Source: Mustelus asterias (lineage: Eukaryota). From it: a stretch of 64,000 nt of DNA. Location: the NCBI RefSeq assembly GCF_964213995.1, contig NC_135804.1, positions 59,706,001-59,770,000 on the forward strand, in the 5' to 3' direction. Of this stretch, positions 1 through 64,000 are shown one piece after another. The notes beneath the pieces were generated by a model. The model saw only the letters and a list, made by a program, of their open reading frames with translations. It did no database searches and was not told where the DNA came from. Each line of letters starts with the position of its first letter. The first letter of the stretch is position 1. The position numbers and the translations under genes are program-made.

Positions 1-715
1 ACGACTCCTAAATTCAATCCCCCTACCAATAAACGCCAAGACACCATATGCCTTCTTAACAACCTTATCTACTTGATTCCCAACTTTCAGGGATCTATGC
101 ACACATACACCTAGATCCCTCTGCTCCTCCACACTATTCAAAGTCCTCCCGTTAGCCCTATACTCAACACATCTGTTATTCCTACCAAAGTGAATTACCT
201 CACACTTCTCCGCATTAAACTCCATCCGCCACCTCTCGGCCCAACTTTGCAACCTGTCTAAGTCTTCCTGCAAACTACGACACCCTTCCTCACTGTCTAC
301 CACACCACCGACTTTGGTGTCATCAGCAAATTTGCTAATCCACCCAACTATACCCTCATCCAGATCATTAATAAATATTACAAACAGCAGTGGCCCCAAA
401 ACAGATCCCTGAGGTACACCACTTGTAACCGCACTCCATGATGAATATTTACTATCAACCACCACCCTCTGTTTCCTATCCGCTAGCCAATTCCTGATCC
501 AATTTCCTAGATCACCCCCAATCCCATACATCTGCATTTTCTGCAGAAGCCTACCATGGTGAACCTTATCAAACGCCTTACTAAAATCCATATATACCAC
601 GTCCACTGCCTTGCCCCCATCCACCTCCTTGGTCACTTTCTCAAAAAACTCAATAAGGTTAGTAAGGCACGACCTACCTGCCACAAAACCATGCTGACTA
701 TCACCTATCAATTGG
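1..715 (-). mobile_element. CR1 LINE fragment (RT region), 5'-truncated, continues off the window
   Basis: The reverse strand reads LIGDSQHGFVAGRSCLTNL...AFxKV...[13 protein letters not shown]...FADDTK. Confidence 0.9.
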
Positions 716-749
716 CCGTGGATCAATCCTCATGTTGAAATTTTAGGAG

Positions 750-2235
750 GGCTGGCACCTATCTTGATGTATGAATCTCGTCAATTGAAAGTATTTTAAA
801 ATTAAATTTAACTCTTGATTTTTAGACGTATCACATTACTTTAAGTAAATAAACATTTCATGTGTCTTTTTACCGTCGACTTTGGAAATGACTGAGCGAG
901 CCTTTCCTGTTCATAGAATTTAAATCTGAGTTGCATTCCGGTATCTTCAACACCAGTCCATGCTGGTTGTATACCTGTCTCTGTAAATATTCCATGAACG
1001 AAATAAAAAAAACGAAGAAACGATACATTGTCCACTTTCTTCACTTCCGGAGAAAATCTTAAACCGGTACTCTGTTTCCCTCTTCTGGGCATCAGTAGAC
1101 TGCACAACATCTATTATTTCAGCGAAGGACAAGGAGATCTTCCGGTCAGCTGTTTCTCAATACTCAGCTCTTAAATTCGAGTATATCTTTGAGAAACCTC
1201 CCAACGTTATTTTGTGTTTAGGGTCTAAAACAGCACCTGTTTACTCAGTTACAACTAATAACTTTAACATTAATTATTGGTTTTGTGAAATGCTATAGGA
1301 TGACTGTGTAGGCTTTACGGCGCCACGTCAATGGAAACTCACTACTTTCCTTTACAATTGTAAGCGTATAGTCGGGGAAACTTTCACATTATAAAGTGAA
1401 TGTATTCAGTTCCCACATTTGTACAAACAAATGTCTGAATTTGAATTGAGAATTCTTAGATATCCATTAAGGTTAAATATTCCATATTTCAATTAATTTT
1501 AAAAGCATGTAATCGTTGAGAATATGAGACGCAAATCAATGAGTGAGAGATAATTGAATATAAATATGACTCAAGCAGGGAGTGATCTCATCAGCTCGCA
1601 GAGAGATACCGTCCAGTCAAACGAGTTGTTTCCCGCACTGAAACTGGATTAGTTTGAGATGAACCCTGTCGTTAATGCGAAGTGTGTCCGAAATAAAATA
1701 ACTGCAATTCGCACCAGGAAAGCAAATAACACACGCAATGGTCGTTTTTCTTCAACTTGATTATCTCTAATGTGGAATCTTGCATAATTTCTGCAGCCTT
1801 GACCTGTCGATTAGCATGCGTAACATGCGTGTATTTGCATGTTTTAATCTGAGCTTTATATGTTGGGGAGATATCCAAGTGAAATATTTCATCTTCACAT
1901 GATATATGCAGGTGGAAATCATTGCCGAGCGAACAGGAGTGGAGGCTCCAACAAATGAACACATCTGGTCCACCAGTGTATTTTAAGATCGGCAGATTGC
2001 CCTCCGGATATGGCCTGGGCCATATGTGACACTAATCGCACAGCAATGTGCTTAATTTCAACTGCTTTCCGAAATGCCTTGCAAGCTACTTAGTTGTATC
2101 AAAAAGCTGCAGCGAAGATGAAAAATATTAAAAACGTTGAGCGCTGCCGCGTGGAATTTGAAAAGTCTTGCTGACCAATACCTATGTATTATATACAAAA
2201 TTGGCAGAACCAAGAGAGCCTGACTTAATCAAACG
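750..2235 (+). repeat. Segmental paralog of 23620-25510 (3' flank of the receptor gene)
   Basis: Colinear matches, e.g. gctggcacctatcttgatgtatgaatctcg vs gctggcacatatcttgatgtatgaatctcg; aattaattttaaaagcatgtaatcgttga in both; gttgtttcccgcactgaaactg vs gttgtttcccgtactgaaactg. Confidence 0.9.
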
Positions 2236-2595
2236 CACTGCAACTCATCTTACAAGCAATATCCGGGCGTACACACTGTCCCACCAGCAGAAAATGCTCA
2301 TCAGTCGTGGCATCTTTGTAGTTTACAGTCAGCAGGGTATGACCATAGACGTCCTCAGCATTGGCACTCTGCTGCTCGAAGTCCAATGATACCTGATCAA
2401 TTGCAGCCAAGCAAAACCTCTGCCTGCTTATAGCATGCTGACCCCTCTCAGGTGAAGAACCAGAGTTCTTTCCTGTTGAACACTACTTGAAAGGACACTA
2501 AAAATAGAGGAAACAGAATGTATTCTGCATCGAAGATGTCAATATGTTTCACCAAGAATGGCTCGATAAATGCCCACTTTTTCCATGTTAATTTT

Positions 2596-2914
2596 CATAG
2601 AATCCTGCAATGCAGAAGAAGGCCATTTGGCCCATTGAGTCTGCACCGACCAAAATCCCACCCAGGCCCTATCACCATAACCCCATGCATTTACACTCGC
2701 TAGTCCCCATGACACTAAGGGGCAATTTAGCATGGCAATCCACCTAACCCGCACATCTTTGGATTGAGGGAGGAAACAGGAGCACCCGGGGGAAACCTAC
2801 GCAGATACGGGGAGAACGTACAAACTCCACACAGACAGTGACCCAAGTCAGGAATCGAACCCCGGTCCCAATTTCTGTGAGGCAGCAATGCTAACCACTG
2901 TGCCACTGTGCCGC
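2596..2914 (-). mobile_element. HE1-type tRNA-derived V-SINE
   Basis: Reverse strand: tRNA-like head (gtggcacagtggttagc...gggttcgattcc), V-core (ttctccccgt.tctgcgt.ggtttcc), CR1-like tail ending ttctatg. Confidence 0.9.
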
Positions 2915-3981
2915 ATAAGTCCTCACCCTTTGGCAGGTGAAGCCCTCGTGAATATTCAAAACTTGGGGCCCAATGGTGTAATTTAAGCCACGATGTTATT
3001 TTGACCCTGAGCCATGTGAAATGCTCACAGTGCTAACCCTGCCCAGGGACTCTGCTGAAACAGGGGTCCTGGACCTGCAAAGAGCCCAGGTGAGTAAAAA
3101 CATTTCATGATTTGAAAGTTTTCTTGTGGGCCTGGGGGAGTTGAAGTGCTCCTCCGGTCCTCATAAGGAACCCCAGGGCGTCTGCTGACCAGGATTTCCT
3201 TTCTCCTCATGTGATTGCCACCCGCTCAGATCTCTGCCATCATTTACCAGTTTCCACTTGTCGCTGGTGACGATCTCTGGCCACATGATTTCCCACTTCC
3301 CAATATTGGCTGTTTCTGTAAATTGTATGTATGGGTTCGTCATCATTCGCCCTCCAATGGTCTTACTCAATTGCAAGTCACATGCTTGATTTCTCCTTCT
3401 AAATCCATGACCAAACCCAAGTGCGCACTCTTTCACTGAAATTGGAATGTAGACATCCTTGAATGATTGAATTTAAGCTGGTGAAATGAGACTATAAAAG
3501 ATTCAGATGTTGACAGTGTCGTTTTCTCTGTCAATGAATGTGAGCAGAGCCCCGCCTCAGAGGCTTATAACATAATGTCCCGTGTCTGCAGCATTGCTGT
3601 ACACTGGGCGCCTGAGCACCGTATTATCATTATAAACTATGCTTCAAGCTGGCTCACTATCCATCTCATTTTATAAGTGCAAATTGGAAGTGCCTTTGGT
3701 ATTCGCAGACTGTGCATTGTTGTGTTTAAGATGCTGACCAAAGTGCCAATGTAAACAGATTCCCTAATGTGTTCAGATTGATGATTTAAGCATTTGAAGA
3801 TCGCTTCAAATGCTGTGTACCCACTTAATGGGAGGTGAAGTCTTCAATTTGGCCCAGAAGTGCACCCCAGCCGTCCAGGCCTAGTTGGGCTTGCGTTTGG
3901 TGGACCTGGCCCGGAACAAGATCTGCTCGCACATTCACTGTGGCCCCACACATTGGAAGAAACCTGCACCATGAATCAGAC

Positions 3982-4170
3982 GGGACGCGATGGCACAGTG
4001 GTTCTGCATCACAGCGCCAGGGATCCGGGTTGAATTCCAAGGTTGGATGTCTCTCTGTGTGGAGTTTGCACGTTATCCCCATGTCTGCGTGGGTTTCCTC
4101 CTGGTGCTCCAGTTTCTTCCCACATTCCAAAGATGTGCAGGTTACGTGGATTGCCATGCTAAATTGCCTT
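3982..4170 (+). mobile_element. HE1-type SINE, 3'-truncated
   Basis: tggcacagtggtt...cacagcgccagggatccgggttgaattcc...gtgtggagtttgcacgtt...ccatgctaaattgcc. Confidence 0.85.
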
Positions 4171-4189
4171 ATGAACAGTTGAGTTCCCA

Positions 4190-6290
4190 TCACTGATCCC
4201 TATGACACAACACTCGTTACATCTTGCCACCCTGAAAAGGATCCTTTCATGCCATACTCTGCTTCCTGTTACCCAGCCAATATTCCATCCATGCTAATAT
4301 TTACCCCTCTATAACATGCACAATTATTTTCCACAATTATCTTTAATATGGCACTTAATCAAATGCCTTCTGGGAATTTAAGCACAGTACAGCAGCAGGT
4401 TGTCCTTCATCCATAGCACGGGCTACTTCCACAAACGTCTCCAATAAGTTGATTGAACATTATTTCCCTTTCATGAAACCATGTTGACACTGTCCAAAAA
4501 CATTGAGCTGATACAGGCGCCCTGCTGTAACTTATTTAATAATAACTTCTAAAATTTTCCCTAGGACCGTTGTCTGGTCGGTAATTTCTCAACTTCTGCC
4601 TGTTTCCCTTTTTAAGTAATGGAGTTACATTTGCTACCTTTAAATCTAATACGACCTTCCCCAAACTTAGGGAGTTTTGGAAAATTAAATCCAATGCATC
4701 AACTGTCTCGCTACACATTTCGTTAAACACCCAGAACGAACTCCATTAGGGTCTCTACTCATGTCAGCCCGCAGCTCCAACGTGTTTGCTCGGTATGAAT
4801 TATCTGGTGACTGTAAATATTTTCAATTTCTCCCTTCCTTCCATTTTGTAGTTTAAAACTGATGTTGGTATGTTACTTCCATTCTCTATAGTGAGGACTT
4901 TTCAATTCATCTTCCATCTACTTATTTTCCATTATCAATTCCAGAGGCTCACTTTCTATGGTAACACTTTTCACTTTGTTAACACTTCACTTCTTTCAAT
5001 ATTTACGAAAGCTCATTCCATCTGTTTGTATATTTTGGCTAATTTGCATTAGGTTCCCCCTTCTTAATCTTTTAGTCGTCCCTTACTGTTTCTGATGTTT
5101 CTACGAATCTTCTGATCTGCCACCTATCTTTGCACAATTATATGGTTTCATTTAAAGTTTGATACCATCTTTAACCTTTCCAGTTAATCATGGATGGTGG
5201 GCTCGTCCCTTGGATTTTTCACACTCATTGGAATATCCCTATTCTGTGCATTCTGAAATATTCCCTTAAACAATTGCCACTGCATCTCTGATGCCCTATC
5301 ACTTGACCTATTTTGCCAATCCGCTTTAGCCAGCATAGCGTCCATGCCCTCACAGCTGTCCTTAGTTTAAAACAACCTTTATCCTTCAAACTGAATGGAA
5401 AATTCACTCATTGAATCCATACAGTGCAGAAGGAGGCCATTCTTCCCACTGAGCCTGCACCGCCATTCTGACAGTGTATTTTGCCCAGGCCCTCACCCCG
5501 CCCTATCCCCGTAACGCTACGTGATTTACCATGGCTAATCCATCTAACCTACATATCTTGGGACACTAAGAGGCAATTTAGCATGGCCAATGCACCTAAG
5601 CTGCAAAACCTTGGACTGTGCGAGGAAACTAGAGTACCCGCAGGAAACCCCCACAGACACAAAGAGAATGCGCAAACGTCACACAGGCAGTCACGCATGG
5701 CGAGAATTGAATCCGGGTCCTTGCCGCTGTGAAGCAGCAGTGCTAACCATTGTGCCATCATGCTGCCCATATCATATCATGGTTGCTGATACCTCAGGGT
5801 GCCTTCGCAATGAGAGCATTAATTGCTCCAATCTCGTTGCACAATACCAGGCCTAGCATAGCCTTGTCTCTGGTTGGCTGCGGAACATATTATTCTAAGC
5901 AACTTTCCAAAAGGTATTAAATGAACACCTCAATCAGGCTACCTTTGTCCTTCTGACTTTTCTCGCCCATATGTAAACTAAAATCTTCCACGATTACCAT
6001 CGTACCTCTATGAGAAGCTCCAATTATTTTCCCTTTATACTCCACCCGACCATGTGGTTACTGTTCGAGGGCCTGTACACAACTCCCACAAGTGACTTCT
6101 TACATTTACCATTTCTCAACTCGAGCCAAATCGTTTCAACGTCCTGGTTTTCTGAATTGAGGTAATCTGTTCTATTGTGTTCATACAACCTTTAACTAAT
6201 AGAACCACCCCTTTACATTTTCCAGGCTTCCTGTCGTCTCGAAATATCCTTTGCCTTTCATTAGTCAGTTTTCAAATCATGTCCTGCTGC
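4190..6290 (-). mobile_element. Old degenerate CR1 LINE (EN/RT remnants) interrupted by a SINE
   Basis: Reverse-strand remnants such as KVANVTPLLKKGNRQKLRNYRP; many stops and frameshifts. Confidence 0.7.
5409..5768 (-). mobile_element. HE1-type SINE
   Basis: The reverse strand starts gggcagcatgatggcacaatggttagcactgctgcttcacagcggc and has the V-core and CR1-like tail. Confidence 0.88.
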
Positions 6291-8989
6291 GGTCATGCCC
6301 CTGTAGATCCTCCAAATTCGGTGGCAAGAATGGTGATCCAACCACAGCATCATCTCCCAAGGTACATATTGAACGTCGAGGCACTAATCACTCCAAATTT
6401 GTTCCGCCCGACGGCACATAACCGTTCTTCTGGGAAATCGATCTCTGCAGGAATCTCCCAGAATAGATCCCGAGGAGGAGAGCAGACGCATTTTTTGGAT
6501 GTTCCGAAAGATTCGCAGATGGGTCAAATATGCCGACTGACTCATGTGTGAACCTGGCTTTTGAGTAACGAAAATTCAGAAGATTCTTTGGTAATGAACC
6601 AAGAACATCGGGCGCATTCATCGCCATGTGCACAGTCGCATTTGAGGCCGCGCAGAAAGCGCTGTAACCTCCAGGCAACTTATCTAATCAATCCCTCAGG
6701 ATCATCCTCTCCACATGTGTCTGAGTCTGCAGATCACATCTTGGGCTTATCAACCATCTGAGAACCTATCGACCTGCAGTAGGAACAAGTCGCCCTTGAT
6801 CCCGAAAGACTATCTAAGGGAAACAGAAAAAGAACATTGCGGGAGCAGCTGACCTTCAATATGATCTGCATTTCCATCATTCACCAGAACTCGACCAAGC
6901 ATCCCAGATGTTGTACATGATAATCTAACTGTAGAATCTCTACATTGCAGAAGGAGGTTATTCGGCCCACTGAGTCTGCACCGTCTCTCAGAAACAGGAT
7001 CATACACAGGCCTCCCCGCTGCCCGATACCCGCAAATTCATCAAATCTGATCTTGGATGACAAACAGCAAAACCATTTTAACCAATTTGAATTTCAGTAA
7101 TCTAATTTCAATCTGCTACATTGTAGCTGGGTGTCAATAAACAATTGATTCAGACATGATTTTTGAAGCATGTGTGCGTCTTCTGGATTGAAAATAACTC
7201 TGGTCTGATTGCCTCGTATTCTCATTCGTACAGTTTGAATACGTAGTTGGTTTTAAGAACTAAACCATAATAAACCTGAAGGAATAACCTTTCTGTCGGT
7301 GTTTACTGATAATAGGCTTTTCCAACAAGGATCAAATTTGCAACACTAATTGTTCTGCCGTGACACTTTTTAAAAAGTGAACAAGTTGTTCAGCGATTGC
7401 TTGCATTTAATTATATTTTATATTCGATTTACTTTTCTAATGATCACAGACAGAATAATGTTATTCGGCCTGAAGTGCCTGTGCGTGTTTAATCGATTTC
7501 CGCACTCCAATTTTATCCCAATAACCCGTCAAATTAGTCTTCCTCAGGTGCATGTCCAACTGCCTTTAGAAATTCCCTCTGAAATCCAATTCCACTCTTC
7601 TTTCAGGTAACGCATTCCAAAACTTAAATCTTTGTTTGAACCGAATTCTCTTAATTTCCTTTCAGGTCACCTTTCGAACTATTTTGGCATATTTCTGTGG
7701 CCTCTGGTTACTGACCCAATCGTTTCAAACTGGAGGTGTATAATTCGGGTCTGAATTGTTTTGATCTGGTGGCGTATTGCAACATATTTCAGGCAGTCAG
7801 CATGTTCGAATTATCACGTATTCTATTTGACTGTCGCGGTGCAGAGAAGATTTTGACCGTTTGGTTTATGCAGCTCTCAAATTTATTTGTAACAGCGGGA
7901 CAGGTGCGCGACGCTCCCCTGCAAATAACAAGTTGTGGTCTGTTACTTCATTTCTCCATAGCAACAGTACAATTTTAAATATAGCTCATTGCAACATTGT
8001 GCGATACCGCCACATATATATCAACAAGAGTCACGATCACAATCAACCACCTGCATTTTATTTCTTTGCATCCATACATAAATTCTTCTATCCTGAAGAC
8101 GGAATATCGGAGCCTTTCTTATATTTTTCGAAATTATGCAAATAAAACATTAATCGCAGCCGTTTTTGCTATCCCTCTACGACAGAGACGTTACATAACT
8201 TCCACGCGGTTTCTCCATAGATTACAACACTCTTCCGCTTATCATATCGGACCCAGAAATGTTTTTGTTGGCCAGTAAGGTAGAATTAGCATACAACTGA
8301 ATTTCCCGCAATTGTAAGTGCTTTGGCTGGAATGCACCTGCTTAAGGTTGCTCATTTTACTGTACTTTAGACTATATTTCACTCCGCTCTGCTGCAGCAG
8401 ACGGGATGCTCATGGGCCTGAGTCGCAATGTATTGAATCACTGTATCTTACCGTCGAGAATCCACACGTGAAGGCGTTCAGGTAGCAGGAAAGGCTGTAC
8501 CACTTTCAACTGTCATTGTAGCTGCTGCCCTCAAGACAGGTAGACATTGAATGAAGTGTCTTTGGTGGTCACTGACTAATTAGACGTTGATTGAACGAAT
8601 GCCTTTTACTGATTAGGGTCACTGAATGGTGCATGAGGTCTTGACGGCCACTTATGTGTGGCATGTTCTATACAGCCTATTTCATCGATGGCCCTGAGTA
8701 CAATTAACGTCTCCGCCTGGTGCCCTGGAGGGTTTACACATAATCGCTGACCCTCTTGAGAATAGCATTGGTCACTCCTTGATGCTACGGAGAATTGTAG
8801 CCTGTGAGATCCGCATCTTCCCAGTAATTTCATGAAAGGTACGGACCCATGGACATTGTGAGGAATTGTGCTCTTCTGAGACACTGCAATTCGAGTCGCC
8901 CAAACCCAATTGGTCCAGCTCGAATTGAGGTAGAGTGAATAAACTAATGATGACCTCTATGGATAGCCTCTATAGATCAATCCCAAGCC

Positions 8990-11900
8990 ATGTGGTTTTC
9001 CCATTCCCTTGGAACATGGGGACATACAATATAAGAGCAGGAATAAGCAGTTCAGCCCCTCGAGCCTGTTGCACCACTGAGTAAATCATGGCTGATCTCA
9101 TCTCGGCCTCATTTCCAGCTTCCCGAATTAAAAGCCCATTTTTCTCCTCCTGAAATTTGTTTAGTGTTGCGTCATCCATTGCAATCTGCGCGACGCTTTG
9201 AGTGAAGTAATTCCTCCTCATTCTTGTTTTAAATCTGCCACGCCTTAACCTACAACTATGGCCTGACCTTCCAGAATGCGCAACATTTTGGCACTATCCC
9301 TTGCACTATCTTTACAGTCCACCTCAGCCAAAACCTTCCTCTTGAAATTATTTTAGGAGAAAGTATAACCCCCTCCCCACCACGCCATGTTCACCTACCC
9401 CTCCACCAACTCCCTCCCCCACCAGCCTCCCCCACCCCCAGCACCACCACCATTCAGCAGCATTTGCGTTGCTGGCGCTGTTACTCGGTTGCAACGAATC
9501 GGACACTTGGGGAATAACTACTGGTTATGGTGCATTTGGATTTAAAATAAATAGTTTATGAGACTCTATTTGTTAAACTATTAAAACTGGAGATCGGGGG
9601 ATGGTCATTTTATAAAAGCGTCGCTTAAAGATTTATCAATGGACAGTAAAAAGATGTTATGAATATATTGGCTTTTTTGGGTTGGTAGGCTATAAGGTAC
9701 ATTGCACCACAAAGACCAGCACATGATCTTAACCATTTATAAAGCATGTTAGCGACACAGAGGATGGGACTGAATGTAAAAGATCCAAGTTTACAGGCGA
9801 TACCGAGTTACATGACAAAGCAAGTTGTGAAGAGGATGCTAAATTGCTGTAAAGGAATATAAACTGAACTGCGTGATAAATAAGAATGGCAGATGGCATA
9901 TAAGGTGAGGGAATGTAAAGCTATCCACTTTGGATTTAAAAATATGAAAAGCAGAAAATTGTATTAACAGCGAGACAATGATAAATGTATGTATTCAAAG
10001 AGACTTGTGTGTCCTTGATCATGAATCACAGAAAGTTAAGATGCAAGTCCCTAATTGCAGGAAACAATGCTCGCCCTTTTGCAACAGGTTTCCTACTATT
10101 ATAAGTGTCCTTTTGACACAAATCTACCATTCCTGGAGGACTGTGTGTAATTTCCATCTTCCCATCTACGCTAAGCTTAGATGGGCTGGAATCGAGTTCA
10201 TGAACTGATTCCTGTGATGAGGGTGTTGTCCTATGAGAGAGAAAATAATAGACTCGGCCTTCATTCTCCATAAATGAGAAGAGTAAGTGGATTGCACATT
10301 GAAATTTACAAATTATTAAGGAGATCCTCAGGCTAGGTACCTGAAAGATGCTTCCCCTTACTGCGGAATACAAAACTAAGAGTTACAGACTCAGGATAAA
10401 TGACCAGTCATTTAGGGCTGAGTTGACAGGAAGTATCGTTACTCCAAGGTTGCGTCAATTTATGCTTCAAGAATAGGGGAACCATTTCCTGTACAAACGC
10501 AGTATCAGTCTAAGTGTGTGCTGTTATACTAAATAAACAAGTTTGCTTGCCACAGGCTAAAAATACTGTGCAGTTCTTAATAAAGAGCAAGTTCTTGAAT
10601 CCATTTTTATGTATCAACTATTGACGCTGGGCAACATGCTTTTGGCGAGTCAGTGAATGATGAATGTATAGAATCAGGCTATTTCGGTAAATGAAGCTCC
10701 CAACTCCTTTGATCTCTGAAGCTGCGAATAATTGATTGCAATTTTCTTTGTTAAACACCAAGAAATATTTTCTGAACCATGTGCTGAAGAAATTTCTTAC
10801 CCCATGCATCTGTCAGAACAATGTGTCTGGGATTAAGGGAATTTATTCCCTCAGAGCATTGCGAATCTTTGGAACATTCTACCCCCGAGAACAGTGGAGG
10901 CTAAGTCATTGAATTACTGAATTGGACAAATTTCGAACTTTCGGGAAGACAACGGTCGTGAAACAATGTCAGGAAAGTGGAGTTGAGGTCAAGGTCCATG
11001 ATCTTATTGCATGAAGCAGCAACAGAATTTCACATAGCTGCAGTCTATAACCTGATGTATTGGCATATTCCCCACTCTAACATTGCGATCAAGCCGCAGT
11101 ACCAACCCTGATTCAATGAAGAGTACAATAAGGCATCCCTGTTGGGATTAACTAAGTGGAACATTGTGCCATACAAACATTGGACTTAGGTGCAGGAGAA
11201 AGCCATGCTGCTGGTCTAGCCTGCTCCACCGTTCAATAAAATCAAACTGGTCTGGTTATGGCCTCAACTGCACGTTGCTATCTGTCCCAAATAAATCTTA
11301 ACTTGGTCTTGAATAATTTCAGTGATACAGCCTCTGCTGCCCTTTGGGAAGACAATTCCACGAACTAACGTCACTCTAGCAGAAATTTAAAAAAAACCTT
11401 ATCCTCTTTAAAATGGAGACCACCCACAGTTCTCGTGTGCACCACAACTGACAACAGCCTCTTGGTGTCTAACAAGTCAAGCACCCCCAGGGTCTTATGA
11501 ATTTCTATAAGATAAGCTTTCATCTTCTGATCGCCAATGGGTATAAGCCGAATTTGTTTCACCTTTCTTCATAGGATAAGCGCTTCATCACAAGAATGAA
11601 TCGAGTGAACGCTCTCGCTACTGCGTCTGACACAATTATATATGCTTTTTAAAAATGAGATCAAAACTATACACCGTATTTCCGATGTGGTCTCACTAAT
11701 GTTTCGGATGATGAATGGGGTGCTCGTCAAACTTACGAGTTTGATATGAATGAAATTCTGATTTTTGAGCGTGGTTCGACCTGAACTCATCCAGGAATAT
11801 AGTGCCTGCGCCATTACACGTTTGGCATGTGCTTCTTAGATGGGAGACAGGCTATCTTGCAGCCAGGGTGTGAGAAACGCCCCGCGGAATTCATAGCTTC

Positions 11901-14285
11901 TGGCTTGTTTTTTGAGTTTCACCATTTACTTGGTTGTTGCCGTTAGGTCTCTGATCAATGCTGAGCCCCAGCAGGTTGACGATTTGAGATTCAGCGACGG
12001 TAATGCTGCTAAGTGCCAAGAGCACATCGTTAAGATTACTTTTGTTGGACTTGGTCCTTGCTTGACACTCATGTGGTTCGATGTGAAATGTCACTCATCA
12101 GCCGAAGGGTGTATGCTGCCAAGGTCATTCTGCAAATGGATACGGACTGCTTCGTTATCTGAGGAGATGTAAATGGACGTAAATACTTTGCAATCATCAG
12201 CGAATATCCCATTGCTGACAAATGGGTACATCTACACTACATGTACTGCGGAGGTTGAAGAAGGCTGCTCACGAGCAGGCGCAATTACGAGTTGTCACCA
12301 GACAGCGACGTCCACATCCCTTGAAAGAATGAAAAAAAAATGACGCAAGCAGGGAAATTAATGAAGCTACGGAGATGGTTTTGCCTTGAACTCTGCTCCG
12401 CGGAGCTCATGCAGCGATGGCTGGGGGTGATGATTGAGCAGCAACCACTCTCGTCTTTCTTCCATCCAGTTGTGAGCAACCCCTCTTATTCCCATTGGCT
12501 TCAATTGTACCTTGATGTCACACTCGGTCAAGTGCTGTCAAAGTGCTGTCAAAGTCGGTAACTTTCACGTCTCTTCTGGATTCCAGTGTTTTTGTCCAAG
12601 TTTGGACAAAGACTGCAATGAGGTCGAGAGCTGAGTGCTCCTGACTGACTGATCATCATTGAGCAGGGTATTGCTGAGTAACTGTGGCTTGATAGCACTG
12701 CCGATGACAGATTCCAATAAACTGTTGTTTATTAATTATTAGAATGGTGTAGCGCAATTGGCTGGATCGCATTGCACCTGGTGAATTCTTATAGGGAGAA
12801 GCAGACGGAAAATTCTGCTGTGAATCCTTAACGATTCCTAACCCAATGTTGCACTTGACAATTTCAAGGACCCGAGACGAGAGTCTGCAAATAAACAATT
12901 GGTTTGTTGTGAGATAGCACCTTTGTAACTTGAAACGCCTTCGTCCAAAATTCCTATCTTTCCTATTTTAGCACTTGCACGAAGCAATTCAAGCAGACAA
13001 ATGCATCCGGTTAAATAGGAAAGATGCACATTGCAGGCAATGCCAAAATTGCTCACACAGTGTATCAGCAGGGCGGATTTCCACGAAGAACGTTTAAGAA
13101 TGGGGTTGATTAAACCTTCGGACTGGCCTATTTCTAATAGTTTTATGTGATGGTAATGAACTGAGCATCAAATGAAATTATAAACCTGGCCATATAGAAA
13201 GTGAGAGCTATGGTTAACCAACCACTTCAGGAACATCTGAATAATTCCCTGGATACTAATCAATGATCAGTGAAGGCAAATGAAGTAACTCTTGTTGCAA
13301 ACCCCCGTTTTTAAATTCAAAACTTTATTGATTCTTGCCTACATGGCTGCATCACTTAACTCAGATCAAACATAATTGTACAAAATAGATAACACATTAA
13401 CAGTGAATTCTCAAAATTGCTGTGAGGCCAAACATGTCTCCTTCGCGCCGCCGATATTATTTTTAATTCTGCTGCCATTTATTGTCTGGAAAGATGATTA
13501 GGAGGTTCAAAAAATTCGACACATGACAGAAGCAAATTACGAAATTTACATTAATTTTATGATTCTTTAATAGGTAGCACACTTGAGTTATTCCCGTGAG
13601 GAAAAATAATGAATTTCAACCATGTTGACCCCACAATCGAAAGCCTACCGTCGCAAAAGCAGCATTTTGAGCCCATAGACGTTCAAGACCAGATGTGCAG
13701 CTTTATAATAACATAAAAGAAGCACCTTTGGAAAAGCAGGGTGAGCACAGAAAATATAAAAGTCAGAATCAAATATTAGACAACGACAAGCAACACATTT
13801 AAATATGCTACTCTCTTTGAAGGATTGAAATTATTTCGACATAAAACTTTACTGTCTGGCAGACCTTCATCAAGTACCCACAGGAAAATGTGTTTTGCCA
13901 ACAACAAGTATAATTGCAGTAAATGTTGCCATTATGTAATCATGTAATATCAGACGGCATCTGAATTAATTCCTTCCGGTCCATAGAGACTTGGAAAGAT
14001 AGGGACGTAGGAAATAGGAGCATGAGTAGGCCATACGGTCCTTCAATGCTTCTCCTGCATATAATTACATCTTTGTTCATCGGCTACCTCACCGTCTTTT
14101 TCCAGCAATAACCCCACATCCCTAGATGACTTTAACAAGTAGAAATCAATCGATGCCTGTTTTGAACATTCTCAATGACTGCGCATCAATAGCTCTCTGG
14201 GCCAGAAAATTCTTAAGATTTACCATCCTCTGTGTGAAGACATTCTTGCTCATCTCATTCTACAATGACTCCGTATTCTGAGTCT
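8990..14285. mobile_element. Cluster of old LINE fragments: CR1 3' pieces (~8990-9270 -, ~9560-10450 +, ~10830-11010 +, ~11170-11700 -, ~14000-14285 -) and a second CR1/L2-like family (~11830-12770 -)
   Basis: Recurrent CR1 3'-end motif (aggagtaggccattcagcccctcgagcctg) and decayed RT-coding stretches. Boundaries approximate. Confidence 0.6.
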
Positions 14286-14809
14286 GTTTTATTTTATTGT
14301 TAATATTGTTAGTGGTAGTGCTTAAATTTTTTTTAAAAACATGTGCATTTGCGTTGAAACCATATTTTATTTCATAGTGCATACAACATATTTGAGAATT
14401 ACGGCAGCAGCCTGCGACGCAGCGAATCTGGAGCAATTAAACAAATATTGTATGCACTTTATTACTGTCACCTTGCATATAAGTTTCCATGCTATTTTAT
14501 TCTTTCAGTTAAGCTTCACCCTCACTCAAGTTGTTTAGGTACTGCTCTGGTTAAACCGTTAAAATTACTAATTATTGGCTAAATCTGATGGATTGGTACA
14601 GAGAAAGAATTGTACAGTTGATCTTTACTATTCTTTCTCATAACTCTTTAGTTCACGGTTGAGCGTCCACGTTAAGGCTCATCTCTACCTCATGACAGCT
14701 CATATGCCATCGTGTATCGTTTGCTTTGTCGCACCTCGATACCGGACCTTCATTGCAGATGCCTCAGTGGCTTAAATTATTTCATATTAAATTTGCGTAA
14801 TCTTAAAAT

Positions 14810-16045
14810 GGAATAACTGTTGAAAAATGAAGGAAGAATTTTAATATTTAGCCCAACTTGGGGAAAAATTTGTACAAATTCTGACACAATCAACTAATTA
14901 AAGATGCCATATGCCACTTACATATTGGACTGGATTCAATGATGAGAAATATCTCAGATCTTCACTTTAACTTTGGTGCAAGGAATGAATTCTAAATGGC
15001 TTTTCCCGATGGACGATGGTGGAAGATGGTCCGGGGTGCGTGGGGTCCTTGATTATGCCGGCTGCTTTTCCGAGGCAGCGGGAAGTGTTGACAGAGGAAG
15101 GTCAGAGGGCAAGAATCCTGCAGCGAGTAACTCGCCTCCTGACAATCCAAAGCGTGTTCATCATCACAAGGTCCAAGTCAGGAGTGTGATGCGATAATCA
15201 CCACTTGCCTAATGTCTGCATCATGTCAATGGATAGGAGGCTGGTTTGAGTGATGGACTGGGCTTCATTCACGACCCTTTGTAGTTTGTTGTGGTCTTGG
15301 ACAGAGCAGGAGCCATACCAAGCTGTGATACAACCAAAAAGAATGCTTTGTATGGCGCATCTGTCGAAATGGGTGAGAGTTGTAGCGAACATGCCAACTT
15401 GTACAATAAACGGTTACATTTCTCTCATTGAGCCTGTTTCAGTGATAGCGCAATGTTTTCCAATGCGATTAAAACGACTGCGCTGGGTAAATTAAATATT
15501 AAATAATGTTTACAGCCCTTTCTGCTTACATTTCTGGTCAGGAAGATTCGGCTGCGTTAGAACAAGCGTTAATACTAAGTAATTCGGTAACATTCACTGC
15601 CAAAATATGCCGTGTACCATAAACCATGACCGAGCCATGGATAAATGTGCCGTACGTCAAGTGATATTAGTCACAAAAACAGTGACACACAGTGGTCTGC
15701 TTTGGTACGAGGAAGCATCTTCGTAAGAGAAAACGTACTCATGGTCTCGCCACTCCGATTGTGCAATAGACAAGGCGCAAACCTATTGTTTTCTGAACGA
15801 AGAATAGCTTTAAATGCAGGTGGGTATCGTTCTTGTCGCCAGACTCACAGTAACTTCATTGCAGGGTTAATATAAGTCTACTTGTGAAACGAATAAATAA
15901 ATTTTAAAAACTCAATGCAACGAATGCCACACGGCATCGCAGGAGGGAAATCTAATAAACTGAAATCAATTTAAAACTTAAAACGCCATTAACAAGAAAC
16001 ACTATTTACTAACAAATTACTTTGTGGATGTGATAAATGTGAAAA
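14810..16045 (+). repeat. 5' flank of the receptor gene, paralogous to 29050-29970
   Basis: Shared blocks ttctggtcaggaag..cggctgc, ttcactgccaaaa, agagaaaacgtactc(a/g)tggtctc, ttt(g/a)tggatgtga. Confidence 0.8.
14990..15395 (-). mobile_element. Rex1/Babar LINE 3' fragment with an internal ~110-bp piece of another LINE
   Basis: Reverse complement of 28200-28480 (RCAIQSILFGCITAWYGSCSVQDHNKLQRVV). Confidence 0.85.
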
Positions 16046-16239
16046 CTGTCGTAAACCCTCCCATGACGCTTTGAGTTGCAGTAAAAATCCACTCTTGTTG
16101 TCGTCGACGCACTGGAATGAGGAATGGGGAGATGATCAGGAGTTTTAGCCAGAATTGTTATTCCAGTAATGTCGCTACACGTTGTTTGAGGTCTCGATCA
16201 CACTCGGCCCTAAGTACTCAGGACGAAAGGTTTGCACAT

Positions 16240-16621
16240 TTTGTGCTCCGACAGGAAGTAGAATGTCTTTGATGAAGTGCGGCAGGGCCGCCTGCGGCCT
16301 GCATCGTTATTTCCAAGATTGAATGAAGGGTCGATGGACTTGAGGTGACAATGATAATTACTGGAACGAAGTTTCCAGAAAGTGGCTGAAAAACATTACT
16401 CTTCAAGAGACAGCTTTTCGGCTGGCATTAAGGTCAGCTTCTACTTCGCAGACACACACAGAGAAATGTAAACGCATCCAATACGCTGTTTTAGTCATGT
16501 GATCTCTCATGTCGTGGTCACATGTTTCATATATTTAACCTTAAGACCTATTTCTTACGCAAACTATTGTGGATACCATTCTCATTTGCAGCAAATGGAC
16601 AAGTAACGCATTATTTGCAAC
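16240..16621 (+). promoter_or_regulatory. Putative proximal promoter of the Ig receptor
   Basis: ETS core ACAGGAAGT at 16251-16259, TATA-like CATATATTTAA near 16528, imperfect octamer-like ATTTGCAG/ATTTGCAA just upstream of the ATG. Motif matches only. Confidence 0.3.
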
Positions 16622-16676
16622 ATGTCGATACAAGTTACAGTTCACTACATGGCTCTTCTGGGCGTGTTTTGGCCAG
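16622..16676 (+). CDS. Exon 1, leader peptide (MSIQVTVHYMALLGVFWP)
   Basis: ATG at 16622, hydrophobic 18 codons + 1 nt, donor CCAG|gtacat. A 188-nt phase-1 intron precedes the V exon, as in typical Ig/TCR leader exons. Confidence 0.7.
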
Positions 16677-19600
16677 GTACATTTAGTTATTAGATGCTGC
16701 CGGTTTCACAACAGCAAATCTTAATTTAAAAGACTCGACAGCTGTTACCCACTGTACAATTGGATACTGTGCTTCTCTAATTCGATTGCTTGTTTTTATA
16801 ATTTACTTCTCTCAGTTGTTTTTCTTTATCTGTTACCTCACCACCTTTGTTACTTTCCTGACAGCCGCCGGAGTAACTTGGAACGAAGTGGTTCAGATCC
16901 CTAAATACTTGAAGGTGAGCAGAGGCGCGAATGCTTCCATGTTCTGCACATTTCCCATATTTCAAGATGTGCCCGATGTTCGTTGGTGGAGACGCGGAGA
17001 GCAATCCTTTCTCCAACCAGACAGCAGAAAGCGATTTGATGCGAATAAGGGAAGTAGTTCGCTTGAATTCCTGAATGTGACTTTTGCAGATTCCGGAGTG
17101 TATTATTGTAAAGTAAAATATCCAGAAAAATCTAATGAAACTGGAACTGGCACCCAGCTTACTGTATACGGTAGGTGTTATTGTAAACGGGTGGGTTTCA
17201 GCTCAGCGCCATATATGCAATTTGATCCTTTTTTATCACTGGAGGAAAAGTAAGAGCGAATTCCTTTTACAGAACACTGGACTGTCCTCCATTGACCTTG
17301 ATGCACAGTGGATATATTAGTACGAATAAAAGCAAATGGTGGCGGATGCTGGAATTTGAAGCAAAAGCAGAAAATGCTGGAGAACCTCAGCAGGTCTGAT
17401 AGCCTGTGTAGATAGAGAACAGAACTAAAGTTTTAAATCTGGATGACCTGCTCTGACGAACGGTCGTCAAGTCTCGAAACATTAGCTCCGTTCTCTCTCC
17501 ACAGATGAAGACAGAGCTGTTGAGATTTTCCAACAGTTTCTGTGTTTGTTATTTTAGATTCGAAATCATGTCATGGAAAAATGCGAAATAAAGAGACAAC
17601 ATTTTGAAAAAAGTCAGCAGGCCAAGGAGCTTATGTGGGGAGAAAAAACGCTTTCATTGTCGATTATGAAAATCGATCTGAAACGTTAGCTCGGTTTCTC
17701 GACACAGATGTTCCCTTACCGGCTGAACATTCTCCGTATTTTCAGTTTGTATTTGAGATTTCCTGCCTCTGCAGTGTTCTGTGTTGATGGTTGAATGGGA
17801 TTTTAGTGTCTCGTTCCTTCATGTCACAATGACGGTGCCACAACTCAACAATGGAATCAACTTTAACACCTCACAGGACAAACCTTTTGCAAATTTTGAA
17901 GATCAGTTTATTAATCTGAACAAGGAAGGAATATTCACTGCGTGCTCGGTGACACCCGCAGTTAGAACTGCGAAGAGTAACAAACCAAAACGAGCCCAAA
18001 ATGGAGGTGACTGCAAAGAGAAATAAGTTTTCGATGGAAGTCAGCCCAGTCATTCACGGTATATCATTTTGTTGCAGGTTCCCGTTTCCAAATCGTCTCT
18101 GTGCCAAGTTCGTTGAGCTAAATCAGGAGGCGAAAATCAATTGGGATTCTTACTCCTAACTGCTCCCGGTTTAAGTTGAACAATTTGGTAATATTTACAA
18201 GGGACTAGACTGTAGCTAAATTCCACCCAAAGGTCAGAAGCGTTGCGTTATTTTGCCAGTCACCTGAAATCGGTCTTCTGGTTATCGACTCTTGTATCAC
18301 TGAAAACACTTTCTCTTTATTGACTTTATCAAAACTGATCAGAACTTTCAAAGTCGCTATCCAGCCTCCTCTAAACATTATCACGTCTAAGTAGAACAAC
18401 CGTAGCTTATTCCGTCTCTGCATATAATCCAAGTCCTCTCACCCTGGTAAAGATCCAACATTCTCAGTGCCTTCATAATAAACTCAGGTGAAAACTCCCC
18501 AAGCACAGCGACGAATTTTCCTCAAACCAGATCTTTTTTTCCTCTAACTGCTCGAAACTGCCGATGTAACACTTTCTATACCCCTGTGACCGAAATTTGT
18601 GATGGACAAAGTTTTGCTATGTTTCGGTGTCAACCCTATGTCCGCAGTTTAGACTTGGTACATGTGTCCATTTATATGTTTCACATTCCAAACTTTTCAC
18701 AAACCGGATTCTGCAACCCAGTGAAAGGAAGGATCTTGCCCTCAATGCTGGATTCCACTCCGGGTTCGAGACTTTGCAGGGCAGTAAAGGTGCCCGATGC
18801 TTTTGTTTGAACCTCTTGGATACGCCATCTGAATTTCCTATGATATTGTCAGAACTGATAAAGCGGAGGCTGGATATCACCGAACATTCATATAAACATC
18901 TGGGATCCCTTATTGTAATTCATGATTCCCATGTACACTTCCCATGCCCAGACGAAAGTTGTGGTAGGAGATCAAGGGAACACTGGCTTCTTTCTACCCA
19001 GCAGGTTAAAACAAGCCCATATGAAAATAATTGAAGAATTCTGAGGCTTTACTGGAATAACAGCCAACGTAATATTTAATGTTAATAATGCATGTAAATT
19101 ACTAATTTTCTACTACTACAATGTCGCAAAAGTGGCCTCGTAAGTAAAATATATTAAACAGATTGATTATAATAAATAAATCTATGTAAACCTAACAAGG
19201 AACTTTACAAGGTGATTGTGGATAGAGTGGGCAGACTGATAGAGCGTTTCGCATCAGAAAATGGTAAATTTGGACTGCTCGAAGAAAAATCTTCTCCAGA
19301 CAAAATGCGTTCAGCTGACCGAATGACGCTACAGAAGAGCACACGCCTGGAATTTACGGCTCAAAAAACAAAATACTGCGGATGCTGGAAATCTGAAATG
19401 AAAACTTAGTCAGACCTGATGTGTTTACCCAGCATTTTTTGTTTTCATCCCTGGAATTAACCCCTGGGTTATTTTTCATATTCGGTTTCAGTCATCCGTA
19501 TGGGTATTATGATCTATATAGATATATGTAATTATCAAAATATAATCTTTCCTGGTTTACAAAATAATCGAACCTTCGCCCCTCCTCGAGAAAGATCCTT

Positions 19601-21850
19601 TCATGAATGATGCAAGAATTGAAACCTTCAGCATAGACACTGAAATGTTATATAATCAACAGTATCTTGTTTGGAGTCGATTTAGATATCGGAGATATTT
19701 TGATTTCACACACATTTTGATTTTACACATTAACCGAAAAAATCTGTTTTGAAACTAACTAAATATTCGAAGCGGCCATTTTTTCAAATCATCACACTTT
19801 AGTACGTCAATGATTCTTGCAGAAAAAAAACCTTAGTAGAACCCAATGTTCGTGCAGCCTGTTTGGTGCTCCCTTTCTGATATATTCAGGCCGAAATCTC
19901 ACTCGAGGTCACTGCTGCCACACACAATTTCGCGCTAGGATCTGCTGCTTTATTTCCGAACTGTGATACTTTCTTCGCTGGTTGTTATCAAGTCTGGGAG
20001 ATTGTTCATCTTTGTGTATCGCTTGCTAGACATCCGGCATTTTTGCTGAGCATCGGATAACATTGTATGCAATAAATGCACGTCTGAAGTTTCAAAAGCA
20101 CGATAACTGTTATTGCCGTACGAGTGTAAAAGCGTATCGAGGTTAAGCCACTGAGAATATTCTCCTTTCAATTCAATTTTTTTTCATCCTGTTAAAAGTT
20201 CCCCCAACACCACTGAAAATCGTTCCGATTGAAGAGAATTCAGCGACTTCTCTAAGATTCGAGTGCAAAACGGCTGCATTTTACCCGGAGGATTTAAAAA
20301 TCTCCTGGCAAAGAGATGGTGTGGAAATTCTGGCCGGAATAGAAACTGTGAGAAACGAGACAGTGGATGGTCTTTTTGAGGTCTGCAGTTCTTTGGAAGA
20401 AGCGCAGCCTCTTCAGAACGGAGTCGTTTATACATGTCTGGCATCTCATATCTCCCTTCAGGTGCCCGCCAGTGTCAGCCACACGGTCATGCAAGGTAAG
20501 GTTGGAAACATTTACTGCAGCGAGTGGGGGGAAATGCTCCAAACTGTAGTTATTTATTAGATAGGAAGGGGCAATTGTTTAAACTTGAATATACGGGGTG
20601 AATGTGGACTTAATCGCGATGTCACATCAATGAAAATGAATTAAAATAATCAAGATGGTCGTTGGAGAAGGGAGAATATGTCCCTGAAAAGATCTGAAAA
20701 GGGAAGTTGATGTGCGAACAGTTCGAAAGTGAAAGCTTATTTCTCACCAAATTCTTACCAAATGAACTGGATCGGCTTTAGTATAGTCATTTTTAATTGG
20801 GACCGTTCCTGTGTGCAACTTTAGCCAACATCGTTTGAGGGCATTTCCTCCACAATCCAGATACTTTTGACCATTATTAACCTATTTCTCTTTTACCCAA
20901 ACATAAACTTCGGAAACACCTTCTTTCATCTGGTTTTACTTCACTCACTGAATTCCCTCGTTCTTTAAATTTTTGGAAATGCTGAAGCAGGAAGAATTGT
21001 TTCTCATGCTCCTCTGGTGACAATTTCGGTTTTGGACCCTTTACTCCAATAAACAGTTGTTCATTACACTGTGGGTGGAAACTTTATAAATAAAGGAATA
21101 ACAGTGCAAGTACAGAGCATTTGGTACATGTTGCCTGTATTGGTGACAGCGTGTCTGCCATGCCAGGAGCCGACCCAACCTACCAGGGCGAATATCAGAA
21201 AACCTAAACTATGTGTCGTCCTGATTAAGTTAGCCGATCACAGACTGTTCACCAGCGAGCTTTATTTTCATCGATGAGGACGGTGTTGGGTGCCCAACTT
21301 GTAGTGTCCCACGTTATTATTATAGAGGTGCACTTTTGTGATTTTTCTACCCAGCCAAAAATATGTTGGATTTTTTTTTTAATTGTTTATTGGCATTGCT
21401 CATAACCGACCGGAGAGAACAGAGCAAACACATTCTGACTGAAAATGGACATCATTGTCCTCTGAGATTTGAAGAAAAGTCAATAGCCAAAAGAATGGCG
21501 CTGGCACCGAGCAACAGGCTCTCTCGCAAGGTGGAATGTACTATGTGAACACGTTCACTTGATTCTCAGTTTGGGGATTGTATTTTGAGGTTATTATCGT
21601 ACGTTAATTGAATTTAATATCGGGTCCCAAGTTTAGAGTAGCAATTGTATGGATCCCTTTCAGTTATAGAAGCCAGTGCTATTTGCTTCCATTCGACAAT
21701 GCTGATATAAACAATTAAATGTACATATTTTAATATTGCATTGTAGAGTACAGTTTCCGCAATGTGATGATTTCACGGCATGTTCTCGGCTTTTTGATAA
21801 TTCTTGGACTGCTGGGCATAATTGTGAACCATGCAACAGATTTCAATTGA
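16622..21850 (+). CDS. Spliced Ig-superfamily type I membrane receptor (leader-VJ-C1-TM), join(16622..16676,16865..17170,20199..20495,21747..21850), 253 aa; non-rearranging antigen-receptor-like (NKp30/SIRP-beta/UrIg-like architecture)
   Basis: All three introns are GT-AG and phase 1. Exon lengths 55+306+297+104=762 nt give an open frame ending in TGA. V-set, C1-set and TM motifs are all recognisable. Confidence 0.85.
16865..17170 (+). CDS. Exon 2, V-set domain with joined J-like G strand
   Basis: Acceptor tttcctgacag|, donor TACG|gtaggt. Motifs: VVQIP (A strand), GANASMFC (B), VRWW (C), SLEFLNV (E), DSGVYYC (F), GTGTQLTV (J-like GxGTxLTV). Confidence 0.93.
17327..17778. mobile_element. Two adjacent palindromic Penelope-derived elements in intron 2; degenerate hammerhead core at 17453-17479
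   Basis: Inverted arms (cagaaaatgctggagaacctcagcagg / gctgttgagattttccaacagtttctg) around CTGACGA...GAAAC. Related shorter copies at ~19363-19450 and ~52663-52800. Confidence 0.7.
20199..20495 (+). CDS. Exon 3, C1-set Ig domain (VPPTPLKIVP...LRFECKTAAFYPEDLKISW...NETVDGLFEVCSSL...YTCLASHISL...VMQ)
   Basis: Acceptor ttttcatcctgttaaaag|, donor CAAG|gtaag. C1 hallmarks CxxxxFYPxxxxxxW, DGxFxxxSxL and YxCxxxH. Confidence 0.92.
21747..21850 (+). CDS. Exon 4, stalk + transmembrane with Arg + short tail (EYSFRNVMISRHVLGFLIILGLLGIIVNHATDFN*)
   Basis: Acceptor attgcattgtag|. The phase-1 frame gives a hydrophobic segment. TGA at 21848-21850, consensus donor AG|gtaag at 21853. Confidence 0.8.
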
Positions 21851-22816
21851 AGGTAAGAGAACGCCATCTTAATTCCGTAAACCACGTTGAAAGTACATAC
21901 AGAGATAACATTGGTGGGTTCGAAATGGGCAAGTCAAGTAATAAATTCCGAACGTCAATTTTGAGTTTTGGCTTAGTTTTAGCTGCTTTTATTAAAAAAG
22001 GGTTTGGTTTCAACCTCTCACTTGAGAAAAATGAGCACGAAATATTTCAGAGCAGCACTACTGGAAGTTTGGTCTTTCAATCGATTAAATAGGGCACCCT
22101 CTGCTCTGTCCGGTCGCCACAATGACCTCATGGGACATTTTCGTAACTGGGTATCGTCGTGCTCGCTGATCTCCTGATCAGTATTTCGCCTTTAATCTTC
22201 TTCGCTGAACCCGACGCCCGGAATAACGATCTGGAGAAGAATGTAATGTTGATTTCCATCCAGCTCTCTCCGAAAACACAGATAGTTTCATCTTTTCCAG
22301 AGGACATCCAAACAAACATCTTCTAATGTGTTTGTCTCCGTGCGATTCCCAAGCGTTGCACACGTCTTTATTAGGAGTCAAAGGGTAATTATTTACGTAT
22401 GCAAGCTATGGCTGGATACCAAAGCCTTTTGGCTAACATTAAGGCGTCGCATCAAGCCCATGATTGGGTGCAATGCCTTATCTTGTCAGTTTGGACTTTC
22501 GTTGTCTCTCTTGTGGGGACCATGAATTGGAAGCAATTGAAATTTGAATTTAGTTTTTGGAGCAAGAAAAGAAAGAATTCTGGTTTTCCGGATCCACTCT
22601 GCGCATTGGTTTTCTAACTTTATGGAGTAAAAAATTAAAAAAATAAATCGCTGCATACCAAGTGAATGCAGACAGTTTCAATATGTCAGCTCAGATATAT
22701 AACCGAGAGCTGTATTTGTATTTAAATGGTATTCTATATCTAATGAGAGAAAATCCGTCTTTGTTATTAAGGTGTTCACATTTATCTTTTCTATAAAAGA
22801 GATGTAACACATTATT

Positions 22817-22823
22817 ACACACA

Positions 22824-22855
<32 letters not shown>
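22817..22855. repeat. (CA)n microsatellite
   Basis: Seen directly. Confidence 0.95.
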
Positions 22856-23252
22856 AGAAGAATCCAACTATCGCCAAATGAAATTGAAAGCATAAACGCA
22901 AGTTTAGGAAGCTGATGGTTTTGTAATATTGGAAATGGTTACATATTTTTCTGAATTGTGCTTGCCTAGGCCCTGGTTGTATTTATGGTATGGATATTTT
23001 AATAATTATCATTGAATCACAATGAGAGGATATCTTTGGAGACAGTTCCTTTAAGTTTGATATTGATCCAGTTGAATGCGCATCTGTGAGTCTAGAAATA
23101 TAAATGCCGTGCTGAATGTACTTGCGGATCTTTGGACATTAACGCTGACGGGATGAAATAGGGAACTGTGTGTGGGTATAAAGTAGAAAAGAGTAACTAA
23201 AATAAAGTGCATTGTTTCGAAAACACTTTTCAATTTTGTTTTTAATAATCAG

Positions 23253-23325
23253 GTAAAGATCGGCTGATAATTTCCGCCTCTGTCCATAATTGCACAAGAG
23301 CAATACCTTGACCTTTGGGAATAAA
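23253..23325 (+). other. Candidate terminal exon (3'UTR or former cytoplasmic exon) of the Ig receptor, with polyA signal
   Basis: Acceptor ttttgtttttaataatcag| at 23252. The phase-1 frame reads GKDRLIISASVHNCTRAIP* (TGA 23309-23311), followed by AATAAA at 23320-23325. Confidence 0.4.
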
Positions 23326-23619
23326 GAACCCACGTGTTCAGATACAAGTGGAAGAAGAAATACACGAAATAAGAAAGAAGATGAAGAAGCCACAATCAAG
23401 ACGGATGAGGGGCGAGTGCAGCATTCGCTTACAGTCATTTTAATTTGCATTTCACTACACTATCTTTCTGTAAGATTAGAATATGAAAATACAATTGTAG
23501 TTGGCCCTGTGCAAAAAATCAGTTTAGTGCATTCCATGTAATGCAGCAACAGCAATGGCCTTGTTTGAATGCTCATGTTTTTGTATTTTTCGGTGGGGGG
23601 GGGGGGGGGGGGGGGCGCG

Positions 23620-25510
23620 GCGCTGGCACATATCTTGATGTATGAATCTCGTTAATGGAAATTATTGTTTTCAATCAATTTAATTTTGAATACAAATACG
23701 CATCACAATACTTCCAGTAAGTAAAACTTTCATATGTCTTTTTATCGAAGCCATTGGAAATGTTTGCGAGAAACCGCCCTGTTCATGTAATTTAAATCTG
23801 AGATGTAATGCGGGACCATCAACAACAGTCCATGTTGGTTGTATTTCTGTCTCTGTCAACAGTCAGTAGGTGAAAACTGTAGTGGTTCGAGAAGGCAGCA
23901 CAACACCATCTTCTCAGGGATAATTAAGGATGAGCAATGAATGCTGGCCTCGACAGCGACGCCAAGCCCATGAAGGGATTTTTAAAAAGGAAGGATTGCT
24001 TTCAAAAAATGAAGCCACTTTCGTCCCAGATGACTGCTTGTCTTTTTCAGGCGGGGGGTGGGGGGACGGGGCGGGGCGGGGGGGGGGGGGGGGGGTGGGG
24101 GGAGCTAACTGGTGGTGCTTTAAAATGAGGAACATCGCGTCTCATGCGAACGACAAGGCTCAGGAGCCGGACCTTCATAAAAACCTCAGCAGATATGAGA
24201 ACTGAACCTGTGCGTTTGGTATCAGGAACTAGCCATCCTACGACCTGATCTAACCATCTCCAAGCAGTAGCCATGATCTCCTGGACGTTCAACTGACTGC
24301 AAAATATCTTGCTCTTATTTCAACTATGAACAAGACGATCTTCCGGTCAGCTGGTCCCAATCAGACAGACCTTAAAGTCAAGTAAACAATCGAGACATGT
24401 TTCAGCATAAATTTCTGTTGTTACGACCTTCTGCCCTAATTTAGTATTTGATTGCCAAGTTATGAACTTCACTTCAAATTTGGACACGTTTAATGTGGAA
24501 TGCGATCGGACGAACCGTGGACGTGATTTTGGCACCACATCAATGCAAATCCGTCAATTTACTTCACCATTGCAAGCGCACAGTCGGACAAACTTTCACA
24601 TAAAACAATCTATTCAGTTAGACACATCTGTACAATCAAATATCAAATTTTAAGTTGAGAAGTTTTCCATATTAATTACAATTGAATATGAATTATTTCA
24701 ATTAATTTTAAAAGCATGTAATCGTTGACACTGAATCAATCAGTGAGAGATCGGTATTAATGTCCACGGCACCCAAGAGGAAATGATCTCACCGGATCGC
24801 TAACAGATACCACCTAGTCAAACGCGTTGTTTCCCGTACTGAAACTGCAAACTGGCTTAGTTTTGACATAAACGTTCTTGTTAAACTGTACCTAAAAATA
24901 ACTAATTCGCATCAGGAAAAGCAACAAAAGTATTCAATTGTCCTATTCCCTCAAAGTGATTTTCTCTCATGTGGAAGATTTCACGATTTCTGCAGCCCTG
25001 CCATGCCAATTGACATGTATATTTTGCATGCGTTTGCATGTGTGTGTTTTGTGTGCCTGTGCACATGTCGGGTGATATCACAGTAAGATGTGTAACAACA
25101 CCAGGTTAATGTCCAACAGGTTTATTTGGTAGCAAATGCCACTAGCTTTCGGAGCGCTGCCCATTCGTCAGGTGGAGTGGACAGGATGTCCTTCATCCTT
25201 GCATGACCCATGCAGGTGGAAGTCACCGGCGAGTGAACAGCGAATAAACCCGCCTGGTCGACCAACACATTGAGGAAAGCAAGTCCGCCATCCTTACACA
25301 GTCCGTTCTACATGTGATTTCAACCCCACGACAATGTAGGTGACTCGTAACTGCTCTCTGAAATGCTTTGCAAGCTGCAAATAGTTGCAGAAAAGGCGAG
25401 AATTAAAAACAGGCATCCCTTGCCCAGTGGAAACTGCCAAGTCCTCCTCATTAACATCTATGGATAAACACCAAAATTGGCAGAGGTAAAATAGGCTGAT
25501 GCGTTCAAAC
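23620..25510 (+). repeat. Segmental paralog of 750-2235
   Basis: Same colinear matches. Carries extra insertions (LINE-tail fragment ~23875-23990, Penelope fragment 25079-25181) that are absent from the first copy. Confidence 0.9.
25079..25181 (-). mobile_element. Penelope-like pLTR fragment with minimal hammerhead motif (stem II mutated)
   Basis: Reverse strand: ccactccacCTGACGAatgggcagcgctccGAAAgctagtggc...aataaacctgttggac. Same family as 26779-26914. Confidence 0.8.
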
Positions 25511-25952
25511 ACGTCTCCTCTTCCACCAGAGGCGCAAACATCCTAAACCACTGCTAAACAAACAACAAAGATGCCCACCGCTCTATCAATCACCCATACT
25601 TTGGCAAATCAGACCACAGGGCTGTGCTCCAGCTCCCGGCTTACAAGCAAAAGCTGAAGCGGGAGAATCCATCAAAGAAAGTCTTGCAAAGCTGGTCTGA
25701 GGAATCGGATGATCGTCTCCCCGGGGCTGCTTGGAGTCAGTGGACTGGTCACTATTTAGAAACTCTGCGACCAGTCTGAACGAGTACGCCACTAAAGTAA
25801 CTGGCTTCATTCGGAAGTGTGTAGAAGACTGGGTGCCAAAGAGGCAAATCCGTGTGTTCCTAACAGGAAACCATGGGTGAACAGGGATATCCACTGCTTG
25901 CTGAATTCCAGGTCCGAGGTGTTCAAGTCAGACGACACTGACCTATACAGGT

Positions 25953-26779
25953 TGCATGTGTATTTGAGGAAGGGAAAGGGTTAATGTTTTTTTTTGTAGC
26001 CAATGTATTTTGTGCCTAAAAGGTTGAACTTTGTATCTGGAATGCATCATAGCATAACCCTTCCTTATGGCTAGTCTCCCCTTTGTTTATATTGCTCCTG
26101 GTAGTAGTATAAGCCATTTGTTCATGTCATTCATCTTTAACTTTTAGTAGCACAAGCCATTTGTTCTTGGTTTCATCTTTAACTTTTAGTAGTATAAGCC
26201 ATTTGTTCATGGTTCCCTTGCTTGTTTATATCATTCTGATAAAACAGACAGTTAAATGTAGATGTAGGGTTGTAAGTCTTACTTTTTCCATAGGCTTGTG
26301 TACGATTTAAACAAAGGAAGCAGCTATCAAATGGTAGAGTGCGAGAATGGCCGTTTGAAGGAGGACTCCCACTGGGACAGCTGCAATCACACACAGTCAC
26401 TTCAAAGGAAATGCTGCGGGAAGAGCAGGGGACCAGAGGTGGCACCTTGACAACAACGACCAGGAGAATTGTGCTTTATGACCCAAGGATACCAGATAGT
26501 CTCTAACCATGATCCAGAGACTATCAGAAGCTGTTAAAGGAACTATAATTTATGATCAAGGACTGTTAACTGGACTTTGCTTCATGACTTGTATTGGGAA
26601 CCCTGATGTATAAAGGTCCACACTTCTTGTGTTCAGGGAGAACTTTGGTTTCCGCTTTCAAGGGGTCAAGTTCTCCCATAAGCTTGTGAGAATGAAGCCT
26701 ACTCTATTTTGACTCATACCAGCCTCAAGAGGTATATTTACCGACTTCAGTATTCGACATTGTATTCTACAAAGATGCA
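25953..26779 (+). mobile_element. Solo LTR-like element nested in Rex1
   Basis: TG...CA ends; three ~43-bp direct repeats (agtagtataagccatttgttc..., 26102-26212); TATA-like tgtataaagg ~26607; GGGAGAACTT...AAGTTCTCCC hairpin at 26636-26678; decayed polyA-like aatgaa at 26691. Confidence 0.6.
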
Positions 26780-26914
26780 TGTGTCTTTATATGCCCTGTT
26801 TGTGAACAGAACTCCCACTTACCTGACGAAGGAGCTGCGCTCCGAAAGCTAGTGGCTTTTGCTACCAAATACACCTGTTGGACTTTAACCTGGTTTTGTG
26901 AGACTTCTTACTGT
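26779..26914 (+). mobile_element. Penelope-like pLTR fragment
   Basis: Hammerhead core followed by ...accaaatacacctgttggactttaacctggttttgtgagacttcttactgt, the same end seen at 25079 and 63369. Confidence 0.8.
26815..26855 (+). ncRNA. Minimal (Penelope-type) hammerhead ribozyme motif
   Basis: CTGACGA 26823-26829; stem II GGAGC/GCTCC (26831-26843); GAAA 26844-26847; palindromic AGCT in place of stem III; CCACT/AGTGG flanking stem I. Confidence 0.75.
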
Positions 26915-29049
26915 CTGTCCAAAAAGCCAGATACGATCTAAGGAGATCAATCAAAGATGCCAAAAGACAGTATCGAACCAAACTAGAGTCCCAGGCTAGC
27001 CACACCAACCCCCGCGGACTATGGCAAAGACTGCAAGACATAACGGCCTACAAGATGAAGGCGTGTAAAATCGGCGGCTCCAACGCACCCCTCCCTGATG
27101 AGCTCAATGCATTCCAAGCCGGTTTTGAGCAAGAGCTCAGCGAGAGCATGCCCTCCACCCTGGAAGCCCTGGATGAACCTGTATCTGTGGTCACCATTGC
27201 AGATGTCAGAGCAGCTTTCTCGAAGGTAAACCCATGGAAAGCGACTGGCCCGGATGGGGTGCCGGGAGGAGCACTCAAATCCTGTGCAGATCAGCTAGTG
27301 GGAGTATTCGCAGACACCTTCAACCTCTCTTTACAACAATCTGAAGGCCATATCGGCTTCAAGAAGGCAACCATCATTCCGTTACCTAAAAAAAACCATG
27401 CAGCGTGTCTTGATGACTATCGGCAGGTGGCTCTGACATCCATCATTATGAAGTGCTTCCAAAGGCTCGTCATGGCACGAATCAATTCCAGCCTCCCGGA
27501 CTACTTGGACCCACTACAGTCTGGCTATTATAGCAACAGATCCACAGCAGACGCATTCTCCCTGGTCCTGCACTCAACCCTGGAACACCTAGATAACAAG
27601 GACACCTATGTCAGCCTCCTATTTATTGACTACCGTTCAGCCTTCAACACCATTATTCCCACAAAACGCATCTCCAATTTCCTAGCCTGGCCCTCAGCGC
27701 CTCCCTCTGCAACTGGATTCTGGACTTCCTAACTCACAAACCACAATCAGTAATGAATGGCAACAACACCTCCTCCACGATCGTCCTCAACACCAGTTCC
27801 CCACAAGGTCGTGTTCTCAGCCCCCTACGATACTCCTTATACACCTATAGCTGTGGGCCAAATTCCCCTCCAATTCGATTTTCAAGTTTGCTGACGACAC
27901 CACCGTAGTGGGTCAGATCTCAAACACTGACGAGACAGAGTACAGGAATGAGATAGAGAATCTGCTGACCTGGTGCGGCAACAAAAATATCTCCCTCAAT
28001 CTCAACAAAACAAAGGAGATTGTCATCGACTTCTAGAAGTTTAAAGGAGAAGATGCTCTTGTCCACATCAATGGGGATGAAGTAGAAAGGGTCGAGAGCT
28101 TCAGGTTTTTAGGTGTCCAGATCACCAACAACCTGTCCTGGTCCCCGCATGCCGACACTATAGTTAAGCCCACCAGCACCTCTACTTTCTCAAAAGACGA
28201 AGGAAATTTGGCATGTCTGCTGCGACTCACACCAACTGTTACAGATGCACCATAGAAAACATTCTTTCTGATTGTATCACAGCTTGGTATGACTCCTGCT
28301 CTGCCCAAGATCGCAAGGAACTACAGAAGTCGTGAATGTAGCCCAATCCATCACGCAAACCAGCCTTCCATCCATTGATTCTGTCTACACTTCCCTCTGC
28401 CTCGGCAAAGCAGCCAGCATAATTAAGGACCCCACGCACCCCGGGCATTCTCTCTTCTACCTTCTTCTGTCGGGAAAAAGATACAAACGTCTGAGGTCAC
28501 CTACCAACCGACTCAAGAACAGCTTCTTCCCTGCTACTGTCAGACTTTTGAATGGACTTACCTTGCATTAAGTTGATCTTTCTCCACACCCTAGCTATGA
28601 CTGGAACACGACATTCTGCACTTTCTCGTTTTCTTCTCTATGAACGGTATGCTTTGTCTGCATAGCGCAATAAACGATACTTTTCACTGTATGTTAATTC
28701 ATGTGACAATAATAAATCCAATCTAATCAAATAAATTAAATGCTCCGTTTCTTTCACGAAAACTGACCAATACGAAACTGAAATACCATAACATATGGCG
28801 CTGAAGAATAATACGATCTAAACATCATAACTAAAATTAACATCAGGAAATTTACCTCAGACCATTCAACGCGTTCGCTTTCGCAATGTGGGGATTCCTC
28901 TCGCAGAAGATTCGAAAACTTTGACGGCACTGGCATGTCACCTAATCATGAAAATATATGTGAGCGTGTGTTCATATGTTTACATCTGTAAGTGTGTGCC
29001 GAGGTTATACAGTTGCATAACTGTCATCCTGAACTGAGACATAAAGGTG

Positions 29050-29970
29050 ACGTCATTGTCGAAAAACTAAAGTAAACAATTTAATATTTCCCCAGCCAGG
29101 GAAACATTATGCAATAATAATTTCGCAGCCCAATAATCCGACATGGGACATGTCATTGACTCGTTGTACTAAATCCGGTAGGAGAAATGTGTCAGATCTT
29201 GGCTCCATCTTTGGTCCTGGGAATTATTTTTCTAATTTGGCAATAAATCTGCAAATTAAAATAAATAAATTCAGAAGTAGCTTCTTCGAAAAATCACAGA
29301 TCGTAACAAAAATATTTCGACAAGGTAATCTTTCACTTTTATGGTTAGGTTAATGTTTCCGATATTTTAATCTGAATGTTGTAATATTAGCAAAATAACT
29401 CACGATCAAATATTCCCATTTATCTCATTCATCTTGTTGCAGAGAGAGAGCAACACTTTCGGAAGGTGATTAAAATATCGCGAAGACAGCTGTGCTTACG
29501 GTGCTTTCTGTTTAAATTTCTGGTCAGGAAGCCTCGGCTGCTTTCGTGCAAGTTTTAATCTTCGATCATCCAATATAATTCACTGCCAAAAATAAAATAA
29601 ACCATGTGGTGGTTATGAATAACTGTTGCCGGAAGTCAAGTGAAAGCACTCGCAACAGAATTTGGTGAATTGGCTGTTGTCTTTTCTGGTCCCAGGAGGC
29701 ACTTTTGCAAGAGAAAACGTACTCGTGGTCTCACTAATGAGAAGTGCCGTTGGCAGAAACGAAACCGCTTTTCTGAACGAAGAATTGCAACATTTGATGT
29801 TGTCTAATTTTTATGTTATTGGACGTAAACCAACAAGTGTGAGGTGAAATCTCAATATACCAATTTGAAATCTGTTTGGAAAATAAGAAAGCCATGAAAC
29901 AAAATGATTATTTGCTTTAAAAAATGTTTCACTGCGACTCATTTTATGGATGTGACTAAAGCTTAAAATA
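29050..29970 (+). repeat. Paralogous copy of the receptor 5' flank with no coding exons following
   Basis: Matches 14810-16045. Similarity ends about 600 bp short of the ATG-equivalent position, just before a CR1 fragment at ~30060. Confidence 0.8.
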
Positions 29971-30059
29971 GGAGTTATCAGAAAAGCTGAGCAAGACACT
30001 GTTGGGCTGCTGGAAGTTCACATTGTTCTCTTAGCCGAATAGTTTCCTTCGGTATGCAC

Positions 30060-30724
30060 GTGCAGTCCGTAATGCAAAAGGCAAATGCGATGTTGGCATT
30101 TATCGGGAATATAAAAGTAGAGAAGTGTTGTTGCAATTTTATAGGACGTTAGTGAGACCACATCTGGAGTGTTGTACCCTGTTTTGCTCTCCTTATTTTA
30201 AGAAGGGTGTGTTGGCGTTGGAGGCAGTTTAGAGGAATTTCACCAGATATATTCCCAGGATGAAGTGGTTGACGTTTAAGGGGTGATAGAACAGTTTGGG
30301 CTTGTACTCACTGGAGTTTGGAAGGATAACAAGGGATCTGATCGAGGTATATAAAATTTTAAAAGAGATTGATAAAGTAAATGCAGAGCAAATGTTTCCT
30401 ATTGACGGGCAATCGAGAGCAAGAGATCACGGGTATAGGTTGCAAGCCAGTAGATTTAAAACTGAGATGAGGAGGAACTATTCTCGCAGAGAGTGGTGAT
30501 TTTGTGGAATTCGCTGTCCTATAGCGCAGTGGAGTCTGAATCGCTGAATGATTTTAAGAAAGGGATAGACATATCTCCAACAAAAGAAGAACGGAGGGAT
30601 ATAGGGAAGAGGTGGGAAGGTGGATTTGAGATCAGGGAGAGATCAGACATAATCTGATTGAATGGCGGAGCAGGCTCAAAGAGCTAAATTTGTCGACTTC
30701 ATTCCTCATTCCTATGTTCCTATT
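30060..30724 (+). mobile_element. CR1 LINE 3' fragment
   Basis: LGLYSLEFGRITRDLIEVYKILKEIDKV; 3' tail cctatgttcctat. Confidence 0.85.
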
Positions 30725-31549
30725 AACGGACTAACGATGGATTTGGGAAAACCTGGACTGAGTCCCAAACTAGTATGGTTGGCTCTGACCTGTCCTCTGA
30801 ATAGGTCGATCAACGCATTCGGTTGCAACGAAACTTGAAAGAGAAATCCCGGCGTACCACTTGGTCTTGGCAAAGGGCTGAGCCCAAAACCAGGAGCAAA
30901 ATGAAGATGAAATCATGCATTCGGAGCGCCGCTAATGGCGTGCGTTTCAATTAGTTTGCTTGCTTTCAAAGATGAATAAGCCGGTTTAAAACAATGTTGC
31001 TGATTTTTCGCCCGCTCCACTTCTGCTCTTGAAAGTGAATCAGTTGTGCATTCTACAATGAACACAACGTGAGCGAACTGATCATTCTTCAAGCGTGATT
31101 CCCAATGGTGATAGAACGCGGCACTGGACCCAGAACTGACCCATAGAGAACGGTCAAATATGTTTATGACTTGGACCAGGGAGGCCGACTGCAAAGTTGA
31201 GACAGGTGAGGAAATGAATTTCAGTCCTGCGCCCTGGAAGCCCTTACCGTTCCCGAACAGAGCATCCAAATGGTCCTGAAATTGTTCAATTGATTTTTCT
31301 TTTGCTGCACTCTTCTAACTGCTACGAATTTAAATCGTAAAAAAATGGAGGTAACTACCCTTAGCAGGGATGGTGGTTAGAATTTAACATCTGGACGTTC
31401 TCTGCCAGAAAAGGTTGTTGAATCGCAGTGCGCTTTATATGGAGTGATATGTGGAGCTGCACGATTTACTTCTGTGGTGCAATATTTTGGATGTCTACAA
31501 TGTTTGCTAATACCACATTCTTAGTATTCTATAATTCGTATTCAAGAAG

Positions 31550-32420
31550 GGAAGTAGGGGGAAAAAACAAGTACCTACAGGCCTGTGAGTCGAAACTCAG
31601 TGGTGGGGAAATTTTTAGAAAACTTTCTGAGGGGCAGAATTAATCTGCATTTCGTGAGACAAGGATTAATCAAGAGCAGTCAGCGTGGCTTTGTCAGGGG
31701 CGATCTTGTCAAACAAATTTGATTAATTTTTCGAGGAGGTGATTGCGTGTGCAGATTAGTGCAGTGCAGTCCATGTACGCTGCATGGACTTCCATAAGGA
31801 TTCTGACAAGGTCAAATGGGAGACTGATCAAGAAGATTAGAATCCATAGGATCCACGGCAATTTGGCTAATTGAATGTAAAATTGACTTAGTGGCAGGAG
31901 GCAGAGTGTTATGGTCGAAATTTGTTTTATGACTGGGGGCCAGGGCCCAGTAGTGTGCCCAAGGATCTGTGCTGGGTCACCTGCTGTTTGCATTGTACAT
32001 TAATGATCCAAACGTGAATGTGGAAGCTGTGTTCAGGAAGTTTGCAAATGGCACGAAAAGTTGTGGTGTGGTATACAGGAGGAAAGCTTAGAATACGGAG
32101 TGATAGAGTTGGTATGGTCATATGACCCCTTAATTGAGGGGCCAAGAACAAGGTGCATATATTGAAGATAAGGAGCAGGAGATTTAGAGGTGATTTGAGG
32201 AAAACCTTTTTCACACAGAATGTGGTGGGAATCTGGAATTCACTGTCTGAAAGGATGGTAGAGGTGTGAACTCCTACAGCATTGAAGAAACCTTTAGCTG
32301 AGCACTTCAAACGCCACATACCTCCAACTTTCACGTCTGGATCAATAATGTACACTGCAAACAGCAAGCAACCCAGCACCAATCCTTGGGCCAAGTGCTG
32401 AAAAATGGGATTAGAAAATA
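31550..32420 (+). mobile_element. Old CR1 fragment(s)
   Basis: Decayed YRPVS, SQRGFV and VPQGSVLG blocks. Confidence 0.7.
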
Positions 32421-32424
32421 GATA

Positions 32425-33060
32425 TGTTAGGATGTCAGATCAGAAATCCCAAGGGATGGTATGAACCCAGACTGGACCCCAACATTTTTTTTTATTTTTG
32501 GCATAAATGTGAGGAAAGGATACTTCGCCTTAGGAGTAATGCCACGAACAAATCAGGGATCTTTTGTTTATCAAAACACCTTTATTCATATCACAGTTTA
32601 AGCAAAAGTCTAACAAAATGACACATATGAACTCCTAACTGTGGAACATTCTTTAAACATGTAAAGAAACAACAATTAACTTCTCACTCATCACCAGTCA
32701 GCTCCAATTAAACAATATTTCTCTAATAGATTTGAACCTCTCTTTAAATATGGTTAGCATAACCTGCTCTGACTTGGAAAACAGACTGGGAGCTTTCAGG
32801 GAAATCTTTCAGAAACAGGGAGAGAGATAGAGAGAGAGAGCTGCTTGTAGGCTGCTATCTTTAAACAGCCTTCTCCAGCAACTGCTGCTTTTTAAATAAA
32901 ATCTCTTTTTCTGCTGCAAGCCCAACTCCTCCCATTTCTCACATCACATGATTCTATCCCTATATACCTAACTTACCTTATTACTTTAATCAAAACACAC
33001 CCTATCAAGCCTTCTGATAAATAAACATTTACATGATTAAAATGAGTAATTATCTTGCCT
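32425..33060 (-). mobile_element. Degenerate LTR-like repeat, related to 50195-50933
   Basis: Shared blocks aaatg(t/c)gaggaaaggat, gagagagct..tgtaggct..at.tttaaacag, and tta(c)tttaatcaaaa. Confidence 0.5.
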
Positions 33061-33729
33061 TTCAGCATCGGCGACATTCCACCCATACAAAGGGATTCTT
33101 TGTCGGAAACCAGTGATTCTTAAAGAACCCCCCCCCCCAACTTTCCCCCTCCCCGCCCCCCCCCCCCCCCCCCCCCCGCCCCCCAAACATAAAAATGTTA
33201 ATAGTCCAGTATTATCGCGGTGCTTGATGGCTGGCACAGATACGTTGCTTGAAGGGCCTCATTCTGCGCTGTACAATTCCATGATTCCGATAGTCATCAA
33301 AACTGGCACAGGTCGCCCGACGGAAATGCAACGAGTTCGCGTTGCCTTACATTATCATTAAATTCCGTGATAAAGGCTTCGTCACTGAAATTTGCCTGTT
33401 GCTATTAACTGGTAACGAAATGTCATAATGATGTAACTCAAGTGATCTGCTTCCAAAATAATTCAATTTTAATGGCGCGACAGACATGCTAAAATACACA
33501 AATAGCTGTAATTCTTATCCTTTTAAGGCTTGTTAATCTTCCAGTTGCCTGTCAAACCAAAGGACGTACATTTGCTGTTCATTGCTTCCAAATTTTAAAG
33601 ACTTCCATCTGGGTTATTGCGCCTTGTCCGCAACAACATGCATTAACTTATAAAGGGAATTTCTCAGAACACGGGTCCTGTTTCCAAGGATCTGTCATTT
33701 CTCTCTACAAATACAATTCTTTTGAAGGA

Positions 33730-35670
33730 CGTTGTGGGAGGCTCGGGAGGTCCCCGAGCAGAGATATTTAAATCATTGACAGGTACAGGCGATGTGCCTT
33801 AACCATAGAAACATAGACATCCTACAGTCCAGAAGGAGGCCATTCGGCCCATAGATTATGTACCGACCACAATCCCACCCAGGCCTTATTCCCATCACCT
33901 TCATTTGCTAATCACCCTGACGGTAGGGTCAATTTAGCATGACCAATCAACCCAACCCGCACATCTTTGGACAGTGGGAGGAAACCGGAGCACCCGGAGG
34001 AAACCCACGCAGACACGGGGAGAAAGTGAAACCTCCTCACAGACAGTAGTCCAAGGCAGGAATTGAACCTGTGTCCCTGGCGTTGTGTGTCAGCAGTGCT
34101 AACCACTGCGCAACCGCGCCGCCCTTAAGATTGAAGAATGGCAAATATTGTGCCTTTGTTTAAGAAGGGCTGCACTGAAAAGCCCGGGAACGACAGACGG
34201 TGAACTTAACTTATGCAGTGAGTAAGTTGTTAGTAGGTATTCTGAGAGACAGGATCGACAGGCATTTAGAGAGGCAAGGATTGATTCGGGACAGTCAGCA
34301 TGGCTTTGCGAGTGGAAAATCATGTCTCACGAATTTCATTGAGTTTTTTTGAAGGGGTAACCAAGAACGTAGATGAGGGCAGCGCAGTCCACGTTTTCTA
34401 CATGAACTTTAGCAAGCCTTTGACTAGGTACCACATGGTAGGGTGTTGCACGAGGTTAAATCTCACGGGATCCAGAATGAGATAATCAATTGGAAACAAA
34501 ATTAGCTTGACGACAGAAGACAGATGGTGATTGCAGAGGGTTTTGTTTTCCAAACTGGAGGCCTACGATCAGCGGTGTGCCTCAGGGATCTGTGCTGGGT
34601 CCACTGTTATTTATCATTTTTATGAATGATTTGGATGATAATTTATGGGGCCTGGTTAGTAAGTTTGCAGATGACACCAAGATTGGTGGCATAGTGGACA
34701 GTGAAGAAGGTGAGCAGGGTGGTGAAGAAGGCATTCGACATGCTTGATTTCATTGGTCAGAACATTAAATACAGGAGTTAGGACGTCTTGTTGAAGTTGC
34801 ACAAGACATTGGTAAGGCCACACTTCGAATACTCTGTACAGTTCTGGTCACCCTATTATAGAAAGGATATTATTAAACGAGAAAGAATGCAGAAAAGATT
34901 TATTAGGATGCGACCGGGACTTAATGTTTTGAGTTTTAAGGAGCGGCTGGATAGACTGGGACTTTTTTCCCTGGAACGTAGGAGTCTTAGGGGTGATATT
35001 ATAAAGGTCTATGAAATAATGATGGGCATAGATAAAATAGATAGTCAACATATTTTCTCGAATGTAGGGTAGTCTAAAACTAGAGGGCATAGGTTTAAGG
35101 TGAGAGGGGAAAGATACAAAAGGGTCCAAAGGGGCATTTTTTTCACATAGAGGTTGACGAGTGTCTGGAACGAGCTGCCAGATTCAGTAGAGGCGGGTAC
35201 AATTTTGACTTTTCAAAAGCATTTAGGCAGTTTCATATGTAAGATGGATATAGAGGGATATGAGCCAAATGCAGGCAATCGGGAGTCGCTGAGTTGTAAC
35301 AACTGGATGGCACGAACAAACTGGGCTGAAGTGCCTCTGTCCATGCTGTAAACCTTTATGACTCTATGACCCTATGACATGATCTCAAAGTAAGGGTCTC
35401 CCATTTGTAACAGAGATGAGGAGGAATTACTTCTCTCAGAGGGTAGTGAATCTGTGGAATTGTTTACCACAGAGGGCTTTAGAGGTTGGACTGTTTAGTA
35501 TGTTCTAGGCTGAGATAGACAGATTTTTAATCAGTAAGGAATGCTAAGATTACAGGGATAAAACAGGAAGCTGGATTTGCAGATTATCATTTCAGATCAG
35601 TCATGAACTCATTGAAGCAGACTGGATGGGGGGCCAAATGGCCTTCTTCTGCTCCGATGTCTCATGGCCT
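33730..35670 (+). mobile_element. CR1 LINE fragment (33730-35380, internally deleted, SINE inserted) plus a second CR1 3' piece (35380-35670)
   Basis: [34 protein letters not shown]; tail tatgactctatgaccctatgac. Confidence 0.85.
33804..34124 (-). mobile_element. HE1-type SINE inserted in CR1
   Basis: Full head, V-core and tail on the reverse strand. Confidence 0.9.
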
Positions 35671-36185
35671 TTTCATTTCATTTAACTTATTATTGTCACG
35701 TGTATTGGGATATATTGGAAAAGTATCGTATCTTGAGCAACACGGTCAAACATATATAGTTCATAGAGTGCATGGGGAAGACGGAATGGGGAGGGTGCAG
35801 AGTATAGTGTTGCAGTTACAGATAGGGTGAAGAGAAAGATCAACTTAGGATCACTTTGACGGCAGCAGGGAAGAAATTGTTCTTGATTCGGTTGATAGGT
35901 CAGCTGAGGCTTTTGTATCTATCTCCCGACTGAAGATGGTGAAAGAAGATATGACCGTGGAGCCCGGGGTCTTGAAAAAAGGCAGCTGCTTTTCCTGGGC
36001 AACGGGAAGTGTAGACGGAGTCAGTGGAGGTTGGTTTGTGTGATGGACTGGGCTACGTTCACAACCCTTTGCAATTTCGCGCGGCCTTGATCAGAGCAGG
36101 AGCCATATCAAGCTGTGATACATCGGAAAGGGTGATTTCTATGATGCGTTTGTAAAGATGAGTGAGAGTCGGAGCAGACAAAGTT
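35660..36185 (-). mobile_element. Rex1/Babar 3' fragment
   Basis: Reverse complement of 28200-28720. Confidence 0.8.
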
Positions 36186-38340
36186 CCAAGTTTTGACCCA
36201 GCAGCAATGAGGAAACGGCGATATATTTCCAAGTCAAGATGGTATGAAACTGAGGGGGAACCTATAGGTTACTATAGTGTTACCAAGCATCTGCAGCCCT
36301 TGTTCTTCTTGGTTTCAGAGGTCACAGTGTTGGAAGGTCCTGTTGAGGGAGCATTGGTGAGTTGTTGCAGTGCGTTTTATACATGGAGGCCACTGTACAT
36401 ACGTGTTGGAGGGAGTGAATGTTGAAGGTGGCGAATGGGCCTCCAGTCAAATAGGTTGCTTTGCCCCTGGATGATGTTGAGCTCCTGAAATGTTGATGCA
36501 GCTCCATTTATGCATGCAACTGGAAAGCACTCAATCACACTCCCGGCTTGAATTGTCGATGATGGATAGGCATTGGGAAGTCATGATTTGAGTTATTCGT
36601 CACCCAGTTCCCAGCCTCTTACTTGCTCTGGTAATCACAGTATTTATTTGGTTGGTCCAATTCTGTGTCCAGTCAACGGTAACACCCAGGATGCTGATAG
36701 TGGGGAATTCAATGAGGACAATTTAATTGGAGATTGTTGGATTCTCTCTTGTTGGATTTGGTCATTGCTAGCATGTGTGGCGTGAATATAACTTGCTACT
36801 TATCAGTTCAAGCCTGAATGTTTTTCAGCACTTGCTGCATTAGGACATGGACTGCATCAGTATCTGAGATTTCACAAATGGTACTGAACCTTGTGTAATC
36901 ATCAGCGAACATTTGCACTTCCAACGATATGATGTAAGGAAGGTTATTGATGAAGCAGCTGAAGATAGTTAGGCCGAGGACACTACCCTCAGGAACTGGT
37001 GTCGCGACTTTGGGACTGAGGTGATTGGCCTCCAACAACCACAGCAACCTTTCTTTGTACTGATAATTACTCTAACCAGTGGAGAAAGTTTCCCTTGATT
37101 TCTATTAACCCCAATTTTGCACAGGCTCCCCTTGGTGCCAAGTTTGGTCAAATGCTGCCTTGATGCCAAGTGCAATCATACTCACCTCACCTCTGGAGTT
37201 CAGCTCTTTCGTCCATGTTTGGAACAAGATTCTAATGAGGTCAGGAACTGAATGGCCCTGGCGGAACCCAAAGGTTCAATGAGCAGGCTATTTCTGAGTA
37301 AGTGGCAGTTCATAGCACGGTTGACATCATTCTGCTCGTAACTGATAGTAGAGTGGTGGAGCAGAAATTGGCAGAGTTGGATTTGTCCTGCTATTTGTGT
37401 ACAGGACATATCTGGGTAACTTCGCACGTTGTTTTGTTGATGCCAGTGTTGTAGCCATACTGGAACAACTTGGCTAGGGGCATATTAAGTTCTGGAGCAC
37501 GACATCAGACCTATTGTCAGAATATTGTAAAGGCACATAGCCTTCGCTGCATCCATTGCTTTTAGCTATTTCTTGAATTCACTTGGAGTGAATTGAATTG
37601 GCTGAAGATTGGAATCTCTGATGTTTCAGACTTCAGGAGGAGGCCAAGATGGATTCAACACTTCTGGCTGAAGATGATTGCAAATGTTGCTGCCCTGCCT
37701 TTTGTGCTGATGTGCTGGATCCCTCCGTCATTGAAGATTTCTTATCAGTCTTCTCCAAATAGTACTTTATTAGTCCACTATCTTTCATGGCTGGATGTAG
37801 AACTGCAGAGCTCAGATCTGATCCATTGATTGTGGGATTGCTTAGCTCTATCTATTACATGTTATTTGGCATGCAAGTAGGCCTCTGTTGTAGCTTCACC
37901 AGGTTGGCACCTGAATTTAGGTATACCTGGTGTTGCTACTGGCATGCCCTCCTGCGTTCTACATTAAACCATGGTTGATCCCCTGGCTTCATGGTAATGA
38001 TAGAATGGGGGGTCCGCTGGACCATGAGGTTACAAATTGTGTTTGCGTACAATTCTGTTATTGCTAATAGCCCACAGTGGGGGCTGTATGGATGCCCAAT
38101 CTTAAGTTGGTAGATCTGTTCGATTTTCTTTTAATGTACATACATTCGTGGGACATGGGTATCCCTGAATGGCTATCACGTGTTGCCCATCCCGAGACAC
38201 CCTTGAACCTCATGGCTTGCAAGGCCATTTCAGAGGACAGTTGAGAGTCAACAACATTGATGTTGGTCTGGAGTCACATGTAGGCCAGACCAGGTAAGGA
38301 CTGCAGGTTTCCATCCCTCAAGGACATTAGTGAACCATAT
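36185..38340 (-). mobile_element. Old CR1/L2-like LINE (RT remnant) followed by a Deu-SINE-like piece (38130-38340)
   Basis: VPEGSVLGLTIFSCFINNLP...MFADD on the reverse strand. Confidence 0.75.
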
Positions 38341-40299
38341 GAAATATATCGCATAGAGTAAGAATGAGTGTGAGAAATGCGACCAAGTTGGCGAAGTGTG
38401 ATGAATCTCTCAGTGAGTTTTGAATAAAGAAATTTCAAAATATTTGCTTATTTTTTGAAGCACAGACATCCCACAAAGCAAATATAATTTTTTTTCCAAT
38501 GGTCCCGGAGGGCTATCAAATCTAGCTGGACAGCGCCGCCCACTCCCAAAGTCTCTCACCTCAAGACAGCTTTTAGGAGAAAGTGTGCTCCAAAATGTTA
38601 TCAGGTTACACTGGACATCTGTCCCTACCCAGGGAAGTGGGTGCTCCATATCACGCCAGTTCTGGGATTTTGCTGTTGGATACACATATATAGAGCAGAA
38701 CCTCTGGCAGTGCCTCGCAAGGCCAATGGGATTGGTGGGGAGGTGAGGTTGGTCGTAAGTGGCAACACTGAGCGTCGGTGATCAGTAAGGGCCTTCCCAA
38801 TTATTGGAGACGGGCACTCAGAGAAATGGGCAGAGGTGGACACCACCCGAGAGGAACGTTATAGAGAAGGTACCTGAGGGGGAGGGGTGTCTTGCACATC
38901 CAAAGAGCAAGTTAAATTTTTGCTTAAAAAAACAATTCCAGGGATTCTGGAAACTCGCTATCACACATGACCCTCAGCTGAAACTGCGTTGACATGTTAA
39001 AATAGAATACGTGTCTGCAGACGACAGAACACCCTCAAACCACATGTGCTAGTGAGCAGTTGCTCTGAGGTCAGTGCTGTAGAATGACAGCAAAGAAATA
39101 ACAGAACATTGTTACCCATCCAACGCACTGATCGCAGTGTAACACTGTCCACCAGTTCCAAGCAACTGAAAATTTCCCAATTGTTTCAAAGAAACGTTTA
39201 GAAATTCTAAGGCTAAATGATTAGCATTTGTGAACACTCTCCAACCAATATCCGAGCCATTTACTTCAAATGCTGGAGGACAAGGAATAGTCAGAGACAC
39301 AGACGGGATAATTTCTAAACGTTCTTATTGACAGCACTCCAGTATATGAACCCTGCCGTAGAAATCCCATTGCTTTCTAATTAATTGGATTAGAAATGAG
39401 TACTTGGCACACCATAACATTCAGGCTATGGTCCAAGTGCAGGCAAGTGGGATTAGGTGGGCAGGTCAGGGCATTTCATGCGTCGGTGCAGACTCGATGG
39501 GCCGAAGGGCCTCTTCTGCGCTGTAGTGATCTGTGATTCTGTGAAAACAGCAGGGTGAAAAACAACATTTCACACGTGTGTCTTAGATGACGCATTTCCA
39601 ATCGGATGACACTGTTGCTTTGTCTGGTCCCAGTTTGCCTCGCTCACTGACTTTACATTGCCCCTTCAGGGCCATGTTCGTTTTCTCCTTGTTTCCGAAA
39701 TAATGCTGCACCATTTACATTCGAAAACAACTGATCCTATCTCCTCAAACATGTTCCCCCCCCCCCCCCCCCCCCCACGCCAGTCCCACTCCCACGCCGC
39801 TCCGTCCCGAAACGAATTCCACGACTACCGGATTTGTGTTCACAATCCACCGAGAAAGAGGAAACTGTCGTTTGGTTCAAAGTGGCTACATGTAAATGTC
39901 AAACAGTCACCGTCCACTCACTCATATCACACATAGCAATGACCGCAGAAAATAAACACTTCACTGGTTGCGAAGAACTTTACCATATACCGAGATCATA
40001 ACAGGTGTTACATAAGTGCTGGTTCTGGCTTTATTTAACTGTGATGGCTGCAGTGAAAATGTCGTTATTTCAGAGTTTTTTTTAAGATACAAGTGTTTCA
40101 TTTTGCAACATCAGCCAAGAATTTGAAGAAATGTTTACAAATTTTTTGCTCCTTCCACACTAAGTTACAATCAACAAAATAACACAAAATAAAGGCACAG
40201 CTTCCATAAGAAGCTACGTTTACAGTTCAATAATGCTTTAGAAATTGTTTAAATGTCACTTCAAAATAGTCCGTAGAAAATGTAATGAAGCAAATGGTT

Positions 40300-40568
40300 T
40301 TAAGCACGCTCCCCCCGGATCCGTCGTGGCAGCTGGACAGATTATGTTTTTGGACATAATGGTCACTCCTTTGGCATGGATGGCACACAGGTTGGTATCA
40401 TCGAACAGGCTAACCAAGTACACCTCACTGGCTTCCTGCAATGCTCCAATTGCAGCACCAGTTCCTCAGCTGCGTTTTGAAGTCCTCGTCAATTTCCCTC
40501 TCCAGACGCTGAAAGGACAGCAAACAGTTAAGCAACTCCATGGAGTTCTGGTATTAGCGGATTTCTTG
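40300..40568 (-). pseudogene. H3F3: Processed histone H3.3 pseudogene, 5'-truncated
   Basis: The reverse strand reads [30 protein letters not shown] / [36 protein letters not shown] / [16 protein letters not shown] is diagnostic of H3.3. No intron at LQ|EA; stops and frameshifts present. A-versus-B parent cannot be told. Confidence 0.9.
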
Positions 40569-40991
40569 GCAACTGTCTTTCAAAAGAGCACAGGCTGCTT
40601 GCTGTGCTAATGTGTTATTGGACATATTCTGGCGTTCAACTAAGGTTAACAAAGGCCCTCCCATTCACACTATGCCACATGTGCCCTTTTCAAACAGTAT
40701 TACTATCAAATTTTGGCGTGTCCTTCCTGTCTCACGGGTAATGTACGTATTGGCGAGAGGGAAGACAATGGAAGCGGGCAGGGGAACTTTAACCTACTAC
40801 GACACAAGAGATGGATGCGGGTTGGTTTATTTTCTTAAACCGTTTGTCTATCCCTCAAGCCAAGTTCTCCCATTTTACATGATGACGAGTTAGGTGGGAT
40901 TAAAAAAAACCAATCTGTTCCCAGAGGCAAGATTGGAACTTAAATATATTTGACATGACTATACGCCTCAGAGGGTTGGCAGTGTGACTGC

Positions 40992-41292
40992 GGGCAGGAC
41001 GGTGGCACATGGTTCGCACTGCTGCCTCACAGCGCCAGGAACCACGTTCGATTGCCATCTTGCATTACTCTCTGTGCGGAGTCCACACGTTCTCCCCTTG
41101 TCTGCATGGGTTTCCTCTGGCTGCTCTGATTTCCTCCCACAGTCCAAAAGATGTGCTGGTTAGGTGCATTAGCCGTGCTAAATTCTCCCTCAGTGTACAC
41201 GAACAGGCGTCAAGCGTGGGGACTAGGGGATTTTCACAGTAACTTCATTGCAGTGCTAATGTAAGTTTACTTGTGACACTAATAAATAAACA
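40992..41292 (+). mobile_element. tRNA-derived V-SINE with alternative tail (gtaacttcattgcagtg...cttgtgacactaataaataaac)
   Basis: Head and V-core as in HE1; different 3' tail. Confidence 0.85.
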
Positions 41293-42423
41293 TTAAAAAA
41301 CGTTATTCAGGAAGCCCGATTGGAAAGGAATGGAATTGATTCGAGTTCTTTGAATGCATAACATGCTGTGGATAAAAAAGGGCAACAACCACATTCCATT
41401 AAAAAATAGAGAAACGCTGATGTGCTTCGCAGGTCGTCGGCCGACACGTGCCAATGGGTGACACATCGCCTGACAGAAAGAACGCTTTGCAAATAAATCA
41501 ATCACTGTCCATTTCTGTGGCTCTTAGGTGCAATTGATCAAAGATTGTCGGCTTTACATCTTGCGAATTTCATCGAGGCAATCAGTATCACTATGTCTTC
41601 TCACTCCCGCGTTGGAGACACGAATCAGATGGCTTGATTAGGGGGAAAGATTGATTCCACTTGCAAAGTGCGTCCTAATTCAGTTCGCCGAGGCACGGCT
41701 GACATTGCACAATTTTCCATTGTTTAGGACCGGCCCTCTCCCTCCAGACTTGCACCATTGCCAGTGGAAAATCCTCCGCCCGCTTATAGCTTCGAATTGC
41801 ACTCAATTCGCCTCCCGGCAACCATTAGAACCCGCCATCGGGAAAAGTGGCAGGCGGCCTTTAAAAAAGTATTTTCTTTTTCGGTTTGCGCGCCGGAAAA
41901 TTTTACTTTTTCACGACACCACCCACATCTCCACCGCTACCCCTGCGTGCCGCCTCACCGTCCGCCTGTAAACCTTCCGTCATGGACCTTGGAAACCACA
42001 TTCCTTCCCCAGCCCCATTCTCGACGTCGAATTTCGCTCAGTTGATTTGCTCTTCCTCCGTGAAGGTCGGGTCTATAGAAGCGCGTAAGCACAGGGCGTA
42101 CGAAAAAGAGCAGGTCATTTGGCCCCTCGAGGCTGCTCTGCCTTTCAATAAGATAATTGCTGATTCGCCTGCCTTTCGAGACCTACATTATCTTCTCCCG
42201 CCGATAACCTTTGGTTCCGTTGTCAAACACAACTCTATCACTGCTTTAAAAATATTCACTGGCCTTCTGAGGTAGAGGTCAAAAGTCGCTAAACCCTCTG
42301 AGAATAAAATATTATCTCTTTATATCTGTCCGATTAGGGCGAGCACATATTTTAAAACAATGCCCCAATTTCTGAACTGACCTATCCTTCCACCATACCA
42401 AGACCATTCGCGATCTGACATAC

Positions 42424-43345
42424 TTAAATACAGATTAAGGAGAATCCCAAGGCTTTCTACAAATATGTCAAGAGTAAAAGGATGAGATGTGAAGGCATAG
42501 GACCCTTAAAAGGTGAAGGGGGAAAAGTTTGTGCGGAACCGTTAGAAATGGCGGAGCTGCTTAATGAATACTTTACCTCGGTATTCACGGTGGAAAGGGA
42601 TCTGGGTGGTTGTACTGCTGGATTGCGGAGGACAGAAAGGATCGAGCATGTGGACATAAAGAAAGAGGATGTGTTGGAACTATTGAATGGCATCAAGGTT
42701 GGTAAGTCGCCGGGACCGGATGGGATGTACCCCAGGTTACTGTGGGAGGCGAGGGAGGAGATTGCGGAGCCTTTGGCGATGATCTTTGCATCGTCGATGG
42801 AGACGGGAGAGGTTCCGGAGGATTGGAGGATTGCGGATGTGGTCCCTATATTCAAGAAAGGGAACAGGGACAGCCCGTGAAATTACCGACCGGTGAGTCT
42901 AACCTCAGTGGTTGGTAAGTTGATGGAGAGGATCCTGAGAGACAGGATTTATGATCATCTAGAGAAGTTTAGTATGATCAAAAGTAGTCAGCACGGCTTT
43001 GTCAGGGGCAGGTCGTGCCTTACGAGCCTGGTTGAGTTCTTTGAAAATGTGACCAAGCACATTGACGAAGGAAGAGCGGTGGATGTGGTCTATATGGACT
43101 TCAGCAAAGCGTTCGATAAGGTCCCCCATGCAAGACTTCTTGAGAAAGTGAGAGGGCATGGGATCCAAGGGGCTGTTGCCTTGTGGATCCAGAACTGGCT
43201 TGCCTGCAGAAGGCAGAGAGTGGCTGTGGAGGGGTCTTTCTCTGCATGGAGGTCAGTGACCAGTGGAGTGCCCCAGGGATCTGTTCTGGGACCCTTGCTG
43301 TTTGTCATTTTCATAAATGACCTGGATGAGGAAGTGGAGGGATGA
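42424..43345 (+). mobile_element. Young CR1 ORF2 segment (linker + N-half of RT), inverted relative to the adjacent 5' part
   Basis: IKENPKAFYKYVKSKR...KSPGPDG...[11 protein letters not shown]...QHGF...[26 protein letters not shown]; one nonsense codon at 42878-42880. Confidence 0.92.
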
Positions 43346-44189
43346 CACTGTATTTCCCTTTACTCCAGAGAAACACTTTCCTAGCCTGCCTGACCCTATC
43401 TCTTTCCAATGCTATCGTGAAGGAGATAGAATTATGATCGCTATCCCCAAGATGCTCACCCACCGAGAGATCCTCCACCTGTCCAGGTTCATTAGCCAGC
43501 ACCAGATCAAGAACAGCCTCTCCTCTAGTAGGCTTATCCACATACTGTGTCAGGAAACTCTCCTGGACACACCTAACAAACTCCTCTCCATCCAAACCCC
43601 TAGCCCTAGGGATATTCCAATCTATGTTTGGGAAATTAAAATCTCCCATCACGACAACTCTGTTATTCCTACATCTCTCCAGGATCTGTTTCCCCATCTG
43701 CTCCTCAACATCTCTGTTACTATTGGGCGGCCTATAGAAAACACCCAGCAAAGTTACCGACCCCTTCCTGTTCCTAACCTCCACCCACAGAGATTCCGTA
43801 GTCAGTCCCTCCACGGCGTCCACCTTCTCTACAGCCGTGACACTATCCCTGATCAACAGTGCCACTCCCCCCCCTCTCTTGCCTCCCTCCCTGTCCTTCC
43901 TGAAACATCTAAAACCCGGCACCTGAAGCACCCAGTCCTGTCCCTGAGACATCCAAGTCTCCGTAATGGCCACCACATCACAATTCGAAGCAGCAATCCA
44001 CGCTCCAAGCTCATCCACTTTATTCACTACACTCCTGGCATTAAAATAGACACATCTCAGACCTTCAGCCTGAGCACTTCCCTTCTCCCTCACTCGTCTA
44101 ACCTCCCTCTTACCCTGTCTACATTCCTTATCTATTTGCGAGCTAACCTCCTCGCTCTCAGTCCCCTCATTTCGATTCCCTCCCCCCAA
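43342..44189 (-). CDS. CR1 ORF2 N-terminus, APE-like endonuclease (truncated at the inversion junction)
   Basis: [41 protein letters not shown] motifs. Confidence 0.9.
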
Positions 44190-44194
44190 CCTTT

Positions 44195-45112
44195 CTAGTT
44201 TAAAGTCTCACCAGTAGCCTTAGCCAACCTTCCCGCCAGGATATTGGTCCCCCTGGGATTCAAGTGCCACCCGTCTTTTTTAAACAGGTCACACCTGCCC
44301 CTAAAGAGGTCCCAATGATCCAAGTACCCAAATCCTTGTCCCTTGCTCCAGTCCCTCAGCCACGCATTAATTCTCCACCGATTCCTGTTCTCACTCTCCC
44401 GCGGCACAGGCAGCAATCCCGAGATTACTACCTTTGCATTCCTCTTTCTCAGCTGTCTACCCAACTCCCTATATTCTCTTTTCATGACCCCTTCCCTCTT
44501 CCTACCTATGTCAGCAGTACCTATATGCATCACGACCTTGGGCTCCTCTCCCTCCCCCTTCAGGATTTCTGGGACTCGACCAGAGACATCCCGGACCCCT
44601 GCACCAGGGAGGCAAACCACCATCCGAGAGTCCCGTCTGTGTCCGCAAAAACGCCTATCTGACCCTCTCACCGTAGAGTCCCCAATTAGCACTACCCTCC
44701 TTTCCTTACCCCTTTGCACTACTGGGCCAGGCTCAGCTCCAGAGACACTGCCACCGCTGCTTCCCCCAGGTGGGCTGTCCACCCCAGTAGTACTCAGACA
44801 GGAGTACTTATTATTAAGGGGCACATCCACCGGGGTGCTCACCATCACCCGAGCTTTCTCCTTCCTCACTGTTACCCAGTTACCCTCCTCCCGTGGTCCC
44901 GGTGTGACCACCTGCCGATAGCTCCTGTCAATGACCTCCTCACTATCCCTAACCCGGCGAAGGTCCTCGAGCTGCAATTCCAGTTCCCTAACATGGTCCC
45001 TTAGGAACCGCAGCTCAACACACCCAGCACAGATATGGTCGTCTGGGAGGCTAGGAGCCTCCAGGACCTCCCACATCCTACATTGGGAACAACATACTGG
45101 CCTGACAGTCAT
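44195..45112 (-). CDS. CR1 ORF1p: zinc-finger/leucine zipper + SGNH esterase domain
   Basis: CxxC..CxxC (CCSQC, CAGC), heptad LRDHVRELELQLEDL, GDS, PGA, HIGTAD, DGWH; open frame. Confidence 0.9.
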   Translation of the reverse strand: MTVRPVCCSQCRMWEVLEAPSLPDDHICAGCVELRFLRDHVRELELQLEDLRRVRDSEEVIDRSYRQVVTPGPREEGNWVTVRKEKARVMVSTPVDVPLNNKYSCLSTTGVDSPPGGSSGGSVSGAEPGPVVQRGKERRVVLIGDSTVRGSDRRFCGHRRDSRMVVCLPGAGVRDVSGRVPEILKGEGEEPKVVMHIGTADIGRKREGVMKREYRELGRQLRKRNAKVVISGLLPVPRESENRNRWRINAWLRDWSKGQGFGYLDHWDLFRGRCDLFKKDGWHLNPRGTNILAGRLAKATGETLN

Positions 45113-45390
45113 ACTTGCCCTTTTAAACACAGGGAAAAAAGTGAATGAAGATTATTCCTCTCTGTTCCAAATTATTTCTACCAAGGTACCCGGAGAAAAG
45201 TAACTTATAAATAAAATTTTTTAAAAATAAGAAACTCACCCCTGCTCGCCCTTTCTGCCTAAGCCCGATGAGCCAAAGCCCCTCAGTTCTCACTCAGCTC
45301 CGTCTCACTCCGCTGCCCGTTCCCAACGCTGCCCGCTAGATAGTGGGACCTGCCTTTTAAACCTCCTGTGCACTAAAAAAAAACTCAAGA

Positions 45391-46550
45391 GACCCTTCCC
45401 AGTAAACCCCGCGGCCACTGCCGGTTGCGCGCCAAAATTTAAAACTAAATTAAATAAATAAATAACACCCGCGGAAAAGTACTTAAAACTAATTCTTACC
45501 CCAAAAATCCTGTCACCAGTCACAGCTCTGCCTTTCTCCACAGCAACAAGAGGACTAACCTCCCAACTAACTGACTTATATAGAACTTTTGACCCTTCCC
45601 AGTAAACCCCGCGGCCACTGCCGGTTGCGCGCCAAAATTTAAAACTAAATTAAATAAATAAATAACACCCGCGGAAAAGTACTTAAAACTAATTCTTACC
45701 CCAAAAATCCTGTCACCAGTCACAGCTCTGCCTTTCTCCACAGCAACAAGAGGACTAACCTCCCAACTAACTGACTTATATAGAACTTTTGACCCTTCCC
45801 AGTAAACCCCGCGGCCACTGCCGGTTGCGCGCCAAAATTTAAAACTAAATTAAATAAATAAATAACACCCGCGGAAAAGTACTTAAAACTAATTCTTACC
45901 CCAAAAATCCTGTCACCAGTCACAGCTCTGCCTTTCTCCACAGCAACAAGAGGACTAACCTCCCAACTAACTGACTTATATAGAACTTTTGACCCTTCCC
46001 AGTAAACCCCGCGGCCACTGCCGGTTGCGCGCCAAAATTTAAAACTAAATTAAATAAATAAATAACACCCGCGGAAAAGTACTTAAAACTAATTCTTACC
46101 CCAAAAATCCTGTCACCAGTCACAGCTCTGCCTTTCTCCACAGCAACAAGAGGACTAACCTCCCAACTAACTGACTTATATAGAACTTTTGACCCTTCCC
46201 AGTAAACCCCGCGGCCACTGCCGGTTGCGCGCCAAAATTTAAAACTAAATTAAATAAATAAATAACACCCGCGGAAAAGTACTTAAAACTAATTCTTACC
46301 CCAAAAATCCTGTCACCAGTCACAGCTCTGCCTTTCTCCACAGCAACAAGAGGACTAACCTCCCAACTAACTGACTTATATAGAACTTTTGACCCTTCCC
46401 AGTAAACCCCGCGGCCACTGCCGGTTGCGCGCCAAAATTTAAAACTAAATTAAATAAATAAATAACACCCGCGGAAAAGTACTTAAAACTAATTCTTACC
46501 CCAAAAATCCTGTCACCAGTCACAGCTCTGCCTTTCTCCACAGCAACAAG
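45391..46550 (-). repeat. Perfect tandem array, 200-bp unit x 5.8, forming the CR1 5' end
   Basis: Units start at 45391, 45591, 45791, 45991, 46191 and 46391 (last one 160 bp). They appear identical by eye. Confidence 0.97.
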
Positions 46551-46589
46551 TCCTCAATGTTCAGGACCACCCCCCCCCCCCCCCCCCCC

Positions 46590-47110
46590 CACCCGACTTT
46601 GTCATACTGCAGTCACATATGCGCAATGGCTTTCAGTTCATATTTATTTACATCACAGTTCGCTATGAGTTTGTTTGATTTGTCACAAACGTTTTGCGCA
46701 TTCAGATACATAACCTTTAGTTTTGTCTTTTTGTTCCAGTTGCAACTTTTGGTCTTGAATCTTGGTATTTTCTTCGGGTTCTTCACTCCGCCCCTTTCTG
46801 CCATTGCCCAACTCTTATTTCCCATATTGCTGTTTTCCTTGCTTACATTGTCTCCAGTCATTGATATAAAACACCTTACTTGTCACTTGTCCGAACTATT
46901 TAGCTCAAATCCTTCTCTACTTCTCTAGTAATGCTGTTTCCAAGAATATTGGTCTCAACACATTTCAGGTGTATACCACGTCAACGGTGTAGCCCCAAAT
47001 TTCCCCAGCACTGGTGCCAGTACCCACAAACTGAAACCCATTTCTCCCACGGTAGTCTTTGAGCCGTGTATTCATCATACTGATTTTATGTACTCGATGC
47101 CAATTTGAAC
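46590..47110 (-). mobile_element. Old CR1 remnant (ORF1 end/EN start); its likely 3' end lies at ~42085-42420
   Basis: KLKVMYLNAQNVCDKSNKL... resembles a CR1 endonuclease start. Confidence 0.65.
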
Positions 47111-47749
47111 CCTACTCCTCATCAAGCTTCAGATCTGCACTAAATTCCCTCAGATGCACTCAATTTGCCTGAGATATACTAAAGAGGCCTGTGGTTATGG
47201 TCACCTGAACTGGTGCTAGAGTTTCAACTAGTTTCAACCAGTTAGCTAATAAATAGTCAGAGATCACAGCAGAAAATTAGTTTACCTTCACAAAGCTGCA
47301 AGAAAAATAACTTAGCATTCCTATACATTGGCTATAATTGCGAGGATTCTGGGAGCTCGTCAGTCGTTAGTACGTTACCCAGTTCACAATCCTTACGTTT
47401 CCAGTCCCCAAATTATTGTCCGAGCTGTGCCTGGTCAGTCTTACTCTCTAAACCCAATCGCCATCCATCCTGCTTGATTAGTTTTTCATTGATTCGCTTT
47501 TGAGCAAATGGAGAAATCACTCCACTTCCCCACGCGCAACTGTCCGTATTTCCAATTTCGGTTCCAGCAACAGATATACATGGTACTTTCAGTTCTAGTT
47601 CTGCAATTCCAGCGAAACATTGGTTAATGTCAAAGTCTGTGCATAATTGTCACGCCGCTGCCGTCAGTTGGTTGACAGAATAACATATGTTGCACAAAAG
47701 TTCTGCGCAGTGCCCTTAAAGGTATCTCCTGAGTTCCTGGTTATAACAA

Positions 47750-49050
47750 CCATAAGAAATAGGAGCAAGAATAGGCCATTCGGTCCAGCGAACCTTTTCT
47801 GCCATTCAATAGGATCATGATTGATCCGACATTCCTCACGTCCACTTTCCTGCCCTTTCCCCATAATCGTTGATTTTCTTACTGTGGGAAAAACTCAATC
47901 TTAGTTTTAATTATACACAAGTATTCTGGCCCCACAACTATCTATTGCAAGGAGTTCCAAAGAGTCTCAACCCTCTGAGAGAAGGCATTCACTCTCATTT
48001 CATTCTTAAATTGGCTCCCCTTTATTCTGAGACTATGTTCTCTGACCCTAGACTCTCACATGAGGGGAAATATCCTCTCAGCATTTACCCTGTCAAGCCC
48101 CTTAAGAAGCCTATATGTTTCAATGAGATCATCTCTCATTCGTCGAAATTCCAAGGAGTGGAGTCCCAATCTGTTTAAACTTTCCTCATAAGACAACCCT
48201 TCTGTACCGGGGATCATCTGAGTGAACCATCGCTGAATTACCTCCAATGGATTAAAATTTTGCTTAAATAAGGGGGGCAAAACCGCTCGTAGTACTCCAG
48301 GTGTGGTCTCGTCAGTACCTTGTACAGTTGCAGCAAGCCTCTCCTATTCCTATACTCCAATCCCTTTGAAAGAAGATCCAATATTCTACTAGCCTCCCGG
48401 ATTAGCTGCTGCACCTGTGTGTTCGCTTCCTGTGTTTTGTGCACAAGCATCTACAAGTCTCTTTGTGTTGCAGGTTTCGCCGGTTTTTCTCCACTTAAAT
48501 AATATTCAGTTCTTTAATTCTCCTCTCCAAATTGAACTTCACTTTCTCCCTCATTATCCTCCTTTTTCCCACTTTTTGTCGCCACTTACTTATCCGATTA
48601 ATATCTCTTTATCAACGTTTTGCATCCCTCTCACAACCTGCTTTTCCACCTATTGTTGTGTCGAATGCAAATATGGCGATAATAGATTCGCTTCCTTCCT
48701 TCAAGTCATTAATATATTTTAAACAGTTGCGATTCCAGCACTAATCTCTGTGGAACCACATTGGTTACTGGTCACCGACCTGAAAACGAACCCCTTATCC
48801 CCACTCACTGTTTCCTGCACATCCGCCAATTATCTATCCAACTCAAGACATTGAACACCATGAACTCCTTTCTTATGACTTAACCTTTTGTGAGGTACCT
48901 TGTCCAACGCCTTCTGGGAGTCCAAATTCAACACATCTACTGGTCCTCCTCTATCCACTCTGGTTGAGACATACTCGAAAAACTTTGATGAAATAGTCAG
49001 ACACGGTTTCCGTTTTATGAAACCATGCTGCCTCTGCTTGATTAGGGTAG
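47750..49050 (-). mobile_element. CR1 LINE 3' fragment
   Basis: QHGFIKRKPCLT, LTRPHLEYY, LGLHSLEFRRMRDDLIETY; tail cataagaaataggagc (reverse complement). Confidence 0.88.
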
Positions 49051-50194
49051 ACGTCTTTCCATTTAGATGAAAGGACGTGTTCCTTCCTGCCACAGTCTAT
49101 TACCATTTCCGCTTTTCCAACCGGATTGTTAAAAGATCATAGCCCCGCCGCACTCCGCTACTCCTCCGCCCACCCAACGCATCCGTGTAAATATTGCCTG
49201 CGGGAGAGAGCTGGCGAAGCAAGATTCCGACCGGCATTGCTCATTCTATTGGCCACCCGCCTCAGCTCCCCGACCAGGGGTGGACTGAAAAACAAGCTTT
49301 CGATATCTCACTTCACCAGAATTCATCAGCTAAACTGTGAACCCGTGCCTTCGTTGCAATCGCCCGCATATTTATTTTCGGTAAGCGACCCATCATTTTA
49401 ATATGCTTTTTCTCTGACGTTATTTCTCGTGTGTATGCATAGGTCGGAATGATCTTGGTTTCCATTACCTCATATCTGTTCATAGTATTTTTTATCAAGT
49501 TCAAAATTCTGTGATTGTGTCACTGCCAGAAAAGAGCCAGAGTCGATTTTCGATTGCACCCTAATCCCTTTCGTTATATTCCAGAAATAAAGGGTTGACT
49601 GGCCGAAACTCTGGATGAAGTTTCGCAGTTTGAGAAAGTTCAGGGCGTGTGAAGGCAGGTAAAGTGGCACGGGAATGTTTCACAGACGTTTCGTTCTTTT
49701 TCCTGCCGCCCTTTCATTTTGCCAGCGCAGGGAAAGGTGCCAGATGGATTGATTTGCGCGGGGCGCACTTGGGGCATGAAAATGGCCAATTACGCGCGAC
49801 TTCACACGTCAGCGGATCTTTCTCCCCACCCGGAGGCTCTACTGCAGTATTGGGAGATCACCAGTTGGCCGGGGGAAAACCTGGACAGTCTCTCCAATCC
49901 GACTTACCTGGCTTGGAAGACGCACCGCTATTGATAGGTGGCGCTGCTGAGACCAGTGAGCTGCTGAGGATGCACATGGTTTGCAACAAACGCTTCCCTT
50001 GAAGCCATGCGTCAAAGTGACTATGAGGGATTGTGAAAGTGAAATAAAAGTACGCCTTTTAGTACCTGAACTTGATTTTAGCTGAAGTATTTATCTGTTA
50101 ATAATTATAAATTATTCAACCGAAGCGCAGGAGGACTTTTGAAATTTCGATATCGTGAATATTGAAAAGAAAACATTCCTACTTCTGAAAATGA

Positions 50195-50933
50195 TTGGCG
50201 ATATAATCACTATTGGACCCGAAGATCAAGGTATATTGTGAAGCCAACTAGGCTCCAACAGTTTTTCTATTTTAACGTAAATGCGAGGAAAGGATGCCTT
50301 GCCTGCAGAGCAATTCCAGTAACAAATTTGGGATTTTAAAAAAATCGAAACAGGCTGTATTCGCACCGCAGTTTAAGGATAACTCCAACAAAAGGCAGCA
50401 TTTAACCTGCAACTATTGAACACTCTTTTAACATGAAAAGAAACAAGTCTTAATTTCTAACTCATCACCATTTCAGTTCCAAGTTATCAGCAGTCATCCC
50501 ATAGACTTGACCCCCAGTTTAATTGCAGTTAACAAACTCAGGCGCCCCTGCTTGAAATGTGGTAACAGTCATGAAGGATCCAAAGACTTTTCAGAGAGAG
50601 CTTGTAGGCTATATTTAAACAGTCCTCTCCAGCCACTGAACAAAGAAATATGTTTTTCTCTGCTAACCCCAGACTTGTTCCTCCAAATTCTAGTATCCCA
50701 TGACCATTTGGGCTTTACATCTAACCTTCATTTACTTTAATCAAAAGCCTTCGGGTCCTCTCTAGTTATAAGCTTAAAGCAATTAGCTTCATACTATGTA
50801 AATGCTGGAGCGTTAAATTGATGCTTTTCAGCTTCTGTTGTATTCCCTTCAGACATACCGACAGCTTTGAGAAAAAACACAACTTTAAACAGCTACAGTA
50901 ACATAAAATATATTAATGTTATGGTATCATCAC
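50195..50933 (-). mobile_element. Degenerate LTR-like repeat related to 32425-33060
   Basis: Shared blocks; the reverse strand begins TGTGATGATACC. Confidence 0.5.
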
Positions 50934-53159
50934 AATACGGTTAGGATGAATCTTAATTCAAGAGCCGAGCGCCAGTAGGGAACGTGGAGCGTGGCTGTAA
51001 ACTGTCCAACCAGAGAAAGCAAGCTCTGGCATCTAACATTCATTTGCTCTCGGTTAACCTGTCTGCAACGTATTCATATGTTTCAAGAATACAAAACAGT
51101 GTCAGACAATTCCCAACTGGATAAGGATTGCTGTCATTAAATTGCATGAGTTCATTCTGGTTTGTTACAAAATTAAATATATGTTAAGTAATCCAAGGCC
51201 TTCAGCATAACAATCGATAAAAGTATTTCTCCAACGTTCCCTAACATAATTTATTCAATTCAGGATCATTGGTGCTCCCCATCAAGTTTTAGAAGGTCAG
51301 ATTCATGTCCCCGAACCCGCCTGACAAAACGGTCAATTTCTCGACGGTAGAACCATGTGATCGAGATTAATTTTTATTTGCAACCAAGTGAAAAAAATTC
51401 CGGCCAGAAACCGGCATAAACAAATAATGATGATCAGCTGTAATCTCCAACCACAGGTCAGTCCTCTGTGGTGAACACTGTGACCTTGCTTCTCGCCGTC
51501 ATCTTTACCTTATTTTACAGGGCGGCCATTTCTTGGTTCCGTGAGGAAGTTTTACTCACTTGTAAGTGAGAGACGGAGAAGAGAAACAACAATGTGCTCA
51601 TTAGTTGAAAATGTAGCTGTCTGCTTTGTATGCTTCGGCAATCACGTTGAACAGATTGAGAATCTCTTCATTTATCTTACGCTTCGACAAAGTTTTAAAA
51701 GCCGTTGCATTTTGAGGCAAACATAAAGCCTCCAGGCACGTCGTCTTGTTATTTTGACCGTTCAAAACAAACATTCAAATGTCAGACAGCTCTCAGAAGC
51801 ACAAAAAACACAGGGACTTGAAACGACAGTCGTACAGGATATATAAATATGAATTTTCAATCACCTATCTGCCATCCGAATCAGTAGTCAACGGCAGTTC
51901 TTATCGCACCATCATGCGTCGCCCACCACGCATCTGAAAGGAAATAATGAAAGAAATGAAAGATAGAGAAACGGACAAGGCGAATAACGCGGAGCGTGGA
52001 GAATTCTGAAAGTGTGTCCTCATGTGTGAGGGTGAGAAATTGAGAGATGATATATGTAAAAAAGAAACAAGAGAAGGAAAATAGAAAGAGCATCTGCGAA
52101 ACAGATCGAGAGAAAAGTAACATCAAGGCAACAGTGAGATATAACAGAATCATGCAATCCGATTTAACAAATGCAACGCCACGGCTAAAATACAGCTTTC
52201 ATAACGATGTAACACAACCTGGACCTGAAATAAATAGATACTGTAACAAAAGTAACGCTTAGACCGACTAACTTCCACCTTCTCCAGAAGATGGCACTGA
52301 ACCGTTACACTGTAACCCGTGGTAATTGCAGCATGTTTCGGGGAGGGAGCGGGTAATAAGTCTATATTACGCAGCTACGTTTGAGTTGGCTTTGAGTTTG
52401 TTGAGTGAAGAGTGATCTGACACATGGTCGTATTGTTTTCATTCAATGGAGAGGTCAGTGGTAGAATGGTTTCATTTGAACTTCCAACTCATGTGAGAAA
52501 GTTCGTAAATTTGCGGCGTTTTGAACCTGGATGCGCGAATATAAAAGCGCCACGCGTCGCTACCAATAACTAATGTTAATATTTCATCAGATGCACCAAC
52601 TCATTTAGTTAAAGTATAAATCCTCTGTTTATAGACATGGTAGACTCTGAAAAATTTATAATGAAAGCAAGATATTGAAGATGCTGAGAGCCTAAAATTA
52701 AAATAGAAGATATTGGAAAACGAAGCTCGTCGGAACCCTCTGTGGGAGAAGAAATAAAGGTTACATTTTAGGTTTGCTGATTTCTTGATCACATCTTTGG
52801 ATAATGCTACGGCATTTTAAAGCTTTGTTTCCAATGAGAATTAAGACCGACGGTATCTCAGGTGAAATTGTCAGACAATTAGAGTACGATGGGATACAAT
52901 GCGCTTCAGCGCTCAGCGTGAATAATAGCGAAACCGCAGGACCGTCAACGAGAGTAGAACGATCCAGGCGGGAGGTGAGAAGCGTGATGGTAGCAGCACC
53001 GAGAGGAAGAGCACAGTGAGACAAGAGGGAGGAACAGTGGCTGCAGCAGCCCAGATGATGAGAGAAAACAAAAGTAAGAGAAGGATAAAAGAGTGACGAC
53101 AGCGGCACCGAGATGTTAAGAAGAGCAGAACAACAGCAAGACCGACACGTTAAAAATAA

Positions 53160-53830
53160 AAGTGTGACGTCGCAGGAAAGTGAGTATCTGATAGGTGGGT
53201 ATGGAATTTTTTTCTCTCTGAGCTACCGCTTCCTTTCAAATTAGAAGCGAGGAAAAAATGAAAATCAGATGGGTTAAGTAAAGCAGTGAACTAATGAGAG
53301 CATAAACAGCGAACAAGTGGAAAAGCATTAATATAAACAAGGTATTCAGTCGATAGCTAAGGAGGGAATGAAATGCTTTCTAGATCAAGGATCAACATCT
53401 GAGACCTATTGCTTGCAGTTCCTGCGCAATGAAGGAAATTTAGGATATTTCACATACCTAACGGTCATCAGCAGGGAATAGTTTTTTTTCCTGTATGGGA
53501 CATTCCAACATGCAGGTTTAGGGGGTCTTGAGTCTTTGGTTGTGTGGTGCTCTCTAATAGGTACTTACGTTACATATTTACGGATTGCTGGAAATGATAA
53601 TGCCTTGCAGCAGCACAGCATAAATCAAGGCAACAATGGGCAAGGAACTGATCAAGAGGGGCATTAATAAATAGAAATGCAGGAAGGAACAGGAAGGGAT
53701 TTTTGTACCCATCAATTTGCGATATGAGGGGCGTCTCCTCTCTCTGGTACTGCGGTAAAGGACATCGTGAAGGGTGTGCAGGACAATCCACTAAGGGAGT
53801 GCCTGAAGTATCGTATATATTGCTACCAAC
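53160..53830 (+). mobile_element. Very old CR1 5' remnant (ORF1 zinc-finger start)
   Basis: gcttgcagttcctgcgcaatg encodes a ACSSCAM-like motif, preceded by CR1-type 5'UTR sequence. Confidence 0.45.
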
Positions 53831-55024
53831 GAAATAGAGAGGTCCCCTATTGAGGGCTTACGTTTAAATTTTCAGGATCTACGGAGGAAAAATAGAACGT
53901 CAAATGTAATAATTCTGGTTTCCTCCCGGTGTGACATGATAATAAGCGCAGAAATGGGAAGGCTTGAGGTGTTTTCCAAAGGTGCTGCGGTGGGGTGTGC
54001 TAATTGGCTTCAGAATTCAGGGTGCGCTCAATCCCTCATTCGTCGATAATGGGCTACGACCTCTGGCCAATTGCTCTCCCAATACATAATAGCACGTAGC
54101 TACTCAGTGACCTCTTGGACACTGGCAGGAGTTGATTCTGGAAGCAACGGTTGGAAGTGGAGGGAGGGAGGGAGGGAGGGGCGCAGAATATCAACTCGGA
54201 ATCGCGTTTGAGGCCGGAGAGCTGCATGCCCCTTTCCATGACCCAGCCTTTCAGAATATTACTCCTCCTCCCCTGTAAGTATGGCCCATCTCCTCTATAA
54301 TGCACGTGCGTCTGGTTGCATTTTGCAGTGTAACCATCATTCTTATCAATATTGAGAACCGAATACCCATTGGAGATCGAGATTAATTCATGGGAAATCC
54401 ACAATATCTGTTTTGTCGCTCTTCACTGCCCGCAGTCACCCTTTCTGCCGACTCTTAAACTTTAGTTGAGCACCTCCACAAAAATCTTCTGCATCGAGCT
54501 CTCAGCTTCACAGATGCATCGCAGTGAAATCAGCTGCTGCTGCTTCAAATAGAAAGTATTTGAGTCCTCGAAATTGTTATCTAATTTCTGTATATTTTCT
54601 TTTTGATTCTGCAATAATTGTAAAAATAAAACCCAGAAATAATTGATTTACCGCAGTTGTTTCAATCATATTAATGCAGCAGCAAAATACTGATCATCTA
54701 CACATCCGGCTGCACGGAAACTGCCAAGAAATGTTCCGATTGACAATCGAAGATAGCTGCGTTTTCAAGATACTTGCGATGTACGAATTGCTTGGCATAG
54801 CTGCTTTTATTTTATAAGTTTGCGAATTGCTTTCCAACCATCTTCTGTAAAATCATAGACGATACATTTTAAAGAGAATGCAATCATCTCCACGTTTCAA
54901 AATTATCTTAGTTTCACTCGATGTTGCAACTGAAAATACATCTCTTGCCTCTGTTCAATGTCTCAATGCATTGGAACGAGATGGCTTGATAGCTCCTTGA
55001 AAATTACTTGCCAAGTATTCTCCA

Positions 55025-55520
55025 AAATACCATGGCACCGTGCATGACAGCTTTATATTGAGGAGCTCAGATGTCCCAGAGGAGGAGCCTAGGGTTCAGG
55101 GATGGCTTGTGGGGGTCATAGGGTACCCTCTTTGGACGTGGCTGATGACGCCTGTGCAGAGGCCAGAGACTGAAGCGGAGAGCTGATGTAATGGGGCCCA
55201 CGTTGCCAGCCAGTCAATCATGGATTGGTGCATTGGGCTCCGCAAAATGCGGTTCAGGTGAATTGACCGTTCTGGTGGGGCCCTCCAGTATAAACCCCGA
55301 ACATTGTTGCGCCTTTTGCTGGTAAACTGTGTCCTGCAGAATCTGGCACAGCACTGGGGAGGCATTCCGGATGAGGAGGAGGTCGAGGCGACCCTGCTGG
55401 GCGACGCAGGGAGGAGGTCGCCGAGGAGGACGTAGGGCGATGACCTAGGAGGATGAGGGCGACGATCAACATCACCCAGGTTCTCGAGCGCTGGTGGCAG
55501 CAAGGGTCAGGCATGCGAGT
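55025..55520 (+). pseudogene. Harbinger (HARBI1-like DDE) transposase C-terminal fragment
   Basis: YHGTVHDSFILRSS...GWLVGVIGYPLWTWLMTPV..PETEAES*CNGAH...MRFR*IDRSGGALQY; in-frame stops. Confidence 0.9.
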
Positions 55521-56510
55521 GTGGCTCGAGAGGCCCTCGGGAACTTTTGGGAACTAGGGGGCTTCTGTTGGCGTAGTGGGTTCCAATCCCCCCGCTTTGC
55601 CACTCCTCCAATCTCCTGCATCATTGTAACAATAGAGTACTTAGCCTGGGTACACTTTTTATCGAAATCATGTGGCAGGCAGGAGGTGATGACGACTCAC
55701 TATGCACTATTGTGATAATGCTCTGTTGCAATCTAGTTTGACTCCTACCTGAGCTCTGCATGCACGATGACATTGGGCCCTCATCTGGGTGGGGTAAGGG
55801 AGCACTACACATCGATGCAAGGCCGCGGCGGGCTGGGTGGGGTGGGGGGAGCGTCCCCCTTGTTCTGTGAATGCCATGGCAGATGTTATAAGTCACTGCC
55901 ACTGCATGCCACCCTCTGTAGCCAGTGAATGATTTGAACATCTTGATTTTCACACTAGCAGTGCACTGAGGGCCTTCACCCATGGACATCAACTTGTGGG
56001 TGCGTCAAGTGAAGGTCGGGTAAGTACATCCCTGTTGGAGGTTAATCAGAGACAGATTACTCACAGCTGTGGGGTGCAACAACATATATTAGTGCCCATA
56101 AAAGTGCCATCAAACTAACTGCTCATATATAACAAGTGCAAGTGAAACTTAACAGTGGTTAATTATTCTACCTTACTGATGCACCCCTTCACCCATGCCA
56201 TCTTTGTGCCATTTCAACTTCTTATCTTTATGTGGCCTGCCACTGCATCTCAGTGTCCCCCCACGATGTGCTTCGAAGGCGGAGGTGGCCGGCTGCTTAC
56301 CATGCCCCTGGCCTGTGATGCTGTTGGCGATCGTCCTCTGGAGTGCCTGGACCTTGAGGTCCCCAGCCAGCTTCCAGGTGTCACGTACATATCCATGCCA
56401 TTCTGTTCATCCCACTGCCCTTGAGACGCACTGATATCAGGTAGTGGGGAGTCGGAATGTGTAGTCACTGCTGCAGTCTTCTGGGTGGAAGGCCCCAACA
56501 TGGAATCAAC

Positions 56511-58232
56511 GGAATTATGCTTGGAGCCCAAAGAAGTAGGGGAGATCCTAAATGAATACTTTGCCTCGGTATTCACAAAGGAGAGGGATGTGTTGACTGG
56601 GAGTGTCTCGGAGGGGAGTGTTGAACCGTTGGAGAAAATCTCCATTACAAAGGAGGAAGTGTTAGGTTTGTTTGAGAATATAAAGACTGACAAATCCCCA
56701 GGGCCTGATGGAATCTATCCAAGGCTGCTCAGGGAGACGAGAGATGAAATCGTTGGGCCTCTGATGCAAATCTTTGTCTCGCCACTGGACGCAGGTGAGG
56801 TCCCAGAGGATTGGAGGATAGCTAATGTGGTCCCGTTATTTAAGAAGGGTAGGAAGGATAACCCGGGTAATTATAGGCTGGTGAGCTTGACGTCCGTGGT
56901 GGGGAAGTTGTTGGAGAAGATTCTTAGAGATAGGATGTATGCACATTTAGAAAGGAATAAACTCATTAACGATAGTCAGCATGGTTTTGTGAGAGGGAGG
57001 TCATGCCTCACTAACCTGGTGGAGTTTTTTGAAGAAGTGACCAAAATGGTTGACGAGGGAAGGGCCGTGGATGTCGCCTATATGGACTTTAGTAAAGCGT
57101 TTGACAAAGTCCCTCATGATAGGCTGGTGAAAAAGGTTGGATCTCATGGGATAAAGGGGGAGGTGGCTAGATGGGTGGAGAACTGGCTTGGTCACAGAAG
57201 ACAGAGGGTGGTAGTGGAAGGGTCTTTTTCCGGCTGGAGGCCTGTGACTAGTGGTGTTCCGCAGGGCTCTGTATTGGGACCTCCACTGTTTGTGATTTAT
57301 ATAAATGATCTGGAAGCAGGTGTAACTGGGGTGATCAGTAAGTTTGCGGACGACATGAAATTGGCAGGACTTGCAGATAGTGAGGAGCATTGTCAGAAGG
57401 ATATAGATAGGCTGGAAATTTGGGCAAAGAAATGGCAGATGGAGTTCAATCCTGATGAATGCGAAGTGATGCATTTTGGTAGAAATAATGTCGGGAGGAG
57501 CTATACGATAAATGGCAGAACCATAAAGGGTGTAGGTACGCAGAGGGACCTGGGTGTGCAAGTCCACAGATCCTTGAAGGTGACGTCACAGGTGGAGAAG
57601 ATGGTGAAGAAGGCATATGGCATGCTTGCCGTTATAGGACGGGGCATAGAGTATAAAAGTTGGGGTCTGATGTTGCAGATGTATAGAACGTTGGTTCGGC
57701 CGCATTTGGAATACTGCTTCCAGTTCTGGTGGCCACACTACCAGAAGGACGTGGAGGCTTTGGAGAGAGTACAGAGGAGGTTTACCAGGATGTTGCCTGG
57801 TATGGAGGGGCTTAGTTATGAGGAGAGATTGGGTAAACTGGGGCTGTTCTCCCTGGAAGGACGGAGGATGAGGGGAGACTTGATAGAGGTGTATAAAATT
57901 ATGAAAGGCATAGATAGGGTGAACGGTGGGAAGCTTTTCCCCAGGTCGGTGGTGACGTTCACGAGGGGTCATAGGTTCAAGGTGAAGGGGGGGAGGTTTA
58001 ACACAGATATCAGAAGGACATATTTTACACAGAGGGTGGTGGGGGCCTGGAATGCGCTGCCAGGAAAGGTGGTGGAGGCGGACACACTGGGAACGTTTAC
58101 GACTTATCTAGACAGCCATATGAACGGAGTTGGAATGGAGGGATACAAAAGAATGGTCTAGTTTGGACCAGGGAGCGGCGCGGGCTTGGAGGGCCGAAGG
58201 GCCTGTTCCTGTGCTGTATTGTTCTTTGTTCT
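56511..58232 (+). mobile_element. Young 5'-truncated CR1 LINE with an open RT frame (56511-58161), inserted in the Harbinger
   Basis: Uninterrupted ~550-aa frame with [21 protein letters not shown]; tail ttgttctttgttct; candidate TSD AAC (56508-56510 / 58233-58235). Confidence 0.95.
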
Positions 58233-58610
58233 AACCCTTCCTCCTCCCTCTGGGTTGCTGTAGGCCCTAGTTCACTCCATGGGATGGCAGTGCTTCTGCA
58301 ATGAGCTCCAGAAGATCCGGTGTCAAATGGCCCGGCCAGTCCTGGAGGACCAATTGCATTCTTGCCATGGTGGGCGTGCCCTGAGCGATGGCCCTCTGAG
58401 TCTGGGGCCATCTGCCAGTGACAAGCACCAAATGCCCTCTGACACGGGGCTACGCTCTTTAGCTCTTCAGCCATGGTGGCTGGGCCACATTCTCAAGGTC
58501 TGCTTCATAGCGAACTGTGTTTCAGCATATCCCGCTGGGTCACCTGCATGCTCTCGAGCCTCTCAGTCATAGGATGCAGAATCTCAGGAAGACTGTTGAG
58601 GCCCTCAACT

Positions 58611-58707
58611 ATAGCCTGCTGTGAGTCAGTCATGGCCTGCTGTGACTCAGCCGTGGCCCACTGTGACTCAGTCATAACCCTCTGGGTCTCCATAGTGGCC
58701 TGCTGTC
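58611..58707. repeat. Imperfect 21-bp tandem repeat encoding heptads in the Harbinger Myb gene
   Basis: atagcctgctgtgagtcagtc / atggcctgctgtgactcagcc / gtggcccactgtgactcagtc; the reverse frame reads MTESQWA TAESQQA MTDSQQA. Confidence 0.75.
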
Positions 58708-59819
58708 AATAAGCCATCACTTCGACTCAGCCACTCATGCTGATGATTTCCTGGCGCAGGTATTTCACTGTGGATGTCACCCTTGAAGTGATGGCCTGGG
58801 AACCACACAAGACTGGCAATAGCTGATCCACCTGAAAGCTTTGGGACTCCCTGCAACAGCCTCACAGTTGGTCTCGTGCTGCTGCCAGCCCTTACTGCTT
58901 TCCTTAGCTCGGTTGCTGCATCTCCAGCAGCTGAGCGAGAAGTGATCACCGAAGCCAAGCATGTAGCATGGGGCCAGCTGTGTCTCGCCTCTGGCGGGTC
59001 CCGTGTGCCGGAGATCTCGGACTTTCCCTCCTCCACCCAACGTACATCAGCAGATGTATGGTGTCCACGACAGAGTGACCCAGATGCCTCACCATTAGCT
59101 TGACCCATCGATGTGAGAGTCTCTGGGATGGTGAACTGCAAGGTGGAAGCTGACGCGAAGCTGGAGTTGGCCTTGGTGGTCCCAACATCGCTTCGGCTGA
59201 GGAGTCTTCCGAACTGTCTTGAGGAGAATGGGTGGAGCAGCGGAGGGCGGGGGGAGGGAGCGGGGGGGGGGGGGGGGGGGGGCGGGGGTGGGGGGGTGGG
59301 CGGGGGAGGGGGGGCGAGAGGGGCAGATGGGCCTGGCGGACCTGGGTCCCTTCATGCAACACTGCGTGCAAGGAAGGGACAGGGATCTGGACTGCATGCA
59401 ATTCACTTCAGATATCTCCAAAGTGGAGGATTAGCAGGTGCTCACTTCTATGCTCCAGCCCAACCTGGCTGTTGCATTTGCTGTGGATCCTCTCCTCTCC
59501 AGTCAACTCCAGTGCCCACTCCTCAATTGCGGTGAGGACCTGGACATCAGGCACACCACCTCCTGTCTTTACCCTCCCACAGCGGTTTTGGGCGTTCTTC
59601 TCCTGTGGCGACAGAAGGAGCCCTGGAAATTCTGGTGGCAGTAGTCCTGCATGGTGTCAAGCGGTAGACCTCAGAGGAGAAGGGTGTGAGACCTTTGGGG
59701 AATGTGGGGTTGGAAGGAGGAGCTAGCGGGTCAGGGGCCTGAAGAAAGCAGTGTGCCGGGGGTGGGGTAGATCTTAGGGTCACTGAGAGGAAAGATGCTC
59801 AGACATGTTTAACACTCAC

Positions 59820-60089
59820 TCTTACTGCCCAGTTTAGGTCATTCAGTTTCCTCTGGCACTGTTTTTCAGTTCTCCTTCCCAGTGCCCTCGTACTGCCACA
59901 TGCTGCCACCGTCTTCCAGGCTGCATTGCCATCCGTTTCCCTGGGCAGCAATCTGCTGGGGGAGGGGGGGGGGGCGGTGGTAAGGGTGGGGGGGGGGGGC
60001 GAAAGGGTCTCCCTTCCAGCCTCGACCACATTAAGCAACCTGGCAAGAGGTGTATCAGACAAACGGGGGGCTGTCTTCCATGAGGCCAT
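59820..60089 (-). pseudogene. Harbinger Myb/SANT-like DNA-binding protein, first exon; downstream exons decay toward ~58250
   Basis: APRLSDTPLARLLNVVEAGRETL...AAWKTVAA...RRTEKQCQRKLNDL, followed by donor gtgag. Confidence 0.85.
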
Positions 60090-61489
60090 CTGCCTGTCTG
60101 TCTGTCCACCCTGCGGGCGTGTATGGAGCTCTAATTTGTTAAGACAGATCAGCTGCAGTTTGGGCGAATCAGGCGCCCATGAGAGCATTCCAGCGAGTTG
60201 AATGCAATTTGCCTTGTTGTCATGTCGGGGAAGCCAAGTCAGCACTTGCAGGTGTGCTGAAGGGGAGGGGGGGGGGGGTGGGCGGCGGGGAGGGAGTCGG
60301 AGGAGTGGGGGAGCAATGTGCCTCTGTGATGTTGGGGCAAGGAGAGAGAGAGATTTATGTCACTGAGCGATCGGGAGCAGAGGTTGTTGAGGGGGCCATT
60401 TGCAAAGGGGCCCGGCCGAGGGTGTGGAGTGGCGTGGGCGGGTAAGTGGGTTGCAAATATTGGGGGGTCCTCGGTGACCGTTGGGGGGAGCCCGGCCTTA
60501 TTCGGTCCCGGTGGGCCTATGTTTTGGAGATTTTTCTGCAAATGTGCAGTTTGTGGCTCCGATTTGAGCTGCAGGTTGGCTGGCGAGTTATGTCCCGCCG
60601 ACTGCATCTCATAGAATCATAGAAGAATCATTGAAACCCTACAGTACAGAAAGAGGCCATTCGGCCCATGGAGTCTGCACCGTGGACATAAATTTAACCC
60701 CGTGCATCGTGGCTGGAAACGTTCTAGCCCATTTTTTCAATGTCTAACTCTTCAGACTGGGAGTAAAAACTCGCCCAAAAAACTGATCTGAAACTCTTCC
60801 ATTTTCACGCGAGGTGAACACTTAAAATGCTTCTTGTAAACTTCCGCCCATGGAGCTTTTTTTTGTTTGAAAGCTCATACCGCAGGATATTGAATCTTGG
60901 GAACAGAATCGATGGGAACTTACAAAGTGGAATTGGATATATTGTTGAGAAGGAGAAAAATTCACGACTTTCGGTAAGAGTGCAAAAGTAAGCCTAATTA
61001 ACTTTCAAAACGTTGGCATTGTCGCAAGAGGGTGCAGGTTTTTATTTCGTGTTGCAAGTTGCAACGCTTTTCCGGGGCCAAATGGACCGATGCAGATGTG
61101 TGTGACATAAACATATCTGTAACTTTCTTTCAGTACATGATGGAAAAATTCATTGAATTAAGCTGCACCCTTTTAGCATCACGTGTGCACTTTCACTATA
61201 CGTTATACTGCAGTAACAGGAAACATAAATTATCACGCAGCTTTTACAGTATGAATCGTCAAAAAGGAGCACGAATTATTGATTTGTAAAATATATTTTT
61301 TCTCTTGCGTTCATTTATTCTGATTCTTCGGTACAGCAACTGGAAGCGACCCGTAAGTGAGCTCGTCTCGTCCTTGTTGAGTCAGTAATCGATATCTAAA
61401 AATATTGTTCATAGGCAATTTGGGAGGTCCTGTCGGCTACTATCAAACATCCATCAAAACGTCACATAAAAATCCATATCTACTTAAAT

Positions 61490-61815
61490 CCTCATTGGTC
61501 TGGTTAACCTGGTTCAAATTTCACCAGGCTAATAGTAAAACTTGAATCCCATAAAATCTGGAATGAAATGTCTAACGACGATCATGAAACAATTCTCGAT
61601 TATCACCAAACCCCATGAGATTCACTAATGTGGAAGGGCATTTGCCAGCCTTACCTGCTCCGGGCTACATGTAACTCCAGATCGACAACAATGTGGCTGG
61701 CTCTCAAATATACTCTGAAATGGCCTGGCAAGCCGCTCAGTTCAAGGGCAATTAGGGAGGAAGAATAAATGCCGGTCAGCCAGCGAAGCCAACATCCCAT
61801 TAATAAATAAGAATA
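61490..61815 (+). mobile_element. SacSINE1-like Deu-SINE remnant (other pieces at ~1975-2110, ~25290-25400, ~30750-30830, 63890-64000)
   Basis: Core ctctgaaatggcctggcaagccgctcagttcaagggcaattaggga...aataaatgccgg...catcccat. Confidence 0.65.
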
Positions 61816-63329
61816 AATCACTCCAACAAAATCTTCCAGAAAAGTATAAACGTTATTCTCGCATGATAGTTTATGTTACACTGGTGTTCTATGTTACTTT
61901 TTAATTTGTTACTCAGTCCCACCTGAGCGTAGAAGCCGATCATCATTAAATATTTATCTTGGAGCCTTTCTGGTTCTGCTGAGATCTAATGCAACAACAT
62001 GTACGTTCTCAAACGTTGTTCCGTGCAGGGTCAGAAAGAAAAGGCTTGTTTATGTTGGTGGTTCAGAGTGTTCAGCAGCATATACATTGCTGACCAAACT
62101 TCGGATGGATTGACCTGAACGGGAGAACAACTGGGGAGGCAATAATTCACGCACAAAGCGTAGAGTTAGCCCACTCAATGACAATGGAGGGAGGTTATGC
62201 GTGGGGCAGCAGAATGAGTATATTCGTAACACAATTAACATCAAAACCACCACATGATGGGAGGATTTGAGAAATTGGGGAATTCATGTAAATATTTATC
62301 CATGGGCTAAGATTATATCTCATGTATTGGCCTTTGAAGCATCAGAAGATGGAGTGTAATTGATGGACATAACACCTGGTTGATCGCAGATGAGAAAACA
62401 CCATCAAGTGCTACGTCATTTGCCGGAATATTGCAATCGCTGCTTTACTTTGTGATCCCTGTGAGAAGAACTGATAAGAGCTGAAGTTGATTTGGGGAAA
62501 GACTGCATAACAGGCCTCCAGAGAATGGAATGTTGTTAAAAAATAAATTTAAACAGACGTTGCCTTAGAGACTCACCGTTTACATATTAAAAATTATAAT
62601 TATCATGTTATTAATATCATTAGTCAATATTTTAAAAACGTTGTATTAACACAATACTTGTCATAGTCACTCATTCCTGCTGTGTCAAACAGTACGGCTT
62701 CGAACATAAGTGAGACTCTAAAAGGGACAATCTGTTCTCATGACATTGCCTCAAACTCTGCAGTGAGGGTTCGGCGGAGCTGCATAAGTTGCTCCTATGC
62801 TCCTCTTGCACGGTTGGACGTAACTACAAATGCAAGTGAGTGGTGTTCTGGCGAATCCCGCAACTTGTACATACTCCGCGATCCCCCACCCTCCTCTCCA
62901 AATCCTTCCCCTCCACAACCGCGAGGCGGTGCCGGAATGGAGTGATATGGGCGATGGGCGTATGGGCACACCATGTTACCCTCGAAGCCACACAGCATCC
63001 GGATTTGGAACAATACCACTCGTGCTTCACTGTCACTGGGCCAAAAACCAAGAACTTTCTTTCTAACAGCATTGTGAGTATACTCTCATCAGTTGCACTG
63101 CACCCTTCAACGTCAACTTCTGAACAAGTACAGATACACAACAATTGATGCCCATGTGAGGACCCGATCCCATGAAAGAATGTAAAGAAATCTGGCGCTT
63201 ACAAGGCGGCTGGCCCTCACTTGCAGTAGGCATGCTTTACACAGAAGCCATGCTTTACACAGAAGCCTTTCCAGTTGTCTATTTCTGATATTCCAGCAAT
63301 CCTTGGATTGCCCTGTGTTATTTTTTCTC

Positions 63330-63497
63330 CATGATGGGGAGATGCCGGCGTTGGAGTGGGGTAAACACAGTAAGAAGTCTCACAACACCAGGTTAAAGGC
63401 CGACAGGTTTATTTGGTAGCAAAAGCCACTAACTTTCGGAGCGCTCGCTGCTCCTTCGTCAGGTTGGACTTTAACCTGATGTTGTGAGACTTCTTAC
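63330..63497 (-). mobile_element. 168-bp Penelope-derived insertion with inverted arms, hammerhead core and 12-bp TSD
   Basis: TSD TTATTTTTTCTC (63318-63329 / 63498-63509); 36-bp inverted repeat 63369-63404 vs 63463-63498 (3 mismatches); reverse strand CTGACGA-A-GGAGC-agcgagc-GCTCC-GAAA. Confidence 0.85.
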
Positions 63498-64000
63498 TTA
63501 TTTTTTCTCAGTATTGCTTTATCTCACGGGAATTTCGTGTTCGCTTTTTACATGTGTCGAAATTTGAAGTGAAGGGGTAGTCACTTTTAGACTATCCCAA
63601 AAGGTATCATCGTGCGCCTCCGCAAATGTCAAGTCCCGATCAATGCATACACATTGGCGAAACAAGTTTCGATCTCTTCTAGGAGGTACTAAGCCGTTAA
63701 CATTGTTTATGCGGCGCACAGACCATATGATTCCAGTCCCTAATATGTACTCATCGTTGATGTTGGTGAAGATATATTGACTTTTCTTTGTAATCTATCA
63801 TCCGTGATCATGCTTGATAACTTTGTTATGGACGACAGACCCCTCCGCGATCTCCCACCCTCCTCTCCAAATCCTTCCCCTCCACAACCGGGAGGTGGAG
63901 CCGGAATAGTATTTTCACTGGTCTAGTAATCCACAGACTCAGAGTAAAACGCTGGGGACCAGGATTTAAATCCCACCGGAGTAGATTGCGATATCTGAAT

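Follow-up and report, generated by a model that had tools for sequence, protein, structure and literature searches.

The window analyzed here, a 64,000-nucleotide stretch of the Mustelus asterias genome, carries on its minus strand the 5′ part of a CR1 LINE preceded by a tandem array (Table 1). TRF reported an array with a period of 200, 5.8 copies and 100% matches at 45391-46550, and unit-by-unit comparison resolved it into five units of 200 bp and one of 160 bp, with 0 mismatches and no extension on either side, just as the original prediction had described: 5.8 identical units at the extreme 5′ end, the outermost partial (160 bp), and a tether of about 280 bp, measured at 278 bp. Because the element lies on the minus strand, the partial unit is its 5′-most one. 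With monomer position 1 set at window position 45590 and counted along the minus strand, this outermost unit begins at monomer position 41 and is without a TATA box; the box at monomer positions 9-16 is the sole strict TATA match in the unit when both strands are checked. The most frequent 5′ end among related copies, C39, lies at window position 45552, with the first T of the box 30 nt upstream of it. The units had also been described as having a CpG-rich core; CpG enrichment holds for the observed/expected ratio (0.93 versus 0.61 for the window), but with 7 CpG per unit and 42.5% GC the enrichment is modest. ORF1 matches Pfam PF13472 (E 6e-13) and PDB entry 4c1b, an "ORF1-encoded protein" (E 4e-23).

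Table 1. Array, tether and coding parts of the CR1 copy in the window (families A′, B, C and D are described in the text)
Feature	Window position	Strand	Basis
Array: 5 full 200-bp monomers and outermost 160-bp partial unit	45391..46550	-	TRF and direct comparison
TATA box of innermost monomer (monomer positions 9-16)	45575..45582	-	Sequence; spacing kept in A′, B, C, D
Other TATA boxes of the array	45775-82, 45975-82, 46175-82, 46375-82	-	Repeats of the innermost box
Predicted start region, pyrimidine-rich, TCT-like (monomer 37-44), every 200 bp	45547..45554	-	5′-end histogram; TCT consensus (PMC5580651)
Tether, 278 bp, between array and ORF1 ATG	45113..45390	-	Sequence comparison
Second TATA-like box, within tether, little sign of use	45354-45361	-	5′-end mapping
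Intron 1, 127 nt; donor at monomer 92, acceptor after poly-T at tether start	45373..45499	-	Spliced copies
Intron 2, 120 nt, GT-AG, ends 7 nt before ORF1 ATG	45120..45239	-	Copy L078
ORF1, 305 aa, GDSL/SGNH esterase domain; ATG 45112-45110	44195..45112	-	Pfam, PDB
ORF2, 5′ part (AP endonuclease), cut at family position 2051	43341..44207	-	Pfam PF03372
RT fragment of the same family in inverted orientation (family positions 2371-3283; 99.7% identity, one stop)	42432..43344	+	Alignment to family

The window copy itself is dead, its ORF2 being both broken and inverted. Aligned to an intact sister, it runs through positions 1-2051 on the minus strand and continues, inverted, from 3283 to 2371 on the plus strand; the two pieces (43341-45390 and 42432-43344) meet tail to tail with 4 nt of microhomology, 319 bp are missing between them, and the 3′ 900 bp and the tail are found nowhere in the window. 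We rejected twin priming, since the tail-to-tail geometry is opposite to that model. Both pieces carry one common lineage marker, and the copy may derive from a single element through inversion and loss or from the collapse of two copies that faced each other. The window also holds older CR1 fragments (56532-58233, 2-700, 34129-34910 and 31576-31701) that are 66-73% identical to the family, and at 41000-41300 an element with an A-rich tail, which we take to be SINE-like, of a kind that often recurs beside the other loci that we fetched.

Searching the genome with the monomer gave 391 candidate loci and with the tether 1917, of which 40 each were scored; the copies fetched from both searches, which with the window copy make up the sample of what we call family A, occupy 69 distinct loci besides the window. 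Among the scored loci, array, tether and ORF1 followed one another at 39 out of 39 other monomer loci, bearing out the claim that the monomer always lies 5′ of a CR1 ORF1, and the number of full units ranged from 0 to 8, as variable as had been expected. In the 40 tether-picked copies, the window copy included, there were 0 full units in 23, 1 in 12, 2 in 2, and 4, 5 and 8 in one copy each. Exact patterns matched 142 monomer-monomer and 202 monomer-tether junctions genome-wide, and a tether exon motif common to family A and a subfamily, A′, had 316 matches. The perfect identity of the units in the window might be expected of local slippage, an assembly artefact or an independent satellite. Against these stand the linkage to tether and ORF1 at all 39 other monomer loci, the dispersal of the 142 junctions in runs of at most 8 at the loci seen, and the finding that in 3 of 4 runs read-derived contigs show a tandem joint of 200 bp, the source sample possibly being among these runs. 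With dozens of loci, 142 exact junctions and read-derived contigs, the array is not an assembly artefact; linkage and junction counts likewise give no long arrays independent of the mobile element, as a satellite would have, and for the family we put the chance of this whole group of explanations at practically nil.

Both ORFs are intact in 54 of the 69 sister copies, and family A copies differ from one another by a mean of 0.29% (L031 left out). CR1 elements end in a microsatellite tail instead of poly-A, and their target-site duplications are short or absent; here a script resolved a 7-mer 3′ tail in 42 of 70 copies, with a target-site duplication of at least 6 nt in 4 of these 42. An esterase ORF1 (PF13472, PDB 4c1b) and an ORF2 with AP endonuclease and RT are likewise present in the family, the latter broken in the window copy. 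On these three features the family is provisionally assigned to CR1; esterase ORF1s are known from vertebrate CR1 and some L2 (PMC13343379). Three copies have further insertions or positions of their own: one family A copy is nested within an element of family B (L059), L090 has another CR1 inside ORF1, and L089 has an insertion in ORF2.

The sister copies begin at a preferred place, in line with the original prediction of a favored truncation point. Among the 40 tether-picked copies, 28 have their 5′ end at monomer 35-49 (p = 7e-23, an optimistic value because the copies are related), and when A and A′ are pooled, the start lies at TATA+28 to +36 in 71 of 121 monomer-starting copies, compared with only 2 at +26/27 and 6 at +10 to +25. 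The mapping leaves out L231, L232, L238, L166 and L190 (unmapped) and L110 (misaligned), with duplicate loci merged. C39 is the most frequent 5′ end (18 copies), and a strict TATA would occur in the corresponding interval by chance with a frequency of 0.002 (mononucleotide shuffle, post hoc). An RT can copy the cap G. Copies that start at C39 have an additional G in front of it in 9 of 18 cases, compared with 6 of 37 at neighboring starts (p = 0.011, post hoc); this only hints at a copied cap, as 4 of the 9 are re-copying junctions. No two of the 70 copies with equal 5′ ends have at least 5 nt of common upstream flank. There are two minor clusters of 5′ ends: one at monomer 195-5 (L045, L097, L076, L038, L062, L051), immediately 3′ of G-rich sequence at which the RT might stall, and one at monomer 79-87 (L040, L046, L048, L072, L080, L084, L098), which may be a minor start.

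Four further CR1 (sub)families of the same genome, found in the flanks of the fetched loci, have homologous 5′ units of 183-236 bp: A′ (200 bp, ORF1 76% identical to that of A), B (183 bp, 55%), C (236 bp, 49-52%) and D (214 bp, 50%). Unit homology scores were z 9.4 for A-C, 9.9 for B-C and 3.8 for A-B. In all five, 5′ ends cluster at a pyrimidine tract that follows a TATA or TATA-like box at a distance of 28-29 nt. For B, 29 of 30 mapped copies begin at positions 18-33, six of them at the +29 edge, with a query that favored long 5′ ends; the monomer-picked sample of C is biased in the same way, and in an exon-picked sample of C 9 of 28 distinct loci begin at +29 to +34. For D, 23 of 30 copies begin at -2 to +14 of the tract. 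According to a review, the TATA box of core promoters has its first T between -32 and -28, and TCT promoters initiate at the C of their consensus (PMC5580651), and human TCT promoters are enriched in TATA (2026 paper, PMC13532657). With the start inferred from 5′ ends, A, A′ and D match TATAWR with the first T at -30 from the modal or motif C, while B and C have TTTAAAAG as the box, with one mismatch to that consensus; the TCT consensus is matched at 7/7 positions in A′ and D and at 6/7 in A, B and C, some 5′ ends lying 1-2 nt upstream.

The 28 nt from box to tract, missing from short copies, are identical between A and C at 21 of 28 positions, compared with 62% for the whole unit and 49-52% amino acid identity for ORF1. 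Because homologous units with the same box spacing recur in (sub)families whose ORF1s are 49-76% identical, the design is, on this comparison, old, and only the expansion of family A is recent. Thus "very recent", as originally proposed, applies to the spread of family A (0.29% divergence) but not to the design, which is common to families with about 50% ORF1 identity. Exchange of 5′UTRs between families could be an alternative source of the common unit parts. At L233, and at L184 and L179 compared with L191, a B-like or C unit stands on a different ORF1 start, a mixture that suggests such exchange. Other conserved blocks in the units resemble transcription-factor sites, presumably ETS-like and E2F-like. 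The original suggestion that the 200-bp period approximates a nucleosome repeat finds no support, and the periods of 183, 200, 214 and 236 bp across the families speak against it; WW power at 10-10.5 bp was 2.5-3.4 times the mean and below that of the 11.8-bp bin, in a spectrum taken without a shuffle control.

Splicing has left traces in a few copies. Two genomic copies (L132, the same as L160, and L161) are without exactly the 127-nt intron 1, the donor at monomer 92 being joined to the tether start, versus 202 unspliced monomer-tether junctions, and 1 of 69 copies (L078) is without exactly the 120-nt GT-AG segment before the ATG. The exact absence of GT-AG segments from these three copies therefore places one intron in the unit and one in the tether. 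Such genomic copies show that splicing of the RNA occurs at both places and that most of the RNA used for retrotransposition keeps its introns. In A, A′, C and D, though not in B, the predicted start is followed after 54-57 nt by a donor-like site. Doubly spliced copies, with the monomer donor joined to the ORF1 acceptor, had 0 matches to a pattern that covered one of two alleles before the ATG. Splice joints were likewise absent from the read-derived contigs, an outcome to which we give no weight. L153 (A′) is without intron 2 and the ORF1 start and has no clean GT-AG join.

Array length appears to follow lineage. In a tree of 67 copies (L089 and L090 left out for their insertions and the window copy for its break), at least 3 full units are found in 5 of 11 copies of one sublineage versus 3 of 33 others with at least 1 unit (p = 0.016, on copies that are not independent). 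The arrays of that sublineage have 1, 3, 4, 7 and 8 full units, and 10 of its 11 copies end at 35-49; the window copy belongs to a different lineage. Unit variants recur in neighboring or alternate units in L073, L094 and L057 and are shifted in register between the sisters L053/L057 and L059/L093, a pattern that points to in-register duplication and loss of units. In four copies the 5′ end is re-copied at position 39, giving three short direct repeats and one fold-back; by extension, a re-copying jump of exactly one unit would add one unit. With about 200 near-identical copies, most of those sampled having intact ORFs, family A makes array regrowth testable, and the lineage-linked lengths and the captured re-copying events support such a test.

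Given the linkage to the element, the variable unit number, the clustered 5′ ends, the TATA spacing kept in five (sub)families, the used splice donor of the unit and the scarcity of copies that start at TATA boxes without a downstream unit body, we think it probable that each unit is an RNA polymerase II promoter straddling its own start. The 5′ ends of copies would then mark capped start sites, the TCT-like start receiving its TATA box from upstream and having downstream elements inside the transcript; initiation would need sequence downstream of +21, with the TATA box fixing its position or raising its level. Each round of copying would leave behind the TATA box of the outermost unit but not those of the inner units, and as any inner unit could start an RNA, long-array parents would give shorter-array daughters. 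Arrays would regrow by in-register duplication, either through unequal exchange or because the RT copies the 5′ end of the RNA again. Retrotransposition would draw mainly on unspliced RNA, with spliced RNA serving as mRNA. Within this promoter-straddling reading lies a stricter form, a countdown in which the outside TATA box is required and each retrotransposition burns one unit, which we hold as a tentative possibility. The majority of copies, with 0.8 unit, would under the countdown be intact but silent and only copies with a full unit would be sources, and the lineage would have survived since the ORF1s were about 50% identical by regrowing its array, possibly via RT re-copying. The reading of family A also predicts which copies are sources.

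A simple TATA model does less well. It predicted a large class of copies that start 30 nt below the TATA-like box of the tether, and the first 30 unbiased A/A′ loci contained 0 of them; after 27 loci picked as being without an A junction were added, 4 of 10 tether starts fell at +24 to +35 (p = 0.027), which is weak. The family C sample, whose tether box is canonical, had 0 of 28 starts 30 nt below it. The predicted class of promoter-less copies made from the tether TATA was rejected on these results, and in D such starts are rare (1/30). Family D acts as a natural control: in nearly all of its copies the tether is directly preceded by an entire upstream region, the TATA box and the first 21 nt, and only 1 of 30 copies starts at that unit, versus 23 of 30 at the full unit; an intact TATA box stands ahead of the outermost unit in 0 of 30 copies. 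It follows that TATA and start site are insufficient and that unit sequence further downstream is needed for initiation or for full-length copying. The D pattern fits TATA-independent internal initiation equally well, and rare long-array masters would explain it just as well.

Such internal initiation, a purely internal promoter as in mouse L1 by which 0.8-unit copies start at their own 5′ end and the TATA box is a passenger, seems to us rather unlikely, even though three observations speak for it: more than half of the tether-picked copies (23/40) are without any full unit, D copies start at the unit 5′ end with no upstream TATA kept, and TATA boxes without a downstream unit body yield few daughters. 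Transcripts of this kind would not include the TATA segment, which is nevertheless more conserved between families than any other block, and the common upstream flank that starts directed from inside into neighboring DNA might leave is missing among the 70 copies, a weak test. The common 5′ end could also be an RT stop or an RNA processing site, with arrays arising as the RT slips in the 5′UTR; the tethers of A, A′ and C do repeatedly contain tandem duplications of 36-52 bp, and 5′-end re-copying junctions do occur. We nevertheless find this improbable given the canonical spacing that the sharp upstream edge keeps to a TATA or TATA-like box across the five (sub)families, the inheritance of array length by lineage (5/11 versus 3/33) and the extra-G hint at C39. 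Less probable again, to the point of being hardly credible, is a boundary formed by a 3′ splice site on transcripts from host promoters: an AG does precede the boundary in A, A′ and B, and the region upstream in B is acceptor-like, but A is without a pyrimidine tract and both copies spliced at intron 1 join the monomer donor to the tether rather than to the next monomer. The boundary of family C is not a splice acceptor because no AG precedes it, which largely refutes this explanation, and D, also without an AG there, argues against it too.

The promoter-straddling reading and the layout of the array invite comparison with mouse L1Md (A, Gf and Tf), which belongs to a different LINE clade and has tandem units of about 200 bp in variable number and a tether of 250-280 bp, with a truncated 5′-most unit whose preferred point is interpreted as a start site (PMC6454616, PMC9022269, PMC5381506). 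The original prediction of a mouse-L1-like promoter array therefore stands for the layout but not for the parts: unlike in mouse L1, and with the transcript start inferred from 5′ ends, the units here start at a TCT-like sequence, contain a 5′ splice site that is used, and have their TATA box at -30, beyond the transcript. Additive activity, the mouse-type trait in which promoter output rises with unit number and CAGE peaks lie within the units, would be a prediction for this array. Truncations of mouse Tf and Gf cluster near a YY1 site (PMC6454616), in whose place here is a TATA box 30 nt upstream; on reading, the YY1 motif given in that paper is absent from both strands of the 200-bp unit, and the word TATA is absent from the main text of the two mouse L1 monomer papers checked. 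For regrowth of the mouse arrays, unequal crossing-over or second-strand priming has been proposed, and the matter is treated as an open question (PMC6454616, PMC9022269, PMC5381506). LINE promoters are assumed to be internal (PMC6454616); CR1 would depart from this rule with a conserved TATA box that lies beyond the transcript and is retained through the chaining of tandem units.

If the countdown is true, this non-LTR element would have its own answer to a problem for which LTRs rely on strand transfer, and would pair it with mRNA that is spliced and genomic RNA that is not. Tandem repetition of a 5′ part is known from the A-module of Dictyostelium TRE5-A. This module, at 200 bp, has promoter activity (PMC3159450). 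Drosophila HeT-A follows a similar LTR-like logic in that its upstream promoter sequence comes from a head-to-tail neighbor, but it uses the 3′UTR of a neighboring whole element at telomeres, and here a short unit in the element's own 5′ end would do so (PMC5537684). Penelope has an internal intron as well, with an internal promoter similar to TATA-less LINE promoters (PMC2377424). Closest in clade are CR1-group elements, which account for 22-34% of the genomes of sharks and rays (PMC13343379) and for which a legend (Fig. 4) of that paper notes 1-5 subunits of 100-500 bp near the 5′UTR, in elements without ORF1, unlike the present family with its esterase ORF1; its main text proposes no function for them and does not mention promoter, monomer, tandem or TATA. 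In the main texts consulted, this legend was the only report of 5′ subunits in the CR1 group. The 5′UTR of chicken CR1-B/F also has reporter activity, as a single UTR of about 240 bp with E boxes, for which the parts of the paper seen describe no monomer array and do not mention TATA; a 32-bp direct repeat is mentioned there for turtle and pufferfish CR1 (PMC2734521).

Shorter tandem repeats accompany the families at other places. Tandem duplications of 36-52 bp, with up to about 6 copies, lie at a homologous place of the tether (exon 2) in three families (L077, L084 and L231 in A; L135 in A′; L168, L243, L250 and L256 in the C sample), and this place is apparently a hot spot of slippage or template jumping. 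Outside the elements' units, a 52-bp tandem array of 10 copies lies upstream of a family B copy (L129, 939-1476), and a 38-bp array of 31 copies lies downstream of a family C tether motif (L256, 1892-3032).
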